From Heteronotia binoei (taxonomy: Eukaryota): DNA of 64,000 nucleotides. The notes under the pieces are model-generated. The model saw nothing but the letters and a program-made list of their open reading frames with translations. It was not told where the DNA came from and did not search any database. This document shows, one piece after another, positions 1 to 64,000 of this stretch (positions are counted from its first letter, which is position 1; each line of letters opens with the position of its first letter). A program made the position numbers and the translations under genes. The stretch spans positions 51,460,001-51,524,000 of the forward strand of contig NC_083224.1 of the NCBI RefSeq assembly GCF_032191835.1, in the 5' to 3' direction.

Positions 1-36
1 GTTGAAAAAAATCTATTATTTAGTATTCTGCAGTGT

Positions 37-415
37 TTGCCCCCCCAGTCGGAAGAACGAGACAACACGGTGTGTGGGTTTAAAACAGGGCAACTTTATT
101 AAAACCAACAGCATGGGGCAACCTAACTGACCGGACCGGCGAAGGGTACTCCACAACCCTTCCCGGACCCGGTGGGCGAACCACCCCGCCCCCAGCAGCA
201 GCCGAAAGACTAGCTGCTGCCAGGCCGGCCTGGTCGGGTGTAACCTCCAAATGTCGCAGCCGCCCTTACCGGAACGGCTCGCTAAACGAGGTAACCCTGT
301 GGCGAGAAGGACAGCAGAGGGCCGTTTTAACCCAGCTGCCGTCCATCATCCGCCACTTCCCTTACGGGGAAAACCACGGGTGGTCACCAAAACAAACCTG
401 CCTTCAAATCCCGCC
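37..415 (-). repeat. Split direct repeat B2 (379 bp), partner B1 at 755-1133
   Basis: Exact match at offset 718 from ttgcccccccagtc to aaatcccgcc. Mismatches occur at 36/754 and 416/1134. Confidence 0.95.
95..100 (-). terminator. AATAAA polyadenylation signal in B2 (duplicated in B1 at 813-818)
   Basis: Sense AATAAA followed by the GU-rich stretch gtgttgtctcgttctt. The signal is retained in both solo copies (51474-51479, 49036-49041). Confidence 0.7.
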
Positions 416-456
416 CAAATAAAGTTACCTAACGAGAAGCCCAGCCTCAAGACAAC

Positions 457-557
457 AGTACAAGGTAGGCGAAAAACATCCCAACTCAGGCCAATCAGAT
501 GGGATGAAAAAATTCCTACCTGGCCCCGAAACAACGGCGACCGGAGGAGCCTGTACT
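457..557 (-). ncRNA. Structured cis-RNA element in the A2-B2 spacer, ENE-like (U-rich internal loop between two stems)
   Basis: Sense AGUACA...AGGUAGG-AAUUUUUU-CAUCCCA-loop-UGGGAUG-UUUUUCG-CCUACCU-UGUACU. The same 101-nt span is present at 48536-48636 and 51844-51944 with compensatory changes. Confidence 0.7.
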
Positions 558-578
558 ATTGCAGGGTGGGAGGGAGGG

Positions 579-756
579 CCGAAAACGGCCAGCGAAGTGC
601 GTGGCCGGGGGCGCGGTCTGGCTAAAAAGCCCCATAACCACGCCCCCAAAGCTTCCCCGGATGACGGAGCCGTTTGCCTCGCTCCATCCGGGGAGGCAAA
701 CTCGGCCCCCGCCCTAAAGCCAGCTGAAGCAGGCACGGGCGGGAAGGGGCCGGATT
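579..756 (-). repeat. Split direct repeat A2 (178 bp), partner A1 at 6187-6364
   Basis: Exact match at offset 5608 from ccgaaaacggcc to ggggccggatt. Confidence 0.95.
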
Positions 757-1133
757 GCCCCCCCAGTCGGAAGAACGAGACAACACGGTGTGTGGGTTTA
801 AAACAGGGCAACTTTATTAAAACCAACAGCATGGGGCAACCTAACTGACCGGACCGGCGAAGGGTACTCCACAACCCTTCCCGGACCCGGTGGGCGAACC
901 ACCCCGCCCCCAGCAGCAGCCGAAAGACTAGCTGCTGCCAGGCCGGCCTGGTCGGGTGTAACCTCCAAATGTCGCAGCCGCCCTTACCGGAACGGCTCGC
1001 TAAACGAGGTAACCCTGTGGCGAGAAGGACAGCAGAGGGCCGTTTTAACCCAGCTGCCGTCCATCATCCGCCACTTCCCTTACGGGGAAAACCACGGGTG
1101 GTCACCAAAACAAACCTGCCTTCAAATCCCGCC
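755..1133 (-). repeat. Split direct repeat B1 (379 bp)
   Basis: Identical to 37-415. The ORF track gives the same 55-aa translation at 251 and 969. Confidence 0.95.
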
Positions 1134-1154
1134 ACCACAATGCCAAGCCTCAGC

Positions 1155-1756
1155 TTAGGCACTTGTGCCCACCGGCAGGCCTAAAGCCAGCCGAAGCCCC
1201 AGCTGTAGGTCCCGAAGAAAGGCCCTGTTGCCAGCCGCGGACAGGTGGACGCCATCTGGTCGATACAGGTCCGCCATATAAGACCTAATGCCCGGGTGGG
1301 GAAGGTAAATACCAAGGCCCCCGGCGAGCGCCCTCCGCATCGCCCTGTTAGCCTTGCGCCGAGCCCTCTCGACGCCGGCCGGGTTCAAAGCCGACCTCCA
1401 CACCCGCCGTGGGAGGATGGCGGACCACACTATCAACACCTCGGGCCACCTGCTCCGCACCACCTGGAGGTCCTCGATCGCCTGGTGAGACAGGGCCCTC
1501 CCCTGCACCAGGCCCAGATCGTTGCCCCCAAGGTGAATCACCAGTATCTGAGGCGGGAGACCTTCCCCCTCCCGGAACAAAAGCGGCAAGAGGCCGTCCC
1601 AACGTAGGCCACGGCGCCCCTGCCATTCCAACACTGCCCGCTCGCTGAGGCCCAACTGAGAACCAAAGGGGGACCGCCGAGCAAAATGGGCAGCCCAGAA
1701 TATCATGCTGTGGCCGGCGATCAAGATCCTTGTCCTCTCGCCGCTCGCCACAGCAC
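1155..1756 (-). CDS. SGNH/GDSL-type hydrolase (esterase) ORF of the Ngaro element; no initiating ATG, probably a spliced exon
   Basis: Blocks GHS (I), HLGGND (III) and DGVH (V) are present. The ORF-track start at 1751 is GTG. Branch point, polypyrimidine tract and CAG end at 1757. Confidence 0.85.
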
Positions 1757-1799
1757 CTGAAACAAGAAAGGTAACAATGTGAGAAAAACAACCAACCCC

Positions 1800-2681
1800 T
1801 CAATGGGTAATGGGGCGAACATAGCCCTTGTAAGCCGTGGACCTCCACCGTCCCACCTTCTGAATCGCGGGCCCCGGGTAGCCCATGGCTGCTGCCGTTG
1901 ATGCCGCCCCAATGCGGAAGGAATGAGTCCCAAAATGGACTCCCCCGAGGCCAAGCCTATCCAGGGCCCGGCTGGTTATAGACCAAAACTGAAATTTGGT
2001 CAATGGGGACCCATCCTCGTGCCGAAATAGAGGCCCCGCATCATCGCCCCGAACAGCGATATAATCCCTGAAGGCCGCCACCGGGCAGATATCCGTGTCA
2101 TCACACCCACCCAGTGAGATGCTCGTACCACGCTGTTTTTGATCCGTCTTTGACCTGCGTATTGAAATGACCACACAGTCAGCCTGCATTTTTACGTCAC
2201 CCAACTGCAGGGCCCGCTGAGAGCGGTCCTGCCGGGAGCTGACCACCAGCTCGCTCACTCTGAGCGCCCCAAAAAATGCCATCATGGACGCTGCCTGAAA
2301 AAGGGTCGCCTCAAAATTGGAAAAACAAACTGCAGGCCAGGCTGACCTGAGGCCCTTCAAAACCGTAGGAGAAAAGGGTTGCCTGTTGTCGGGTCGCGGA
2401 CCTTGCTCCCGCGCCCAACCCTCCAGCATTTTCCTCAATCTAAAATCATCGGTGCGATCGGGTAAACCCCTACTTTTTGCATGAAAAGCGAGGGCGGCCA
2501 ACTTGGCCCTGATCGTTTTAACAACAAGACCCTTACCTCTCAAGTGAACACAAAACTGCATGAGGTGGGCCACCGGGACCGGCCACCGGTTGGCCAACCC
2601 CACCAGCTCCCTAAAGGACCGGAACTGGTGTACCGAAAGATCGTAGGCCTTCCGGGTAGAAGGCGCCAGTGCCAGCATCAT
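1800..2681 (-). CDS. Tyrosine recombinase (YR)
   Basis: Catalytic motifs ALRVSEL (R), RRSKTDQ (K), HSFRIGAA (HxxR) and GRWRSTAYKGY (W, Y). The N-terminal APSTRKAY helix domain is present. The first in-frame ATG, at 2681, overlaps the RT stop codon. Confidence 0.93.
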   Translation of the reverse strand: MMLALAPSTRKAYDLSVHQFRSFRELVGLANRWPVPVAHLMQFCVHLRGKGLVVKTIRAKLAALAFHAKSRGLPDRTDDFRLRKMLEGWAREQGPRPDNRQPFSPTVLKGLRSAWPAVCFSNFEATLFQAASMMAFFGALRVSELVVSSRQDRSQRALQLGDVKMQADCVVISIRRSKTDQKQRGTSISLGGCDDTDICPVAAFRDYIAVRGDDAGPLFRHEDGSPLTKFQFWSITSRALDRLGLGGVHFGTHSFRIGAASTAAAMGYPGPAIQKVGRWRSTAYKGYVRPITH

Positions 2682-4531
2682 TGCTCTGTTGGCCTCGAGT
2701 CTCCAAGCCGCCACATCTCTGGGGGCATCCGAGCCGGCAGGAGATCGGCCTCTGGTGCAAGAAGGCGGAAGCGCTCCATCTGCCGACGAGACAGAGCATC
2801 CGCCACCCCATTGCAAACTCCGGGCACATGCTTAGCACAAAACAAAACATTTAACCTTAAACAGCTTAACACAAAGGCCCTCACAAGGCGCATAACCGGG
2901 ACTGACTTGGAAGACAACGTGTTGATCACGTGTACCACAGCTAAATTGTCACACCAGAAGTGGACCACCCGGTTTGCCAAAGCAGGGCCCCATAACCTAA
3001 TTGCAACTACTATAGGAAAAAATTCCAAGAAAGTTAAATTCCTGCAGAGGCCGCTAGCAAGCCATTCGGTGGGCCACACCTCCGCACACCAGTGGCCCCG
3101 AAAGTAAACACCGAAGCCGACCGCCCCGGAGGCATCGGATGTGACTTGGAGTTCAGCTTCCAGTTTCAACTCCTCGCGCCAAAAGGACACCCCGTTGAAA
3201 TTGGCCAGAAAACGCTCCCAGACCTGCAAGTCAAGCCGCATGCCCTGAGTAACCCTCACTCGATGGTGGGGGCGGCGCAAACCCGACATAGCGTCGCAAA
3301 GGCGCCGCAAAAATGCTCTCCCCGGGGCGACCACCTTGCAGGCGAAGTTCAAGTGGCCCACAAGAGTCTGGAGCTCAAGGAGAGACAGCTTACGTTGGCC
3401 CTTGGCGGCGGCCAACATCTGCTTCAGCCTATTAATTTTGTCAGCAGGTAACCTGGAAGCCTGATCAACCGAATCCAACTCAATGCCCAAGAAGGTTAAT
3501 CTGGTCACCGGGCCTTCGGTCTTTTCAGGGGCAAGCGGTAGACCCAGCTCAGCCGCCAAGCCCTGGAAGGACTGGAGCAAGTGGGCGCATTGGCCCGTCC
3601 CTTGGCGGCCTACAAACAAAAAATCGTCCAAATAATGGACCGTAGAGGCGGAACCGGATCGTGCTCGCAAGGCCCATTCAATGAAAGTGCTAAAACGCTC
3701 AAAAGCTGAGCAGGAGATAGAACATCCCATTGGCAGGGCTCGATCCATATAAAACTTCCCCTCAAAGGTGAAACCCAGGAGCTCGAAGTCTTGCGGGTGT
3801 ACCGGCAAAAGGCGAAATGCTGACTTAATGTCGCATTTCGCCATTTCGGCCCCCGGGCCACAACTTCGCACGATCGCGACAGCCTGATCAAATGAGGTGT
3901 ATCTCACTGAACAGAGGGATTCAGGTATGGCGTCATTAACCGAGCCGCCCTTAGGATAGGAGAGGTGGTGAATCAACCGAAACTCCCCAGGTGCCTTCTT
4001 AGGCACTACCCCCAACGGGGATACCCTCAAATTGGGAACTGGGGGGCTGTCGAAAGGGCCTAAAACACGGCCCTCCTTGCATTCCTTCAGGATCTTTTCA
4101 CGAACCACCGTTTCCATACCTTTGACCGACTGCAAGTTCCTGGCCATACAGGGGCCCCTGGGACCCTGAAAAGGGATGCGGAAACCATAACAAAACCCAT
4201 CTAACAAATAAACTCGGTCGCGGGAGCGCGGGTAACCAACTAACAACTTCTTAAGGACCGTCACCTTGATGGGGCTGGGGCCCTTTTCCAACTGCTTGGG
4301 AGCTGCTATTACTCCCGGTCCGCTTGGCGCCGGCTCGGGGCTTTGTTTTGTTACATGAGACCAGGGAATGGGACCCGCCACACAGGGGGCACTCGTGCCT
4401 GTATTTACACGGCTTCCTGTTACAACCCCCTTGGGACGAGAAATCCCAACACACCAGCCGGGGTTGAACCGGCTGCCCCGCCGACGCGCGGGTACCAGAT
4501 GCGGATACATGCCTGTTAACGAGGTGGCCAC
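2678..4531 (-). CDS. Reverse transcriptase / RNase H
   Basis: RT motifs KCDIKSAFRLLP, LPMGCSISC and YLDDF. RNase H motifs TSDASG, LEFFPI, CDNLAVV and NGVADALSR. The frame opens at 4621, the first ATG is at 4510, and it lies +1 relative to gag. Confidence 0.95.
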   Translation of the reverse strand: MATSLTGMYPHLVPARRRGSRFNPGWCVGISRPKGVVTGSRVNTGTSAPCVAGPIPWSHVTKQSPEPAPSGPGVIAAPKQLEKGPSPIKVTVLKKLLVGYPRSRDRVYLLDGFCYGFRIPFQGPRGPCMARNLQSVKGMETVVREKILKECKEGRVLGPFDSPPVPNLRVSPLGVVPKKAPGEFRLIHHLSYPKGGSVNDAIPESLCSVRYTSFDQAVAIVRSCGPGAEMAKCDIKSAFRLLPVHPQDFELLGFTFEGKFYMDRALPMGCSISCSAFERFSTFIEWALRARSGSASTVHYLDDFLFVGRQGTGQCAHLLQSFQGLAAELGLPLAPEKTEGPVTRLTFLGIELDSVDQASRLPADKINRLKQMLAAAKGQRKLSLLELQTLVGHLNFACKVVAPGRAFLRRLCDAMSGLRRPHHRVRVTQGMRLDLQVWERFLANFNGVSFWREELKLEAELQVTSDASGAVGFGVYFRGHWCAEVWPTEWLASGLCRNLTFLEFFPIVVAIRLWGPALANRVVHFWCDNLAVVHVINTLSSKSVPVMRLVRAFVLSCLRLNVLFCAKHVPGVCNGVADALSRRQMERFRLLAPEADLLPARMPPEMWRLGDSRPTEQ

Positions 4532-5768
4532 TATCAGACCTATCCCCAGAGTTGGGCTTGGCCGGTGACATAAGCTGGAGCCACAACTGCTGGTGAATGT
4601 GGTCCCATGGGATGGTAGGGTTCAATGCCGCCCTCATCCGGAACTCCTCGTCATACTGCAACCATGCAGCGCCGGAGAAGTCCGTGTAGGCCTTAAAAAT
4701 TATATCCAGGTATTGAAAAAGAGGTGCGGCCCGTAAAGGCTGCGCCCGCGCGACAACCCCGGCATAGATTAAGAAACCGGGCAACCAATTGGACCAGTTA
4801 CGCTCAACCTTGCGGCGTTTGATCCTCTCTTTGTCCTTCTCGTCTAAATCTTCTTTTTCTTTCTTTTCTAACTCCCGATAGAGAAGGGCAAAGACATCAA
4901 CGTATTCACCCCGGAGAATTTTTTCCCGGGTGGCCGGCGTGAGGTGATCACCCAAAGGCATAGCGGTGTCACCAAAAGGGCGGCAATGGAAGGGGACTGA
5001 TCCCAACAAATTTGGTGGGCAGCCCCACCCCCCCCACTGAGGAACCGTCCAACCCGGTGCAGGGATGCTACCCCATTGAAAACCCCACGGCAAGGAACCC
5101 GAGGGGGGCGGTTGCCCACCGGAACCAAGAGGGGCTGAAGGAGTAGGCGTAGACCCTGCTCCGAGTGGAGGGGTCCAAGGCAAAATCTGTCCCTGACCCG
5201 AAGAGCCAGCTGCAGCTGCTGCGTTGAAAGCAAACATAGGACCAACAGAAGACCCCTGGCCAAGGTTGGCCAGAGGGAGTGCCGGGCTTGTCGGACCCCA
5301 GGGGTTCAAACCCCCCCACGGCCAAGAGCCAGGAACGCACGGGAGGCCTTGCTTACCGTCTGGCACCACACCTGCAGGAGCCCCAGCCGGGACGGCGCCA
5401 CCAACATCCTCCGGGCGAGCAGGCACTTCTGGATGATTACCTTCATCTGCATCCGAACTGTCGTCCTGAGGTTCTGGTCCCGCTCCACCTGATGGCCCAG
5501 GCAGGGCCGCCATCTCCTGCAAAGATGAGAGACGAGCCAGGACCTCCTGCTCGAAGGCCCTGGTGGACGTCCTAGCTGCCTTACGGCCCCGCCCAGGGAG
5601 GGATTGCACATCCACTCCATGGTGCCTTTCTAAAGCCTCAAGGCTGGCTACAATAGCCTGCCTAGTTTGGGCCTCCTGTTCAACTCCAGGGGGCCCACTG
5701 GGAATGGGCCTTTTCTGGCCAGCCTTTAAGGGCTGCTTGCCCTTAGATTTCCCTTGCCCCTTAGGCAT
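4251..5768 (-). CDS. Gag-like ORF1 (505 aa from MPKGQGK)
   Basis: Pro/Gly-rich middle and a helical YxxxFRxRAA core. C-terminal Cys/His cluster CWDF...CNRKPCKYRHECPLCGGSH, typical of DIRS/Ngaro Gag. The ORF-track extension to 6086 has no ATG. Confidence 0.85.
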   Translation of the reverse strand: MPKGQGKSKGKQPLKAGQKRPIPSGPPGVEQEAQTRQAIVASLEALERHHGVDVQSLPGRGRKAARTSTRAFEQEVLARLSSLQEMAALPGPSGGAGPEPQDDSSDADEGNHPEVPARPEDVGGAVPAGAPAGVVPDGKQGLPCVPGSWPWGGLNPWGPTSPALPLANLGQGSSVGPMFAFNAAAAAGSSGQGQILPWTPPLGAGSTPTPSAPLGSGGQPPPSGSLPWGFQWGSIPAPGWTVPQWGGWGCPPNLLGSVPFHCRPFGDTAMPLGDHLTPATREKILRGEYVDVFALLYRELEKKEKEDLDEKDKERIKRRKVERNWSNWLPGFLIYAGVVARAQPLRAAPLFQYLDIIFKAYTDFSGAAWLQYDEEFRMRAALNPTIPWDHIHQQLWLQLMSPAKPNSGDRSDSGHLVNRHVSASGTRASAGQPVQPRLVCWDFSSQGGCNRKPCKYRHECPLCGGSHSLVSCNKTKPRAGAKRTGSNSSSQAVGKGPQPHQGDGP

Positions 5769-6186
5769 AATGATTCCCAGGCACTGGCAAAAAGCCTCTA
5801 GCAGGACCCAGCAGCACCTGTGTACCAGGCTGATAATTGTAGAGAGGAAGAGAAACAAGCAACCCCGACCACCAGCCCCCAGAGGGAAGAGTCCTAGGCT
5901 CCAATTACACCCAAAACTCCCTGGAATGCAAGCTATAACGGCAGCAGACCAAAAACAGGAAGGGGTGGGTGGGTGGGGGAAAAACGAAACCTGGCGCGGC
6001 CGATAGCCGCGCGTGCGAAGCCCGCCCGTCAGCTGTTCAGCGGCGAAACGGGTCCCAATTGCGGCGAAGAAAAAAGCGGCCGTCACAGGGAAGCCCTCGT
6101 CGACTGCAGCGGCTCACACGCCAACCCGACGACGCTGCAAGGCCCAGCCGCGCCCCGACGGAGGTAAGCCGAACGCTGCTTCCCAC

Positions 6187-6364
6187 CCGAAAACGGCCAG
6201 CGAAGTGCGTGGCCGGGGGCGCGGTCTGGCTAAAAAGCCCCATAACCACGCCCCCAAAGCTTCCCCGGATGACGGAGCCGTTTGCCTCGCTCCATCCGGG
6301 GAGGCAAACTCGGCCCCCGCCCTAAAGCCAGCTGAAGCAGGCACGGGCGGGAAGGGGCCGGATT
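6187..6364 (-). promoter_or_regulatory. Split direct repeat A1; probable element promoter
   Basis: Identical to 579-756. The sense strand has GC/GT boxes (gggcggggg, gggggcgtgg) followed by a T/A patch (ctttttag; ttttataag in the 52 kb copy, ctatatc in the 48 kb copy). The promoter role is inferred. Confidence 0.6.
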
Positions 6365-6694
6365 TACATAGGAAAGAAAATAATCAATGCCCTTGTTTCT
6401 TGCTTTGTATCTCACACAAACCTACCTATAAGAGACTTTATTAGTGAATGGATTATGAAGATCTTCAGATCTCATTTAAAATAATTTATGGCAGTTATGT
6501 AGAACTATGCTGGTCTCCAGTCATTTTCACTTTTTAGAGAATATCTCATGATAAAGCTAAATATCTTAAGATAAACCTAATGCTGATACCTCAAGGGTCC
6601 ACAACAAAGCCATTCTCCCATTTGTGCTCAAATTCTACCCTTGGATCTTGCAATAGATGTCTAGTTGTCTAGTAATCATAACAGTGATCATATT

Positions 6695-7339
6695 TAGGGT
6701 TGCTAGGTCCAACTCAGAAAATATCTGGGGACTTTGGGGATAGAACCAGGAGACTTTCCCATTCCCTAAAATAAATAAAAATACAGCAGTGCAGTTCCCC
6801 TGAATACAGTCTTCATTTTCTTGTCCCCAGCAGCTAAACTTCCACTAAGTGAAAGTGAACACACACACTCTCACAAAGCAGGCAAAATAAACCCAGTTAG
6901 CAAGTGCTCACTTTTGTGATCTCACTGAGACAATTTACTCATGTTGCTGAATATAACAATCTGCTGTATTTCAATTTACTCATGTTGCTGAATATAACTA
7001 TCTGCTGTATTTCAGCCAATTTCGTCAGTCTAATAGGAAAATGAAAGAACAGCCTAGGGTGTGGAGTTTTCCTCCGAACAAACAGAGGGGCTGAGAGCAA
7101 CATGGCTCTGTCTGCTCACCGTATCCCACCCCTGCAGCTTTCCTGCTGAGATTTAAAGGCACACACGCATTCAGAAACACAAACAGTTACAAGCCTCTTC
7201 TAAACCAGCCAAGGTTTGAAGGCACATGGTGGCTGTTGGGGGTGAGACTCCCCCCCCCCCACAGGCCAGCTGGCTGGCAGCAGGGAGAAGCCTGAAAAAT
7301 TGGGGGATCTCCTTCCCGGACCTGAGAACTGGTAAGCAG
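6695..7339 (+). mobile_element. hAT-derived non-autonomous element (TAGGGTTGCCA TIR family), degenerate
   Basis: Left TIR tagggttgctaggtccaactc and an eroded right end. Colinear with the inverted copy at 46215-46842. Confidence 0.65.
6931..7012. repeat. 41-bp tandem duplication
   Basis: caatttactcatgttgctgaatataac(a/t)atctgctgtattt x2, with one mismatch. Confidence 0.9.
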
Positions 7340-7464
7340 AAGCGGTGCTGGGGTTTTTTGCCACCCCAGGCTGCTGCCCCACCTGCACCCAGGCAGGGTT
7401 TGGTGAGGAGAGAGACCCCAGCAAGTTATAATGCCATACAGTCCACTCTCCAAGGCAGCCATTT

Positions 7465-7550
7465 TCTCCAGGGGAACTGATTTATGTAGTCTGGAGATCA
7501 GTTGTAATTCTGGGATAACTCCAGGCCTCACCTGGAGATTGGTGACTCTA
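7465..7550 (-). mobile_element. Fragment of a short hAT MITE (same family as 54341-54512 and 58142-58328)
   Basis: ctggagatcagttgtaattc...cctggagattggtgactcta is the reverse complement of that family's left end. Confidence 0.55.
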
Positions 7551-8929
7551 ATTGGGTATGGCTACATAAATGTCCTCCCTCTATAGTCTTTGGAGCCAAA
7601 GCAAGTTCAATGCTTGGGAGTTCTGTAAATAAAACCCTTAGCATTTCTTGCATTCAAATATCAGGTACACACAGTCTGGTTCCAATTGGGATTGTACTGC
7701 TAGGGCATGGGGCGGGGAAGGGGGGTTAAGCATCCCCCAATGGCATTTTCCTGGCTGGAAATGCCCCCATGGAGCCACTATTTCTTGAGTGTAACAAACA
7801 TACTGATACCAATACCTGCATATTTTATCCAATAGGCAAAAGTGATTCCTTAAGGTTGGTTCAGGTTTGGAAAATGGCAAAGGGAGAGGCTTAACTGTGC
7901 ATTTGTGTCACAGTTCTGATTCAAGTCCTCCCCCCAACCCAAAGCTGAAAAGAAAAAAATTCTGGGAGTATGGTCCATGGACTTCTCCAGCTCTTAGATT
8001 ATTTGGCCCTTAGACTGAATCTGCATACAATATTGGAAACACTCTCCTACGTTTTTCCTGTTATTTGTATGAATATGTGAAAACAGAAAGGCAGCAATTG
8101 ATGCACTTGGTAAAATAATGGTCTGTTTTAAATATTCTTTAATTGTGTTTTTGAATCAATGCAAGACGTTTGATTTACAATCTCATTTCAACCATCCTGT
8201 GGTTTGCAAGGGTTTAGAATCCACGTTTCCTACATGAAATTGACTTCTGCATAGGAAACTGCTGTAATATGAAGCACCCTTTTGCATGCCTGCCCAGTCC
8301 ACAAAATTCCAGAGACAGCTTCTGACTGGTTATCAACCTCCTCTGCTGAATGCAGTCAAGAGCTCTTGTATGTTATTTTTGCTTCCACCGAAATAAGCAT
8401 CACTTCTGTTCTTACAAGTTTCTTATAATCCTTTTTTGTGAATCTTACTAAAATATTTGCTTTGGAGTTTCTCCATTATTCTGTCTCTTTTCAATGCCCC
8501 CACAATCTTTTGAGATAGCTGTAGATTATTGCTGTGACCCCCTTCATCTTATTTTGGCAACTGTGAAGTTGTCTCACGCACTGCATATTTGAGTCTCCTA
8601 ATGCTGCTCCGTTTATTTATCCCACTCAATTATTTTATCCAGTTCTTTTAGTCTCTCCTCTTTCCACTTGGATCCTTTCCAGGGCCTGATGACTTTGTAG
8701 AACATGATCTTCCAAGAAAGACTGAAATTAACCTCTCTCTGCAATTTTGTTCCTGATATAATTTGTGCATATCTTGCCCCAGGCTCTGTGGTGAGCCTTT
8801 TCTACTGAAGCTGCCTGGAGGAATATGATGACCATATCCCAGATTCCCCATTTCCAGGCAGGCTGATTTTCTAACCTAAGAACAGTTATGTTTTTGACTC
8901 CTGCTTCAGCTGAGGATGAAAAAGTGGGG

Positions 8930-9017
8930 TTTCTCCCACCAGCCAGCTTGTCCATGGTGGAGAGAAGACCCCAAAACTGGGGGATCCCCTGCTGGGACAT
9001 GGGGGCTGGCAACCCTA
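8930..9017 (+). mobile_element. hAT MITE right-end fragment
   Basis: Ends in ggggctggcaacccta and matches 7255-7335. Confidence 0.55.
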
Positions 9018-9465
9018 CCCAGTACTCGGGGTCAACATCAATGGATACTAGGAGTTCTGTTCAATGGGAGCCTCTGAGCCAGGCAATGGTTTGGCCTCTT
9101 AGTGAAGCAAGAAGCTGGACTAGATCAACCACAGGGATGATCCAGCAGGGCTCTCTTCATAGTCAGCAAACACAAGATTTAGGTTCAGTCCTGTGCACAC
9201 CTACAAATGTAGGATTGTAGCCTTGGGGCTCAATCTTAAACAGGTTTGCTCAAAAGCAAGTCCTGTCAAGTTCAGTGTAATTTCCTTCCAAGTTGACATA
9301 CCCAGGTGCATTACAGTGCAAACTTAAACAGAGTTAAACCCTTCTAAGTGCCATGATCTGAATAGTCCCATGCTAGCCTGATGTCACCATATCTCAGAGG
9401 CTAAGCAAGGTCAGCCCTGGCTAGTATTTGGAAGGAAGACCTCCAACGAATACCAGGTTCATGAC

Positions 9466-9681
9466 CAGTGTTCCCTCTAAGCTGAGTTAGCGTGAGCTAG
9501 CTCACAGATTTTTAGCCTCCACCTCACACATTTTTGTCTTAGCTTTGGAAGGATGACCCAAGAGCACACTAATTTATGCAGTAGCTCACAATTTTAATGC
9601 CAGTAGCTCAGAACTTTAATGCCAGTAACTCACAAGGTAGAATTTTTGCTCACAAGACTCTGCAGCTTAGAGAGAACATTG
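9466..9681. mobile_element. hAT MITE (CAGTGTTCCCTCTAAG TIR), 216 bp
   Basis: TIR cagtgttccctctaag / cttagagagaacattg. 8-bp TSD ttcatgac / gtcatgat. Confidence 0.85.
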
Positions 9682-9775
9682 GTCATGATGTGGAGGCAGA
9701 CAATGGCAAATCACCTCTGAATGTCTCTTTCCTTGAAAACCCTCTGAGATCACCATAAGTCAGATGTGACTTGAT

Positions 9776-10305
9776 TAGGGTTGCCAGTCCCCAGATGGGG
9801 GCAGGGGATCCCCTGGTATGAGGCCCTCCTCCCACTTCAGGGTCATCAGAAAGCAGGGAAGGGGGAGGGAAATGTCTGCTGTGCACTCCATTTTCCCCTA
9901 TGGAGACCAATTTCCATAGGGTATAATGGAGAATTGATCCAAGGGTATCTGGGGCTCTGGGGGGCTGTTTTGTTTTTTAGATAGAGGCACCAAATTTTCA
10001 GCATAGCATCCAGTGCCTCTCCCCAAAATACCCTCAAAGTTTCAAAAGGATTGGACCATCGGTCTGATTCTATGAGCCCCAAAAGAAGGTGCCCCTATCC
10101 TTCATTATTTCCAATGGAGAGAAGTATTTAAAAGTTGTATGGTCCCTTTAAATGTTATGGCCAGAACTCCTGTTGGAGTTCAGTTATGCTTGTCACAACC
10201 TTGATCCTGGTTCCATCCCAAATGTATCCTGACTTCACCCCCAAAGTCTCCTGGTTCCACCCCCAATGTCCCCAGATATTTCTTTAATTGGATTTGGCAA
10301 CCCTA
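9776..10305. mobile_element. hAT MITE (TAGGGTTGCCA TIR), 530 bp
   Basis: TIR tagggttgcca / tggcaacccta. 8-bp TSD gacttgat / aacttgat. Confidence 0.9.
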
Positions 10306-11028
10306 AACTTGATGGCATTTTCCACCACAATGCACACTGAAATTAATGGGCTTAGAAGAATGCAACTGTGTAGGGCTGAACTATAAAACACCCATAGCTT
10401 TTGAAACATTTGAGTATGGTGAATAAAGAACCAACTGCTGACAGTAGGACACAATAACCAGTGGTGTCACAGTTACCAGTGTGGAGGGGCCCTTGATTTT
10501 GATCAGGAATGCAGCATGAGGTGAAGATGGATTGAAGGTTTTTGTAACAGTGAGGCCTGTTTGAGCTGTTGTGAGGGCTCAGAATGTTTGGTTGCTCAGG
10601 AAGCTTAAACAGCCCAACTTCTGTGCAGCCTAACTTCTGTGAGGGAAGTGAAAGTTGTTTTTTTTTGTTGGGATTAGAACCTCATGCAGGGGATGCTTGG
10701 AGCACTAACATTCGAGGAGCTCACAAGCAGGGAATCTGAATGAAGGGTAGAGAGTGGGCAATTCACAAAGAAATAGTAACCTGAAAGGAGGTTTGAGTGA
10801 GAATGAAGTCTGAGGAAAGGGGCAGAGAAGACAGGAGTCTGGATTCAAGAAAAAGGTCCTAATCATCCAGAGGTCTCAAAGAAAAAAAGGTCCTGAAGAG
10901 AAGGAGAGGCTGCATGTGGAGAGAGGAATGGTAGGACAATTGGTCAAGAGACAAGGTAGCTAAATGAAACAAAATTGACAATGTGCTAAAAACTGGAAAC
11001 TATTATAGGTTTTTAAAAATCACAGTAA

Positions 11029-11586
11029 GGCCCTGTTCACACAGCATGTTGAGTCCATATTAAACTGACCCAGTTCTGTTCCGAATGTCTTTGTTCCGGA
11101 TATTATCGATCAGACTGCCATACTGCAATTCACTCCCCGGTGAAACCATCTTCTGCCATCCACACAACAGCACCATGCAGTTCTTTTTTTCTCCACTTTT
11201 ATGTGCATTATGCACATGCACACATTATGCACACATGTGCATGTGCACAGGTTAAAACAATATGTGGTTATACAGCTATGCGCATTTCGCTAAGTACTAA
11301 AAAAAAATGGCGACCGTAAACCGGATGTCTGAGGCTCTTTTTGCTCTGGGATAGCCTTCAGGCATCCGGAAGTTTGTCAAGAACTATCCAGACAGGGAAA
11401 CCATGAGGTGAAATCGGAGAACTCAAAAAACACCGCAAAGGAGCAGGTAACAAAATACTCCGGTTCTGAGAAGGATTGCGGGGGGGCTACTACGAGTTAA
11501 TACCGGGAGGCAGATGTTGCTGTCTAATCAGCCACTTTTAACATGAAACAGCAGCGACAACTGATTATACTGTGCATCTGAACAGC
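11029..11586. mobile_element. Possible Harbinger-like MITE
   Basis: Imperfect ends cctgttcacacag / ctgtgcatctgaacag and several internal palindromes (ccggatg...catccgg). No clear TSD. Confidence 0.35.
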
Positions 11587-11599
11587 AGGTGAATTGGCT

Positions 11600-11746
11600 G
11601 TCTAGGGAGGTGGTGAGCTCCTCCCTCACTGGCAGTCTTCAAACAGTGGTTGGATGAACGCTTGTCAGGCTGCTTTGGTTGATCCTGCATTGAGCAGGAG
11701 GCTGGACTACATGGCTTGTATGGCACCTTCCAGCTCTATGATTCTA
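11600..11746 (+). mobile_element. CR1 LINE 3' end
   Basis: ctagggaggtggtgagctc...gatcctgcattgagcagg...ttccagctctatgattcta, a CR1 3' UTR with its repeat tail. Confidence 0.8.
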
Positions 11747-12219
11747 GATGGTAGATATAAAGAGACAAGAAAAATATAAGACTTGGTAAAACTATAGCCT
11801 AGAGGCAAGTAGGGTTGTGCACCACTTTTTGGTTCTTTGAAAAGAAAGGAGAATTCATTGGGAGAAAATAAAAGTCTTAAGAAAACTCCACCTCCTATCT
11901 TCCAGAGGTGTCAAAGATGTGACCAGTGGGACTAATCTGGCCTCCAGAGGGCTCTGATCAGGCCCACCAGCAACTGGCCCTTATCTGCTTCCTTCTCCCT
12001 CACCTGTTTCCTTCAGTCACCATTTTGTATTTCTTCCCAGCAGTAAGCCAGACAGTAAAGCAGCCTCTCCTGGCTCTTTCCCTCTTCCCCTCCCTTTCCC
12101 CAAACATTTTATTTGGGGAAGATATGAGCTTCTTGCCTTGCTACAGAGAGTTTTGTTGGGTTTGTTATGGGTGCAACAGGCTTCACCTATTTGCACTGCA
12201 ATCATGCTCTCCAGTCTTT

Positions 12220-12746
12220 TGTCACGTTCTCAGGGTGCAGGCAGGCAGGAGTTCAAACCCAGTCCAAGGTCAAAGTCCAGGAAGTTAAGCAGGAGCCAAG
12301 TCACCAATGCAGAATCACAAACCGGAATCAAAAGTCAATATCCAAAAGGTCAGAGTGCCAAGGAAATCAAGCAGGTCAGGATCAGGAAGGAGCGTGGATG
12401 CAAGCCAGAGAATAGATTTGTTGCTTCCACAAGGTTACCAGGTCCTAGGTGGGAGCTATAGGGGAGTCTCAATCAGCCTGCTCCCTGGGTGGGAGTGACT
12501 CTGCTAGAACTCAGGGCTGAGAGATCTGAAGCATCATGTCTTCGCTCTGAAAGTTCTTTCCGGAGCTTGCTTCAAACTCTTGAGATGGGAGGAGGAGAGC
12601 TTGGAGGAGATTGATCGTCAGCAACTGACACTGGTGACTGGAGAGTGATTGATGGCCCAGTTGCTGTTTGTTCAGCTGAGGAACTGGCTGGCAACTCTTC
12701 CAGTTCTGTTAACCCTTCCAGCTCCTCCTCATCAGGGCTCATAACA
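12220..12746 (-). mobile_element. 3' LTR of a Ty3/Gypsy element (527 bp)
   Basis: Sense TGTTATGAG...GTGACA (TG..CA), directly after the polypurine tract at about 12750-12775. Confidence 0.8.
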
Positions 12747-14650
12747 CTATCCCCCCCGCAGGACCGCCCCCCCCCAGACAAGCCAGGCCGGTCAGGGTAG
12801 ACCATGAGGAACTGCTGCACAAGGTCAGGGGCGTGTAGGTTGTCCGTGGGTTTCCATGAACGGTTCTCGGGGCCATAGCCTTCCCAGTCCACGAGGTACT
12901 GGAGGTCCCCGTGGTGGATTTGGGAGTCCAGGGGCTGGTGGACCTTGACCAGGACAGGAGGCGGCGGCACTGGAGGTGGCAGTTGGATGGGATCCGGTGG
13001 TGTAGCAGGAACAAGGAGGGACTGGTGGAAGACTGGGTGGATGCGGAGGGTAGCCAGCAGATGTAGCCAGAAAGCAACGGGGTTGATTTGGTCTGTGTTC
13101 AGGTAAGGCCCCGCGAAGCGAGGGTCCAGCTTGCGAGACTGGCCAGGCCAACGCAGGTAATGGGTGGAGAGCCAGATGTAGTCCCTGGGCTTCAGTGGGG
13201 GCCCCACCTGTTGCTTTTGGACAGTGGCTATCTTGTAGGTCTCTTTAGCCTGTTGGAGTTGCTCTCGGAGCAAGTCCTGGAGAGCCCGAATTTCCTGCAG
13301 GTGCGCATCAGCAGCAGGGACTGCTGTGGGGGGCAGGACTGCGGGGAAGAAGTGAGGGTGGTACCCATAGGTGGCAGCAAATGGGATCTGTTGCTGGATG
13401 CATGTACGGCGTTGTTGTAGGCAAACTTGGCCAGGGGTAGCAAGGCGGCCCAGTCATCCTGCTGGTAGCTGGTGTAACAATGCAGGTATTGTGCTAGCGT
13501 GGCGTTGGCGTTGGTGCGTTCGGTCTGCCCATCTGTTTGGGGATGGTACACTGAGGACAAATGCACCTTGGTGCCAAAGCTGGAGTGCAGGGCTTGCCAG
13601 AATCAGGAGGTGAACTGGGGACCTTGGTCTGAGATCAAGTGTGCCGGGAGCCCATACAGGCAAAAGGTATGCTGGAGATAGAGCTGGGCTGTTTCAGGAA
13701 ATGGGAAACGGGGGTGGCTTGGAACATGGAACAAGTGAGCCATCTTGGTGAAGAGATCCACCATCACCAAGATGCAAGTGTGCCTCTTGGACCTGGGGAG
13801 CTCGGTGATAAAGTTCAGGGAGATGATGTCTTAGGGTCCTGCAGGCGTGGGATGGGGATGCAAAAACCCTGGGGGCTTGGCCAGTACATCCTTGGCCCAC
13901 CGGCAGACCTCACAGGAACCAACATAACGGGCCACATTGGCACGGACACAAGGCCACCAGAACTCCTGCATGAGCAGGGTGGCTGAAGTGCCCCGCTGGA
14001 GGGGAGTCATTGTCAAGCATGCGGGTTCAATGACGAGTCGAAGTTGATACAAAGACTACGTTTATTGATAGACCGATACTTTGGTGTAACAGGTTCTTGA
14101 GAGTAATGCTGCCAATACATTGATACAATACTTTTAAGGCTTACTTCAAAAGGATTCCAAGGGATGGGGGTGAGGGGTAGCACTCACACATAAACTATCA
14201 TAAATGTCTACGTTCCCATAGTGTTATCAGGACTTCGTCCTTGCTTTCCCCAGATGTCTCGTACTCCCTTACAGGAATGTATGGGAAGGTGCTGATTACT
14301 TGGTTTCAGTTGTCACTACTTCTAATTTTAAGCCATAAAGCAAGATGGGAGGAAGGGAAAGAATAACAAGCTAACAAAGTCGGATCCTCCATGATACTTC
14401 ACAGACCAGGTTTAGGCAGGACCCTATAACAATCAATTATCAATGGAATTTCACCATGCTTGACAGTCATGGGTCAGATGGAGCACGTCAGCCTGGAGGG
14501 GTCCTGGAGGCATGTGTAGGCACCCATGGTGCAGGAGGAGACCTTGGCAGGTAGAGAGGTCCCCCGCCGGGCCATCTTGCACTTCCAGGAGGCATTGCTG
14601 AGCCCAGGGGTCTTGGGTCTGACTGACCTGGATGTCTGTTGTCTTTCCCT
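12747..14650 (-). pseudogene. Ty3/Gypsy (chromoviral) integrase remnant: HHCC zinc finger, core, GPY/F module and chromodomain
   Basis: LHLTHD...WWPCVRANVARYVGSCEVC; [16 protein letters not shown]; FAGPY...IHPVFHQSLL; QYLVDWEGYGPENRSW. Frameshifted and 5'-truncated. Confidence 0.9.
14011..14465 (-). mobile_element. Solo LTR (455 bp) inserted in the Gypsy integrase zinc finger
   Basis: Perfect 11-bp terminal inverted repeat tgtcaagcatg / catgcttgaca. 5-bp TSD gtcat. Minus-strand AATAAA near 14062. Confidence 0.9.
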
Positions 14651-14664
14651 GCAGACAAGTCTTC

Positions 14665-14716
14665 TGTCTCCACCCCAAAGTTCTCAGATATTTTCTGAGT
14701 TAGACATGGCAACCTT
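14665..14716 (-). mobile_element. hAT MITE end fragment truncating the Gypsy remnant
   Basis: ccaccccaaagttctcagatattttctgagttagacatggcaacctta matches 46795-46842. Confidence 0.55.
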
Positions 14717-15678
14717 AGGAAAGTGGTTTTTTAAGATTGCACTGTTATTGCCTTAAAGGTAAGAGATAGAATTGTGTTGTGCTCAGAACAGAGTTGTGCC
14801 AGAAACAGATTGTGCATCTGTGTTACTTGCCAAGGTTACTACATAGATAAAATAGTCCCTCTTATAGATCTAGAATTATGTTTTTAAGTATGAATGGCTT
14901 CTTTCAAAGATTGTGGTGAAGGTTGCTAAGCTACAGGTTGGCTATAGAAAATACTGAATCAAATTTAACTGGACAGCAAAAGCAAAATTATAAAGATGTC
15001 ACAGACCTGCTTTCATGAAGAACATAGAACACAGCTTTTTATGTAGGGTATTACAACTTCTGACTAAAATATCATTCCCTACCATAGAAGTAGCTAGTTT
15101 TCGCTAGACCCCTAAATGGCTGTTTCTTCCCCAATAATGGCTCTTTGGGGCTATATCATTAAAGAGAATGAACTCTCAGTTCAAGATCTGTTACTCCTAC
15201 TCTCTGCACGTGTTGTCTTTCCCTTGTCATAAGTGCTCTTTCTTTTTCAATAGCTTTCCTCTTCAGTAATGTTACTTAAGCATTTAGGCACATTGAGTTA
15301 TAGTTCAGCTTGCTGAATTTTAGCAGTGTAGAGCTTTTAACCACACAAAAAGTTATTGTACTGGTAAAACACAGAGACAAAAAGCATCAACAAATACAAG
15401 CAATTTAGGAAAGAAAACAGCAGAAGAGTCTAATTCTAATTTATCTGCAGTGGCTCTGCATTGATTGTAGTTTGCTGAGCCAGCCCTAAAGGATTTTAAA
15501 AGTTACTTAGTTAAGAATCAGCATCCATATAGACACAATTGGATTGGAGCAATGATGGACACAATTTTCTCCAGACAGGTGAAGTTTCCTTCAAAAAAGA
15601 GCAAACAAACTCTGCTTTTTTAAAAAGGGCACTATTAGAAATGGAATTTTCCTTTGGAGCTCTTTGTTAATCAGTGCC

Positions 15679-15679
<1 letters not shown>

Positions 15680-15710
<31 letters not shown>

Positions 15711-15738
15711 ACGCACATGCGTGTGTGCACGTGCGCGC
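15680..15738. repeat. (TG)15 microsatellite extended by an alternating purine-pyrimidine run
   Basis: Read directly from the sequence. Confidence 0.95.
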
Positions 15739-17468
15739 CTGCCTGTCTTGAAGATTTAGGAACCACTCAGTGGGAAAGATATCTTTGAAAGTGGCCCTTA
15801 CAAGTGATTTATTAATTATGGCAGATGGACACAAAGATGTTCCTCAGCTGTCAGCATTTAATTGGGCATTTATTTGTATGAAATTCTACATTGCTACAGA
15901 AGAAACTGAGAGCAAAGGCAACATGAATGGGAAAAACTCCTTCCCCACAATACATTTGCAGTTCTCTGACATGTGATAATACTGTGCATGCTCTCATGTT
16001 AATCCTAGTAGATAGCATAGAAACAAAAATATATCCCAAAAGGCATGCATTGTGGCATGCATTCAGTAGCAAGTACTTCAACTGTGTTGAGAGGTGACTT
16101 GTAATATTCCTTTGTCAGGGAAAAAGCAAAGAGTATTGGTAGGTATGGAACAATCGTGTAACATGTGTGACAGGATTTTGCGATGGTTTAGTGTACAGAA
16201 TCATTGTAAGCATGCTTAATTGGACTCAGAATGAACTCTTGTTGATTTTCAAAAGACTTACTCCCTCATATCTATTCTCAAGATTGTTACTGAAGGCAAG
16301 TCATCGCCTTCAGATTTGCCACTTCAGACTATCTGATATGCCTCCCAACTATGAGTGAAGATTCACCATCAAAATTTCAGAAGGGCTTCCAAAGAATAAG
16401 CTCATAGGTTTTGATATCCTACTTGGGCATCCTGTCTGAGTATCATTGTGCTTACTTATTTTATATTTAGGGCTAATGTAAACACTAGACCTGCAGGGGA
16501 TTCCATCTTCATCCTTCTCATTGCTCACTCATCACTCTTACACTGTAACACAGCAGATTTAAGCAGAGCTCTGTTGTGGCTGCTTGCTGGGCAGCCTCTG
16601 TGTGAGAGTCATAGCTGGCATTATCAGTAGATGCTTCTTGTTTGTTGGCAGACTTCCCAGTCAATATCTAGGTAATTAAAATGCTCTTGTGATTAAAGCT
16701 CTAGCTTTCTCACATCTCTCTAATTTCCAGTCTATGGTGTCTAAATGCCCCGCAGGTATGTCATTCTAGGCAAAAGCCACCTGAGTCCTGAAATTGTCCT
16801 TATCTTCACTTTCCAGTGGACTTACTGCATTCAACCGTGATTCTTAGCTACCTTGCTGACCTGCCCTTGTTTTTGCTGGAAAGGATATATCCTGCTCTTT
16901 GGTGTTTTGAGTTGCTTCTTCAGCATCCTTGTTTAGATCCTGGAACAGGTCTCTGATTTAGACACAGATCTCATTCTAGTATAAACAGAAGATTAGATTT
17001 CCCCAAACAAAGTTACTCCAGATAGATAGTGTATCTTAGAGATGAGGTGTGGGACAATATGGCTGAAATTGTTTTTGGTGGGATGGCAGAGTGAACCAAA
17101 AGCAATTTTGGCTGGCCTGGATGTATGTGGGTAAGCAGCTAAGGTGTATGAAGACAGCAAATGCTGATAGATCTTGCCCATGCAGGCAGAACTCATTATA
17201 GGACATGTCTGATCAGCTTCTATTTCTGATGCATCAGGAAGAGATATTTGTGTGGAGCCCTACATGAAAACCGCCATATTGACAGTCTCCATTTATTCCA
17301 ATAAAGCTACAGTTAGAATGCCAGAGTTAATAGGGCATCCTGATAATCTTATCAGGTCTCTGAAAGATCTTTTGTCACATTTCCTCTAATTCCTCTCACA
17401 AATGTCCAACTTATTCCCCTTCACAAACTTGAGCCAGTAGACAATTACTTGTTGAGCTTATCCATGGG

Positions 17469-17760
17469 AGGAGGAGGAGGAAGAAGAAAAGAAGATGACA
17501 TTGGATTTATATTCCACCCCCCACTCTGAATCAGAGTTTCAGAGCGACTCACAATCTTCTTTATCTTCCTCCCCCACAACAAACACCCTGTGAGGTGGGT
17601 GGGGCTGAGAGAGCTCTCCCAGAAGCTGCCTTTTCAAGGACAGCTCCTATGCGAGCTATGGCTGACCCAAGGCCATTCCAGCAGCTGCAAGTGGAGGAGT
17701 GAGGAATCAAACTCGGTTCTCCCAGATAAGAGTTCGCACACGTAACCACTACACCAAACT
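17469..17760 (-). mobile_element. Squam3-type tRNA-derived SINE
   Basis: Reverse-strand A box tggtgtagtgg and B box gtttgattcc, with an L2-like tail. Paralog of 22653-22937. Confidence 0.85.
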
Positions 17761-17832
17761 AGATCTCTTCAGCATCCTTGGTCTAGATTATGTAGAAACT
17801 AGCAGTAAAGCCCACTGTAGCGAGAAATACTA

Positions 17833-17927
17833 CCCAAGGTCATTCCAGCAGGTACAGGTGAAAAAGTAGGGAATCAAATCCAATTCTCCCAGATTAGAGT
17901 CCAGGCAGTTAACCACTACATCAAACT
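17833..17927 (-). mobile_element. Squam3-type SINE head fragment
   Basis: Degenerate A and B boxes on the reverse strand. Confidence 0.65.
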
Positions 17928-18381
17928 TGCTCTCTAAACATTAAAGGCCATTCTAAGGATGTAGCATACTTGTTATATTCATTTATATTAATTATAAATA
18001 AATATATAGTGTTATTTTTAATTATATTAATTTATTAAAACATTTATTAACCCCCCTTTTTCTCATAATTCAGAGTGGCTTACAATAATAATAAAAATAT
18101 TTCCTTTTCCATTTCTTTTATTTGAAAAAGCATGTGGGATGGGGGGTGGGACAAGGATTGGGCTTTTGTGACTTTTTAAAAAATGGTCAAGTTTTCCCCT
18201 AACATGATGATGGCCACGGGTCAAACCCATGGCTGCTGTGACATCTAGTTTGGCCTTGAGTCACCACACTTGTTCAAGTGTGCTCATCTGTAAGTTGCAA
18301 AACTACTTTTGATTTATTGACATTCATTACAGAGATCTCATGATCAATACTTTGAGCCAAAGCCCCAGAGGAAAACATCTA

Positions 18382-18658
18382 GGCCGTTTTCCCACTGAGC
18401 TTACCTCGGAGCGACGTCCCTCTTCACCGCGCAGTGTCTGCGCGGATTTCCCACCAAATGCTCCGCGGCTGCTCCAAGGAACCAGGAAGTTCCTGACCTT
18501 TTGCGTCGCAAATGGAAACCGCTAAAAACCAGTTTATGTTAGCGATGCAAAAGCCACGACTCTACTTGGTTCCTCGGAGCAGCTGGTGGGAAATCCGTGC
18601 AGACGCTGCGTGGTGAAGAGGGACGTCGCTCCGAGGTAAGCTCAGTGGGAAAACGGCC
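18382..18658. mobile_element. Palindromic MITE, PIF/Harbinger-like (277 bp)
   Basis: About 47-bp perfect TIR ggccgttttcccactgagcttacctcggagcgacgtccctcttcacc. 3-bp TSD cta. Confidence 0.85.
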
Positions 18659-19974
18659 CTAGTTTGGCCTTGAGTCACCACCTACCATGGAGTTTAGTGC
18701 CCTGTCTTATGCTCTCAGAGCTTTTGCAGCCTCTTATTCTCCAGTCATTCTATTTAATAAGAGCCCTCAAACAGGGCTTTTCTAAATAGGATTCTCCAGG
18801 GCCTAGTAAAGCAGGGATGATCCTGAAGTAGAGGAACATTTTAAAAGGAAATGGAAATGGTTTGGAAGGAAAGAGTCAGAATAATTGATCATACATAATG
18901 ATGCTCCTGCTGCTTTTAGTTTATAATAAAGTTGAAGTACCTTCTTATAACAAGTGTGGGTTCCTTTTGTACTATTGTTGGGGGAGGGATCTGCATAGTC
19001 TTTTGCATTAGTATCCCTGCTGTGTTTAACTGTTTTTAACTGCAGTTTGAAACAAACTTGCATTTTATAGTAAGCAATATTGCTGGGCTTCTCTTGCCTA
19101 GGTAGGCAAGGAACAGATATGGGGAGCTCAATAAACCTTGTACACTTTATCTGCGAACAATGCTGTTATCTTCATATTCCCACAGATTAGAAACAGAGCC
19201 AAAGAAGAGGCTTGGGAAGAGAATCAATTCACTGCACAAGCACCCCAATCAGCTGTTTGGGACACCACAGTCTGAAGAGGGAAGAAGCGTCCAAGAAGTG
19301 CCTGGTATCACTGCCTAGACCTGCTGTACCACTGCCCAAGCACAAGCCAAGTTCCAGTAGCATTGGCAGTACTGCTGATGCTTGTTGTTCCAAGCTACAC
19401 TGCAGTGGTTTTTCCAGCACAATTTGGACTTATCTTCCTCACAACCATCAGGAGCACAGGTTGGGGAGGCAGTGGCCATACATTGAGTGCATTGAGTGCT
19501 GTGCATTGAATGCACAGCAGCCAAGAAGGTCTGAGCGCCTGCTCCGGCTGCAACGCCACTGAGGATGTTCTCCGCAGCTGAGAACGAAACATCTGGAAGG
19601 AAAACTTTCTCCAGTAGAACACGGCACTTGATCCCGAAAGATTCTACAAACCTTAATGATGTTACCAGCCGTGAAAACCTGAAATCTTTGATTATGGCCA
19701 TTCTTTTCCCAACCAGATACAGGCTCTTCTTGGGATGGCAAAATATTTTGAGCTAGCCCTGTCTGGAAAGAGAATGACCAATGACACAGAAGCCATAAAA
19801 GATCTGTCCATTGTCAGGTCTGAAAGCTAGAAACCGTCTTGACCTTCTTGGAGGCTTTTACATATGTTGCAATCACAGTTGATAATTACCCTTTGAGTAG
19901 ATTATAGTAGTCATATTTGTCTTGCCATACCATAACCCAAGACCTTTGCTGACAAATAAGCTCCTAATTTGAGA

Positions 19975-20290
19975 CCTGCAACAAGATGCCTGAAGGACCA
20001 CCTCCCCCTTCATGACCCTGTTGAAGAATAAAAATCTTGATCCAAGTGCCTCCACTGTCAGAGGCAAGATGGGTGGCTGCCCAAGACAGCACTTTCTCTG
20101 TAGTGGCACCCAAATTGTGGAACTTCTCCACAGCTGTTGGTCTGGTGTTCATTCTCTTTAGTTTTAGGTACCAGGGCCAGACTTTTCTGTTTTTACATAG
20201 GATTGTGGTTAATTGTTGTGTGTGGTGTGTTTTATTAATTTTATGCTATATATATTGGCAATGTTCTGATTTTATTGTTTGGTTAATGAA
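19975..20290 (+). mobile_element. L2 LINE 3' fragment
   Basis: Translation VPPLSEARWVAAQDSTFSVVAPKLWN resembles the L2 ORF2 C-terminus. A T-rich 3' UTR follows. Confidence 0.75.
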
Positions 20291-21413
20291 ATGATTTCAT
20301 ACTGATAATATGTGATATTATTTTCAAGCTTTCTGAGAAGTTTATGGCTATCCCATCCGCACCCAGTCAGGACTCTCACTGCCATACCCCCCCTCAGACC
20401 CCCTCGCCACCCCTCGACTCAGGACCCGACAGCCCCCTGACCAGGGCACCCATCTGTGAAGTGGAATGCCTGGGAGTCAGCCTGGGGCTTACAGCAAAGA
20501 AGAGGTGGCCAGAGGGAAGGCAGGCCTCAGTGAAGTGGTTGGGACTGGAGACTCCCTGAGGAAGGCCCGTACCCAGCCTCAGGAGCATGCCAAGCAACCC
20601 CTGACCCCCAGGCAGCGAGGAGGGGGTGGAGGAGCAGGGCCAGGTGCAGGGAGCCAACAAGGCGTGCCTTCAGTGGTGACGCCCTAAAGTTGCAGAAACG
20701 AGAGCCTCCCAGGGAGCATTCTGGTGGGAGGGGGGCAGAGGGCAGCAGCTGGCCAGCCAAGCACCAAGGCAGAGCATCCTGGGAGGGGCTAGATGGATGA
20801 GCAAATGAGGGAGAGGGGATGGAGATAAAAAGAGGCAGCCAGAACTGAGGGGGGCCAATGAGGAAGAAAGGTGGAGCTGGTCCCAGAGCACAGGCAAGCA
20901 CCGAGAGAGGGAGATACGGTGCCATGGCTAGGACCAAGCTGACGAAGGTGACAGGGTGCAGTCAACCTGGCCTTCCCACAGTATCTGAGCCCTGCCCCCA
21001 GCTGCTGCTTAGAGCAGCGGGAGGGGGGCAGGGGCAATAGTTGCTCCAGGGGTGGGCCCAAGCAAGGAGGTGGGGTGTCACAATGGCCCAGAGTTGAGGG
21101 AGAAATCTTGTAAAGAAGAAAAGTTATTTAAACACAATAGGCCTTTAGCCACCTTGTCAGTGTCCCCGCTCCCACTCAAGCCATAAATCGCATATTGTCA
21201 GGTCCATAATTGCTCATATTTCAGAAGCTCTGTTCAAAATAAGTAGGAAAGGAATTGTGGCATACTCCCTATTCCTTTGAAGTGAGAAATTTCATGGGAT
21301 GAAAGACCAATGAACACTTAAGGTGCCTTTGCAATAATTGCTTTATTTACAAATGTACAAGCAGAGCATGGTGAAGGCAAATACTCTCACATAAGCAGAA
21401 AGCACAGCTTGTA

Positions 21414-21625
21414 TCAGATTCCCAGACAGCAATTTGTTCGGCTCTTCCAAGCTGTATCTTCCATTCCAGAGAGCTGAAATGGTCTCTCTCTTTCCAATTT
21501 AAAGCTGCCAATGTCTTCCCCACTCCGATTTTTCTCCGTCTGATGGACTATCTCATTCAAAATATTCGGGAGAACTGCCCAGCTGTCAGTTTTCCCCCTA
21601 ATAATCGCTATCTCCCACTGATGAA
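21414..21625 (-). CDS. Candidate terminal coding exon of an unidentified host gene
   Basis: Pyrimidine-rich ...cctttgtggtacag acceptor, an open frame HQWEIAIIRGKTDSW...RTNCCLGI*, retained CpGs, and AATAAA at 21342-21347. The protein is not recognised. Confidence 0.3.
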
Positions 21626-21985
21626 CTGTACCACAAAGGAATGGAGGGCTTCTTTGAATGGAAAAGTTTGAATATACCTTTGTGGAGGCAGAATTTTGTT
21701 TTGCAGACTTATTTCTATCCATCTGGTTTTCACATTAAAAAAAAATCTATTAATGGGAAAAGAGGGTTTTAGCTTGTGGGCAGCAAATTCATAAAAACCC
21801 TACCAGAAACAGGAAAACCATTTTGTGGAATATGACAAAGCGTGATTTAATTTAATTTGTTGTATGCATTCTGAAGTTTTGGAAAATAAGGGTCTATCCA
21901 TTAAGCATTAGTGAACATTAAACATTTTCATACTCCGGAAGTAATAGTTGAAAATGGACCACTTCGCTACCTTTAGCCCTAAACT

Positions 21986-22165
21986 GGATAGCCCAGGCTA
22001 GCCTGATCTAATCAGATCTCAGAACTTATGCAGCGTTGGCACTGGCTAGTATTTGGTTGGAAGACCTCCAAGGAATACCAGGGTCATGATGATGACACGT
22101 AATGGCAAACCACCTCTGAATGTCCCTTGTCTTGAAAAGCCGGTGGTCATAAGTCAGCTGTTGAC
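21986..22165 (+). mobile_element. 5S rRNA-derived SINE
   Basis: ggatagcccaggctagcctgatct...agtatttggttggaagacc...aatacc plus an RTE-like tail. Confidence 0.75.
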
Positions 22166-22652
22166 AACCATGCACAACGGGGGGGAGAGGGTCAGGGTAT
22201 TAGTTACACATTTGAAATAATTACTTGGTATGGAGTGAAAACTGTGCAGGTTCAGGTGTTGAATAACTTAAAAAAAACTTGCTTATTCCTCTCTTGTTCA
22301 GCCACCTCTCTTGCAAGGCAAAGTCATCTATTGAAACATTTGCTCTGTCAAGGCAGCTGTGCTTTTGCTGAGTCCAAATTGTATCTGCAGTAGGAAGGGA
22401 AATAGCACTGTATTTCCATCTTCCTCAGAGACTAGAGTCTTTCCAAAGTCTTTGTCGCAGTGATCACAGGAATTTATATCGTGTGTGTGTGTGTGTGTTT
22501 GTGTGCCAGAGTACTTTTAACTGGTTAATTTCAAAGTGTGAGCTGATGGATTGGTGTGATTAGTTTATTAATTCTATAATCACAGATAAAAGTGTGCTTT
22601 TTCATTGCATTTAGGTGACATAGCCTCTATGGAAGGGGTTCAGCACAGATAA

Positions 22653-22937
22653 GGAGAGCCAGTTTGGTGTAGTGGTTAAGTGTGCGGACTCTTATCTGGG
22701 AGAACCGGGTTTGATTCCCCACTCCTGCACCTGCTGGAATGGCCTTGGGTCAGCCATAGCTCTGGCAGAAGTTGTCCTTGAAAGGGCAGCTGCTGTGAGA
22801 GCCCTCTCCAGCCCCACCCACCTCACAGGGTGTTTGTTGTGGGGGAGGAAGGTAAAGGAGATTGTGAGCCGCTCTGAGACTCTTCGGAGTGGAGGGCGGG
22901 ATATAAATCCAATATCTAAATCCAAATCCAATATCTA
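22653..22937 (+). mobile_element. Squam3-type tRNA-derived SINE, full length
   Basis: A box tggtgtagtgg, B box ggtttgattccc, and tail gtgagccgctctgagactcttcggagtggagggcgggatataaatccaatatc. Confidence 0.9.
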
Positions 22938-23745
22938 TATTGTAAGCAGCCTATGTTTCCCAATATAGGTGTAAGCATTCATAGACTAATTGCCTGAGAT
23001 GGAAGAAATGGAGGGCTGCATGTTCCTATCTGTATTGCCAGATGGGTGGAAAGAAACATCCTCATCCAAGCTTTGCATTGTGGACAATATTAGTACCAGA
23101 TGGCACACATCAGGATGTGCATTGGATTTCTGAATGTACATCTATATCCAATATGCATGTGAGCTCTACTTCCACAAGAGAGTTTGTGTACAAAACCCAC
23201 TTGTTTCCAAGCAAGAATCTCCTTTTCTGGATTAACAGTGCAGTCCTAAACTGAACTGAAATTCATTGAAGATTGCACTGAAAGTCATATCAGTTTGTCT
23301 TCTTGATTTAGGAATTCTATTTAAGATAATTCTATCACCTCCCCTTTGCATCCAGTGTTATTTAGTTCATGGTGACTGTAATAAAGATGCAGTATCCCCT
23401 AAAGATCACCTGTATTTGGTTGGTTGTTGGAAATTCGTAATTGACCAAGATAGATAGTAAAAAGATGTTTCTAGTTGCCCAGATGTCTCTCTTCCATTGG
23501 TTAAACAACTGGCCAGCTACAGCAACCTTTTTACTAATTCACAGTTATATTAACTGTTAACTCCTGTTGGAAGACATCAGTTTGATGGCAGGGGTTGTAA
23601 ATGTTCAGTCTCCTTGGAAGTATGTCCTACGGAGGTCTATTCCAGTGGGAATCTTCCAAGAAAGCATGCTTTGGACAGGCCATGGCAGGTCTTCAGCACC
23701 CTGCTGACTTTAAGTCCTATTGATGTCAGTGTGGTGATAATAGAA

Positions 23746-25035
23746 AGCCCAATATGGTGTAGTGGTGAAGAGCAACAGACTCTAAACTGGAGACCCAGAT
23801 TTGCTTCCCTACTCCTCCACATGAAGCCTGCTGAGTGACTTTGGGCTCTCTCAGAACTGGCTTAGTAATAGGAAGCAGAGAGTCAGTATAAATGGGCAGT
23901 CTTCGCAGTGGAGGACGGTAAGCAGTGGGGTGCCGCAGGGCTCGGTACTGGGTCCCATGCTCTTTAACTTGTTCATAAATGATTTAGAGTTGGGAGTGAG
24001 CAGTGAAGTGGCCAAGTTTGCGGATGACACTAAATTGTTCAGGGTGGTGAGAACCAGAGAGGATTGTGAGGAACTCCAAAGGGATCTGTTGAGGCTGGGT
24101 GAGTGGGCGTCAACGTGGCAGATGCGGTTCAATGTGGCCAAGTGCAAAGTAATGCACATTGGGGCCAAGAATCCCAGCTACAAATACAAGTTGATGGGGT
24201 GTGAACTGGCAGAGACTGACCAAAAGAGAGATCTTGAGGTCGTGGTAGATAACTCACTGAAAATGTCAAGACAGTGTGCGTCTGCAATAAAAAAGGCCAA
24301 CGCCATGCTGGGAATTATTAGGAAGGGAAATGAAAACAAATCAGCCAGTATCATAATGCCCCTGTATAAATCGATGGTGCGGTCTCATTTGGAGTACTGT
24401 GTGCAGTTCTGGTCGCCGCACCTCAAAAAGGATATTATAGCATTGGAGAAAGTCCAGAGAAGGGCAACTAGAATGATTAAAGGGCTGGAGCACTTTCCCT
24501 ATGAAGAAAGGTTGAAACGCTTGGGACTCTTTAGCTTGGAGAAACGTCGACTGCGGGGTGACATGATAGAGGTTTACAAGATAATGCATGGGATGGAGAA
24601 AGTAGAGAAAGAAGTACTTTTCTCCCTTTCTCACAATACAAGAACTCGTGGGCATTCGATGAAATTGCTGAGCAGAAAGGTTAAAACGGATAAAAGGAAG
24701 TACTTCTTCACCCAAAGGGTGATTAACATGTGGAATTCACTGCCACAGGAGGTGGTGGCGGCCACAAGTATAGCCACCTTCAAGAGGGGTTTAGATAAAA
24801 ATATGGAGCACAGGTCCATTAGTGGCTATTAGCCACAGTGTATGTGTGTATATAAAATTTTTTGCCACTGTGTGACACAGAGTGTTGGACTTGATGGGCC
24901 GTTGGCCTGATCCAACATGGCTTCTCTTATGTTCTTATGTTCTAGAACTCTTTCAGCCCCTCCTCCCTCACAAGGTTGTGGAGAGAGGAAGGGAAGGATA
25001 TTGTAAGCCAATCTGAGACTCCTTCGGATAAATGC
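23746..25035 (+). mobile_element. Squam3-type SINE split by a CR1 insertion
   Basis: The head at 23746-23858 resumes at 24944 with agaactctttcagcccc...gtaagccaatctgagactcc. Confidence 0.7.
23859..24943 (+). mobile_element. Young 5'-truncated CR1 LINE (ORF2 RT C-terminus open from 23861 to 24832)
   Basis: GVPQGSVLGP, KFADDTKL, HLEYCVQFWSPHL, LEKRRLRGDMI. (TTATGTTC)n tail. 6-bp TSD agaact. Confidence 0.95.
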
Positions 25036-26620
25036 CAGCTCTTCTTCTCCTTCTCCTTGGTCTGTTCAGTACTATAGCCACCGCGACAGACTGACTTTGT
25101 AGTTAGACTATATTTTGGGGGGAAGTTCCTTGGAGGCTAATTCTGGGTTCCTCAGAGAAAAGATCATTAATAGCAGACTGCCTTCTTACTTGAGAGACAG
25201 CTTGCCCTTTATTACAAATCTTCAGCAATGAGCATCTGCCAGCAGAAATCTATTATGTTCTCAGGTGTGCTCTCTGTTCGTGTGAAATGTACAGGCCTGG
25301 CTAGACACTGCATGAATTGGTGATGAGCCCTACAGCATTTCTCTAAGTACTTTGCAGTATGTGGGGGGTTTAATGGCAGGCAAATCGACACAGAAAGCAG
25401 ACTGCTTAAAAAGCACTGTTATGCAGTGTAGCAGAGTAGTGGAGGGGGAAGGCTGTGAAAATCTTGTGTAAAAGTATTTTAAAAGCTCTTTGACTATTCT
25501 ACTGCCTTTGCACATTTGCTCTCTTATTCTCACTCACGCAAACACAAATAGATACAAGCCATCCCACTCATTCTAGGAATTTCTCCTCTCTAGCAATATA
25601 AAATTGGGACAGTTGTGTGTGTGAGTACTTGATGTTCCATCCACTGAGGGGTACCCAGTTAAGTATTTTTCTGAGGAAAGCAATTACTCCATTTTCTGGG
25701 AACACAGTAATGACCTTTTTAGACCAGCGTTTCTTGGGTAGGGACTATCTCTAAGGCAGAATGTGGATGACTGGGGTAGGGGCAGACTCTGTCCCCTTAA
25801 TTTGATTGCTTGGTAGATAGTAAGCCTTTCTCCCTTTCAGTCCCTTGGAGGAACTCTGAGTAAATTTTTCCTCTAGCCAGAAGTGGAGGTGGATTCCTCC
25901 TTCCCTCTTCATAGGCAACAATGTGGCAAATGAAGTTTGGCATTGGTAAGTGTAAAATGATGCACATTGGGACAAAAAAAAAAATCTTCACTTCAAGTAT
26001 AGTACTAATGGGGTCTCATGTTGCTGAGACTGAAAGGGGAAATTATCTTGGGGTTGCAGTGGATAGCTCAATTAAAGTGTCAACCCAGTGTGCTGCAGCA
26101 GTGAAAAAGGCAAAATCTATATCAGGATTACTAGGAAAGTGATTGTGAATAAAACAGCCAATATTGTCTATTGTATATGCTCCTGTATATGTCTATGGTG
26201 TGGCCTTGGAATATTGTGTATAGTTTTGGTCACCTTTGCAGAGTTGGAAAAAGTACAGAGGAGGACAGCCAAAATTATTAAGGGGTTGGAGCATCTTCCC
26301 TATGAGGAAAGGCTGAAGAGTTTGAACATTTTAGTTTAGAAAAGAGATTACTGTGGTGGGGGGGGCAATGATAGATGTTTATCAAATTTTGCATGGGGTG
26401 GAGAGCATCGACAAAGAGCTATTTTTTCTCCTTCTCCCCAGATACTTGAAATTGAGGGCATCCAATGAAGCTGATCATCAGTAGGTTCAAGACAGACCAA
26501 AGGAAATAGTACTATACACAAAGAGTGATTGTGGAATTCACTGCCAGAAGGTGTAGTGATGGCCACAGAAATAAACAGTTTTAAAAGGGATTAGATAGAT
26601 TCATGAAGGGTGTCTATCTC

Positions 26621-28652
26621 TGCCCCTTTATGACACACAGCTTACTGTGGAGAATCCAGGAAGTCAAGACTTTAAGCTTAGCTTTGGATTCTGTGCCTGC
26701 GGTACGCACCATTCTTCTTCTCCAGTGTATTTATTCTGAAGCTCAGTATAAATACACTAGGCTCTGTGCTGCCTTCTGAGAAGGCAGCCCAGCTGGGCTT
26801 GCCGTGTGTGCAGGGAGTCAGTGGCTCCCGGCAGGCGCAACTCAGTGCTGCCTCCTCTTGCCGCCCAGTTGAAACCAAGCAGTGGGAGAGAACAGCCCAG
26901 TTGGTCTTGCTGTGGGTGCAGGAAGCTGATGGCTTCTGGCAGGCACAGCTTGGTGCAGCCTTCTTGTGCCACCCAGTTCAAACTGGGCAGCAAGAGAAGG
27001 CAATCCAGCAGGGAGTCTTTTTTTTTTACAAGCAGTATGAGGTCTCCTATTGATAGACTCATGCTGCTTGATTTTTTTTTCAAGTCACGTTAGCCTTTAT
27101 TGGCATAAAATATATAAATATGTATATCAAAGCAAATTGTTTAAAAAAAAGATAAAATGGAATGATTGCATACATATACATCAGGAAAAGCATAAACGTA
27201 AACTATTTCTATGAGATCCTCAGGTGTGCCTTTAAAACAGAATAAAGAAACTTAGCCACTTTCTCAGTGACACTAGATGAAGTAACGTTCAAAAGATTAT
27301 AGACCTTAAGTGCATCACAACAATCAACCATGCTAACTAAAGGAGGATGTAAATACTTGTGATGAAGATCTGTATACAAATTACAATAAAGAAGAATATG
27401 AGTAACTGACTCCACGCATTTTTGCTTACAGAGACAGTATCTGACTGAGTAGGCTGTCTTGTTAAATCTGCCATAAAGAATGGCAGAGGGCATGGCGTTG
27501 CATCTGGCAAGGGAAAAAGCTCTATGCTGCTGTGGCACCTGCAAGACAGATAGATATGAGGCCATTTTCCCAATACTAAGAGAGATCTCAAAACTCAGTG
27601 GGGAACAAGTTTGCTTAGCCAGACTGTGTAGGTCTTGGCGCTCAATATCTCGCAACCTGTTTTTAATTTGTTGGACTGCGGTGGTGAAGGACAGCATGGA
27701 CAATAGTTCTAGGGATAAACCCATTGCTTTTATTTTCCTCTCAATTTGTGCTGACCAATTTGACAAATTAAATTCAGAGAGCATTTGAGAGATATAGCTC
27801 CTGGGTTCAGAGTTGTAGTGCAAGCGTAGCCAGAATTTGAAGGTCATGAGCCATGCACTAGTAACCATTAAAGACATGCCAGTTTCTAAGTAGATAACTG
27901 CTTATGGGACACATTTTGGCATGCCCAGAATTTTACGCAAGAATTTGGATTGGACACGTTCGATAGCACCTTCATAAAATCCAATCCAGATTGGGATGCC
28001 ATACAGTAGTTGTGAAATCACTTAGGCTTTGAATATTTTTATGGCAGCTGGCACAAATTGGTTACCTGTGCCATTAAAAAAAAGCGTGCTATGGCAGATG
28101 CACTGATGTTATCTATCTTCACGGCATATTTGCGATGGGTAGACCAAGTCACACTATATTGAAAATAAACACCTTAGTATTTAAAATACTTGACTTGCTC
28201 TATCTCTTTACCATCAATAACTCATTTGTAAAGTCTCCACTTTTTTGAGAAAACTAAGATTTTGGACTTCTCATAATTGAGCTAGAGCTTATTACTAATT
28301 AAATACAGAACACAACGGGACAACAGACATCTTAAGCCCACTCTAGAGCAGGACAACAAGACAAATTTAAATGTAGGTAGGGGTGGCCTACAAGGGACAG
28401 GGTGGGGGGAAATCCAAGGGAAGCTGTATGCTCTTGATTTAGCTTCAGCTTGAAAGCAAAGCAAGAGAAAAACCACCACAAGTGAAGAAAGGGAAAAACC
28501 GCCACAAAACCACTCTTACAAAACCTAGGAAAAGAATGAATGAAAAGAAAATGGATTGCTGAAGGGAGGAAAAAAAATGCAGAATGAAAAAGATAACCCA
28601 ATGGACATGCACAGTGAAAGTGAGGCAACCCCTCCCCCATGCATAAAGGGGT
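26621..28652. mobile_element. Probable TIR (MITE-like) element inside the CR1
   Basis: Ends tgcccctttatg / cataaaggggta. Internal degenerate tandem duplication with a 108-bp period (26785/26893). TSD unclear. Confidence 0.45.
27074..28427 (-). mobile_element. 5'-truncated non-LTR retrotransposon (RTEX/L1-like) fragment
   Basis: VKYFKY*GV (RT thumb), SQLLYGIPIW, and the C-terminal CLC...VESVTHILLYC knuckle. AATAAA plus a poly(A) tail. TSD atgctgcttgatt / atgctcttgatt. The clade assignment is uncertain. Confidence 0.75.
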
Positions 28653-29899
28653 AATGGCCACTAGCCATGGTGACTTAGGAGAACTTTTCAGTAAACTTTT
28701 CAGTAAACCTCTGAATCACAGAGTGGGGAGGCAACATCAGGGAAAGGCCTCAGCCTCTATGCTCTGTTGTTGGCCCTCCAGAGGAACTGATTGGCCACTG
28801 TATGAGATGGGATGCTGGATTGGATGGACTATTGGTCTGATCAGGGCTCTTCTTTTGTTATGTTCTTAATTTCCTACAAGCAGAAGCCCTGAAAATTATG
28901 CAGCAATTTTAATTTTAACATGTCTGTTCTAACTTCTGTTTTCCTGATGCTTCTGTTCTTTGTGTCACCAGCAAATACTTAGATACAGCTGTGGATTAGA
29001 AATTTGGTTTAAACCCCATTTTTGCCTCTGCTCCACTTGAACAGGTTATGCTTCAGCTTGCTATTTAAGAACTTAGGATCCATCTTATTCCACCTAGAAA
29101 ACTAGGGCAACTTAATGACTGACCTAAAATGTTGACCTAGAACTGCCACCAAGACTGGACAACAGTGGAATGACAGGGGACCCTTATTTCCATCTTTGTG
29201 TGTATTGTGAGCTCTACTTATGCTCATATTGGCTGTACAGCATATGCCCCTATTCTTTGCAGGCCATGGTAAACCTCAGCATATGGCATGCCGGGAGACA
29301 TTCAAAAATTAGTGGTACAGCAAAATAAGAGCCCAAACAAACAAAATGCCCTTCACTGTTGCCAGCTGTGGAGACGCCAATGGAATTTTGCATAGCATTT
29401 ATCATAAGCATGCTGTATATGACTTAGCCACCAATCCTTGAAAAAGCATTCAATGAAACTTTTCAAAAACAAGAGACCTAAGGACTGCAATCTATAATTG
29501 TCCTTTTTGTTTTCTAGCTTGCAAGTGGAAAGGCCGGAAAATGCAAAGAGTTATTGTCATTCCCTGGTCTGCCATTTGAAATATTCACAATAGTGAATTT
29601 ACTCCCCCCTTCCCCTCATTTATTTCCCCCTTCCTCCCTATTTACATGCCTTAAATATAGGAAAACAGTAGTTTTTTGTGCCCCCCCCCCCACATGCTGA
29701 ATTGTGGCTTTTCATTTCAGCTTGTGAGTTTTTACCCATCTCTAAAAATCAACCCAAAAAGCAGAAGCAGTGACAAACACTCCACTGTAGCGGGGCCCGT
29801 CTGTTGCCTGCCTCTTTACATAGTCTTTCACTACTTGCTAACAACTTATTGAGTGCCTCAGATTTTCTGGTGTGGTGACCTTATGCATGATTCAAGCTG

Positions 29900-30426
29900 C
29901 CAGCGGCACAATAATGTGCTGTGCAGCAGCGGCGGCAGCAGCTTTGGCCCAGCTCTTTCTCTGTCCTAGTTTCCTTGTGCATGTGTATTCCAGACTCCTC
30001 TACAAAATCCAGGTCTGGTTTTGGGGCCTGCCTTCTTTTTTGTGTGTGCATCTTTGCCTTTTTCTTCCTCTCTCTCCCTCCCAACCTCTCTGCGCTGTAC
30101 TCTCAGGGGGATCTCATCACTGCTGCAGCATCACTAACAACCTCAATCCAGGAGGCTGGGAAAGAGAGGCGGAAGGGGGAGAAAAAAGCTGAATGAATGG
30201 GCATCGCATCAGTGATCATTATGGGGAGAACAGCGGCTGCTGCATAGAGAGGAGGAATTGTTTTTAAAGAACGGGAGGAAGAGGCAAAGGAAATGAAACA
30301 AGCGCTGCCAGGACAATGAAACCGGGTTTCATCGGAAGGCTTTCTCTGGACAAGTAATCAATGCAAGAGAAGGTAGCGCCTGCTGGAGCATCGGCTACTG
30401 TATCTTCCATTGACGCTCAGGTGAGT
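29900..30426 (+). promoter_or_regulatory. Candidate alternative first exon / 5' region of an unidentified host gene
   Basis: CpG-retaining and purine-rich. ATG at 30361 opens 20 codons ending at a consensus donor CAG|GTGAGT (30420/30421). Confidence 0.3.
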
Positions 30427-32965
30427 CCAGCGCTCTCTTTATTCTTATTCTGGCATGCTGCTGGAAGAAAAAAGAAGCCATGTATGGAGATGACAAATGG
30501 CACAGTCGTGTCTGGCGGTGTTGCTTCTGGCAATAAAGCGTGACCTGTAGAAATGCTACAGCTGTTACGACCATCTCTGGAGAGAAGGGGGTGGGGTGAG
30601 CGATAAGCCTGCGGTGAGGTTTCAGAAGACTAGCCCACCCCTCTTCTTTACCTCTTTTGTGGAACACCTCCAGATGCTGGTGATTCATATAGACAACTTA
30701 GCTTCCTGTTTGTTTCCATTGTTAGTTAGCCCTGGGCACTGTTGATAGTTTTATTTTGAGGAGGAGGAGGGGGTTGCTCTTCAGTTCTTTAGACCTTGCA
30801 ACGCACCTGCTTGATCTTTCAGACTGCCTTTCATTAGGCTGTGTATGAATTGCCATCAAATGGTGAGGGGGGAATGCTACAAAATATGGGGGAATGGGAG
30901 CCATTTAATTGGATTGTATTTGGCAGCAGGATTTGAGCGTTTTGTGTTGGTATTGATTTTCTGCGTCATGGAGTCAGATACCATGGTGATGGGCAGCAGT
31001 GTAAAACCAGAGATGGGTGGGTGGTTTATGTTCAGGCCCACTAACTTAGTCCCAAATAACACCCTGCCTGATAGGGAGCCACAAATGTGGGCGATGCGCT
31101 TTCCCCCCTTTCTTCCTTTGGAACATGGTAGAAAGTGAATAACTCAGACTGGATTTTGGCATTGTTAAGAATAGCTCAGAGGAGGGAGCTTTCTGAGCAG
31201 CCCTGATAGAGGTAGACAGATACCTGTCTGGGTATAGAAACAATTGTTTTTTGAGAGAACATGTGCTCCAGTGCAAGAGAAAACTTAAGGATTTTTGCCA
31301 GCTCACATGGCTGAGACTCATGTTTGAAGCCTCCGTTGTACTCTATCAGTTTCCTCTGTTGTGCCTTGCAGTCTTTCTGTAAATCGTGTGGAGGCTCTGC
31401 AACCTAAACCAAAAGCGTGAGTGAACGTGATGAAGTTGAAAACTGAAATATGTATGTATATCTATATGATGTCTTTGCCTAAGAAAAACAGGGCTGATGT
31501 GTAGCAGCTGAGAGGGGAGATTTGACAGCTGTGGTGTGCCATACGCCTGGGTGTGGGGAGTGTGCGTGCACAATGACTAGCTGAGCATGTGGTGGCTCAC
31601 TCGTGTGTAGAAATGTGATGAGCAGTGGTGTATGTGGGGTGTGTGCATGTGTGTGTGTCTGCGTGAGGAGAGTGTTGAAAGCAGCCCTACTGCAAAGAGG
31701 GGAGTGTTCATGCATGCGTGGTCCCTGGATAGGGCAAATCTTTGTCAGTCAGTAGCAATCCCATGCCTTGTAGCAGCAGAGTGGGAGGGTGAATCAAAGC
31801 AGTGGATGGGGCAGATGCTCATAAATATATTTCACAGGCGTTTTCCTTTTAAATTTAGCAGGCATGTGGGAAGGTAGGGGAGAGGGCTGCCTGACAAAAT
31901 CTGACGAAACATGAAAGTGTGGCTTGTGTTTTCAGATATCCTATTGGTAGTAGAAAAGGGTAATCAATGGAGAACAAGAGGAGGGGAGTACAGATAGCTG
32001 TGGGCTTCCTTTCTAGCAAGGCTTGCTTGCCTTGTGATGACCTTGGAAATGCTTGCCAGCTATGGAGACTTCAGTGTAGATTCTCAAACATGAAACCATA
32101 TGGATATGGGAGGTTGGAAGGGTGTGAGAAGGAACTTCAGAGCAGCTAGGGAAAGCAGTTCTCGTTAAAGGTTAGAGAGTGGGCGTAAAAAAAAGAAATC
32201 CCAGAGCAGAAATGAACCATGCAACTTCTTTGTTGACAATCCATTTTTCCTCCTTGCGTTTAGGGATCTTGTTCTTACCAGTTTCATTACATATGGTAGC
32301 TCTCACTGTGCCTTACAGTATGTCATGGGATCACACCATTATGGCCCGAACTTGCATGCTAAAGCAACTAACAGTTGGAGCATAAAATGACCCAGCTAAT
32401 CCCTATTTTGTTTCTGTCCCTGATGGTACTTTGTTTTCAGTTTCCCACTGAGAATTTGCAGCAAAGAGGAACATGTGCAGTGGCCTAAAAAGATCAGCAG
32501 GGGGTGCTGTGGGGTAAAGTGCTATTTTCATCAAAAAGCGATTGTGTGGGGGATGTGAGGACTGAGACACCTGCAGCCCTTTGCAGACAATGGTATTGAA
32601 TCTCAGTCTATATTGGGTAATCTCTCACTGTCTGCTTAATCTTGGGGCAACACAGATCGAGGATTCCGGTGCTTTGCAGCACCTCTGTTTTCCTGCGTTA
32701 CAAAATACCTCAATCTGCAAAATACCTGTTTGTGTAGCATCTCCTGTAACTGGTTGGTGATGAATACCATTGCCAAAAAGCAAAAACTCAACTGATATGG
32801 AAGTCAAAATGACTCAGGAGGTACAGATGTGTGGCAAATGTAAACTCAAACAATGTGTTTATTTTAGAGCATCACACAACAACTCAGGCTTCTATATAAA
32901 CAAAATCTGTGCAAGAAAGGGGTGTGTGCAGGCAAGGAAGCAAGGGTGCCCAAAGAGCCTTTCAG

Positions 32966-33085
32966 GTAAGTAGCCGTGTTGATCTGCAGTAGGACAGCTA
33001 GATTGGAGTTCAGCAGCACCTTAGAGACTAACAAAATCCTTGGGCTGTGAGCTGCTGAGTCAGAGCTTCCTTCGTCAGATCCAGG
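32966..33085 (-). mobile_element. Penelope-like element terminal repeat fragment
   Basis: gtagccgtgttgatctgcagtag...agcaccttagagactaacaaaat...ttcgtcagat, with an eroded hammerhead core. Confidence 0.7.
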
Positions 33086-35424
33086 TAGGAGTGGAAATCC
33101 TAGAGTCCTTATATCCCTGTTGGAAGGCAGGAAGGGTGTCGCAAAGAAGGGAGTCGGGAGGATGCAGAGGTGCCATGCAAGTGGCAATCAGCTTGATTAC
33201 AGGGGGGGGGGTGTGCAGGGAGGAATGCCTTAGGGGCAGAAAATGAGCACCTGTAGACAGGAAAGAATCCTATTTTGGGGAGAGGGGATGTCCCTAGTTT
33301 TGAATTTGTGAATGAACTCAAGTTCAAAAAACCACCTTATTTGAACTTAGTAATTACTAGGGATGAGAGAGTCCAAGCTGAGGCTGGCGCATGGTGAAGG
33401 AGCTCACATTCATGTTGTCCCACCACAAAGCTGCTGCAGGTGGTTCAAATAATGATGCCAGGTCAAGCCATTGCAGGTGCACTCAGCCATCTAGCAATGC
33501 AATAATTATATTTTTGTATTTACATATACAAGGTATTACGTTACTCAACTGTAGGATAGGTTTGTTATTACTTTGTTAAATCTTTCCTCCCAGAGTAGCA
33601 TTTTAGACTTAAAGAAACCCATCAAGATTGGTTAGATTAAAAGGTAGTGACTTAGCTGTGGGGATCCAGTGAGCTTCAGAAATGAATATGGATTTGAACC
33701 TGCATTTCCCATATGTCAACCCAGCATTCTAGCCACTGTGCCACTGTGCCCTTGAGATGGGCTTGGATTTAGCCACCACAGTAAAGTTCCCCAACCAGTT
33801 AATCAAATAGGAATGTCTTTTGTAGTCTATGAATAAGCTTTACGCACCTGAATAACATGGACTTTGTGGGGAAACATCCACAGAAAAATGCATGAAGTAT
33901 TTAACTTTTACCCTTACCACATTTGCTTCTACATTTAATCTCATGATCCACATCAAAGGTACAACGTGGGCTGGCTAACTTCATGGCATCTGTACCACAA
34001 AAGGAGTCAAAAGCCCATTGGTGCTTGGCCCCAAATAATAATTCCTCAACCTTGATAAAAGACTAAATGAAAATAGCATATCATCTCATGACTAAGATTC
34101 TTGAAGTTCAAGAGAGTGAAAGTCTTAAACTTGACTAGCAGTGAAATGATGTTTACTACAGTTGTTATTTTAAAACTTTTAAAAAATAATCTGAATAATG
34201 CCAGGCACTGCACAGTATATAGATATGACATTGTAGCTCTCCAGAAGGCTTTTTACAAGGTGTGGGGAGGGGATGCCTGTCTTTAGAAATTCCACTAAAA
34301 GTGGAGACAACCAAAATACATGACACCTATATCGTGCTTTTGGTAAAGACAAGTGATCATGGCCAACAGCTATAGCCAACTGTTTTGAGAACATAACACC
34401 TTCTTTTGGGTCTTGTTGATAATGCGTGTGAAGCAAGAGGCCTTCACCACATCTGGAACCTGCTGATGTAAATGAGCAACATGCCATTAACTGCAGTGGA
34501 ATTATGCAGTTATGGAAAGGAATAGATCATTTGTCCTTTAATGCTGCAAGTACATTTTGTGCTGAACATACCAAGCCCTTTGTGTCTCTGTAGTGGAGCC
34601 TTTAAATGGAACAAATTGGCAGAGGAATTGTAAGTGAAATTCACTTCCTGTGTGGAGGACTAGCAAAAATGCTTGCAACTGCGCCTCATATGTCTGCTAA
34701 GGTTAAAGTGTGAGCAGAATCTCAGAAATAAGAGATGCTTTGGAGGTTTCTTGTCTGTTGTGTTCAGTGCTGTTAAAATCTGGAATAAAGGGAGGAAATC
34801 TCTCCAAAAATAAGGAACATTTGGCAAGGCCTACACAACATAAGGACAGAAATGGAACTTTTACATCAAAGCATTTTGAATTGTGTGCCTATCTTACAAA
34901 TGTGTGAAGCAGGGGCAGGAGGGAGGGGTCAAACCAGTTGAGATGCTCTTCTGAGCTCAACTTTAAAAAAAAACAGCCACTAGGGGAACCCCCAGTGCTT
35001 GTTCAGATTATTTTTCAGATTGGGAATGGGATGATGGATTTGAGATTTCCCCAGCCCTGTTTGTTAAATCTTAAATCCCCTCTCCCCCCTAGAGCTTCCA
35101 TGTATCCTTTTGGGGAAAACATACAGCTGCAGTGGCTTTTATTTAAGACAAGCAGGATTGATTGTGTACTCTTGTAACTAAATAGAAATGGTTTACTTTT
35201 CTGCCTCATAGTCATAGGTTTCTGCTGACTTTATGAGGGCATGTTGGCTAGTCTGACATTTCAGATGTGAGTTACAGGGTGTGGCAAAGACAAAGGCTTT
35301 CATTGCAGCACAGGTAGACTTTAACAGAGTCCAAATTAGTGCTGGATATGTTCACTGTTAATTTGAATATCTCTAGTTTTGAAAAGCAGAATATTTTAAG
35401 AGTGCTTGTTTTGATTACCTATAG

Positions 35425-35560
35425 CAGGGGTGGCCAACAATAGCTCTCCAGAAGTTTTTTGCCTACAACTTCCATCAGCCCCAGCCATTGGCCATGCTGG
35501 CTGGGGCTGATAGGAGATGTAGGCAAAAAACATCTGGAGAGCTACCGTTGGCCATCCCTG
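35425..35560. mobile_element. hAT MITE (136 bp)
   Basis: TIR caggggtggccaac / gttggccatccctg. Perfect 8-bp TSD acctatag. Confidence 0.92.
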
Positions 35561-37270
35561 ACCTATAGCAATGGCCATCAACCCAGGAGGGGAATCACCT
35601 TTTTATTTAATGCAAAGGGATTTGTGCCTTTGACATGCACATGTGGTATATGCACCCTTTTAATAGTTCATAATGCTGTTCGCAGTCAATGTGTGTGATC
35701 TCAAACATGGGGATGGGGAAGTACATGATGGCACCCTTCCATGTAGGTGAGCTATTCCCAGGTCTCGTGCTTCACAAACACAATTCATTCTGTGTTACAA
35801 CAGTGGTTTTATATGTTGGCACAGTACCATATTGAGGGAAGATGGCTGTTCCCTGGTTCATCTTTTTCCACATTGCTATGACAGCACAATGTCCTAGGAA
35901 GCATGTGACTGTAGGTGACTGGATAGGGATGCATCCTAAGATGTCCTTCCACATCTGGAAGATGCCTTTTCGCTTTCAAAAAGGGCACTTAAAAACCTCA
36001 CACCAGAATGTTGCTTGGAAAAAACAGAACCTAACTTCAAAGATATTCCTCCTCTTCTGCAAGCTCTCATCTGTTACAACATTATGCAAACTCTTCTGTG
36101 AGAGCTTGCACAAACATTAGCAGAACGGTCCTAGTATCTGTTTCCCTTCCTCTCATGGTGTTTTGAATCCAACCCATAACTCTTGGTGTGGCCCATCCTG
36201 CATACCTATTACCCAATGCCAAGGTCCATAAAATCCAGGCAGTTTTCCTGGGTAAATGAATGTTTAGTCCAGTAAGTGGCTGTGATTGAGCAAACCCATT
36301 CAGATACTGGTCCATCCAGTTTGATGCATATCGGCAAAGGTTAATTCTCCGTGCATTGTGCTTTACTCCTCACAACACCAAGAACAGCAAAATTGCTTTA
36401 TTTTCCAGCCAGTGGCAATTGTGCAGCAGGTTTGGAAGTAAGCACTCCATGCATTCTTTAAATTGCCTGCAATCAGGCATTTTCTGAACACTGAGGGAGG
36501 CAAGGGTTACACTGATTTTTTTAAGCTTGTTTTCCTTGAGGACAAATAGCCAAAGTTCATCTCTCTTATGGGTGTTAGTCAGCTGTCTCAAGATGCAAGA
36601 ACTGATACTAGATTTTAGAGTATCTCTTTAGCTCTTTCACACTCCTTTAAGAAACTCACAGAAACTAGTGCCTCTTTCATAGATAGCTGAACCCAGGAAT
36701 CCTTTATTACAGATCATGTTGTGTCCATCCTCTTAAAATTACACTAACATTATTTTTGAATCCAGTTCAAAGTCCTGCCCTTTCATCCATAAATTGATTC
36801 TAACAGGACTTGAGAAACACATTTTCCCCATCATCTTCTCTACCTCCTCATTATTCTAGTTTTCAAAAGCTGTTTCTGTCAATTTCACTGTCTAAAAATG
36901 TGGAAGTTTTGACAAACCACACTCGCCTTCTCCCTTGTATTTAATTTTGCATTTGTAGACAGAGACCTTCCTTTACTGAAAGGCAAGGCATGGAATTGGC
37001 ATCCTAGATCTGAACCTGGTACTTTCTAGAAGACAAATTTCTTTTTTCCTGACACAGAAAATATCAAAAAGCAAGGCTACTCTCTACCTTAGGCAAGTGT
37101 TGCCTAGAAGCACCTAATATTCTGATTAATTGAAGTTTATTCAGAAGTATGCTTTAATTTCAATGAACCTTCACCTCGGGGAAGTCTTCATAGAGTTGCA
37201 GTCTCACTCTCCAACCACCCCCATGACTTTCCATTTGCACAATATCTTCTTAACCACTACACCAAATTGA

Positions 37271-37550
37271 GACCCAGTGGTGTAGTGGTTAAGTGCAGAT
37301 ACTTTTATGTGAGAAAAGCAGGTTTGATTCCCCACTCCTTCACATGCAACTGCTGATGTGACCTTGAGTCAGTCACAGGTTCTTGCAGAGCTGTTCCTCT
37401 CAAGAGCAGTTTCTGCCAGAGCTCTCTCAGCTCCACTTACCTCACAGGGTATCTGTTGTGGGGAGGGGAAGGAGATTGTAAACCACTCTGAGACTCCTTC
37501 AGGTAGTGAAGGTGGGGTATAAATCCAATATCTTCCTCCTCTTCTTCTTT
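37271..37550 (+). mobile_element. Squam3-type SINE with an inverted copy of its head immediately upstream
   Basis: A and B boxes and tail as in 22653-22937. Confidence 0.85.
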
Positions 37551-40329
37551 GCTGCCACCTTAGAACTTGAATTCAAAACAACCATTCAAACAGAACAAAT
37601 TTTACAATAAAAAGAAAACTTGCAGGAAAACCAATAGAGACAATTTTCCCTAATTAAAATAAAGAAGAAAAAAGTAATAATTTGCACATTTCATTTTCAG
37701 CACCCAAGTTGTGTACTAATTGTATAAATTTAGGAGTTTTAATGCAAAATTCCATATTCAGAGGCCTTTAGGTGTAATCCTAATGGAAATCCACATTTCA
37801 CTTCATAGGATATTCATAGAAAACACACTATTATGCTGTAAGAGCTATTCTGTATCATCTTCAAATGGTATGCTAATAAATGATTCGCATTTGGCTGGGT
37901 GTTGCTGGGAATTCAATCCTTCCTGAAACCAAATGGTGTCATTTTGCTGTGTGTTATTTGCGTTTCATGGTTTGTAAATGGTTTTTTTTAAAAAAGCTTT
38001 ATTTTTAAACTCAGCTGGATGGCTCTGTAGATAACATCTCTTGTTGCTGGAATTGAAAGCATATGAGGAAAGTCTCATAAATGTCATGTATGGCTTTGCA
38101 TGGTATATTAAAAAGAACAATTAGGAGGCCTAAGACATATGCAAGCTCTTTCTCACTCAGAGAATGTTAGATTCTTAGGGAATGTTAGATTCACAGCTGT
38201 AAAAGGACCAACAATCACATTTTTGCCTTGCCCAAAGAACTGGGCAAATTACAGAAGGGTCATTCCATGTTGCCATCACAACACACCTGTGAGCAAACTG
38301 AGGTTGATTAATTATCTCCAGTTCACCCAGCAAGCTTCACAGCTGAATGGGGATGAGTCACATGATTCAACATACCATCCACTACTCCACACAGGCTGAA
38401 ACTGTAGGAGACATGTGGCTGCCACTGAAAACAGCAGCCTGACATTTTTTCCTCTCTCTCCAAGTAATAGAAGATGGAATTGCTATTTCTGACAGTAGCC
38501 ACAGGTAATCTCTAACATTTTACAGCCTGAATTGCCTATTTAAATGTTTGTGATGACAAGAATTTCAGCATTGAGGATTATTGTAGGTGAGATTTAGGCC
38601 CTATTAGTGTGTTAAACCCTTGCATGGGTGTCTGGTGGCATGTGTCCCAGATGGCCCTGGAGACAGGGCACTTCTTTTTTGTCCCCTCTCAGCCACAGGT
38701 GACTGAGGAATTGGAGGCTGTATTATTTGAATCTGGCCCAGAGTTTTGTTTTTGTAACCATTGTTAAAATGGCCTGCAAGGTGCCTTAGGAACAGTTTTC
38801 ACAGACTCGGCCCAGTGGTCCAATGGTTGTTAGTAGTGGTTCAAAGACTCAGGAGGAAGTTGTTTCAAGCCCTTCTATTTCTGATGTTTTAACTGAAGAA
38901 ATGGGAATTACACCTGTGATCTTACACATATTAATGCTGTTTCCTATAACAAGCAACAAAAAATCAAGATCTATCTATGTTCAGCATAGGTTCTATTTAA
39001 CTTTATCAATATGGAGGGGAAATCATTGTAAAACTAGGGCATAGGGGTGTTTTGTAAAGTGTGTTTTGGTGAATGTAGCGGTTGGGGGAGGGGGCTGCAA
39101 AGTAGATTGAAAATGCTCATGAAACTTTAGATTTAGGGGGAAACCTAGGATAAACAAATGGTAAACAACATGCAAAAAAAAAGTTAAGGAAGGAATTGTG
39201 CAACTTTCATGTTCCCTTTCATAAAAGAATTTTCTGTGGTCAAACATTTAATGTAGCCCCGTGGAAAATTCATCAGCCATCATTTTTCAATCTGTTTTGG
39301 CAACTAGGGTGACACACCCAGAGAATTTTCTTCTGCAAATAATTTAAAAATTCACCAATGTGAACCCATTTGCTGCTCCTTTTTGCAAGATGGTGATGGA
39401 CATCAGGGTAGATTGATTTAAATTAAGGGAATTTAAATTGAGTTTCCTGTACTGAAATTCATAACTTTTATTTAAAGCAAGCATGGACCTTAAAGAACCA
39501 AGCTAGACATTATATACTATATGCAATTTTACTGCCTTTTTGAAAAGAAAAGTTGCCTTAGGAGGCAGAGATCATGAAGGAGGACTGAGGAGCAACGGGA
39601 GAGGGGCCTTTTTCTGCTCAAAACTACCTCCATCTCAAGCTGCCTCTTGTTCATGATTACAACCTCTGCCTGTAATGTCTAGTTAGGTTTTAATTGTTGC
39701 TATAACAATTAAAGCATATTGGTTAGCCAACTGAATAGAGTTTCATTGTTCCTAAGAGAATTATTTAAAGCCTTTGATCATGCAGCCTTTTTCATGACAG
39801 AATTATATGTGCCTAGAGCCCTGGCTTGTGTTACTGAGTCTTGGGTAGATCACTTGAGATGCATTTGTTTGTCACAGCTGTTTCTCCCTGTGTTCTTGGT
39901 CCATTATAATTTTAAGCAAGATGCTTATGGAAGAAGTCACTGAGTTCTGTTGGAATATTATCTCCCTCTCCAGGTTTCTCCACTGGCATACTGGGTACAC
40001 AGGAAAGCCAAGATATTCTGCTAGTATATTTTCTAAACAGTGTCACTGCCCAAGCTGGTAAAGTTGATCATGGATTCTCAGCTCTTAATCGGGGGGGGGG
40101 GGGGGGACTTCAGTATTGGTACGAAGGCTGCTTCATTTATTTATTTATTTTCTTCAATTTATATCCCACCCTCCCTGCATGCAGGCTCAGTGTGTGTTAC
40201 AAAGTCACACGGGAATATCATGACAATACACAATATCAAATTCAGGCAATATAAAATTCAGTGGATTAAAATTTAAAATTTTATACTAGAAAAAACAAAG
40301 CAAAACCATCAAGAATGGCTCAAGACTTC

Positions 40330-40806
40330 TTGTCTGCCATATTACAGGATTATCCCAGAATGTTAACATGTTCCCCAGAGAGCACTTCAATCAGGTTCTC
40401 AAAATATTTTGGCTGTCCCTGGGCTAAAGAGGCTAGGCTTAATTCCGCCAGAGCAAGAGCCTTCTCAGTTGCAGCAGCAATATTTTGGAACACCCTCCCA
40501 GAAGCCATCAGAATGGAGTTGTTCCGCCAGGCTTTTAGCTGAGGTCGCAGGCGTCTATTCTTGATTTGGTTGGCCTCCCCGGCCAACACTGTCATCTGTA
40601 CTAGGAATTGGAACAAAAACTGCCATCCCTATGAGATATCATGATGTGAGATGGCTAGGTTGGGCAATATGTGATGTCATGGTAATCTGAGTGCTGTTGA
40701 GTTGTCTGTTTTAAAATGTTTTAATTGTATTTTATTGTTATATGTTGTACTCCACCCTGAGCCCTACGGGGAATGGGCAGAATAGAAATTTACTAAAATA
40801 AATAAA
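40330..40806 (+). mobile_element. L2 LINE 3' fragment
   Basis: ARLNSARARAFSVAAAIFWNTLPEAIR, with a tail ending gggcagaatagaaatttactaaaataaataaat. Confidence 0.75.
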
Positions 40807-41934
40807 TCAGGGCCCTGCGGGACTTATCACAGTTCCGCAGGGCCTGCAAGACTGAACTGTTTTGGATGGCATATAACATCTAACAGGAGAGGGCTGCCAC
40901 TGCATCTGGATCTGTCGCGTTTCAGTACTAACTGCCTAGGATCTGTACGTGTTGCCTGAAAAGATGAAGTAGCACCATGGCAATTTTATTTGATTGTTTT
41001 ATTGTTTTAATAATGCTTATTGTTTGTTGTGTATTTTATGTTGTTAGCCACTTTAAGTCTACATAGAATGGGTGGGATATAAATATAACATAAATAAATA
41101 ACAGTCTCACACACATGTAGACATCTGTCTACATATGTCAGGTTACACAGCTCAGCAGCTAAATGGTGATCCATGGGGTGGTTGAAGTCTCTACAGGTCC
41201 GTTTTAATTTCTGGTGGGGTTTAGACTTCAAGGTCCCTGGGTCTTCTGCAGGAATTGGGGGCCAGATAGATTAGTATGCCCTGGAAGGCTGATGGATCTT
41301 ATGGCTCTGAGGGAGTTTTCAGTTGGAATGGCTTGTACTTATAATCTTGTACTTGATCTATAGAATGTGGAGATAACCCAGCTGTGGACACACATTCTTT
41401 GAGCCTTATCCTACAGAACAGAGTCCGCTTAACTCATTTTCATGCTGGGGAAGCTTGGGCAATCAAGTCTCATTGAAGTGGAGGAAAAGTCTGAGCAAGG
41501 CTGGCAGGTAGAACCTGGGCAGGACAGGACCACATTTTTGGACTTACTCTATGGCACTGATGACAGCTAAGAATATACTTTTCTTTCACTGCTGCCTGTG
41601 TGCGGTACTGACTGGTAGAACTGTTCAAAGTGATATCGGACTTGTACAAAAGCCCTCAAAGTGATTATGTTTGTCAGTTTTAACTTGTTGGTTCAACATT
41701 AAAACATACAAAGTTCTCGAATCCATGCAGGCTTGGATACCATTTTAGATATAATACAGTTAATTCCCCTGATACTTTCTAACTTATTTGATTCTCTCTA
41801 TGTCCTATTTGATGTACAATGTGACACTACCACCAACTTGTCCCTCCCTATCTTGCCTATAGAGCTTATATCCAGGAATGACTGTATCCCATAATTTTTT
41901 CCCCATTCCACCATGTTTCTGAGATACCTACTAT

Positions 41935-42116
41935 CAGGGCTCACTTTGTAGCAGGAGCTCCTTTGCATATTGGGCCATGCACCCGTGATGTAGCCAATCC
42001 TCCAAAAGCTTACAGGGCTCTTCTTACAGGGCCTACTGTAAGCTCTTGGAGGATTAGTTACATCAGGGGTGTGTAGTCTAATATGCAAAGGAGCTCCTGC
42101 TACAAAGTGAGCCCTG
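41935..42116. mobile_element. hAT MITE (182 bp, near-palindromic)
   Basis: 37-bp perfect TIR cagggctcactttgtagcaggagctcctttgcatatt. Perfect 8-bp TSD cctactat. Confidence 0.95.
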
Positions 42117-43714
42117 CCTACTATATCTAAATTGTCATTGAACACCAAGCACTCCAGCTCCCCCATCTTGGCTCAGAGACTTGTAGCATTGCCATATAGA
42201 CACCTATAATGTGTTTTCCCCTCCAGTAACCCTTGCCTCCTCCAGTTGCCATTGTGCTCTCACTCTCAAGTTCTATTACGCTCCTTTCAATATTACCATG
42301 AATGTTTGTGCAATCATCCCTTTGGCCTGACTTGTCCCAAACTAAAGGCTCCCCAGCTACATTTGGCTTTCTCCCCAGGATTAAGTTTCAGGTTGCTCTG
42401 AAACCTTTTTGATATTAGTTGCCAGCAGCCTGGTTCCCTTTTGGTTCAAGAGTGCTAACATTTTGGCCTGTCTCTTTTGTATTTGCTGGCAGCAGTTCAG
42501 GTATATGTTAGGCATTATCAAATAGCACAGAGGATATGAAAACACATTTGTTTTTGGAAAAAAATAAGGCAGTAGAAAGTGCATAAAGTTTTGTTTTGCA
42601 AAGACTGTTTGCTAGTTAGGATTATAACTAAGAAGGACACAAAAGGAACTGGTGTGCCAAAAAAGCCCAAGTGGAGTAGAAGAGTGGGCAAGGGAGGGAG
42701 CCCTTCTGTCTTCACCAGCTCCATGGGAACACCACCCCAAAGGTAAAAGTGGTGGAAGTCCCTTTCACATTAGCATCTCCAAATGGAAACATGCATGATT
42801 CTCAGGGAGATGAGCTGGTCTCTTTGCTGGAGATGGAGGGGGGAGAAGGTATATACACAGTACTGAGAAAACCCTTTTGTGGAGGAAACAGGCAAGAGGT
42901 CTTGTCAGAACAGAGGTACAGTTTGTTCAAACAAGGGTTTGTTCTGGTTGCATCTGGACCATGAATGGCAAATGAAGGAACTTAAGGCACTTTGGTTCTG
43001 CTTTCTCTTTAAGTTGTAACCAAAAGTGCATAAAAGCCCTTTGAAGGGTGGAGTGAAAAGAGGGGAAGGGAAACTCATCATTCTTATAGACACTTCGCAT
43101 GTTATTATCTAGATGAAAATATCAAGTAGCTTTTAATTAATTTTGAAAGGGCATGTTTTGAGGAAAATATCCCCAAAAAAGGACTTAAAAAAAAATAAGG
43201 TCACAGATATCTGGAAGGGTATCAGGAAGAACTGCATAATCATGGCCCCTTTAAAGAGAAAGCCCATAAATATTTTGGCCTGTCTATAGGCTACTACAGA
43301 CACAAGGTGCTGCTGCTGATGTAACCAGCCAGAAGTGTTAGTGCACTTCAGTGCCCATTTTCAGACGTATCTGAAATGATGACTGCAAGGCTTTAAAACA
43401 AAAAAGGCAAAAACCATAAACCGACTGGTCCAGATCCTAACCTTAGAATGATTTCGCTCCATCAGAGAAAAAAGTGGAAACAAAATAATCCTCAATGCCT
43501 TTTAGATACTATCAGGTTTGCTGACAAGATTGAGATTGAATAGGGAGAAGGATGACATAAAAGTTCAAAACTTTTCTGGTGCCAGCCCTCCAAGCCTGGT
43601 ACTCAGGAGTGTGATTCAAAGTAATGCTTTTGTTGTCAGAAAGATTGGCACTGGAAGAACTATGTAGAGAATTTTCTCAGTGAAGTGCTTGTCTTGGCTC
43701 ATGAGACCCTAGAG

Positions 43715-45608
43715 CTGGGGTGTCAAACATGCGGCCCAGGAGCTGAATCAGGCCCCTGGAAGGCTCATATCAGACCTCGAGCAACTGGCTGTCATCTGCT
43801 TCCTTCTCCGTCTCTCCTGCTTCCTTCTGCATCACAGCTTGCTTTGTAAGGTTTGCTCAGTTGCACAGAAGCTACATTGGTTTCTCCATTGGCTGAGGTT
43901 TCTCCTTTTGGGAGGAAGGGGGGGAGAGGCAGAGCTTGTTTTTCCAGGCTCTTTCAATCACACAACAAAGCTACTGAGCCAAGCCTCTCTTTCTTCTATT
44001 GGCTGAGGCTCCTCCCCCTCCTGGTCCCCTGTGTTAAGCCAAATGCCCTCCAAACGAAGTTGGGGAATTAGTTAGGTGGGCACCTGGCTCACTAGGAATC
44101 TTTTACCAATGTATACAAGAATACACGTCCAGAAAAGTGATGCTTAAATATTTGGGACTCTAATTTAGTAAAACCAATTACAATTTATTGAGAAAAATAT
44201 AGTCTTCCATACAAGTTTAAAACACATATACAATCACACATTCACACAGTCCTAGGAAATATAGATAGATGGATGGGGGAACATATAAGGGTAGACACAC
44301 AGGGTAATATTTACCATCGTAGTCTTTGAGGAAGGTTCCAATGGCGACATAAGAGGACAGGGGAAATGGACCCAAAACTGTGGCCAGAATTGGGGATGGA
44401 TCTAGACAGCGGAACTGGGATACTGTTAGATGCACACATGAGTGGAGTTGGGTCAGAGGTTAAATAGGCTCCCTTGGCCCCCTTAGGGGATGGGAGGTGA
44501 CGGGGAGGAGAGATGGGAGGCTCTGTGATGACCATGAAGGCTGGACATTAGCAGAGCCAATGGTGAGTCCTTTGGTGACATCCAATTGGGTGTCATCTTT
44601 AACCAATGAACTTCACCTTAGTCCTGTGAACCTGGAAATTTCCAAGTTGCAATATGGCCTAAGGCGGCTCCAAGGTGTTAGACTGGGGTAAGAATGGGAA
44701 TGGCTGGATACTTAAGGTTAAATGGGATTATCTGAAAAGGTGATAATAGAGAATCAAATACTGGCCTAGGTATCACCCGGGTAAGACAAAAGACTTGGTT
44801 GATGGAGGAGATGGTCTTCCTCTTTTCTCATCATCTTCTGAGCAGCCGTCTTTGTTCTGGGTTTCGTTAGACAAACAGGAACATTAGTTGAGCTGTTAAT
44901 CAATTCATGGGGCAGATGGGTTGCTTGCGAGCCAAGGGTGACACAGGGTGTGTACGTGAGCCTTCCACTATGAGGGAATGAAGTCCAGCCTGGCAGGAAG
45001 ATGGACTCTGGTGGTGTTAGCCCTTGGTTCATGGAAAACAGGCTAGAAACTGCTTGCCTGTACAGTTCATGGTGGTGTGGCTTCTGCCACTGCAGTGGCC
45101 AAGACTGGGCACACAAGGAGTAGCTGGCAGCTCATTTGTAGAATGCTGCTGCAAAGCTGAGGCTTATAGTATCCACATAAGCCTTAGAAACTGTAAGCAA
45201 AGTCCACTTCTTAGAGCAGATGTGTGAGAGTCAAAACTCCAGGCACCCTGGCAACCATACTGGTGATCACGATGTCCATATGTATGAAAAGTAGGGGGCT
45301 TTTTCCTCACACCTGTGGAAGGAAGGAAAGAACCAGAGTTTCCTTTGCCCAGTTCCCTTGATCCCATGGAAGAAATACAAAGAAAGCACCTTTAAAACCA
45401 AAGAGTGCTAACATTTTAAGCATGTTTTTAAAGTTTTTAAAAAATATATATTTATTTTGTTTGTCTGTGTTCTTTACAAAATTTATATATCTGCTATCCT
45501 AATCTTAAATAGGTACACACATGGCCTGGCCCGGCCCAACCCAACATGGCCTGGACCAACAAGGTCTCATTTATGTCCGATCCAGCCCTCATGAGTTTGA
45601 CACCCTTG
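43715..45608. mobile_element. hAT non-autonomous element carrying an LTR insertion
   Basis: TIR ctggggtgtcaaac / gtttgacacccttg. Perfect 8-bp TSD ccctagag. Confidence 0.9.
44032..45311 (-). mobile_element. Long solo LTR (1280 bp)
   Basis: TG...CA ends and a 4-bp TSD cctg. Minus-strand AATAAA near 44185. The hAT sequence resumes seamlessly after it. Confidence 0.75.
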
Positions 45609-46214
45609 CCCTAGAGTGTTCCAAGCATGCCAGAAGTGGCATTATGTCCAGAAAGCACACATTGAAGAGTGAGATCCTGTTATGGATCCTATACAGTAAA
45701 AGAAACAATGAGGGAGGTGAATCACCTTGTTTCCTTTCAAGACTCAGACCTCCTTCTTGGATTGTATCCTATAAATATGCTCAAATCTTACTTTGTTGGG
45801 GAAGGTCGGCGGTGAATCCTGCGGTTTTGGAAGCCCAGGTGTGGAGAGAATGCTGTCAAAGTACCCTCATGTCATGTAACGTAAGAACTTGTCTTAGCCA
45901 TTGTAACCCTGTTTTAATTCTGCTACAATGATGCTGAAAATCTTTTTGTATTTTGGAGAGAAGCTTTTATCTCTTTACTTTTGTCATTATCTTTTATCAA
46001 GTGCTGTGTGAGTTTTGGAATACTATGATGGATTTGTACACTATGTAAAGGCAATTCATCCTTGTACCATTGGGGTTAAAACAGCATACCAAGGATTTTG
46101 TGGGGGGTCGGGTGGGAGAAGACCTAACCATGTATTTCTACTGAGAGGGGAAGGTGTTAGGAAAGGAGGAAATGTACGTTTAGAATAACACAGTCCTATC
46201 TGTGGGAAGGGGGG

Positions 46215-46842
46215 AATTTTTGCAGGCTTCTCCCCACTGCCAACCAGCTGGCCGGTAGAGGGAAGCTCTGCCCCAACAGCCATGGCAGGCTTAAAAGAAC
46301 CTTGCTGGTGTTTTGGACCGTGAGCCTTTAAATCTCAGCTGAAAGAAAGCTGCATGGGCAGGGTGAGCAAGCAGAGGCACGTGGCTCTTCCTGGTGAGTG
46401 TGTGAACCATGTGAAGTCGGTGCCATCCCTCTGTTTGTTTTGCATTGCTTTCAGAAATTGTGTGTATAATAAAATGGAGTTAACTAGAACCTGATTGTGG
46501 AATGGGGGAAAACTCCACCCCCTAGGCTGCTCTCCTTTCATTTTCCTGTTAGTCTGCAGAAGTTGACTGAAATACAGCAGATGACTCCATTCAGCAACTC
46601 CCATGAGTAAATTGCCCCAGTGAGGTCACAAAAGTGTGTGCTTGCAAAGTATTTATTTTGGTTGCTTTTGTGTATGTGTGTTTGTGTGTGGTTACTTTTA
46701 TTTAGTGGAAGTGCAGCTGTGAGGGGGGGATGAGGAAATGAAGACTGTATTTATTTATTTAGTCAGTTTAAGGAATGGAAAAGTCTCCAGCCTCCACCCC
46801 CAAAGTTCCCAGATATTCTCTGAGTTGGACCTGGCAACCCTA
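46215..46842 (-). mobile_element. hAT-derived non-autonomous element, inverted paralog of 6695-7339
   Basis: Colinear motifs (ttttgtga..tcactg..caatttactcatg, atctgctgtatttcag, gagatttaaaggc). TIR ctggcaacccta. Confidence 0.7.
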
Positions 46843-47865
46843 AATCCTAAGGTTACATCCCAGGAAGGAAGGGGATAGGCTTGTGTTGGTTGATGGAGTT
46901 GGAAAAGGAAATAGAATGCCGGTCTCAATTTAACTCCGTTCTCTAGATTTAAGTAACCACAGAACTGACTATGTTATGAATTAAATAAATAGATAGAATT
47001 AGACAGTTACAAAGAGCTGCAATTGTAAATTACTTGATTTCTGCTTGTATATATGCCTGGACACCAAGCACTATGGAATGGATCTAGGCTAAATTTTCTG
47101 AGATTTCCTGCCTCCCCTCTCCAGTAGTAGCTCATTGATCTCCACAAAATAGTGTCCGGCGGGGGTGGGGGGGGAGCGTGGAGTATGAGACCTTGAGGAA
47201 TGGCATGGGCGGGGGGGGGGGGGGGGCTAAAGTGAGAAGGAGGAATAATCTAAAATTGCCAATTTAGTCTGGATCCAGTCTTATGGGTCAAACAAGACAT
47301 GAGAAAGGATATCTGTGGTTGGGATCTCTAGTTTAATTGAAAATCTAATTAGTAGCCTTACAGGGTTGCTTTGAACTTCAGAGAAGGATTCCTGGAGAAG
47401 ATGTCTAATGCCTTCCTTCTGTGCCTTTTCTTTAACTTTAATCAGTCCTCTCATGTAGAAAAGACAGGTAGAGCATCTGTCCCTGCAAAGCGAAGTTAAA
47501 TGTTGAAAGGGGTGATTTTAAATCAGGGAAGAGGCAGGTAAGGAAAAGGTTAACCATGCCCATCATCAATACCCCTTCCTCACTCTTCAAAGCAGCTTCA
47601 TGGAGCTAATTAGTTAAAGAAATGAGGGGGATCTTAGGGAGCAATCCTTAGCAGGTCTATCAGAACTAATTCCCATTTTATACAATGGGGCTCACTCCCA
47701 GGAAAGTGTTCTCAGGATTGTATTGTAAGTGCACAGAGCCTTCCAGATACAGATAGTTGGGATAAAATAGTGTTTCTAGATCAGATCAAATAAAATATCC
47801 CTCTTGTTTGTTTAGTAGAGATGTAAGCATTTGAACATGAGAACTCAACACATTGTGGTGGCAAG

Positions 47866-48058
47866 TGCTGTAAAGTCACAGCCAATTTATGATGACTCCT
47901 AGGGTTTCCAAGGCAAGAGACAAACAGAGGTTGTGCGCCGTTGCTTGCCTCTGAATAGCAGCCCTGAACTTCTTTCGTGGTCTACCATCAGAGTACTAAT
48001 CAAGTCCAACCTTCTTAGCTGCTGAGATCTAATGCAATCAAGCTAGCCTGGACCATCC
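47866..48058 (-). mobile_element. 5S rRNA-derived SINE, old copy
   Basis: Reverse complement gives ggatggtccaggctagcttgat...gctaagaagg...ttagtactctgatggtagacc plus the same tail. Confidence 0.7.
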
Positions 48059-48334
48059 AAGTTAAGGTAAACACATTGTAGTTGAGTTAAACACAGGGCA
48101 TTAAACATGAGTTCCTTAAAGAGGCAAGTGGGTTATCCCTATCACCCTGTACTCTGGATCCTAGTGTGTGACAGGACTTGACAGTTCATGATTCATGTAA
48201 ACACCTTATATTTGGCCTACTGTGTTATATTTTCTTTTGGATTCTACTTTAAAAAATAATTTGTTTGATCAAGGTCATGGATTCAATTTGAAAAGGTAAC
48301 ATGTTTGTTTACATTAAAGTTTGATTATACTGTA

Positions 48335-49100
48335 AATTCGGCCCTGCCCTGGCCAAGCCACGCAGTGGCTTCAGGCTGCGGGCTCGCCCCCTTTGCCTCC
48401 CTGGAGGATGAAGGCTGCCCAGATTCCCGGAAATACAGGAACTGGAGGAGGGCGGAGCGTCGGGGCTATATCAGTCCCAGCCCCGCCCTCCATGGCACAG
48501 TTTTTGCACGGCTGTCAGCCCACCCACCCTTTAGTAGTACAGGCTCTGGCCGGTCGCCTTGTTGGAGGCCAGGTAAGAATTTTTTCACTTTCACTTGATT
48601 GTCTGTTGGTGGAGTGTTTTTCGCCTACCTTGTACTGCAATTAGGAGGTGGAAGGTTAGGAAAGTTGATAGGTTTAAAGTTTATTGGCCACTTGGCAGAA
48701 GGAGGATGGGGTTACTGTTATCGGTGACCACCCAGGGCTATGCACCACTTGGGTGCAGGCAATCTGCAGGAGCAGCAGATGGGCTATATGCCTCAGTGCC
48801 GCATAATGCAGATCATAATGATGGCTCCATCCAGGACCGGCTCTTTCGGGTGATCAAGGCTGAGAACAGGGTGAGGGCATTTGGCCCAGCCAGCCCAGCA
48901 TTAGCCACATTATGTTGGCTCATGCCGGGGGCAGGGTGGCTCGCCCATTTCTGGACAGGGAAGGGTCATGGGATGACCCTGGGGCTTGTCCAGCTTAGGT
49001 AGCCCTTGCCATACAAGATAAGTCACAGTTATGTTAATAAAGTGGCCCGTTTACCCATATACATGTGTCAGCCTCTTTATTTCGACTGGGGGGGGGGGAA
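48335..49100 (+). mobile_element. Solo Ngaro A-spacer-B unit (766 bp), highly diverged
   Basis: Starts aattcggccc and ends gactggg...gaa. Conserved spacer at 48536-48636 and AATAAA at 49036. Confidence 0.85.
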
Positions 49101-50333
49101 TTAGATTTTAAAAAAACACTAATTAAAGTAAACAAACATTTTCTGAAAAATAAAACATTTTAAAATCTACCCTGATTCACATATATATGGTAATAGATCC
49201 AGATCATTGCACTGAATTGTCTTGATAGATGTACCCCCTGAATGATACCTTGGCCTACACATGCAACATCTAAGAGCAAATTTGTTGTTGTTATTTCCTT
49301 TGTCTGTACTTTTGGCAGCAAGGCTTCTAATGTAGACGTCCCAAAATGAAGCAAAGCAGGTTTATGAATTCTACCATCTGGTAATTTAGTATGATATGTA
49401 TGAGAAAAGCGTAAACCTCTTTTTTTCACCACTACCATGCTACAAGTCATGAACTCTAGAGGAAGTTGTCTTTGCTCAGATGCATCACTTCTTCACGGTT
49501 TAAAACATAATATTTACTTATATCCTTCTCTTCCTACTCAGAGTTGGCTTATTCAGGATGAGACCTAAAATAATAATAACAAAGCAACAGCTTTGGAAGA
49601 AACCTGTTTCCACTGTAGGTTTTGTGCTCACATACTTATTGTGTGTACAAATTCTAGAGAGTTTACAGGCATGGAGATACATTCTCCGCTATCACAGTGT
49701 TGCAAATATTCAATATCATAGAGTGCACCTCTAATTTCTTTTCTAATTAGCAGTTCCACACTGGGGAACCAATAGTCACAGGGAAAATATGTAGCTTTTC
49801 CTATTTCATAACCTTTTACCTTCAATATCCCTTCTACATTTTTAATTTAGCAGTTATGGTCCACATCTGGTACTAGGCAGTATTGGATTAACATCCAGGT
49901 CACATCCTTACTTCCCTTCCGGTGACGAAGCTGTAACACAGGATTTCAAAGCCATTACATTTGTCTCACCACCTGCGATAACGGTGCCTTGACATTTATG
50001 TAGTGGTTTCTGAAAGTAATGAATTATATCCCTCTGAGGCACAGTGAACAGACGGATGTGTATGAATTACATACCTCTGTATTTGTGAATTGAGTAGGAC
50101 AAAGTGTACAGAACAGTTACAATATGGCATCACTAATATCGGCAACTATATGAATTACACAGAGCAGCAACAAAACCAGTCTCTTAAATTTTGTAGCAGG
50201 ATGCGATGAGTTTGCATGATTTTGACCCAAGTACAATTGAAATACTAACAGCAATCCTGTGTTATAAGTAGCTGGGGGAACCTGTCTTTTTCTGGCTAAA
50301 GGACTCAAGGTGCTTGAGCCAATTTGTTATAGG

Positions 50334-50605
50334 CAAGGGTTGCCAAGTCCCTTGCAGCCTCTGGCTGTACCATAGAGCTTCCCCTCCCAAATGGCTAGAG
50401 CGTCCAGAAAAACCATAGAGTTTTCCCAGAAACGCCTAGAGTGGCTGTCACGCGATGTCACCAGTGTGATGATGTCATTTCTGGGTAACGTCATGGTGCC
50501 AGTGATGTCGGGGGAGGTTCCCCCTGCCAGCCCAATGTGGGCTGGTGGGTTGGGAACCTCCCGGGCAGGGGAATCCCTACCCGGACTGGGGGCTTGGCAG
50601 CCCTA
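50334..50605. mobile_element. hAT MITE (TAGGGTTGCCA family)
   Basis: agggttgccaagtccc / gggggcttggcagcccta. Imperfect 8-bp flanks gttatagg / gttctagc. Confidence 0.7.
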
Positions 50606-51414
50606 GTTCTAGCTCATCGTCATTTGAAAATTGTTGATGAAAACATTGTTACTGGTTATTGTTGTTTATTCACATATAGGTGTATGCTAAGGCTGTCAGT
50701 TAATTAAACAAATGGCAGTGCTGGCCTAAACCAAATGCTGGATAAATTGTGCTGTGGAGATTGAGGGAATCAAAGTAGGCCTCCAAACACACGCACACAG
50801 ATTGGGGGGGGGGCACAATCAAACAAAATAGAAACCCCGGAGTAGGTAAAATGTTCTGTCCAAAGGCAGATGTTGCAAGGGATCTTTCTCTAATGACAAG
50901 GGTGAGTGAAAACAGTACAAAAAGATGTTGAATCTGCTGTCTCTTTCCCTTTTTCTAAAGATTACTGTTGCTTTTTGAGACATTTGAATCTATGTAATTA
51001 TATACACTTTTCCTAATACCTTGCTTTCTCTAAAATCTATGAGTGATATATGCTTCTTTTCCTTGTTTCTCCCATCTTGTTCTGTTGAACTGAGTGAATA
51101 TTATATGTTCTGGTGTTTGTTATTTGTTCAGTAAATACAGATGTAAAAATGCACCTGGAAACATTCTTCATGTCATGACTGCTGTAGTTCCAGCCTTCCA
51201 CTCACAAACACTTCTGGGATTCCTGTCCACATTTAGTGTTGGAAATGGCTGTTCTGCACAGTCTTGCAGTGGGTAAAGGAGTGCTGAAGGATTCTGTTGG
51301 TTAGAAAAACAGGAAGGGAGAAGCAGAGGCAAATGACAAGTCATAACAAAAAACCTAGCTGTAGCGTAAAGCCAAAACAAAAAAAATAGCCCTTGCAGAA
51401 CCTTTTGATGATTA

Positions 51415-52144
51415 TTGCCCCCCCACTCAGAAGAACGAGACAACACGGTATATTGGGTAATAAACAGGGCAACTTTATTGAACAAGAACAGCCTGGGGCA
51501 AACTAACTACTGCCGGACAGGCCAAGGGAAACACCCCAGACCCTTCCCTGTCCGGAAGGGCGAGCCACCCAGCCCCCAACAGCAGCCCGTTAAACCGGCT
51601 GCTGCCAGGCTGGCGCAGGCAGGGTATACCCCCAAATGGCACTGCCGCCCACCCAGGAACGGCCTGCCATAGGAGGGAACCCTATAGCGGGCAAGACAGC
51701 AGACAGCTGTACAGCCCCGCTGCCATCCGATCCCACTACTTCCCTTAAAACCGGGAAAACCATTGGTGCACACTGAAAACCTGGAAACCTAGTTAAACTC
51801 CTGCCAATAAAGCTACCAAACCTAACCCAACCTTAAGGCAAACAGTACAAGGTAGGCGAAAAACATCCTAACCATGGCCAATCAGTTAGGATGAAAAAAT
51901 TCCTACCTGGCCCCGTAAACTCGGCGACCGGAGAAGCATGTACTATTGCAGGGTGGGAGGGTGGGCCAAAATCACCAGCGAAGTGCGTGGCTCTGGGCAT
52001 GGCTGGGCTTATAAAAGCCCCCAAACCACGCCCGCAACGTCCCCGGATGGAAGAGGACCATTTGCCTCGGCTCCATCCGGGGAGGCAAACGCGGCCCCCG
52101 CCCTATGCCGCCGGACGTCGGTGCGTGCGGGAAGGGGCCGGATT
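51415..52144 (-). mobile_element. Solo Ngaro A-spacer-B unit (730 bp), moderately diverged
   Basis: Starts ttgcccccccc..gaagaacgagacaacacgg and ends gggaaggggccggatt. Colinear with 37-756. Confidence 0.92.
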
Positions 52145-52199
52145 ATGCACAGAATTGCTACTGGAAAAACACAAATCCTGCTGTGTTGATCCCTGTGTT

Positions 52200-52790
52200 A
52201 CCTACCCTCACAATTTCTATTTTTTTGTACTTCAGGATCCTCTGGCCTTCCAAGGTCAGAGGCTTGGATGAATCTATCCATTTTTTTATATAAAGATTGG
52301 GTCTCCTGATTAAGGCATATATTTCTTTAGGCGCTTTCCAGATGAAGTAGCTTAGTGTCCTGAAATCTCCAGGGGCACTTTAATCAAGGATCTTTTCAGT
52401 GGCCCTCCCAAGCTTTCACATTGCAGCCACAACTAATGGCCCAGCTTCACAGGATAACATCCAAGCCTCTTAGAATCTCCCTCATAAAGACGACTTGCTT
52501 CACTCAAGAGCTCAGGAAGGGCCTTTAGCCTGTCTCCTGACCACCATCAGTAGATGCGAGTCATACCTGCCACTCAGTTCAATCACTTGCAACTAGACCC
52601 ATATCCCCATTACATCCTCTAGATACTCTTATATGGTACGAGTATACAATAAAAAAAACTGAACTGTCTTGTGGCAATTCCGATCCTATTCACCAGTGCA
52701 TTCTCCAGTTCTAAAGCTGCATCAATCACAGTGCAACCAATATTTCACTGATAGGCAGTCAGATCTTGAAGCTTTGACCCAATACCATCA
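52200..52790 (-). mobile_element. Possible ancient L2 ORF2 (endonuclease) remnant
   Basis: Only weak, stop-riddled similarity by eye. Confidence 0.35.
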
Positions 52791-53874
52791 CAGATCCTAG
52801 TTCTGCACCAGTTTTGATTAAAATGTTGCTTCACCTCTTCATGTCCAGATAAATCCATGCAGACAACATGTGGTTCATTGGCTGAGCAACAGCTCTCCCA
52901 GGATTGTTCTAAGACGGCTTGTCTTAAATAAATTCAAGGTGTTTGGCAGATTCAGGGTAATTCAAATCAAGAACTTACAAATATGTCTGAATACCCAAAT
53001 TTCACAGTTTTGTTCCTTCTTTCTTCTGTTGGTAAGTCAGCTGCAATTGTGGTTACTGCTAGACAGCGGTATAAGTCTATATGCCACTACCCCACCAGAC
53101 TACTCCTTGGATTTACTGTCCAGCATAGCAGCATTAGCAGGAAAGGCTCTTCTTGCCTCCCTGAACAAAGTGGTATCCTGGGAGATATTTATAGTCACCA
53201 TAATGTTATTCCCCTGCCAAGCTATTACTGAAATAGGCTATGAGTATATCATAGGAGATGGAATTTTTAATGGCACAGTGGTTGTGTTTTTTCCCCCATC
53301 CTATGAATTGGAAGCTACACTTCCTTACTAATGAGTTGTTTAATCCAATTAATATTTCTGCCAAGCTGGCTCAAGAAAGGAGAGTGCAGTTCTAAGGAGA
53401 GCTATCACCTTCTAAGCTCATCGACTTCAGTGGATGCAAAAGGCTGTAACTCTGTTTAGGATTGTGCTATTAGCTCAGAACTACATGTTTGGCAGCAAAG
53501 ATGGGATTCCTAACTCTGGAGTGGGGAAGGTGTCCTCACCACTTGCCCTACCCATTACTTTTCCTTTGCAGATCTTCTCTGTTGCCAGTTTCTCCACGAC
53601 CAGAGTTTTGGGATACATTTGCTAGTCAGCGAGGGAAATGCAGCAATGGGAAAGGGGTTGCAGAGGGAAAGTGGTAGGCTATCTGCTACCTTGCCTTTTA
53701 GCAGCAAATATGAGAATCTCTGTGTTTACCACCAAATGTACCATTCTTTCCTTTCAAGCTAGAGGAAGTGGGGGTATATTCCCATATTCTGATGTCTTGG
53801 TCATGTCAACTTGGCTTTAAAGGAAGACCACAAAATATTCTAAGGCTATTTAGCCAAGAAAAAAGGCAAGTAAA

Positions 53875-54003
53875 GGGAGACAAGACTGAGGTTTATAAAA
53901 TTATGCATGGTGTGGAGAAGTTTCTCCCTCCCTCATAATGCTAGAAGCCAGAGTCATCCACTGAAGACGAAGGGTGGGAGATTCAGGACACACAAAAGGA
54001 AGT
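53875..54003 (+). mobile_element. CR1 ORF2 C-terminal fragment
   Basis: agggagacaagactgaggtttataaaattatgcatgg...attcaggacacacaaaaggaagt. Confidence 0.7.
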
Positions 54004-54125
54004 AGACAGCCAGGCCGGCAACAGACTCTAATCTGGAGAACTGGGTTTGTTTCCCCATTCCTCGACATGAAGCCTGTTGGGTGACCCTGGGCCAGTCACA
54101 GTTCTCTCTGCCCCACCTACCCTCT
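54004..54125 (+). mobile_element. Squam3-type SINE fragment
   Basis: gactctaatctggagaactgggtttgtttcccc...gggtgaccctgggccagtcacag. Confidence 0.65.
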
Positions 54126-54340
54126 CCATCCCCTGCCAGTGTGACCACCCTACCTCCAAAAGATGACTCAGGTTTGAGGAATGTTAGCATATCTGTGTTT
54201 TCAGATAAATATTTGGATGTGCAACTCTAATTTGTAGCTTGTTGCAACAACATAATCTTCAACTAATTCACCAACTCTTCCTTGAACAGTAGGATCTGGG
54301 CATATATATCCATACCCTAGACACTTCCAGATTAGATTAC

Positions 54341-54512
54341 TGTTACACAACCTTCAGGTGGTAGCTGGTGATCTCCTGAGATTACAACTGAAGGTGAACT
54401 CTAAGGCATTATACCCCATTGAAATTTCTCCCGTCCCCAGACTCTGCTCTCCTCATGCTCTACCCCACCCCCCCATCTCCAAGTATCTCCCAGCCTGGAG
54501 CTGGCAACCCTA
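54341..54512 (+). mobile_element. Short hAT MITE
   Basis: Ends ctggagctggcaacccta. Paralog of 58142-58328. Confidence 0.65.
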
Positions 54513-54936
54513 GCAATGCATTCTATGTGCCTTTAACAATGGTTCAGAAACTTTAGAATGCAGAAGGCTTCTGTCAGGTACTAATTACTGGGAACACAAC
54601 CTTCCAGAGCTGCCAATTTCTGTGCCCAGTTCTAAGGGCTGCTTCTTTTTCAAGCTCCGATTGGTTTGGGACCAGAGCTTTTAAATTCTTTATCAGCAGT
54701 TCTGCTTTCTGTGTTGTCAGGATTGGAGCTAAGGTATGGGTATGCTAAGCTCAGCGGCATTCTGTTTAAGGCACTGTTTTTGGAATGTCTTTCTGGCACC
54801 AGGTTTATTGGTATTTTACTATCGCATTAAGACCTGGTTGTTCACACAGCAATTATTCTGTGAGTTCATAGTTTGGTAGTGGGTTTTGGTTTTAGATATG
54901 TTGTTTTGTTTGTTCTTACTGTTGTAGTTGATATTT

Positions 54937-54939
<3 letters not shown>

Positions 54940-54985
<46 letters not shown>
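54940..54985. repeat. (CT)n microsatellite
   Basis: Read directly from the sequence. Confidence 0.95.
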
Positions 54986-54987
<2 letters not shown>

Positions 54988-57900
54988 GTAGGTTTGTCAC
55001 AAACAAGTAACTAATTAGTTGTACAGAATTGTCTTTAAACTCTTAAGAATTTCTTGACTATTTTAGCTTAAATAAACAAGCATAAGCTTCTTTGTCTCAC
55101 AGACACTTAAACTGATAGGCAGGAATATTCACACAAGTTCCAATATGCCTTCTTTTCCACTTGACAGGGATCATCCCATGTTACTAGGAGCTATTCCCCT
55201 CAGGTTTGAATGGGAATCCTTCCTGATCCTCCTACTCTCTTAGCCTTCCTTCCCGGTCAACTGTCAGTTCTTAACTGTCTTAACTGTTATTCCTAACTGC
55301 CAAACCTGACTGCCACTCTCAGCTGTAGAATTCTGTTTGCTTCTCCTGTCACTCAAGGTTCTCAGACTGGGTTAAAGCTCTAAGCATTTACTGTTCACAC
55401 ACAGAAATATCATTTTCTTACAGTTTCACATTCTGTTCTTTATTTGGGGGTTCTTCAGGTGGCAACCCACTGGGGTCAGAAGGAATCATTTCACTGTTAC
55501 CTAACAACAATGGAGCACATTTGCCAATCACTTGTTGGTCACTCTAAATATTTGAGAAATACGTCCTGTAGTTATGTTGCATCCATAAAATGGCTCCTCT
55601 CTATAATCTGGAGTGAAGTTTAGCTAGCATTAGTCATACAGTATCCAAGAAAAAAAGAGGGAATTGTGCATCCTTTCATACTGTGTCCTTTTTTTAGAAA
55701 AAAGATAATGTTCTTTTTAAAGATAAACCTTTGAAACAGTGAGCTTATCATTTCCTGTGCTCTTGTCAGCAGCTGGGGATAGCATTCAATAAATATGACA
55801 TAGTTGTAGTAGAGGAGGAGTTTGGTAAGAAAGACTAACTTGAATGGCATGGGTGCAATGTAGGTGCTGAACTATCCCCTTCTTGAATATTGCTTCTGCC
55901 ATACGCTTGGTAAATTATTTAAGCAAGCAAGCTTCTCACTCTCTCAACCTTTGTTTCCCTATCTGCTATTGGGAGTGATAACAATGCTGTTGTAAGGATT
56001 AGAAGAGTATATGTGAGTAATTTGAAGGCTTTGGGACTCTGGGGCTGGACCATGTGTTCATAAAATGTAATGCTGGGTACATTTTAAACTGTATAAAGGA
56101 TACAAACACACACACACACAACTTAAAATACAAGCATGCTTAAAACTCTTGCAGTGTTTTGTTTAAAATGGAAAGGTGGGAGAATAGTGGGATTTGGCAA
56201 TGTAATTTTTAGAACATCAAGAAAAAGCATAAGGATCATGGCAGAAACCAAAATATAAAATGCTCTGGACACAGGAAAATACGAAATGGCTGGGCATTGC
56301 AGGCTTCTCTCCCCCCCATCCCAGGTCTACTTAGACTGGCAATGGCTCTCCAGTGTAATATTCCCCTTTTGCTGTGGGTTCCCAGGTTAGAGTACTCACT
56401 AGGCACAAGTTCTCAGGTCCATTCAACAGAGACAAGCTGGCTCAAAGCACCAACCCTTTATTTGTAAGGACACAATTTCAGGAAACAACGGCTTCAGCTG
56501 GCCATAGAAATGCTGGAAAGTGAAACTGAGCTTCACTTCATTGAAATACATTGCAGCACAGACAAAATTGTAAGGAAAACATGGACTGGATTTTCCATTA
56601 AGGTCTCTGGGCTATCTATCTGGGCACAGAGATCCCAACGGAAAATCCAGTCCACATTTTCCTTGCAACTTTGCAAGCCCAGAAGACCTTTCTGCTGAAG
56701 CCAGCAGAGACAAGGCAGAAGGAGCTAGGAACTTTGGCAGCTTTGGAGCTTCAAAGGGTGAGGACAGGAGGGGGAGGAGAGGAGGGAGAAAAGAGCCTCA
56801 GGCCTAATTAAAGTCCTGGGTGGAATGGTTCTGGCTCACAGAACGGACATTTGACACACCTGCTCTAAAGCTCTGTATAAATTATAATTAAAGGAGGACT
56901 ATAAATAACATACATTTTTAAAATTCCTTTCATCTTCACCTTGAAATACCTATCCTTGAGGAGACTATTTGCAGATTGTGAGCAAAACATTTTGATCAAG
57001 GCCGGATAATTACTAAGTTCAGGGGCATTTTAAAAATTCATAAGCATGCATCCTTGTGGGATCTTTAAGACAAAAGTGCAGCTATATACAATGCTATATA
57101 TGGGAAGAGATGGCTTAATAGTCAAGGCATGACTACATCTCTGGCAGCTGTGGGTTTGTTTCTATTCTCACTCTAGAATTCTGCCTTTAATCAATGCTGC
57201 AGCTATCACATATCCAAGCCACCAGGATAAATACACCATCTTGGTCCTAAGAGGTACTCATGGTCTTAGATTAAGATCTACAAATCCACATAAATCTGTG
57301 CCATTGAGCCCCCAGTATGGGGGTGGGGGGGATGGGATAAAAATATTCTTTATGAATAACTCTTCCCCTGTACCTAATACTTTTGTTGAGGTTCAGATCC
57401 ATGTTTTCAATGGGAACTTGGGAATGTAATTCAGGTCAGAGTAGAAACAAATGGACCAAAAGTGATAGATGGGAGGAAAGGAGTACTCCTCCCTGATTAT
57501 TGCTTCACGCCTGTCAATTATTTCCTTTCCTAATGTTGCTTTGCAGTAAGATATAGCAACTGAATTTTCAAGATATAAGAAAGTAGCAGAATGATCATTC
57601 TGCCCTAAGACAATTTCTCACAACACAGATAGGAAACATCATGCTTAACACCTTACAAACTGTGAGTAGTTCTTATAAACACAATTATACTACCTTCATT
57701 ATCATTATATGTTTCACTGAATCTCAAGAGAAGGGGCAGTGTTTTGCCAAAGATTTTTTAAAAAATGGCAGTGATTCTTTAGGAATTGGAAACAATGAAC
57801 AAAAATGTTTTTTTTTTAAAAAGGAAAAAGTGATAATTAACAACACAGCTGATAGCTATCAACAAAAAACCAAACAATTCCTTATACAGCTGCAGATCAG

Positions 57901-58141
57901 TATAACAAGAAAACCAATTGTTACACAGCCTAGTGAGTGACAGCAAACAGGTCCTCCCTGAAACCATTCAGTAGCTCTCCTGCTTCGCTTCCCTGGTCTG
58001 GCTCTCAAGGCTGAACTTCTCTTACCATAGGAGGTTTTGCACCTGCATTCCTAATCTGCCATCACAAACTTTGGAAGGGATAACATATCTCAGGCCCTCC
58101 CAGTATTGACAAATTAGCTTCTATTTCCGGTGCCTCTTGAA

Positions 58142-58328
58142 GAAGTGTTACCAACTTCCAGGTGGTGGCTGGAGATCTGGGATTACAACTGATCAGAAAA
58201 TTGCTGCTTTGGAAGGTAGACTCTAGCATTATACCCCATTGAAATCTCTTCCCTCCCCAAACTCTGCTTTCTTCAGACTCTACCCCCAAAATCTCCAGTT
58301 ATTTTCCAACCTGGAGCTAGCAACCCTA
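58142..58328 (+). mobile_element. Short hAT MITE
   Basis: Eroded left TIR, right TIR gctagcaacccta. TSD ctcttgaa / ctcttaaa. Confidence 0.75.
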
Positions 58329-59419
58329 CTCTTAAAGGTATATGGCCCCTGGCATTCAAGCAGGGGAAGACATATTTCCACTACAGGCAGTATCAGATTT
58401 CTGGTGAGATACCTAAAAATGTTTTATCACTTTTTTAAAAAATGTGGAGTTGGTGTTTTGGTTTTTTTAACCGGTTCTTGATTATATCTATCTGGAAGAA
58501 ACAAGAGGGATTTTAGTAGACAGATCTGCACCTGATATTGTGTAGTATTTGGAATCTTTTTGCATAGAATCAGCAGCAGGAATCAGGCAGTGGTGTGGCA
58601 AAATTACATGAGCATAACTATACTGATATATTTCCTTGCAAATACCATCAGGAAACATGTGGCATGTAAAAATGGCTTGGCTTTGAGTCTCTCTTTTGCT
58701 CACTGTGTTATGTATGAAATGGAAGAGAAATGGAAAATATCCTGTAGCTAAAAGAGGTTTACATTCTTGCAACAGAACAGTTTAAACCACGGACATGAAC
58801 ATGTCCTAACAGGGAAGTGTATTCCATATCTTGCCCTTTTCAGAGCATCACCCACACCCTTCCGCAGCAGTTCTCTTGCTGAATCCCATAAGGTGGTAGA
58901 ATAACAGAACAGAACATATAGCATATGAAATCTTTCCTTTGTTATCCTGCCTTTGCCTCCTAATTTGGTTTGACAGGGACTGACCTGCACCCAACATGTG
59001 TAAAAACCTGCTAATTTCTCCTACTTTGTCTATTCATTTTTCTTGTCCCAGTTGCAAAAAGATGCAGAAAGCAATGCTTTAGCTGAAGTTTGGATGTTTA
59101 TCTTATTTTCTATTGAAGAATCAGCCTTGCACAGATTAATGACCGCTCCTCTTCTCCCCATCTGTGATGATTCCATTTTATCTCTCTGTGTTCCAGACTC
59201 AGAAGGTCCAGACTCAGAAGGTCCATCCTGCCAACTTGTACCAAGTGGTGGGTCCTCTTAGCTGGTATTGTCTTATGACACCCCCCATCCAGTGTTCATA
59301 AATGCAACTGATTAATAAGAAGTTACTTTGATTTCCTGCACATTTCCCAGATAAATGTAGATTCTTTGTCATGACAAAGAGACAGCATTTCTTTTACAAT
59401 AAATGACTAAGCTTTAGAA

Positions 59420-60260
59420 CATTTAATCATGGAGCTGACTAGAAGGGAGATAGGCTGTGACTTCATTCTGAATAGTAGCCAGGTTCGGATGTCAGTGTCG
59501 TCGTACCACTTGGGGGCAATGACCACTCAACTTATATGTAAATGGAATGCAGCCCAGACAGTTCAACGTGCTTACTTTAATTTCAGAAGAGAATTTATCA
59601 AAATGAGCGAATTAATCCAAAGCAAGAACCGGGAGTGTCAGATAATTTCCAAACTTCTGGAAAAGGTTTAAAGCATTACAATAAAAGCTAGTGTTAAATG
59701 TGTGCCACAGATTAGGAAAGACACAAATGAGTCCAAGAGGGTGCCCATGTGCTTAAGAAACAAAATCAAGGATGCTAGGAAAGGCAAGCAGCCTTCCTTT
59801 TGAACAGTACAAGACTTGCTTGCCCAAATGAGGGAAGTAAAAAGGACCACCAAAACAAATGTAAGTTCATTAAGGCCAGTTAAAAGTAAAAAAAAAAAAA
59901 AGATTGGGATTTGAGCAACTCATTTCTACAAGCATTAAAACAAACACACGTTTAATTAGATCAGAAGCAGCCAGCCAGGGGGGTGATTGGCCTGTTAGAT
60001 GAAAAGTATGTAAAAGGAATATTGAAATAATAGGTGATTACAGGGAGCTAAGGGAACCCTTTGTACTGGTTTTCACTTCCAAAAATGTTTTTGGATCAGT
60101 AGATATGGGTCAAATAAAGATAACAGAAGATGTTCCAGAGCTAATTAACATATTCCAAATGGATAAATCAGTGGAAATGGTACATCCAAAAACCCTTAAA
60201 GAACTCAGATATGATGTTGTTCATCTTCTAACAAAAATATGCAATTCATCACTGAAATGA
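59420..60260 (+). mobile_element. Ancient CR1 ORF2 fragment (endonuclease-RT linker)
   Basis: YFNFRREFIKMSELI, CVPQIRK...KRVPMCL, MDKSVEMVHPKTLKEL, with many stops and frameshifts. Confidence 0.7.
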
Positions 60261-60299
60261 AGAATGAAAAAAAGTACTATTTTACCCAATACAAAATTG

Positions 60300-60560
60300 A
60301 TTTATGGAATGTGCTGTGCTAAAGACCACTGGTTTAGATGACTTCAGATCCATGAAGGACAGGGGTATCAAAGCCGTGATTGCTGGATGGAATTTCCATG
60401 TTTGTGTTGCTCTAGATACAGGTTTTTGTGGGGCAAACAACTCAAAAAAGCTGTTGCTTTCTTGTCCCGTGAGCTTTCTTGAAGTGTTTGGCTGGTGTTG
60501 CAAATGAGACACTAGATGAAATGGACCTTTGGTCTGATCCAGAGGATTTTTATGTTCTTA
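60300..60560 (+). mobile_element. CR1 3' end
   Basis: ggacctttggtctgatccagagg...ttatgttctta tail. Confidence 0.65.
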
Positions 60561-62499
60561 ATTCAGAACATGGATAGAAATCCTGGATAGCAGCTCTAAA
60601 GAAATATGTTGTTCCCATGCAGTCCAGACTGCCTTCCCACATCCAGAAGCACATGTCTTTCAGAAATGAGTGCTGGCATTTTAGGCATTGCTAGGAGAAA
60701 ATAAAATCCAGATGGCTCCAAGTGCTAACAGAAGGTGGTTGTAGAACCAAAGGTGAAAGTTGGGACTGGACCAGATGGTCCAGAGCTTTCAGCTGCAGAG
60801 ACTCCCAAATATATTTTTAGATCAGGCAGCTTCTTAAATTAAGGCGGTGTCATGGAGATGTTCTTTATAAATCTGCATGGTCGACTGCTTAAGCAGTGCT
60901 GGATCACACAGCATCTTGCAGCAGTATAGAACCCCAAAGGCACAATAGCTCACATAAACAAGATGCTCTTTTTCAGCCCCAATCAGAGACTGACATCACA
61001 ATTATGCTTTTCAGGCATTATAATGGAGGTCCACATAATTAAGTGTGCACTTTCTATGAATTTATTCCTTGGCTATGTTACTTTGTTTTACACCTAACCA
61101 AGAGTTGAGGGATGTAGTCTTGACACTACTATGATTATACCCTTTGTACAGATGCTTGTTCCTTGCATACACTGTAAGTGGCAAGCAGAATTCTTTCTTC
61201 ACTTGTAGAACAGCTTTAAAAGGCTAGAGTTGGACTAAAGGATATAATTTTTTAGCTGTTCTTTGACAGAGGTGATAATTCTCTTTAGGTATTTCTTTAA
61301 AGGGCAAACCTTATACCTTGCCTAGACATGGGCAATCAAGAGCTGTTTCACTTAGCATGGTACAGATGACAGCCCTCACACAATCACAGAATGTGTGGGG
61401 AGGGCCAGCAGGCATGCTAGCTTTAACTCCTGCCTCCATATGATTGCCTGGGTGTCTGAAAGTGGCTGCATGAACTCCCCCCCTCCCCCCATGATCAGCA
61501 ACATTTGAAAAGCATTGTCACTGATCACGGGAAGGGGGCATACACACTTACTCCTTATGGTTGTACCCTGCAGATGACCAGACAATTATGATGATGCAGG
61601 TGATGAGGCTGGCACTCTTGCACACACTCTGCCTCTCTGTGCATTCAGTAAAAGCATGGGGCCGTCATCTGCGGTCACTGGAGCTGAATGTTCAATGGAC
61701 TTTGTCCTACATACACAAAATATTAACTATAGAAATGCTGCCTCCACACGTGCAGAACTGCATTAACCTTTCCCTATAGCAATCTGCCCCTTTACCAATT
61801 TTTCAAAGAGAAAATTACTAATATGACATTTAAAAAAAAAAAAGAATTTAATGGGGGGGGGGGGGGGGTTCTTACTGACTGATGTTGGAATCTTTTGAAC
61901 AACTTGACCAAACTGGCTGCCAAACTGTCTGGGTCAAGAGCTGTTCATACATGCACATTTTTGCACAGCCCCACCTCAATATAGAAATTAACTGGTCTTG
62001 ATGTGTTTAATCTGTAACTATGATAAAACAATTCCAGAATCCAAACTGATATCTAGACCATACTAGAAATATTCTCACAGGCATGTATGTGTCCAATACA
62101 GGTCATTTAAATTATGCTTTCTGCTGTGCAAACATAAAAAAGGAAGAGAACTGATCCATGAACTTTAATATTCAGGACTGATAATAAACATTTCCTTTAA
62201 TTTAAAAAGAGAATTTCACCTACAGCAGAGCTACAAAAGCTACCACAAAAGATAAAGACACAAAATATATCTACTACATTGACTACACAGCCACAAAACT
62301 ACCCAACTGGGTGCTTGAGCTGAATGGCAAGCAGTGAGGGTAAAACAAGACTTGATTTGCAAGCAAGCATTTTGAGGTGGTGAAATAACTGTACAAGTGT
62401 GTGTGTGTGAGTGAGAGAGGGTTGTGTGTTATGTGCCATCAATTCACTTCTGACTTACAGTAGCCATGTGAATTATGACCTCAGTCTAAAACATCTTAT

Positions 62500-62645
62500 A
62501 TCACTGTTTTTTTAAAATTTTGTTGTTTTGTTATATGGTTTTAATCTGTAGATTTTTAGCTATTTAATCTGTGTTGTTATCCGCCTTGAGCCCACTTGCA
62601 GGAAAGGGCTAAATATAAGCCAACTAAAATAAAATAAATAAATAA
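62500..62645 (+). mobile_element. L2-type 3' tail
   Basis: tgttatccgccttgagccc...gggctaaatataa...aaataaataaat. Confidence 0.6.
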
Positions 62646-62856
62646 TCATTTACGGCCAGAGTCAGAGTTCCTGGTGCCCTAGGCCTCACCCCCACGCCAG
62701 GCAGACCAGGGAAGGTGAGAGTGGCGGGGTGGCATTTGGTCTCCCCGGAGCTTACCTTCCCTTGCAAGGAGAGTGGGCTCCAAGGAGAGCACACACTGCT
62801 GTGCCATCCCACTACTCATCCCACTACCCAGGTCTGAGCAGACCCAGGAAGGTAAG

Positions 62857-63232
62857 TGTAAAGTACTGGGGTCGGCGCAGTAAGAGACCAGAGTCGGAGA
62901 GTGATTTCAGCAAGCTTTACTTCAGGAACACACACACACTGAGCTCTGTTCAAACTTCCCGCTCCTTTATACAATTCTTGCCCCCTTCTGATTGGTCCTT
63001 AACTATCTACATGGATTGGCTATTTACAGGGCCCTAAGGGCCTATCAGGGTACAGTATGAGCCTGGATGTTGATTGGCTACTTATGTTTCAATCCTTCCC
63101 CTGATTGGGCACGCTTAGGCCTTCTCTGGAACCCTGGTGTGGAGTTCAAGCTCTGGCTTGTTCGGCTTCCCTCCAAAAGTAACAGTTCCCTCCAAAAGTA
63201 ACAGTTCTCTCATTTGAGCCTAGGACACAACA
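62857..63232 (-). mobile_element. Solo LTR (376 bp)
   Basis: TG...CA ends and a perfect 5-bp TSD gtaag. On the minus strand: four CCAATC boxes, TATAAAG, then AGTAAA. Internal 19-bp tandem duplication ttccctccaaaagtaacag. Confidence 0.9.
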
Positions 63233-63334
63233 GTAAGAGTGATGTGGGGAGGGGGCACCTGACAGCACCCCTGTAGGCCAGGTGGCACCCAAGGTGGCCG
63301 CCTACTTGGCCTACTCCTACGCACTGGCTCTGTT

Positions 63335-63700
63335 ATCCTTAACAGCCTTGATCAGGTCTTGCAGACTGAAGGCCGTGGCTGCCTACTGTTTTCAATTAAT
63401 CTCATGCTGGGTCTTCCTTTTTCCCTGCTGCCTTCAGATTTTCCTGGCATTATTGTCTTTTCCAGTGACTCTTGTTTTCTCATAATGTAACCATAATGTG
63501 ATAGCCTCAGTTTAGTCATTTTAATTTCTAGGTAGAGTTCAGTCTTGATTTGATCCAGAATCCACTTAACTGCCTTTTGGATGATCTGCAGTATCCATAA
63601 AACTCCTCCAACAGCATGTTTCAAATGAATGAATTTTCTTCCTGTCAGCTTTCTTCGCTGTCCAGCTTGCACATCCATACACACTAATGGGGAATACCAT
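63335..63700 (-). mobile_element. RTE-BovB LINE fragment
   Basis: KMTKLRLSHYGYIMRKQESLEKTIMPGKSEGSREKGRP, typical of the BovB ORF C-terminus. Frameshifted. Confidence 0.85.
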
Positions 63701-64000
63701 AGTATGAATTATTTTGAAAAACAGGTATTCAAGTTCTCAATGGGAGCACTACTTGAAAGGCCAGAATCCACAGACAGGCTAACAGAAGAGACTTTTTATC
63801 ACAGGGAAGATGCAAAGCAGTGAGCAAAAGTATGTTTTCACATATGAGGCTTAAATTTCTTTTGAGCCTTTCTCAAACTGCATATCTCTGGTTGTTCACT
63901 GTATGGGAGAGAGAGGAAGAACTCTGAAGAGCCATTTGTACTGTGACGGTACATTCTGTTGAGTGTGGCTTTTACATTCACATTACAAACCCAGTTGAAA

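Follow-up and report, generated by a model that had tools for sequence, protein, structure and literature searches.

The locus analysed here raises the question of what a short folded segment in the 3′ non-coding part of a retrotransposon may be for. The DNA under study (hereafter the window, a stretch of 64,000 nt from the gecko Heteronotia binoei) has near its start a complete retrotransposon in minus orientation, and a first reading made from the sequence only had proposed that the 3′ spacer of this retrotransposon encodes an RNA resembling the ENE. An ENE is defined by two U tracts which face each other across an internal loop, set between a stem and a stem-loop and flanked by G-C pairs (PMC7583470), and it holds poly(A) in a U.A-U triple helix. 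It has to be asked whether the proposed structure is real, whether it belongs to the RNA of the element or to its DNA, and whether the poly(A) tail is its likely partner.

The host element has four ORFs between its repeats A1 and B1, the first being without a Pfam match and the remaining three possessing RVT_1, Phage_integrase (tyrosine recombinase) and GDSL/SGNH hydrolase domains. Its order is A1-ORFs-B1-A2-B2, with a reverse transcriptase and a tyrosine recombinase, no methyltransferase and the optional SGNH/GDSL hydrolase ORF, which is the same make-up as in the published description of Ngaro elements (PMC9210276). Repeats and domains thus agree with the assignment of the host to Ngaro in the sequence-only reading, which had also placed the fold in the 3′ spacer; copy 1 does lie inside this spacer (X, between A2 and B2) and outside both repeats. 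The spacer itself is an addition to the Ngaro plan. The coordinates of the element and of the structure are given in Table 1. Copies 2 and 3 lie in solo A-X-B units, a form without ORFs which accounts for 17 of the 60 loci of this genome (L001-L060); these units are probably the analogue of solo LTRs, produced by recombination between A1 and A2.

Table 1. Positions in the window of the Ngaro element, its repeats and signals, and the three copies of the 101-nt structure (positions within the structure refer to copy 1).
Feature	Position	Strand	Remarks
Full-length Ngaro retrotransposon	37..6364	(-)	Split direct repeats and ORF domains
Repeat A1	6364..6187	(-)	100% identical to A2
Repeat B1	about 1130..755	(-)	100% identical to B2
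Repeat A2	756..579	(-)	100% identical to A1
Spacer X, unique, 166 nt, between A2 and B2	578..413	(-)	
Repeat B2	412..37	(-)	100% identical to B1
B1 poly(A) signal AAUAAA, identical	818..813	(-)	Upstream of the structure
Copy 1 of the structure, three-way junction, in spacer X	457..557	(-)	Minimum-energy and centroid fold; covariance model 123.8 bits
Outer stem P1, 5′ strand AGUACA	552..557	(-)	Pairs with 462..457; 5/6 pairs compensatory across species
Side hairpin P2, GGUCGCC...GGGGCC	522..542	(-)	3/7 pairs compensatory; U.G pair in 31/32 sequences
Lower stem of ENE-like arm, 5′ strand AGGUAGG	515..521	(-)	Pairs with 469..463; 4/7 pairs compensatory, 99.6% of cells paired
Internal loop, 5′ side AAUUUUUU, AAU6 (U6 at 512..507)	507..514	(-)	U5-U7 in 32/32 distinct sequences
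Upper stem CAUCCCA/UGGGAUG (506..500 with 483..477) and apical loop	477..506	(-)	7/7 stem pairs compensatory
Apical loop, 16 nt, carrying CUGAUUGGCC	499..484	(-)	AUUGGC in 30/32 sequences
Internal loop, 3′ side UUUUUCG (U5 at 476..472)	470..476	(-)	U5-U6 in 31/32 sequences; U4 in the Lacerta copy
Lower stem, 3′ strand CCUACCU	463..469	(-)	Covariation
Outer stem P1, 3′ strand UGUACU	457..462	(-)	Covariation
GGUAACUUUAUU, complementary to the B poly(A) signal region	418..429	(-)	Predicted helix in best fold of 600..70
B2 poly(A) signal AAUAAA (100..95) and GUUGCC	89..100	(-)	357 nt downstream of copy 1
Copy 2, in solo A-X-B unit (about 52150..51420)	51844..51944	(-)	123.7 bits
Copy 3, in diverged solo A-X-B unit (about 48380..49090)	48536..48636	(+)	99.4 bits; one A.C mismatch in lower stem

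A covariance model was built from the three window copies, and a search of the window with this model returned those three copies only. All are exactly 101 nt long and were found exactly where the sequence-only reading had put them, and the U6/U5 loops and the side-arm motif CCGGUCGCC, which it had described as invariant, are identical in the three. The fold it had drawn, a three-way junction, is both the minimum-energy and the centroid fold of copies 1 and 2 (-37.4 kcal/mol, z -3.2, and -36.6 kcal/mol, z -3.9, respectively, with 0 of 200 shuffles as good). The best fold of copy 3 taken by itself differs from the junction (z -1.5), this copy being tied to the structure by its fit to the model. 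Folding of 531 nt of context retained the structure. A scanner for the pattern stem/U5+/hairpin/U5+/stem, run over both strands of the 64 kb, gave the Ngaro elements scores of 10-16, as against 6.5-7.5 for three other matches. A chance origin of the structure is excluded.

Relatives of the recombinase ORF are best in geckos (Heteronotia 74%, Eublepharis about 60%), followed by anoles, agamids, cordylids, skinks, lacertids and snakes and then by amphibians, and the DNA around these relatives was scanned with the covariance model. Each complete element had a single match to the model, the species being Eublepharis macularius (leopard gecko), Anolis sagrei, Pogona vitticeps, Hemicordylus capensis, Erythrolamprus reginae (a snake), Tiliqua scincoides and Lacerta agilis, and the match always fell within the unique spacer that separates A2 from B2. 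In the four species with mapped repeats the structure starts 22-25 nt past the end of A2 and finishes 40-90 nt before B2. Since it is matched in these seven further squamates, the structure is general in squamate Ngaro elements. The Ngaro elements at two frog loci, Eleutherodactylus and Ascaphus, gave no model match and no scanner match of at least 10. The Ascaphus copy (L067), as well as one Hemicordylus copy (L064), has an A1-ORFs-B form ending after a single B, and the Ascaphus locus could not carry the structure because it is without the A2-X-B2 part. The Ngaro element of Eleutherodactylus coqui (L066, 3232-4824 and 10872-11494) has tandem repeats of 321-324 nt at both ends and is not of the simple A/B form. 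Among the other lizards, there are also NCBI gene models (L062, L063, L065) in which an upstream exon is joined to the GDSL hydrolase ORF.

Covariation had been reported earlier from the three window copies, with a larger alignment suggested as a check, and it proves far stronger when other species are included. For ten sequences from eight species, fitted to the model, 96.7% of the cells are paired, compared to 40-52% in controls with slid partners, and 19 of the 27 pairs show compensatory changes, a level reached by 0 of 500 shuffles. An alignment of 32 distinct sequences fitted in the same way, which includes diverged subfamilies of this genome, has 98.4% of its cells paired (37-50% in the slid-partner controls), again with compensatory changes at 19 of 27 pairs and with 0 of 500 shuffles doing as well. 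As fitting to a model biases an alignment in its favour, MAFFT and RNAalifold were also run without any structure being supplied, and this structure-blind approach recovered three of the four helices, namely the side arm, the lower stem and the upper stem, with 13 of 20 pairs compensatory. As regards the list of covarying pairs originally given for the upper stem, the covariation stands, while the exact pairs of copy 3 hinge on whether a single C is taken as bulged.

The upper stem is wholly different in sequence between species (CAUCCCA, CUCCAUUCC, CCCCCC, GGGUCGUG, GCAGUUC and CCAUCAG being examples), and despite this turnover of the stem the U tracts stay at U5-7 and U4-6 in every sequence. 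Between subfamilies of this genome, spacer X is consistently more conserved than A, B and the coding sequence of ORF4, examples being 90% against 82-85% for the others and 85% against 75-79%. The ENE-like arm was aligned by blastn in six of seven between-species comparisons, and no other non-coding block could be aligned so widely. Beyond it, the alignments covered pieces of ORF4, the 65 nt at the end of B (two species) and a stretch across the B1/A2 junction (Eublepharis alone). The paired cells include 59 G.U and 2 A.C, the sense strand being 98.4% paired and the antisense strand 91.8%. This imbalance indicates a structure of the sense-strand RNA (or of a sense single strand) and not a double-stranded DNA site, and it upholds the previous remark that the wobbles are valid on the sense strand only. 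On the evidence of the aligned sequences, compensatory mutations have preserved the structure in geckos, in other lizards and in one snake, and as an RNA structure it is established as far as comparative analysis can do so.

The long arm has the ENE-type architecture claimed for it, with opposed tracts of U5-7 and U4-6 between covarying stems. The upper closing pair of the internal loop is C-G in 29 of 32 sequences. Of the two loop-proximal pairs in the lower stem, one is G-C in all 32 sequences and the other in 31, the exception being window copy 3 with A.C. Unpaired AA and CG (2 nt per strand) lie between the U tracts and the G-C pairs of the lower stem. The ENE-like arm is one arm of the three-way junction and stands alongside a conserved side hairpin and a conserved apical loop.

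With the single-domain ENEs known from KSHV PAN RNA and from other RNAs of viruses and transposons (Conrad and Steitz, 2005; Mitton-Fry, 2010; Tycowski, 2012, 2016; reviewed in PMC7583470), the Ngaro element has in common the succession of stem, opposed U5+ tracts and stem-loop, the presence of G-C pairs in the flanking stems, the place in the 3′ non-coding part of an RNA which would be polyadenylated and a putative stack limited by tract length to about five or six triples. It differs from them in its three-way junction, its conserved side hairpin and its 2 unpaired nt per strand, and also in its distance of 328-476 nt from the AAUAAA, its squamate tyrosine-recombinase host and the putative nature of its ENE function. 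The structure is a new and well-supported structured RNA and probably a new member of the ENE class, for which both the host element and the clade would be new and the context a variant one. The transposon ENEs of Tycowski's 2016 work reportedly lie close to the tail and come from non-metazoan species and one fish.

Predicted ENEs have been listed for viruses, for MALAT1/MEN-beta, for plant, fungal and slime mould transposons and for one fish (stickleback) retroelement (PMC7583470). A search of the literature found no report of an ENE or triple helix in Ngaro/DIRS elements, which accords with what the sequence-only reading had supposed, and likewise none of ENEs in tyrosine-recombinase retrotransposons or in amniote transposons. 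Its further supposition that no ENE was known from reptiles holds for the poly(A)-type ENEs of transposons and fails for the MALAT1 type, dispersed MALAT1-like triple-helix loci being present in anole lizards and fish according to PMC10869381 (citing Zhang, 2017). In Rfam 15, no family matched at threshold in positions 300..800, or at the gathering threshold in the whole window or seven foreign loci, and no ENE-type family matched 300..800 at E-values up to 10, the coverage of ENEs by Rfam being uncertain. The ENE-like Ngaro motif is an RNA motif missing from Rfam.

The closest precedent is found in the Arabidopsis element Copia93/Evade, in which an ENE validated by experiment lies downstream of the last ORF, in the spacer leading up to the 3′ terminal repeat, where it protects the genomic RNA from deadenylation and raises mobility, and the G-C pairs immediately adjacent to its U tracts are essential (PMC12501189). 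The Evade and the Ngaro structures are alike in their placing in such a spacer, and as this spacer is unusually long, both lie hundreds of nt from the poly(A) site. However, the Evade ENE has four U-rich tracts (double-domain type) and belongs to a plant LTR element with a DDE integrase, whereas the Ngaro structure has one U-rich loop. [quoted passage not shown] A MALAT1-like module was rejected as a candidate, there being no A run of at least 5 nt shared across species within 700 nt downstream, no tRNA-like fold and no Rfam match.

An AAUAAA is kept near the end of B in all species, and in the ten sequences it lies 328-476 nt downstream of the structure; for copy 1, the distance of about 360 nt given by the sequence-only reading is borne out by measurement (Table 1). 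The AAUAAA of B1 precedes the structure, which is thus present only in RNA that continues past B1. The Ngaro element is A-poor (17% A) with one A6 run in 6.3 kb, and no A-rich tract lies downstream of the structure, so that the poly(A) tail is the sole A-rich partner available. Among RNA data, one metatranscriptome contained 5% of the sampled words and a second search found nothing; the matches were short contigs 85-95% alike, some of them over 424..552, and gave no sign of transcription or of RNA ends.

The reading towards which we lean, with some reserve, is that the 101-nt Ngaro RNA is a cis-acting ENE into whose U loop the tail folds back, stabilising the full-length RNA. The segment would then be a cis-acting structured RNA of the squamate Ngaro spacer, carried only by transcripts which run past the B1 signal and end at the B2 signal. 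Its long arm would serve as a single-domain ENE, the lower stem with its two terminal G-C pairs being followed by the U-lined loop and the upper stem-loop. The poly(A) tail, added about 20 nt after the AAUAAA of B2, would fold back into the U-rich loop and form up to about five U.A-U triples with it. These triples would hide the 3′ end from deadenylases and exonucleases, with more full-length, replication-competent RNA as the outcome. Poly(A) clamping and RNA stabilisation are accordingly given here as putative activities of the ENE-like arm.

There may also be a means of bringing the tail and the arm together. In the best fold of 600..70, the 12-nt segment GGUAACUUUAUU (429..418), which directly follows the junction on its 3′ side and precedes B2, pairs with AAUAAAGUUGCC (100..89), closing the whole B2 domain, and a similar long-range helix with differing sequences is present in the best fold of six of the ten sequences (two window copies, Eublepharis, Pogona, Tiliqua and Lacerta), where it is predicted to bring the AAUAAA within about 30-50 nt. 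Such a bridging helix may place the poly(A) signal near the ENE arm, and in doing so it would fold the roughly 330-nt B2 domain aside and leave the tail next to the arm. When random windows taken from these elements serve as the control, the duplex energies stand out in no more than about half of the cases, and in half of the sequences the helix is only marginally above chance; the predicted helix should be taken as a lead and not as a result. The B1 signal (818..807) could also pair with the 418-429 segment.

It can be envisaged, though we consider this doubtful, that the ENE in its three-way junction and the anti-poly(A)-signal segment make up a two-part 3′ module which zips the terminal repeat and lands the tail on the ENE, with only read-through RNA being protected. 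If true, this arrangement would mean a selective stabilising of replication-competent genomic RNA over shorter mRNA, and might help to explain the very large expansion of Ngaro in this gecko genome.

Some 50 nt from the end of repeat A (579-756, minus) there are a GC-box-like motif, GGGCGGGGG, and TATA-like motifs, copy 1 having TTTTTAG, copy 2 TTTATAAG and copy 3 CTATATC. A TTTATT 3′ of the structure was tried as a TATA box and is better read as the complement of AAUAAA. To judge from the motifs, transcription of Ngaro probably starts near the end of repeat A (the A/X and A/5′UTR boundary); if so, A2 and the solo units could also start a short A'-X-B RNA.

Sequence conservation in the side hairpin and the apical loop goes beyond the needs of an ENE, which points to additional or other ligands. 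It is possible, if rather unlikely, that the three-way junction serves for the recognition of the genomic RNA by a protein and is not a poly(A) clamp, with the U-rich loop, the side hairpin and the apical loop as contact surfaces, and with Gag packaging, recruitment of the reverse transcriptase to the 3′ region or nuclear export of the unspliced RNA as its role. In simple retroviruses, constitutive transport elements export unspliced RNA from the same 3′ position. These elements and the retroviral packaging signals are, like the Ngaro structure, conserved structured RNAs placed after the last gene and ahead of the 3′ repeat, and they act on unspliced genomic RNA, as the Ngaro structure would; they differ in having loop sequences of their own and no paired U tracts, and neither in sequence nor by the model is there a match to the Ngaro element. 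A protein signal would fit well with the side hairpin and its near-invariant U.G pair and with the apical AUUGGC, both conserved and both unneeded for binding a tail, and also with the distance of the structure from the poly(A) site. Such a signal would find its place in the priming and RNA recognition of the DIRS order, which are undescribed (PMC7192593). It would leave unaccounted for, however, the presence of two opposed and near-invariant U5+ tracts, which are the signature of an ENE and would not both be needed by a generic site, and in Anolis sagrei and the snake it is the apical-loop motif that is absent while the U-rich loop is kept. Protein recognition and tail binding are compatible and may coexist.

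Conservation at the level of the DNA, either as a promoter/enhancer module or as a binding or recombination site of the tyrosine recombinase, is very unlikely. The apical loop (484-499, minus) reads CUGAUUGGC[C/U], the same loop being present in L061, L063, L065, L069 and L070, and as DNA this is CTGATTGGC[C/T], which we take to be an inverted CCAAT or NF-Y-type box. A 10-nt match to the consensus of the CCAAT box is kept in 30 of 32 sequences, recombinase sites typically contain nested inverted repeats, and the adjoining repeat A has its GC-box-like and TATA-like motifs; yet A. sagrei and the snake keep the fold without having the CCAAT motif. The excess of G.U over A.C pairs is sensible only for a sense single-strand fold, and as the stems change wholly between species with complementarity kept, there are no fixed half-sites for a protein to bind, the half-sites of recombinases moreover lying 6-8 bp apart and not 45-90. 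Finally, a poly(A) tail which snaps back on a U tract and self-primes the minus-strand cDNA is barely credible and was rejected, for even if the primer of the DIRS order is undescribed (PMC7192593) and the tail could anneal to a U tract close to the 3′ region, cDNA begun at the U tracts would in each replication cycle lose the structure's 3′ half together with the remainder of X, with no restoring since X is single per element, but X is inherited intact in all copies.

With the ENE-like arm as the preferred reading, a testable hypothesis is available for the stability of Ngaro genomic RNA, in a group whose cis-acting RNA signals, the primer included, are essentially undescribed (PMC7192593). 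If confirmed, it would add the amniotes and a third major class of retroelements to the groups in which ENE-type tail protection arose or was acquired. The covariation-supported motif also marks a large and recently active repeat family of squamate genomes.

Some features of the Ngaro family in this genome may be added. Four copies on different contigs are 100% identical across the 1.5 kb compared, and at first look there are more than 12,000 recombinase candidates, most of the scored ones with open frames; the family looks to be very recently active and massively expanded in this gecko. Protein searches for divergent Ngaro lineages in the same genome gave only one large clade. Just upstream of the 5′ end of the window element, a 41-nt unit is present in two tandem copies (6931-7012, 98% identical). 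The other end of the element (37-50) has a G run followed by CAA, GGGGGGGCAA, and a run of at least six G lies 411-471 nt past the structure in six of the ten copies, namely the three of the window and those of Eublepharis, Pogona and Tiliqua; the terminal G run and CAA may be part of the recombination junction.

Follow-up and report, generated by a model that had tools for sequence, protein, structure and literature searches.

A Ngaro retrotransposon of Heteronotia binoei probably joins one gag splice donor to either an esterase or a recombinase exon

How the start-less and overlapping downstream open reading frames (ORFs) of tyrosine recombinase (YR) retrotransposons are expressed is left unexplained in the literature that we searched. 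Vertebrate Ngaro-like elements such as Xenopus DIRS-53_XT have A1...B1-A2-B2 repeats, gag, reverse transcriptase/RNase H (RT/RNase H) and YR genes, and a fourth ORF encoding an SGNH hydrolase, which the available part of the published account describes as being without proven function (PMC9210276). The strings 'splic' and 'intron' occur nowhere in that part of the text. The question arises in a 64,000-nucleotide stretch of Heteronotia binoei DNA (NC_083224.1, positions 51,460,001 to 51,524,000; the window), where the SGNH frame of such an element has no in-frame ATG 5′ of its GHS motif (1715-1707), as an earlier note on this DNA had stated, and the first methionine comes directly after the catalytic serine (1706).

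The element is an intact, young Ngaro retrotransposon on the minus strand of the window (37..6364), and all features given below lie on that strand. It has the A1 ... B1-A2-B2 split direct repeats of Ngaro elements (order DIRS) and AA at both flanks, and its ends lack poly(A) and a long target duplication. Repeats A1 (6187..6364) and A2 (579..756) are 178 nt long and 100% identical; B1 (755..1054) and B2 (37..336) are 100% identical over at least 300 nt and contain AATAAA at 818 and 100, respectively. Among the scored matches, this genome holds at least four near-identical copies, that in the window included. The gag ORF (4251..5768, 505 aa, ATG at 5768) ends in a CCCH-type finger with a weak Pfam match below the cut-off, and is accompanied by an RT/RNase H frame (2678..4621, 647 aa from stop to stop), a tyrosine recombinase exon (1800..2779, 325 codons plus stop) and an SGNH hydrolase exon (1155..1756). 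Matches to RVT_1 and Phage_integrase were above the Pfam cut-offs, and at E 0.1 Pfam gave no methyltransferase family for the pol frame. The SGNH hydrolase ORF after YR, a character of vertebrate Ngaro elements that we took from the available part of PMC9210276, has GHS, GGND and DGVH blocks and matches Lipase_GDSL_2 with 39.2 bits against a cut-off of 32.9. Repeats and gene set are those of the Xenopus DIRS-53_XT type, as far as the text at hand describes it (PMC9210276). Identity as an esterase-type ORF1p of a non-LTR element was rejected on account of the split direct repeats and the YR of the host element.

The earlier note proposed that the SGNH exon is reached by splicing from gag, and a script run on the window recovered both sites. 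Exon 1 would run from the gag ATG at 5768 to 5357, directly before GTAAGC; this coding part (5357..5768) comprises 412 nt, that is 137 codons plus one base (phase 1), and specifies a basic N-terminus, two helices and an acidic linker. The donor, ACG/GTAAGC (5351..5359), was located by the script and by comparison across copies. The YR stop (1802-1800) is followed by a spacer of 43 nt (1757..1799), slightly shorter than the 45 nt or so first noted, with a branch-point-like CTCAC (1783-1779, A at 1780), a pyrimidine tract and a CAG acceptor (...TTTCAG) ending at 1757, and no other AG lies between the stop and this acceptor. The exon beginning at 1756 has 602 nt, made up of two bases, 199 codons and a stop (1157-1155). 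Recomputation gave the same phase 1 at both junctions, the same 3600-nt intron and the same predicted Gag-SGNH protein of 337 aa (137+1+199), including 137 Gag residues. The acceptor tract is the most T-rich among nine acceptor-like sites within the window element. The donor is one of 13 GTRAG sites in the element and thus not distinctive alone, so that its case rests on comparisons across copies.

In the window copy the YR frame continues, across one TGA, into that of SGNH, as had been noted, and in a few copies a frame of about 560 aa is open through both, as read-through of the YR stop into a YR-SGNH fusion would require; however, the shared frame is not general, since the offset from YR stop to SGNH, over spacers of 37-91 nt, is 0, 1 or 2 in 39, 35 and 35 of 109 copies and close relatives of the window copy already differ in it, so that read-through is ruled out as a general route to SGNH and is scarcely credible as the explanation.

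Conservation in other Ngaro copies, which the earlier note had named as a check, was upheld on both sides of the intron. Of 30 copies, 29 retain the GT of the donor and all 30 the AG of the SGNH acceptor. A donor at phase 1 between gag codons 120 and 150 is present in 14 of 16 gag groups, which are 46-77% identical in nucleotide sequence, and a fifteenth group has it at codon 154, in the aligned place (15/16 in total); other stretches of 30 gag codons contain a phase-1 donor site in at most 3/16 groups. Gly-Lys at the donor is encoded as GGT-AAG in 13/13, and elsewhere in 8/54 (Fisher p 8e-9, with groups treated as independent). The best pyrimidine-rich AG before SGNH is at phase 1 in 126/131 copies, 12 to 33 codons before GHS. 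Several observations count against these sites: gag group L113 has an intact gag from which the donor is absent, the donor is not always the top-ranked gag site by a simple consensus score, an in-frame ATG lies somewhere 5′ of GHS in 54/131 copies, and invariance is also seen at 2 of the 48 other Gly codons in the window's family. A scan for the best-scoring donor across the whole of gag was not discriminating. As judged from substitution patterns, the SGNH exon and exon 1 are under purifying selection, with dN/dS of 0.18 and 0.09, respectively (26 copies each compared with the window); over gag 139-382 the values were 0.30 and 0.09, and selection on exon 1 does not distinguish its role in full Gag from any role in fusions. 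Among 109 open SGNH exons, the catalytic Ser, GxND and DxxH are kept in 102, 98 and 108.

In this genome the Gag-SGNH GT-AG intron is precisely missing, at the homologous junction, from four related copies, and a fifth, L332, lacks exactly the intron of a Gag-YR junction (below), with one base common to both ends. L254/L212 is 99.0% and 99.5% identical to the intron-bearing copy L236 on the two sides of the junction; it misses an intron of 1323 nt, keeps the A1 and B1-A2-B2 ends and has an open ORF of 336 aa. Removal is also exact at GT-AG in L255/L211, and in L142 and L191/L175, where only one base is common to the two ends. In a tree of SGNH exons, L142, L254 and L255 do not pair with one another; each is paired with copies that have the intron. 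Both Ngaro ends, with the usual AA-type joints, are preserved in two of the five intron-less copies, and a terminal poly(A) tail was found in 0/5. Such copies are probably spliced RNAs that were reverse-transcribed and put back into the genome by Ngaro proteins acting in trans. They might instead be deletions, at the DNA level or by template switching, at sites that the spliceosome does not use: many copies carry internal deletions (introns of 1318-1837 nt in L236-L251), and two of the junctions have three bases (G-GT) common to both ends. However, the five copies span three families and all break exactly at GT and AG, three of them with only one common base, the other deletions examined fall elsewhere, and codon choice at the sites follows the splice consensus, which makes deletion highly improbable. 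In the short-intron subfamily, the deletion itself does not have the look of a splice.

All five intron-less copies fall outside the window's subfamily (57-66% nucleotide identity in the SGNH exon), so that splicing of the window copy is argued by homology: it would splice as its relatives do. No intron-less copy of that subfamily was seen among the scored matches, which are small samples of the candidates (40 of 2464, 40 of 437, and 150 of 11466, with 40 of these 150 opened in full), nor in three further searches with 119-120 scored of about 17000 each.

The same donor likely feeds the recombinase too, a point absent from the earlier note. A second acceptor (...CGGCAG/ATGG, 2776..2800) lies in the RNase H tail (ADALSRxQ/M), with a phase-1 exon from 2779; its use would remove 2577 nt and give a predicted Gag-YR protein of 463 aa, the RT/RNase H frame lying inside both introns. 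Its AG is kept in 83/84 copies and 32/32 groups, while other pol Gln codons are CAG in 162/213; the Gln just before the acceptor is CAA in 20/22, and there is no other AG within 20 nt in 32/32, against 606/2040 background gaps. YR might alternatively start at its own methionine by stop-restart at the pol stop, with SGNH alone spliced and the second acceptor minor. In the window the pol TGA overlaps the ATG ATG of YR, in the window's subfamily a Met lies at YR codon 32-33, and the second acceptor has a weak pyrimidine tract and one intron-less copy behind it (L332, with a gag side that resembles the available intact relatives at only about 80%). But the first YR Met varies among codons 12, 21, 32 and 72 in 42 open copies (codon 72 in 3/42), and L332 as well as the database protein P0114, which is Gag-N plus the whole YR, join gag to YR at the acceptor. 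Stop-restart thus appears unlikely. An acceptor for pol near the gag end was sought by pattern, and none was common to the copies.

NCBI gene models of other lizards encode the Gag-SGNH fusion, unlabelled, and 32 of the 117 proteins retrieved fall into a pattern of Gag-N followed by SGNH. P0030 matches copy L141 of this genome at 100%, in two exons around a 3522-nt GT-AG phase-1 intron. A set of 'uncharacterized' lizard gene models can in this way be explained as transposon products. Intron-less copies, conservation and gene models strongly support, at the level of sequence, the spliced Gag-SGNH product that had been proposed. The best explanation, and a very probable one, is that one phase-1 gag donor is joined to either of two phase-1 acceptors: to that of SGNH, giving the 337-aa Gag-esterase, or to that of YR, giving the 463-aa Gag-recombinase. 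Full Gag and RT/RNase H would be made from the unspliced RNA, which would also be the template. The available text of PMC9210276 treats the ORFs as separate overlapping frames, whereas here SGNH and YR appear as downstream exons of a gag leader. We found no report of a Ngaro gag-SGNH or gag-YR splice in the literature searched; other reviews or Repbase reports may describe one.

The natural fusion L212 was modelled with an SGNH fold (pLDDT mostly 77-94) that matches SGNH/GDSL structures in Foldseek (best E 1.7e-7). The structure of ZfL2-1 ORF1p, an L2/CR1 protein (4C1B), was the sole match in a PDB sequence search (E 0.0041) and ranked 10 in Foldseek. Like Gag-SGNH, that protein has a helical and basic N-terminus, a poorly conserved linker and a C-terminal SGNH domain, although it comes from one unspliced ORF and has a coiled coil of five heptads whose structure is solved, according to the part of PMC3905857 consulted, and the Gag-SGNH plan would be built by splicing from Gag. 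The suggested convergence on L2 ORF1p is partial: the SGNH domain follows a basic N-terminus, a pair of short helices predicted at low confidence (residues 31-55 and 72-87, roughly 25 and 16 residues long, pLDDT 59-73) and a disordered, variable linker (90-143), and any coiled coil in the Gag part is hypothetical. A two-copy fold of L212 residues 25-95, the Gag helices, scored 0.08, and no weight is placed on it. The description 'env-like' fits the logic of a predicted spliced subgenomic message, but the donor is inside gag, and exon 1 and SGNH have no membrane-spanning or signal stretch of an env-type gene (highest 19-residue hydropathy 0.46 and 0.97).

A closer parallel than env is the SD'/P50 system of MLV, with a donor inside gag, a far downstream acceptor and a product made of N-terminal Gag and a distal domain; the SD' spliced RNA undergoes reverse transcription and integration and forms a retroelement of its own, SDARE. 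MLV is a retrovirus, and P50, an accessory protein, carries only a part of integrase, whereas the window element is a YR retrotransposon in which splicing appears to be needed for two whole enzyme domains (PMC10496198, in the part available). Bdelloid LTR retrotransposons have a GDSL/SGNH ORF3 at the env position, as the window element has its SGNH ORF, and their ORF3s are typically expressed from spliced messages; these are LTR elements, and the accessible portion of PMC5408684 describes ORF3 without coiled-coil and membrane segments and without fusion to Gag.

The 137-residue leader would supply a start codon to both enzymes. It may also be an address tag by which both co-assemble with Gag and the element RNA, so that recombinase and esterase would travel with the cDNA particle and the esterase could work on membrane lipids or attach to them, in line with the in vitro behaviour of the ZfL2-1 esterase; we give this double role about an even chance. 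That the leader lends only its start codon, or that splicing mainly lowers full-length RNA, is distinctly less probable, yet a serious contender. The linker 90-143 is disordered and variable, and the SGNH exon also sits behind unrelated host exons, as this reading would allow; against it, the leader always has 122-154 codons, enough for the basic tail and both helices, and donor-like sites at codons 5-11 in some groups are not conserved. Returning to the leader as start codon and address tag, a wider reading falls a little short of even chances: a one-donor, two-acceptor programme of splicing in vertebrate Ngaro, with conservation from frogs to lizards, a Gag leader that loads both enzymes into the particle, spliced RNAs mobilised as mini-elements, and capture of the esterase exon by hosts, as squamate TSG101 (a catalytically dead copy) appears to have done. 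The predicted Gag-SGNH and Gag-YR proteins are now defined for biochemical and retrotransposition assays, and the natural intron-less copies with open ORFs give fusion protein sequences directly.

Host capture would be possible because the esterase comes as a phase-1 terminal exon ready for use. An ORF from the DIRS order also serves as an alternative host exon in LAP2alpha of TMPO and in ZNF451; those captures are of DIRS1 gag in mammals, whereas that in TSG101 would be of a hydrolase exon (PMC4495291, part of the text). In the literature searched, no report was found of a squamate TSG101 isoform with SGNH, and the gene models point to an apparently unreported one. TSG101 is an ESCRT-I factor that binds retroviral Gag. 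Gene models place the SGNH exon behind exons of TSG101 and DUSP12, and in squamate TSG101 the exon is Ngaro-like, apparently captured, and has its catalytic His replaced.

The minus strand of the window carries a complete Ngaro-type element at 37-6364. Repeat A1 (6187-6364) is 100% identical to A2 (579-756) and B1 (755-1054) to B2 (37-336); gag occupies 5768-4251, and the RT/RNase H, tyrosine recombinase (YR) and SGNH hydrolase frames end at 2678, 1800 and 1155, respectively, all on the minus strand. Four copies among the matches scored in the Heteronotia binoei genome, counting the window copy, are approximately 100% identical, and the family is therefore young; the closest database proteins come from geckos and other lizards. 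The pol frame is +1 relative to gag, and in their overlap the run GG AAA GGG CCC CAG CCC C (4290-4260, minus strand), which is similar between groups, is a possible frameshift site.

An earlier note had proposed that SGNH is expressed by splicing from gag. Re-derived on the window sequence, the donor falls after 5357 and the acceptor before 1756, both in phase 1, in agreement with the note. The 43-nt spacer contains no AG, and no ATG precedes the catalytic GHS block in the SGNH frame of the window copy. The predicted product of 337 aa (137+1+199) is a sum of lengths, the gag and SGNH exons each having been translated on its own.

Donor, acceptor and phase proved to be kept in other Ngaro copies. 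Of the 30 closest copies, all have the acceptor AG and 29 have the donor GT, the window copy itself being counted in both sets. In a wider set, 141 long loci were examined; six without an SGNH match were dropped and four intron-less copies set aside, leaving 131, and the most pyrimidine-rich AG upstream of GHS was in phase 1 in 126 of these. A gag start was found in 89 loci, and 47 near-full gag sequences formed 16 groups at 80% identity, with 46-77% identity between groups. A phase-1 donor lay within codons 120-150 in 14 of the 16 groups, compared with at most 3 of 16 for any other stretch of codons. A fifteenth group has its donor at codon 154, which is the aligned place; in copy L113 the donor is lost. 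Column identity in the linker around the donor is about 33%, and Gly-Lys at the donor is encoded by GGT-AAG in 13/13 cases, against 8/54 elsewhere in gag. Inside the window's own family the donor Gly codon shows no synonymous change in 26 copies, a weak indication, as the same holds for 2 of 48 other Gly codons. Production of SGNH by read-through from YR was rejected because the frame offsets between them are spread 39/35/35 over 109 copies.

The fusion is also present among database proteins. NCBI models of 325-347 aa from Eublepharis, Rhineura, Anolis and Hemicordylus, labelled 'uncharacterized', join a Gag N-terminus to SGNH, a pattern matched by regular expression in 32 of 117 retrieved proteins (possibly including a few partial cases). 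Model P0030 matches copy L141 at 100% in two exons separated by a 3522-nt phase-1 GT-AG intron, and its tail runs out of the element.

Natural fusion proteins from the database were then used to search the H. binoei genome for single-piece matches. Protein searches yielded 1 of 123 and 2 of 119 matches scored, and a DNA search using the first single-piece match yielded one further among 40. In these copies (L142, L191, L254 and L255) the GT-AG intron is precisely absent at the homologous sites. The loss is defined against L192-L210 for L142 and L191, and against L296 for L255; L254 is 99.0% and 99.5% identical to L236 on the two sides of the junction. The intron ends of L142 and L191 have a single base in common, so microhomology does not explain these two copies. 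In a tree, L142, L254 and L255 each paired with intron-bearing copies (supports 0.86, 0.0 among near-identical copies, and 0.945, respectively), and the losses are therefore separate events. None of these copies, nor the copy L332 described below, belongs to the window's subfamily, to which they are 57-66% identical. The feature is real, and splicing from the gag donor to SGNH is very likely.

L254 descends from a young non-autonomous subfamily (L236-L243 and L251, e.g. C5:118767300-118773000), in which little of RT/RNase H and YR remains. Its members keep a gag open over 508-509 aa, except L240, whose gag frame is broken, together with the donor and the SGNH acceptor, and their SGNH exon is open as well.

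A second acceptor probably serves YR. Database protein P0114 carries a Gag leader of the same kind followed by a whole YR, and its use as a query brought up a single one-piece match among the 93 scored. In this copy, L332, the gag donor position is joined exactly to the YR acceptor, and the YR stop and SGNH acceptor are retained. The junction is CAG|ATGG within the RNase H motif ADALSRxQ, found in 84 of 135 loci (CAG 82, TAG 1, CAA 1). AG is present at this acceptor in 32/32 groups (CAG in 162/213 other Gln codons), the preceding Ser is TCT in 32/32 (99/423), and the 20 nt upstream are AG-free in 32/32 (606/2040 in the background). The window's YR exon starts at 2779, in phase 1, and is open for 325 codons, predicting a 463-aa fusion; the first Met of YR is not conserved. 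Against this stand a weak pyrimidine tract, intron-less support from one copy only, and Met codons that overlap the pol stop in the window. On balance, splicing from the gag donor to YR is highly probable. Base-exact intron-less copies for both introns are what the present analysis adds.

Three-exon Gag/YR-piece/SGNH forms also occur among the database models. In P0051, P0063, P0067 and P0083 a short YR exon lies between leader and SGNH. An exon of this kind, with the same spacing when counted by eye, distinguishes the two Xenopus proteins P0100 and P0102. At window position 2536 (minus strand), 243 nt inside the YR exon, there is a phase-1 donor-like G|GTAAGG, a site present in 7 of the 11 groups sampled.

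L254 and L142 retain A1 and B1-A2-B2. L255 and L332 stop after B1, without A2-B2; recombination, either between B1 and B2 or at the internal B1-A2 joint, may account for this. Where ends were located, the element's GGGCAA is followed by unique DNA without poly(A); the end motif of L191 was not located. We infer that Ngaro proteins acting in trans copied spliced RNA into DNA and inserted it, giving rise to the intron-less copies. For DIRS-1, RT is reported to act in trans (PMC7192593). The closest logic is that of the MLV SD′ RNA, which uses a donor within gag, encodes a Gag-N fusion and also occurs as integrated cDNA (PMC10496198). The splice is not described in the available portions of PMC9210276, PMC7192593, PMC6681497, PMC3783388, PMC8547959, PMC9341512 and PMC9940879, and a literature search, whose coverage excluded the founding 2004 paper and a 2015 review, found no report; priority is therefore uncertain.

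AlphaFold2, run on the natural fused ORF of L254 (L212) with 13 relatives, gave a confident SGNH domain, low-confidence helices at 31-55 and 72-87, and a disordered linker. In Foldseek this model matched SGNH hydrolases; the ZfL2-1 ORF1 esterase came at rank 10 and was also the sole PDB sequence match. The catalytic residues are kept across copies, and dN/dS for the SGNH exon is 0.18, from pairs against the window copy that are not independent. Of the first 25 residues of the leader, 7 are basic and none is acidic, and the leader contains no hydrophobic segment. The earlier note called the spliced mRNA env-like; the product is not Env. The suggested likeness to L2 ORF1p holds in part: Gag-SGNH is not an ORF1p, and may act like one because the ZfL2-1 esterase, located behind a coiled coil and basic motif, hydrolyses esters and binds liposomes (PMC3905857). 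The chance that the Gag leader tethers the enzyme to particles is about even.

SGNH exons also appear to have been captured by host genes. In nine gene models of squamate TSG101, 407-409 aa long (P0084, P0085, P0088-P0092, P0094 and P0096; geckos, lacertids, a varanid and a cobra), a Ngaro-like SGNH domain follows the UEV domain and the proline-rich region; literature searches found no report of this isoform. In H. binoei the exon is single-copy (C21:152569810-152570388, minus strand) and 92% identical to the Euleptes model. It lies within TSG101, in the intron that follows the exon encoding residues 194-215, whose donor is phase 1, and that precedes the next canonical one. Conservation of the exon is 80-90%, and a tandem acceptor fits one-residue isoform pairs. 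DGVL or NGVL replaces DGVH in 9/9 models and in H. binoei, so the catalytic His is gone. In a tree of sampled hydrolases the nine models form one clade adjoining three unnamed proteins; a Ngaro origin of the exon appears likely from this tree, which is without L2/CR1 esterases. Seen in one species only, a Gekko japonicus model (P0065) combines exons of DUSP12 with a Ngaro SGNH exon that again reads DGVL. In H. binoei a processed, frameshifted TSG101 pseudogene of the canonical isoform lies at C21:191.99 Mb.

Elsewhere in the window, Tf2-type SH3 and chromo domains in a 293-aa frame (12575-13453, minus strand) mark it as the integrase tail of a Gypsy element of chromovirus type, and a 335-aa RT frame (RVT_1; 23825-24829, plus strand) belongs to a LINE-like element.

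Follow-up and report, generated by a model that had tools for sequence, protein, structure and literature searches.

Solo A-spacer-B remnants of a squamate Ngaro retrotransposon and the candidate control signals carried in their spacer

Ngaro retrotransposons (DIRS order) of the amphibian and squamate SGNH type, of which Xenopus DIRS-53_XT is an example, are the closest described counterparts of the locus analyzed here. In the part of their description available to us (PMC9210276), these elements have the same A1-ORFs-B1-A2-B2 repeats and the same gag-RT/RH-YR-SGNH order as ours and no methyltransferase; the spacer signals that we report below, an ENE and a C-rich tract at the edge of A2, do not figure in that part. 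Solo AB units of Ngaros are known in Cafeteria (PMC8547959), and the SIRE of Trypanosoma cruzi is the A2-B2 region of VIPER with ~30 bp between the repeats (PMC6681497). Both are likewise isolated units of A and B, with or without a spacer, found across the genome; a recombination origin has been proposed for them, and their mobility is open. Unlike these units, ours have a spacer of 160 to 175 nucleotides (nt) that is structured and ENE bearing, and their host is a vertebrate.

A second body of literature bears on that spacer. In Arabidopsis, the ENE of the Copia93 element Evade makes the RNA more stable and increases mobility (PMC12501189), and Evade and other transposon ENEs (Tycowski 2016, as cited in reviews) share with our locus a U-rich internal loop in the 3' spacer of a retroelement, 5' of the terminal repeat providing the poly(A) site. 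Those are double-domain ENEs of LTR/Copia or hAT elements, however, whereas here a single domain lies in a tyrosine recombinase (YR) element of a reptile. The available parts of reviews that draw on Tycowski 2016 name plants, fungi, slime mould, and stickleback retroviruses as hosts or carriers of transposon ENEs. The ENE of KSHV PAN, as partially available (PMC7583470), has the same single-domain U-rich loop between short stems and in principle five U·A-U triples plus A-minor contacts; in our predicted fold, the loop is set on a three-way junction and a donor-like site lies in the lower stem.

Two solo units and an intact-looking parent

The window, the whole 64,000-nt stretch of Heteronotia binoei DNA that was analyzed, contains two solo A-spacer-B remnants of squamate Ngaro subfamilies. 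A first-pass annotation had described both as A-spacer-B relics, and the layout and coordinates hold: solo 1 spans 48335 to 49101 on the plus strand and solo 2 spans 52144 to 51414 on the minus strand, each running from AAT to AAT. Both consist of A and B joined through an A2-B2 spacer, with precise ends and no ORFs, and are collinear over their full length with the A2-spacer-B2 region (756 to 37) of a parent-type element in the same window; a tblastn search with the four parent ORFs matched only the parent and neither solo.

That parent (37 to 6364, minus strand) is intact looking and reads A1-ORFs-B1-A2-spacer-B2. Repeat comparison gives split direct repeats that are 100% identical within each pair, with a 178-bp A1 (6364 to 6187) equal to A2 (756 to 579) and a 379-bp B1 (1133 to 755; AATAAA at 818 to 813) equal to B2 (415 to 37; AATAAA at 100 to 95); the B1|A2 junction is AAT. 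Between A1 and B1 lie, all on the minus strand, a Gag-like frame open from stop to stop (4251 to 6113), which lacks a Pfam match and shows a CCCH-type zinc-finger pattern by eye; a reverse transcriptase (PF00078, with YLDD) followed by an RNase H-like region (2678 to 4621); a tyrosine recombinase (PF00589; 1800 to 2831), whose nearest named relatives are gecko proteins (74% and 62%); and an SGNH/GDSL hydrolase (PF13472, E 1.4e-9; 1155 to 1799). The domain search found no methyltransferase domain in the element. By repeat layout and domain order, with gag assigned from position only and RNase H from motifs, we classify the parent as a squamate Ngaro tyrosine-recombinase retrotransposon of the SGNH-bearing (amphibian) type in the order gag, RT/RH, YR, SGNH. 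Its unique 163-bp spacer (416 to 578) holds, by sequence and fold prediction, a C-tract (578 to 564) and a structured core (560 to 454) with an ENE-like loop (512 to 472) and a donor-like CAG|GTAGGA.

The solos repeat this plan in diverged form. Solo 1 belongs to a diverged Ngaro subfamily and looks older (CpG o/e, 0.37). Its repeat A (48335 to 48518) carries GGGCGG at 48450, TATATC at 48467, and an Inr-like site with a predicted start at 48497; a C-rich tract (48519 to 48529) with three C3 runs, where the parent and solo 2 each have four, leads into a predicted core (48533 to 48638) with an outer stem, a side hairpin, an ENE-like loop (U6 at 48580 to 48585, U5 at 48617 to 48621), and a donor-like CAG|GTAAGA; repeat B (approximate start, 48694; end, 49101) has AATAAA at 49036 to 49041, a GU/U-rich tract, and a G-run end. 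Solo 2 is ~78% identical to the parent A2-spacer-B2 (CpG o/e, 0.62). Its repeat A (51966 to 52144) has GC boxes at 52103 and 52033, TATAAG at 52013, and an Inr-like site with a predicted start at 51984, and it is followed by a C-rich tract (51951 to 51965) with four C3 runs, of G-quadruplex type on the opposite strand, a predicted core (51841 to 51947) with an intact single-domain ENE-like loop (U-runs spanning 51899 to 51859), and repeat B (51414 to 51805), with AATAAA at 51479 to 51474 and a GU-rich tract. The TATA-like patch that had been attributed to A is present in both solos, 29 to 30 nt before the Inr-like site; at the corresponding position, the intact A repeat has TTTTTAG instead. 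AATAAA is retained in all three copies, as had been claimed for the two relics.

An ENE-like fold in the spacer

Identity among the three copies reaches 76 to 89% in the spacer core, against 52 to 76% in A and 56 to 75% in B. The core is predicted to adopt a single-domain ENE-like fold, a U6/U5 loop flanked by stems with a C-G closing pair above and G-C pairs below. The opposed U-runs are kept in 3/3 copies and are predicted to be unpaired at 1.0 in the parent and solo 2, where G-C pairs adjoin the loop; in solo 1, the lower stem has an A·C mismatch and a pairing probability of 0.01 to 0.11. The earlier statement that both relics keep the structured core thus holds with a qualification: the fold is intact in solo 2 as in the parent (12 differences, none in the U-runs or named stems bar one compensated pair) and damaged in solo 1. 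Fold z-scores of the three core copies are −3.7, −3.7, and −1.5, and the solo 2 ENE folds with a probability near 1 within the entire predicted solo RNA. An ENE descriptor run over both strands of the 64 kb matched only the parent and solo 2 (30 shuffles gave 0 strict matches, and 3 of the 30 gave loose ones) and missed solo 1 although both of its U-runs are retained. In the three-copy core alignment, 97.5% of 81 cells pair, with 3 two-sided changes, and 14 of 500 shuffles reach the same support; covariation support is thin because only three ENE copies are available and the structure was derived from those same copies. The lower-stem sequence is nearly invariant, which suggests an additional sequence-level role. 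In every copy, AATAAA and a GU-rich tract follow ~350 to 400 nt downstream of the ENE. Its distance of ~380 nt from the predicted tail counts against the ENE reading.

Searches beyond these copies returned little. Rfam gave no match in the window at the gathering score, with only chance-level E values of 1.8 and 2.7 over 51700 to 52100. A covariance model of the core found only its three training copies in 89 sources (next hit, 16.8 bits, E 0.17, outside a spacer), the ENE was absent from 11/11 spacers of distant Ngaro elements, and the exact core pattern occurred in 0 stretches of metagenome contigs and 0 of viral contigs. We accordingly rejected the ENE as a general Ngaro trait: 98,321 bases of tails held no sense matches at three settings, and the loosest gave 2 against 3.6 expected. 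We found no published ENE in a Ngaro, and Tycowski 2016, Goodwin and Poulter 2004, and Poulter and Butler 2015 might mention one.

Of the parent's possible transcripts, only those that continue past B1 to B2 contain the ENE, and its most likely role is therefore protection of the template for replication. By binding the poly(A) tail, the U-rich loop would give selective protection to replication-competent RNA, as with the Evade ENE; its place between two internal repeats, which makes it specific to read-through RNA, is a difference from Evade. Such a location, with A2 on one side and B2 on the other, points to a way in which the element may favor full-length RNA over transcripts that stop at the identical B1 site. 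Among animals, the available parts of the reviews name transposon ENEs in stickleback retroviruses only, and a clean single-domain ENE in a reptile YR element, if true, would mean that protection against decay by this route also occurs in a further order of elements and a further group of hosts.

Two other roles for the core deserve weighing. The loop might be a packaging or protein-binding signal that merely resembles an ENE, as the lack of an Rfam match for it, its seat on a three-way junction, a setting that descriptions of PAN do not include, and its absence from all 11 distant spacers would allow; two invariant opposed U-runs between stems rich in G-C pairs nevertheless reproduce the described anatomy of ENEs, as does their location in the 3' region of a retroelement ahead of a poly(A) site, and we regard such a signal as improbable. 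The core might instead act mainly as a poly(A)-site switch, a role compatible with that of an ENE: in nascent RNA the donor-like CAG|GTA(G/A)GA would bind U1 and silence the identical B1 site 294 nt upstream, and the closed stem would then hide the donor and free the B2 site 419 nt downstream, for which foamy viruses provide a precedent in the available part of PMC3694450. The donor-like site does lie inside the lower stem in 3/3 copies, its predicted pairing with the U1 5' end reaches −11 kcal/mol, and the best donor score in the parent exceeds shuffles (p = 0.036). Against this, repeat B has a site of equal donor score, the invariant U-runs are left unexplained, and donor-like sites are not enriched in any of nine distant elements (p = 0.19 to 0.86), a result that also leaves a conserved splice donor in distant Ngaro spacers unsupported. 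We hold a switch as the main role of the core to be rather unlikely and continue to favor protection of the replication template.

Origin and fate of the solo units

We think it fairly probable that the solos are recombination leftovers of Ngaro elements and that their conserved parts (the C-tract, the ENE-type loop, and the poly(A) signal provided by repeat B) are the parent's own cis-signals. The simplest route would be recombination of A1 with A2, or of the left end with the internal B1|A2 junction, and the AAT ends of both solos match that junction in the parent. Because the B|A junction from which the ends are rebuilt is missing from a solo RNA, the solos would be decaying dead ends, although some may still yield an RNA of 520 to 565 nt as a by-product; solo 1 does show decay in its mismatched stem, lost C3 run, and CpG o/e of 0.37. 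Precise AAT ends are equally compatible with insertion of the solos as such, if a replication circle with its two B|A junctions were resolved by the recombinase to give a small A-spacer-B circle, which then integrated at an AAT site; 5 related contigs contain B-A blocks in tandem or circular form, and the origin and mobility of SIRE are stated to be open (PMC6681497). Homologous recombination between identical 178-bp repeats requires no additional step, and we give direct insertion a limited though appreciable chance.

The first-pass annotation went further and saw in each solo a potential PAN-like lncRNA cassette, transcribed and ENE stabilized, or a donor of an ENE and 3' end to transcripts of the host, a reading under which selection would have maintained the units since their insertion. 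Each unit does combine, in the sense orientation, promoter-like features in A (TATA and Inr-like sites spaced 29 to 30 nt apart in both solos), an ENE-like fold, and then a poly(A) signal, so that an intronless RNA of 524 to 564 nt is possible, where ~500 nt had been proposed; solo 1 speaks against the reading, its ENE being predicted not to fold (0.01) and its C-tract having lost one C3 run. Core CpGs have not decayed (0/8, against 19/39 outside the core; pooled Fisher p = 0.015, per solo p = 0.13 and 0.18), and together with the spared U-runs and stems of solo 2 this hints at constraint after insertion, a reading confounded by lineage-level selection. What the solos share with the parent mainly reflects lineage history, since they come from diverged subfamilies. 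A host exon was recognized in none of the 45/61 long frames scanned, a scan that short exons would escape. Functional PAN-like lncRNA genes are thus unsupported, and we judge them very improbable; the caveat originally attached to the idea, that selection acted on active ancestors, is the better reading, and each conserved part has a ready role in the parent life cycle. The contrast drawn with ordinary solo LTRs was also overstated. Ordinary solo LTRs carry a promoter and a poly(A) signal too. A review (PMC13541005) also locates ENEs inside LTRs, 5' as well as 3', of elements from plants and fungi. As such the solos are an ordinary product, yet they spread promoter-ENE-poly(A) units through the genome, from which co-option is conceivable.

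The C-rich tract at the edge of A2

The C-tract marks the 3' edge of A2. The spacer begins with it in 13 of 14 assessable elements, whose recombinases are 27 to 37% identical; with blind boundaries it was found in 8/9 assessable elements and in 5/5 tandem or circular contigs, against 0.3 to 1.9% of background windows, though seven of the eight blind positives, the window element aside, come from one assembly. In one element (L082), the spacer measures 27 nt and consists of barely more than the C-tract. The exact motif occurred in tails (n = 62) 9 times in sense and 2 in antisense, with 0.4 expected; allowing one mismatch (n = 63) gave an uninformative 20 against 19. No C-tract follows the repeat in one element (L016), and none lies between the repeats in another (L053). 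The YR alignment found no relative in viral contigs, and one distant YR used as the query found none in genome contigs. A C-tract of this kind might already be mentioned in Goodwin and Poulter 2004 or in Poulter and Butler 2015.

The tract is a candidate stop or priming signal for reverse transcription and probably sets where synthesis of the B1-A2 block stops or starts; our preferred version is a G-quadruplex stop on minus-strand cDNA. Self-priming through a G-rich word after A1 was rejected as a general mechanism, the word following A1 only in the window element among 10 elements listed. The DIRS-1 reverse-transcription primer is stated to be unknown (PMC7192593), and a tract pinned to the A2 edge in very distant Ngaros offers a handle on priming and end rebuilding in YR retrotransposons. 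A bolder and improbable extension would make the Ngaro spacer an unrecognized control module, in which the deeply conserved C-tract, as a cDNA G-quadruplex, ends the B1-A2 strong-stop DNA, and to which squamates added the ENE and a built-in U1 switch. If true, the C-tract part of this would explain end rebuilding in split-repeat YR elements. A2 is an identical promoter, so one ~520-nt RNA under triplex protection could be produced by intact elements and by thousands of solos alike; lizards would then have a dispersed family of PAN-like transcripts, which either regulates the element or has been co-opted by the host.

The parent element and its solo copies

Self-comparison of the window identified solo 1 (48335-49101, +) and solo 2 (52144-51414, −) as 3′-end copies of an intact-looking Ngaro tyrosine-recombinase (YR) retrotransposon at 6364-37 (−). 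In this parent, repeat A1 (6364-6187) is identical to A2 (756-579) and B1 (1133-755) to B2 (415-37), with a unique spacer of 163 bp between A2 and B2. The four open frames between A1 and B1, all on the minus strand, comprise a gag-like frame assigned from position and, by domain match, a reverse transcriptase (PF00078) with an RNase H-like end, a tyrosine recombinase (PF00589), and an SGNH hydrolase (PF13472); a domain search of these frames found no methyltransferase. The layout is that described for SGNH-bearing Ngaro elements (PMC9210276), and among named proteins the recombinase comes closest to two from geckos (74% and about 60%), followed by other squamates, which makes a gecko-like lizard the probable host.

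The A-spacer-B layout that the first-pass annotation gave both relics is borne out end to end: each solo runs from the first base of A through the last base of B with AAT at either end, and the parent's B1|A2 junction is likewise AAT. YR integration is expected to leave a common trinucleotide at both ends (PMC7192593). The parent's right end (36-38, −) reads AAA rather than AAT, so the crossover core may be AA alone. A tblastn search with the four parent proteins and a profile search returned only the parent and the two solos, and no ORF remnants near the solos. Outside the structured core of the spacer the solos are 50-78% identical to the parent and thus derive from different subfamilies. 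Isolated AB repeats have been described for Cafeteria Ngaros (PMC8547959), and SIRE of Trypanosoma cruzi is the A2-B2 region of VIPER (PMC6681497); the solos are an already known kind of Ngaro remnant. The Heteronotia binoei genome may be dense in such solos, given that 52 kb contain one intact-looking copy (37-6364, −) and two solos from other subfamilies.

An ENE-like fold in the spacer

Three pairwise comparisons of parent and solos gave identities of 89, 80, and 76% for the core, 76, 52, and 53% for A, and 75, 58, and 56% for B. The predicted fold of the core in the parent and solo 2 (z = −3.7 in each) consists of an outer stem, a side hairpin, a 7-bp lower stem, a U6-opposite-U5 loop, and an upper stem. 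Its anatomy matches that of the single-domain ENE, an RNA-stabilizing element, of KSHV PAN (PMC7583470), and the core sits where the ENE of Evade does, whose triplex requires the loop U's and flanking G-C pairs (PMC12501189). A descriptor of ENE anatomy matched only the parent and solo 2 across both strands of the 64 kb; among 30 shuffles, none matched under the strict setting and three under the loose one. In the three core copies together, pairing holds in 79 of 81 cells and both sides have changed in three pairs, a level that 14 of 500 shuffles also reached; this covariation support is weak, because it comes from three sequences from which the structure itself was derived. No Rfam family matches the core.

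Among the relatives compared, namely, the best 80 of 564 metagenome loci and 8 genome-bin loci, all with Ngaro-type recombinases about 28 to 41% identical, neither descriptor nor covariance model found an ENE, which points to a lineage-specific gain relative to these distant loci. Transposon ENEs are known, according to reviews, from plants, fungi, slime mould, and stickleback retroviruses. None of the papers listed by our literature search combined an ENE or triple-helix term with Ngaro or DIRS, although slime-mould or fungal entries in the primary survey (Tycowski 2016) might include YR elements; matches to Ngaro and triple helix together were off topic, as judged by title. A probable ENE in a reptile YR retrotransposon is a notable result and part of the parent's biology.

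The first-pass annotation had both solos keeping this core, which holds for solo 2 and only in part for solo 1, where both U-runs persist but the lower stem carries an A.C mismatch. The ENE form of solo 1 lies 2 kcal/mol above the minimum-energy fold, and the lower-stem probability is 0.11 when the core is folded alone and 0.01 for the full predicted transcript, versus 0.75-1.0 in the parent and solo 2, in predictions that leave out triplex energy. Solo 2 differs from the parent core at 12 positions, which spare the U-runs and the named stems except for one compensated pair. Decayed CpGs number 0/5 and 0/3 in the two solo cores versus 13/30 and 6/9 outside, a count that omits 14 and 10 CpGs altered in other ways (p = 0.13 and 0.18 per solo, 0.015 pooled). 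At the sequence level, the intact core CpGs and the solo 2 pattern count for selection after insertion, an argument weakened by the mixture, in solo-parent differences, of subfamily history under selection with decay in place. Solo 1 carries uncompensated core damage, and its core leans toward neutral evolution after insertion. The proposal that the solos are working lncRNA genes finds no support and is improbable. No host exon was recognized in the 45 of 61 long frames scanned, the matches being two retroelement fragments only. At 12575-13453 (−) lies a fragment of a Gypsy-like element with a chromodomain and a Tf2-type SH3; a reverse transcriptase fragment at 23825-24829 (+) sits in a region that recurs at 25948-26597 as a 66% copy.

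Predicted RNA ends and the probable replication template

In the A repeat, GC boxes are accompanied by an Inr-like site, which precedes the repeat's end by about 20 bases; a TATA-like word stands 29-30 bases upstream of that site in the solos, where the parent has TTTTTAG. The poly(A) signals of B1 and B2 are identical, and RNA started in A1 could end at either. Rebuilding both ends would need the B|A junction, the C-rich tract that opens the spacer, and the second B, which only RNA reaching B2 would carry; the ENE would likewise be confined to that RNA, so its simplest role, we infer from this model, would be to protect the replication template. An RNA from a solo (predicted length 532 or 564 bases), like one of 524 bases potentially started by the parent's A2, would lack a B|A junction, making replication by this route impossible.

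A donor-like site in the core's lower stem, 294 bases after the B1 AATAAA and 419 before that of B2, could silence B1 through U1 and later be hidden by the stem, by analogy with the donor-site silencing and masking of foamy viruses (PMC3694450). Evidence for this is limited: by donor-matrix score the site reached p = 0.036 in the parent and had no support in 9 distant elements. The leader just past A1 includes CTTACCT (6168-6162, −), which is complementary to the stem's donor-like strand.

In 5 of the 14 spacers compared (423-418, −; 51811-51806; about 48680-48685; and the related loci L022 and L048), B is preceded at 6-14 bases by TTTATT, the reverse complement of AATAAA, which may serve as an antisense poly(A) signal or as a U-rich enhancer of the B2 site. 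A GGCGG(G/A)AT-like word opens B in 4 of 12 elements compared (window 1133 and 415; L048, L066, L080), most others having a G-rich word there, and may be the signal at the opposite edge of the B1-A2 block.

A C-rich tract at the edge of A2

With repeat boundaries set by BLAST, blind to the motif, 12 of 48 loci examined had an A-type repeat, and 3 of these reach a contig end. In eight of the nine remaining elements, C fills 9-11 of the 14 positions that follow A2, versus 2-4 after A1; one of these eight is the window element, and a single assembly supplied the other seven, two of which belong to one family. Windows of 14 bases equally C-rich make up 0.3-1.9% of these element tails. Two further sources contribute five tandem or circular contigs with the tract (L022, L048, L081, L082, L085), of which the last three are the only ones among 8 bin loci whose repeat was usable; the L082 spacer, 27 bases long, is almost entirely C-tract. 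No tract follows the 55-base repeat at the contig start of L016, and none was seen in L053, whose repeat is truncated by the contig end. The recombinases of the elements compared are 32-37% identical to the window's and down to 27% mutually. The conserved C-tract, an older signal than the ENE, is a notable result and belongs to the parent's biology; the motif did not occur in the papers listed by a literature search, nor "C-rich" in two YR papers.

In LTR elements, the edges of repeats fall at priming signals, so the C-tract may be a copying stop or a minus-strand primer site. We favor, tentatively and by this analogy, a stop for plus-strand copying of B1-A2 on the minus-strand template, a reading that falls somewhat short of even odds. 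The same analogy would allow a binding site for the minus-strand primer, which is less likely, and another role, such as a protein site, is slightly less likely again. The strand opposite the tract has a G4Hunter-type score of 1.2-1.8, in the top 0.03-1% of windows (boundaries hand-placed in L024 and L066), with four G3 runs in the parent and solo 2 and three in solo 1 (score 1.0). At the A1 end and leader of the parent, GGGTGGGA (6188-6181, −) is complementary to the C-tract, and the distant elements do not share this word. In the spacers of L060, L066, L074, and L080 a long G-run lies 20-40 bases past the C-tract; it may base-pair with the C-tract or serve as a purine tract. Each of the five tandem or circular contigs has two B+A blocks separated by a spacer, the arrangement that a circular intermediate or a tandem array would produce.
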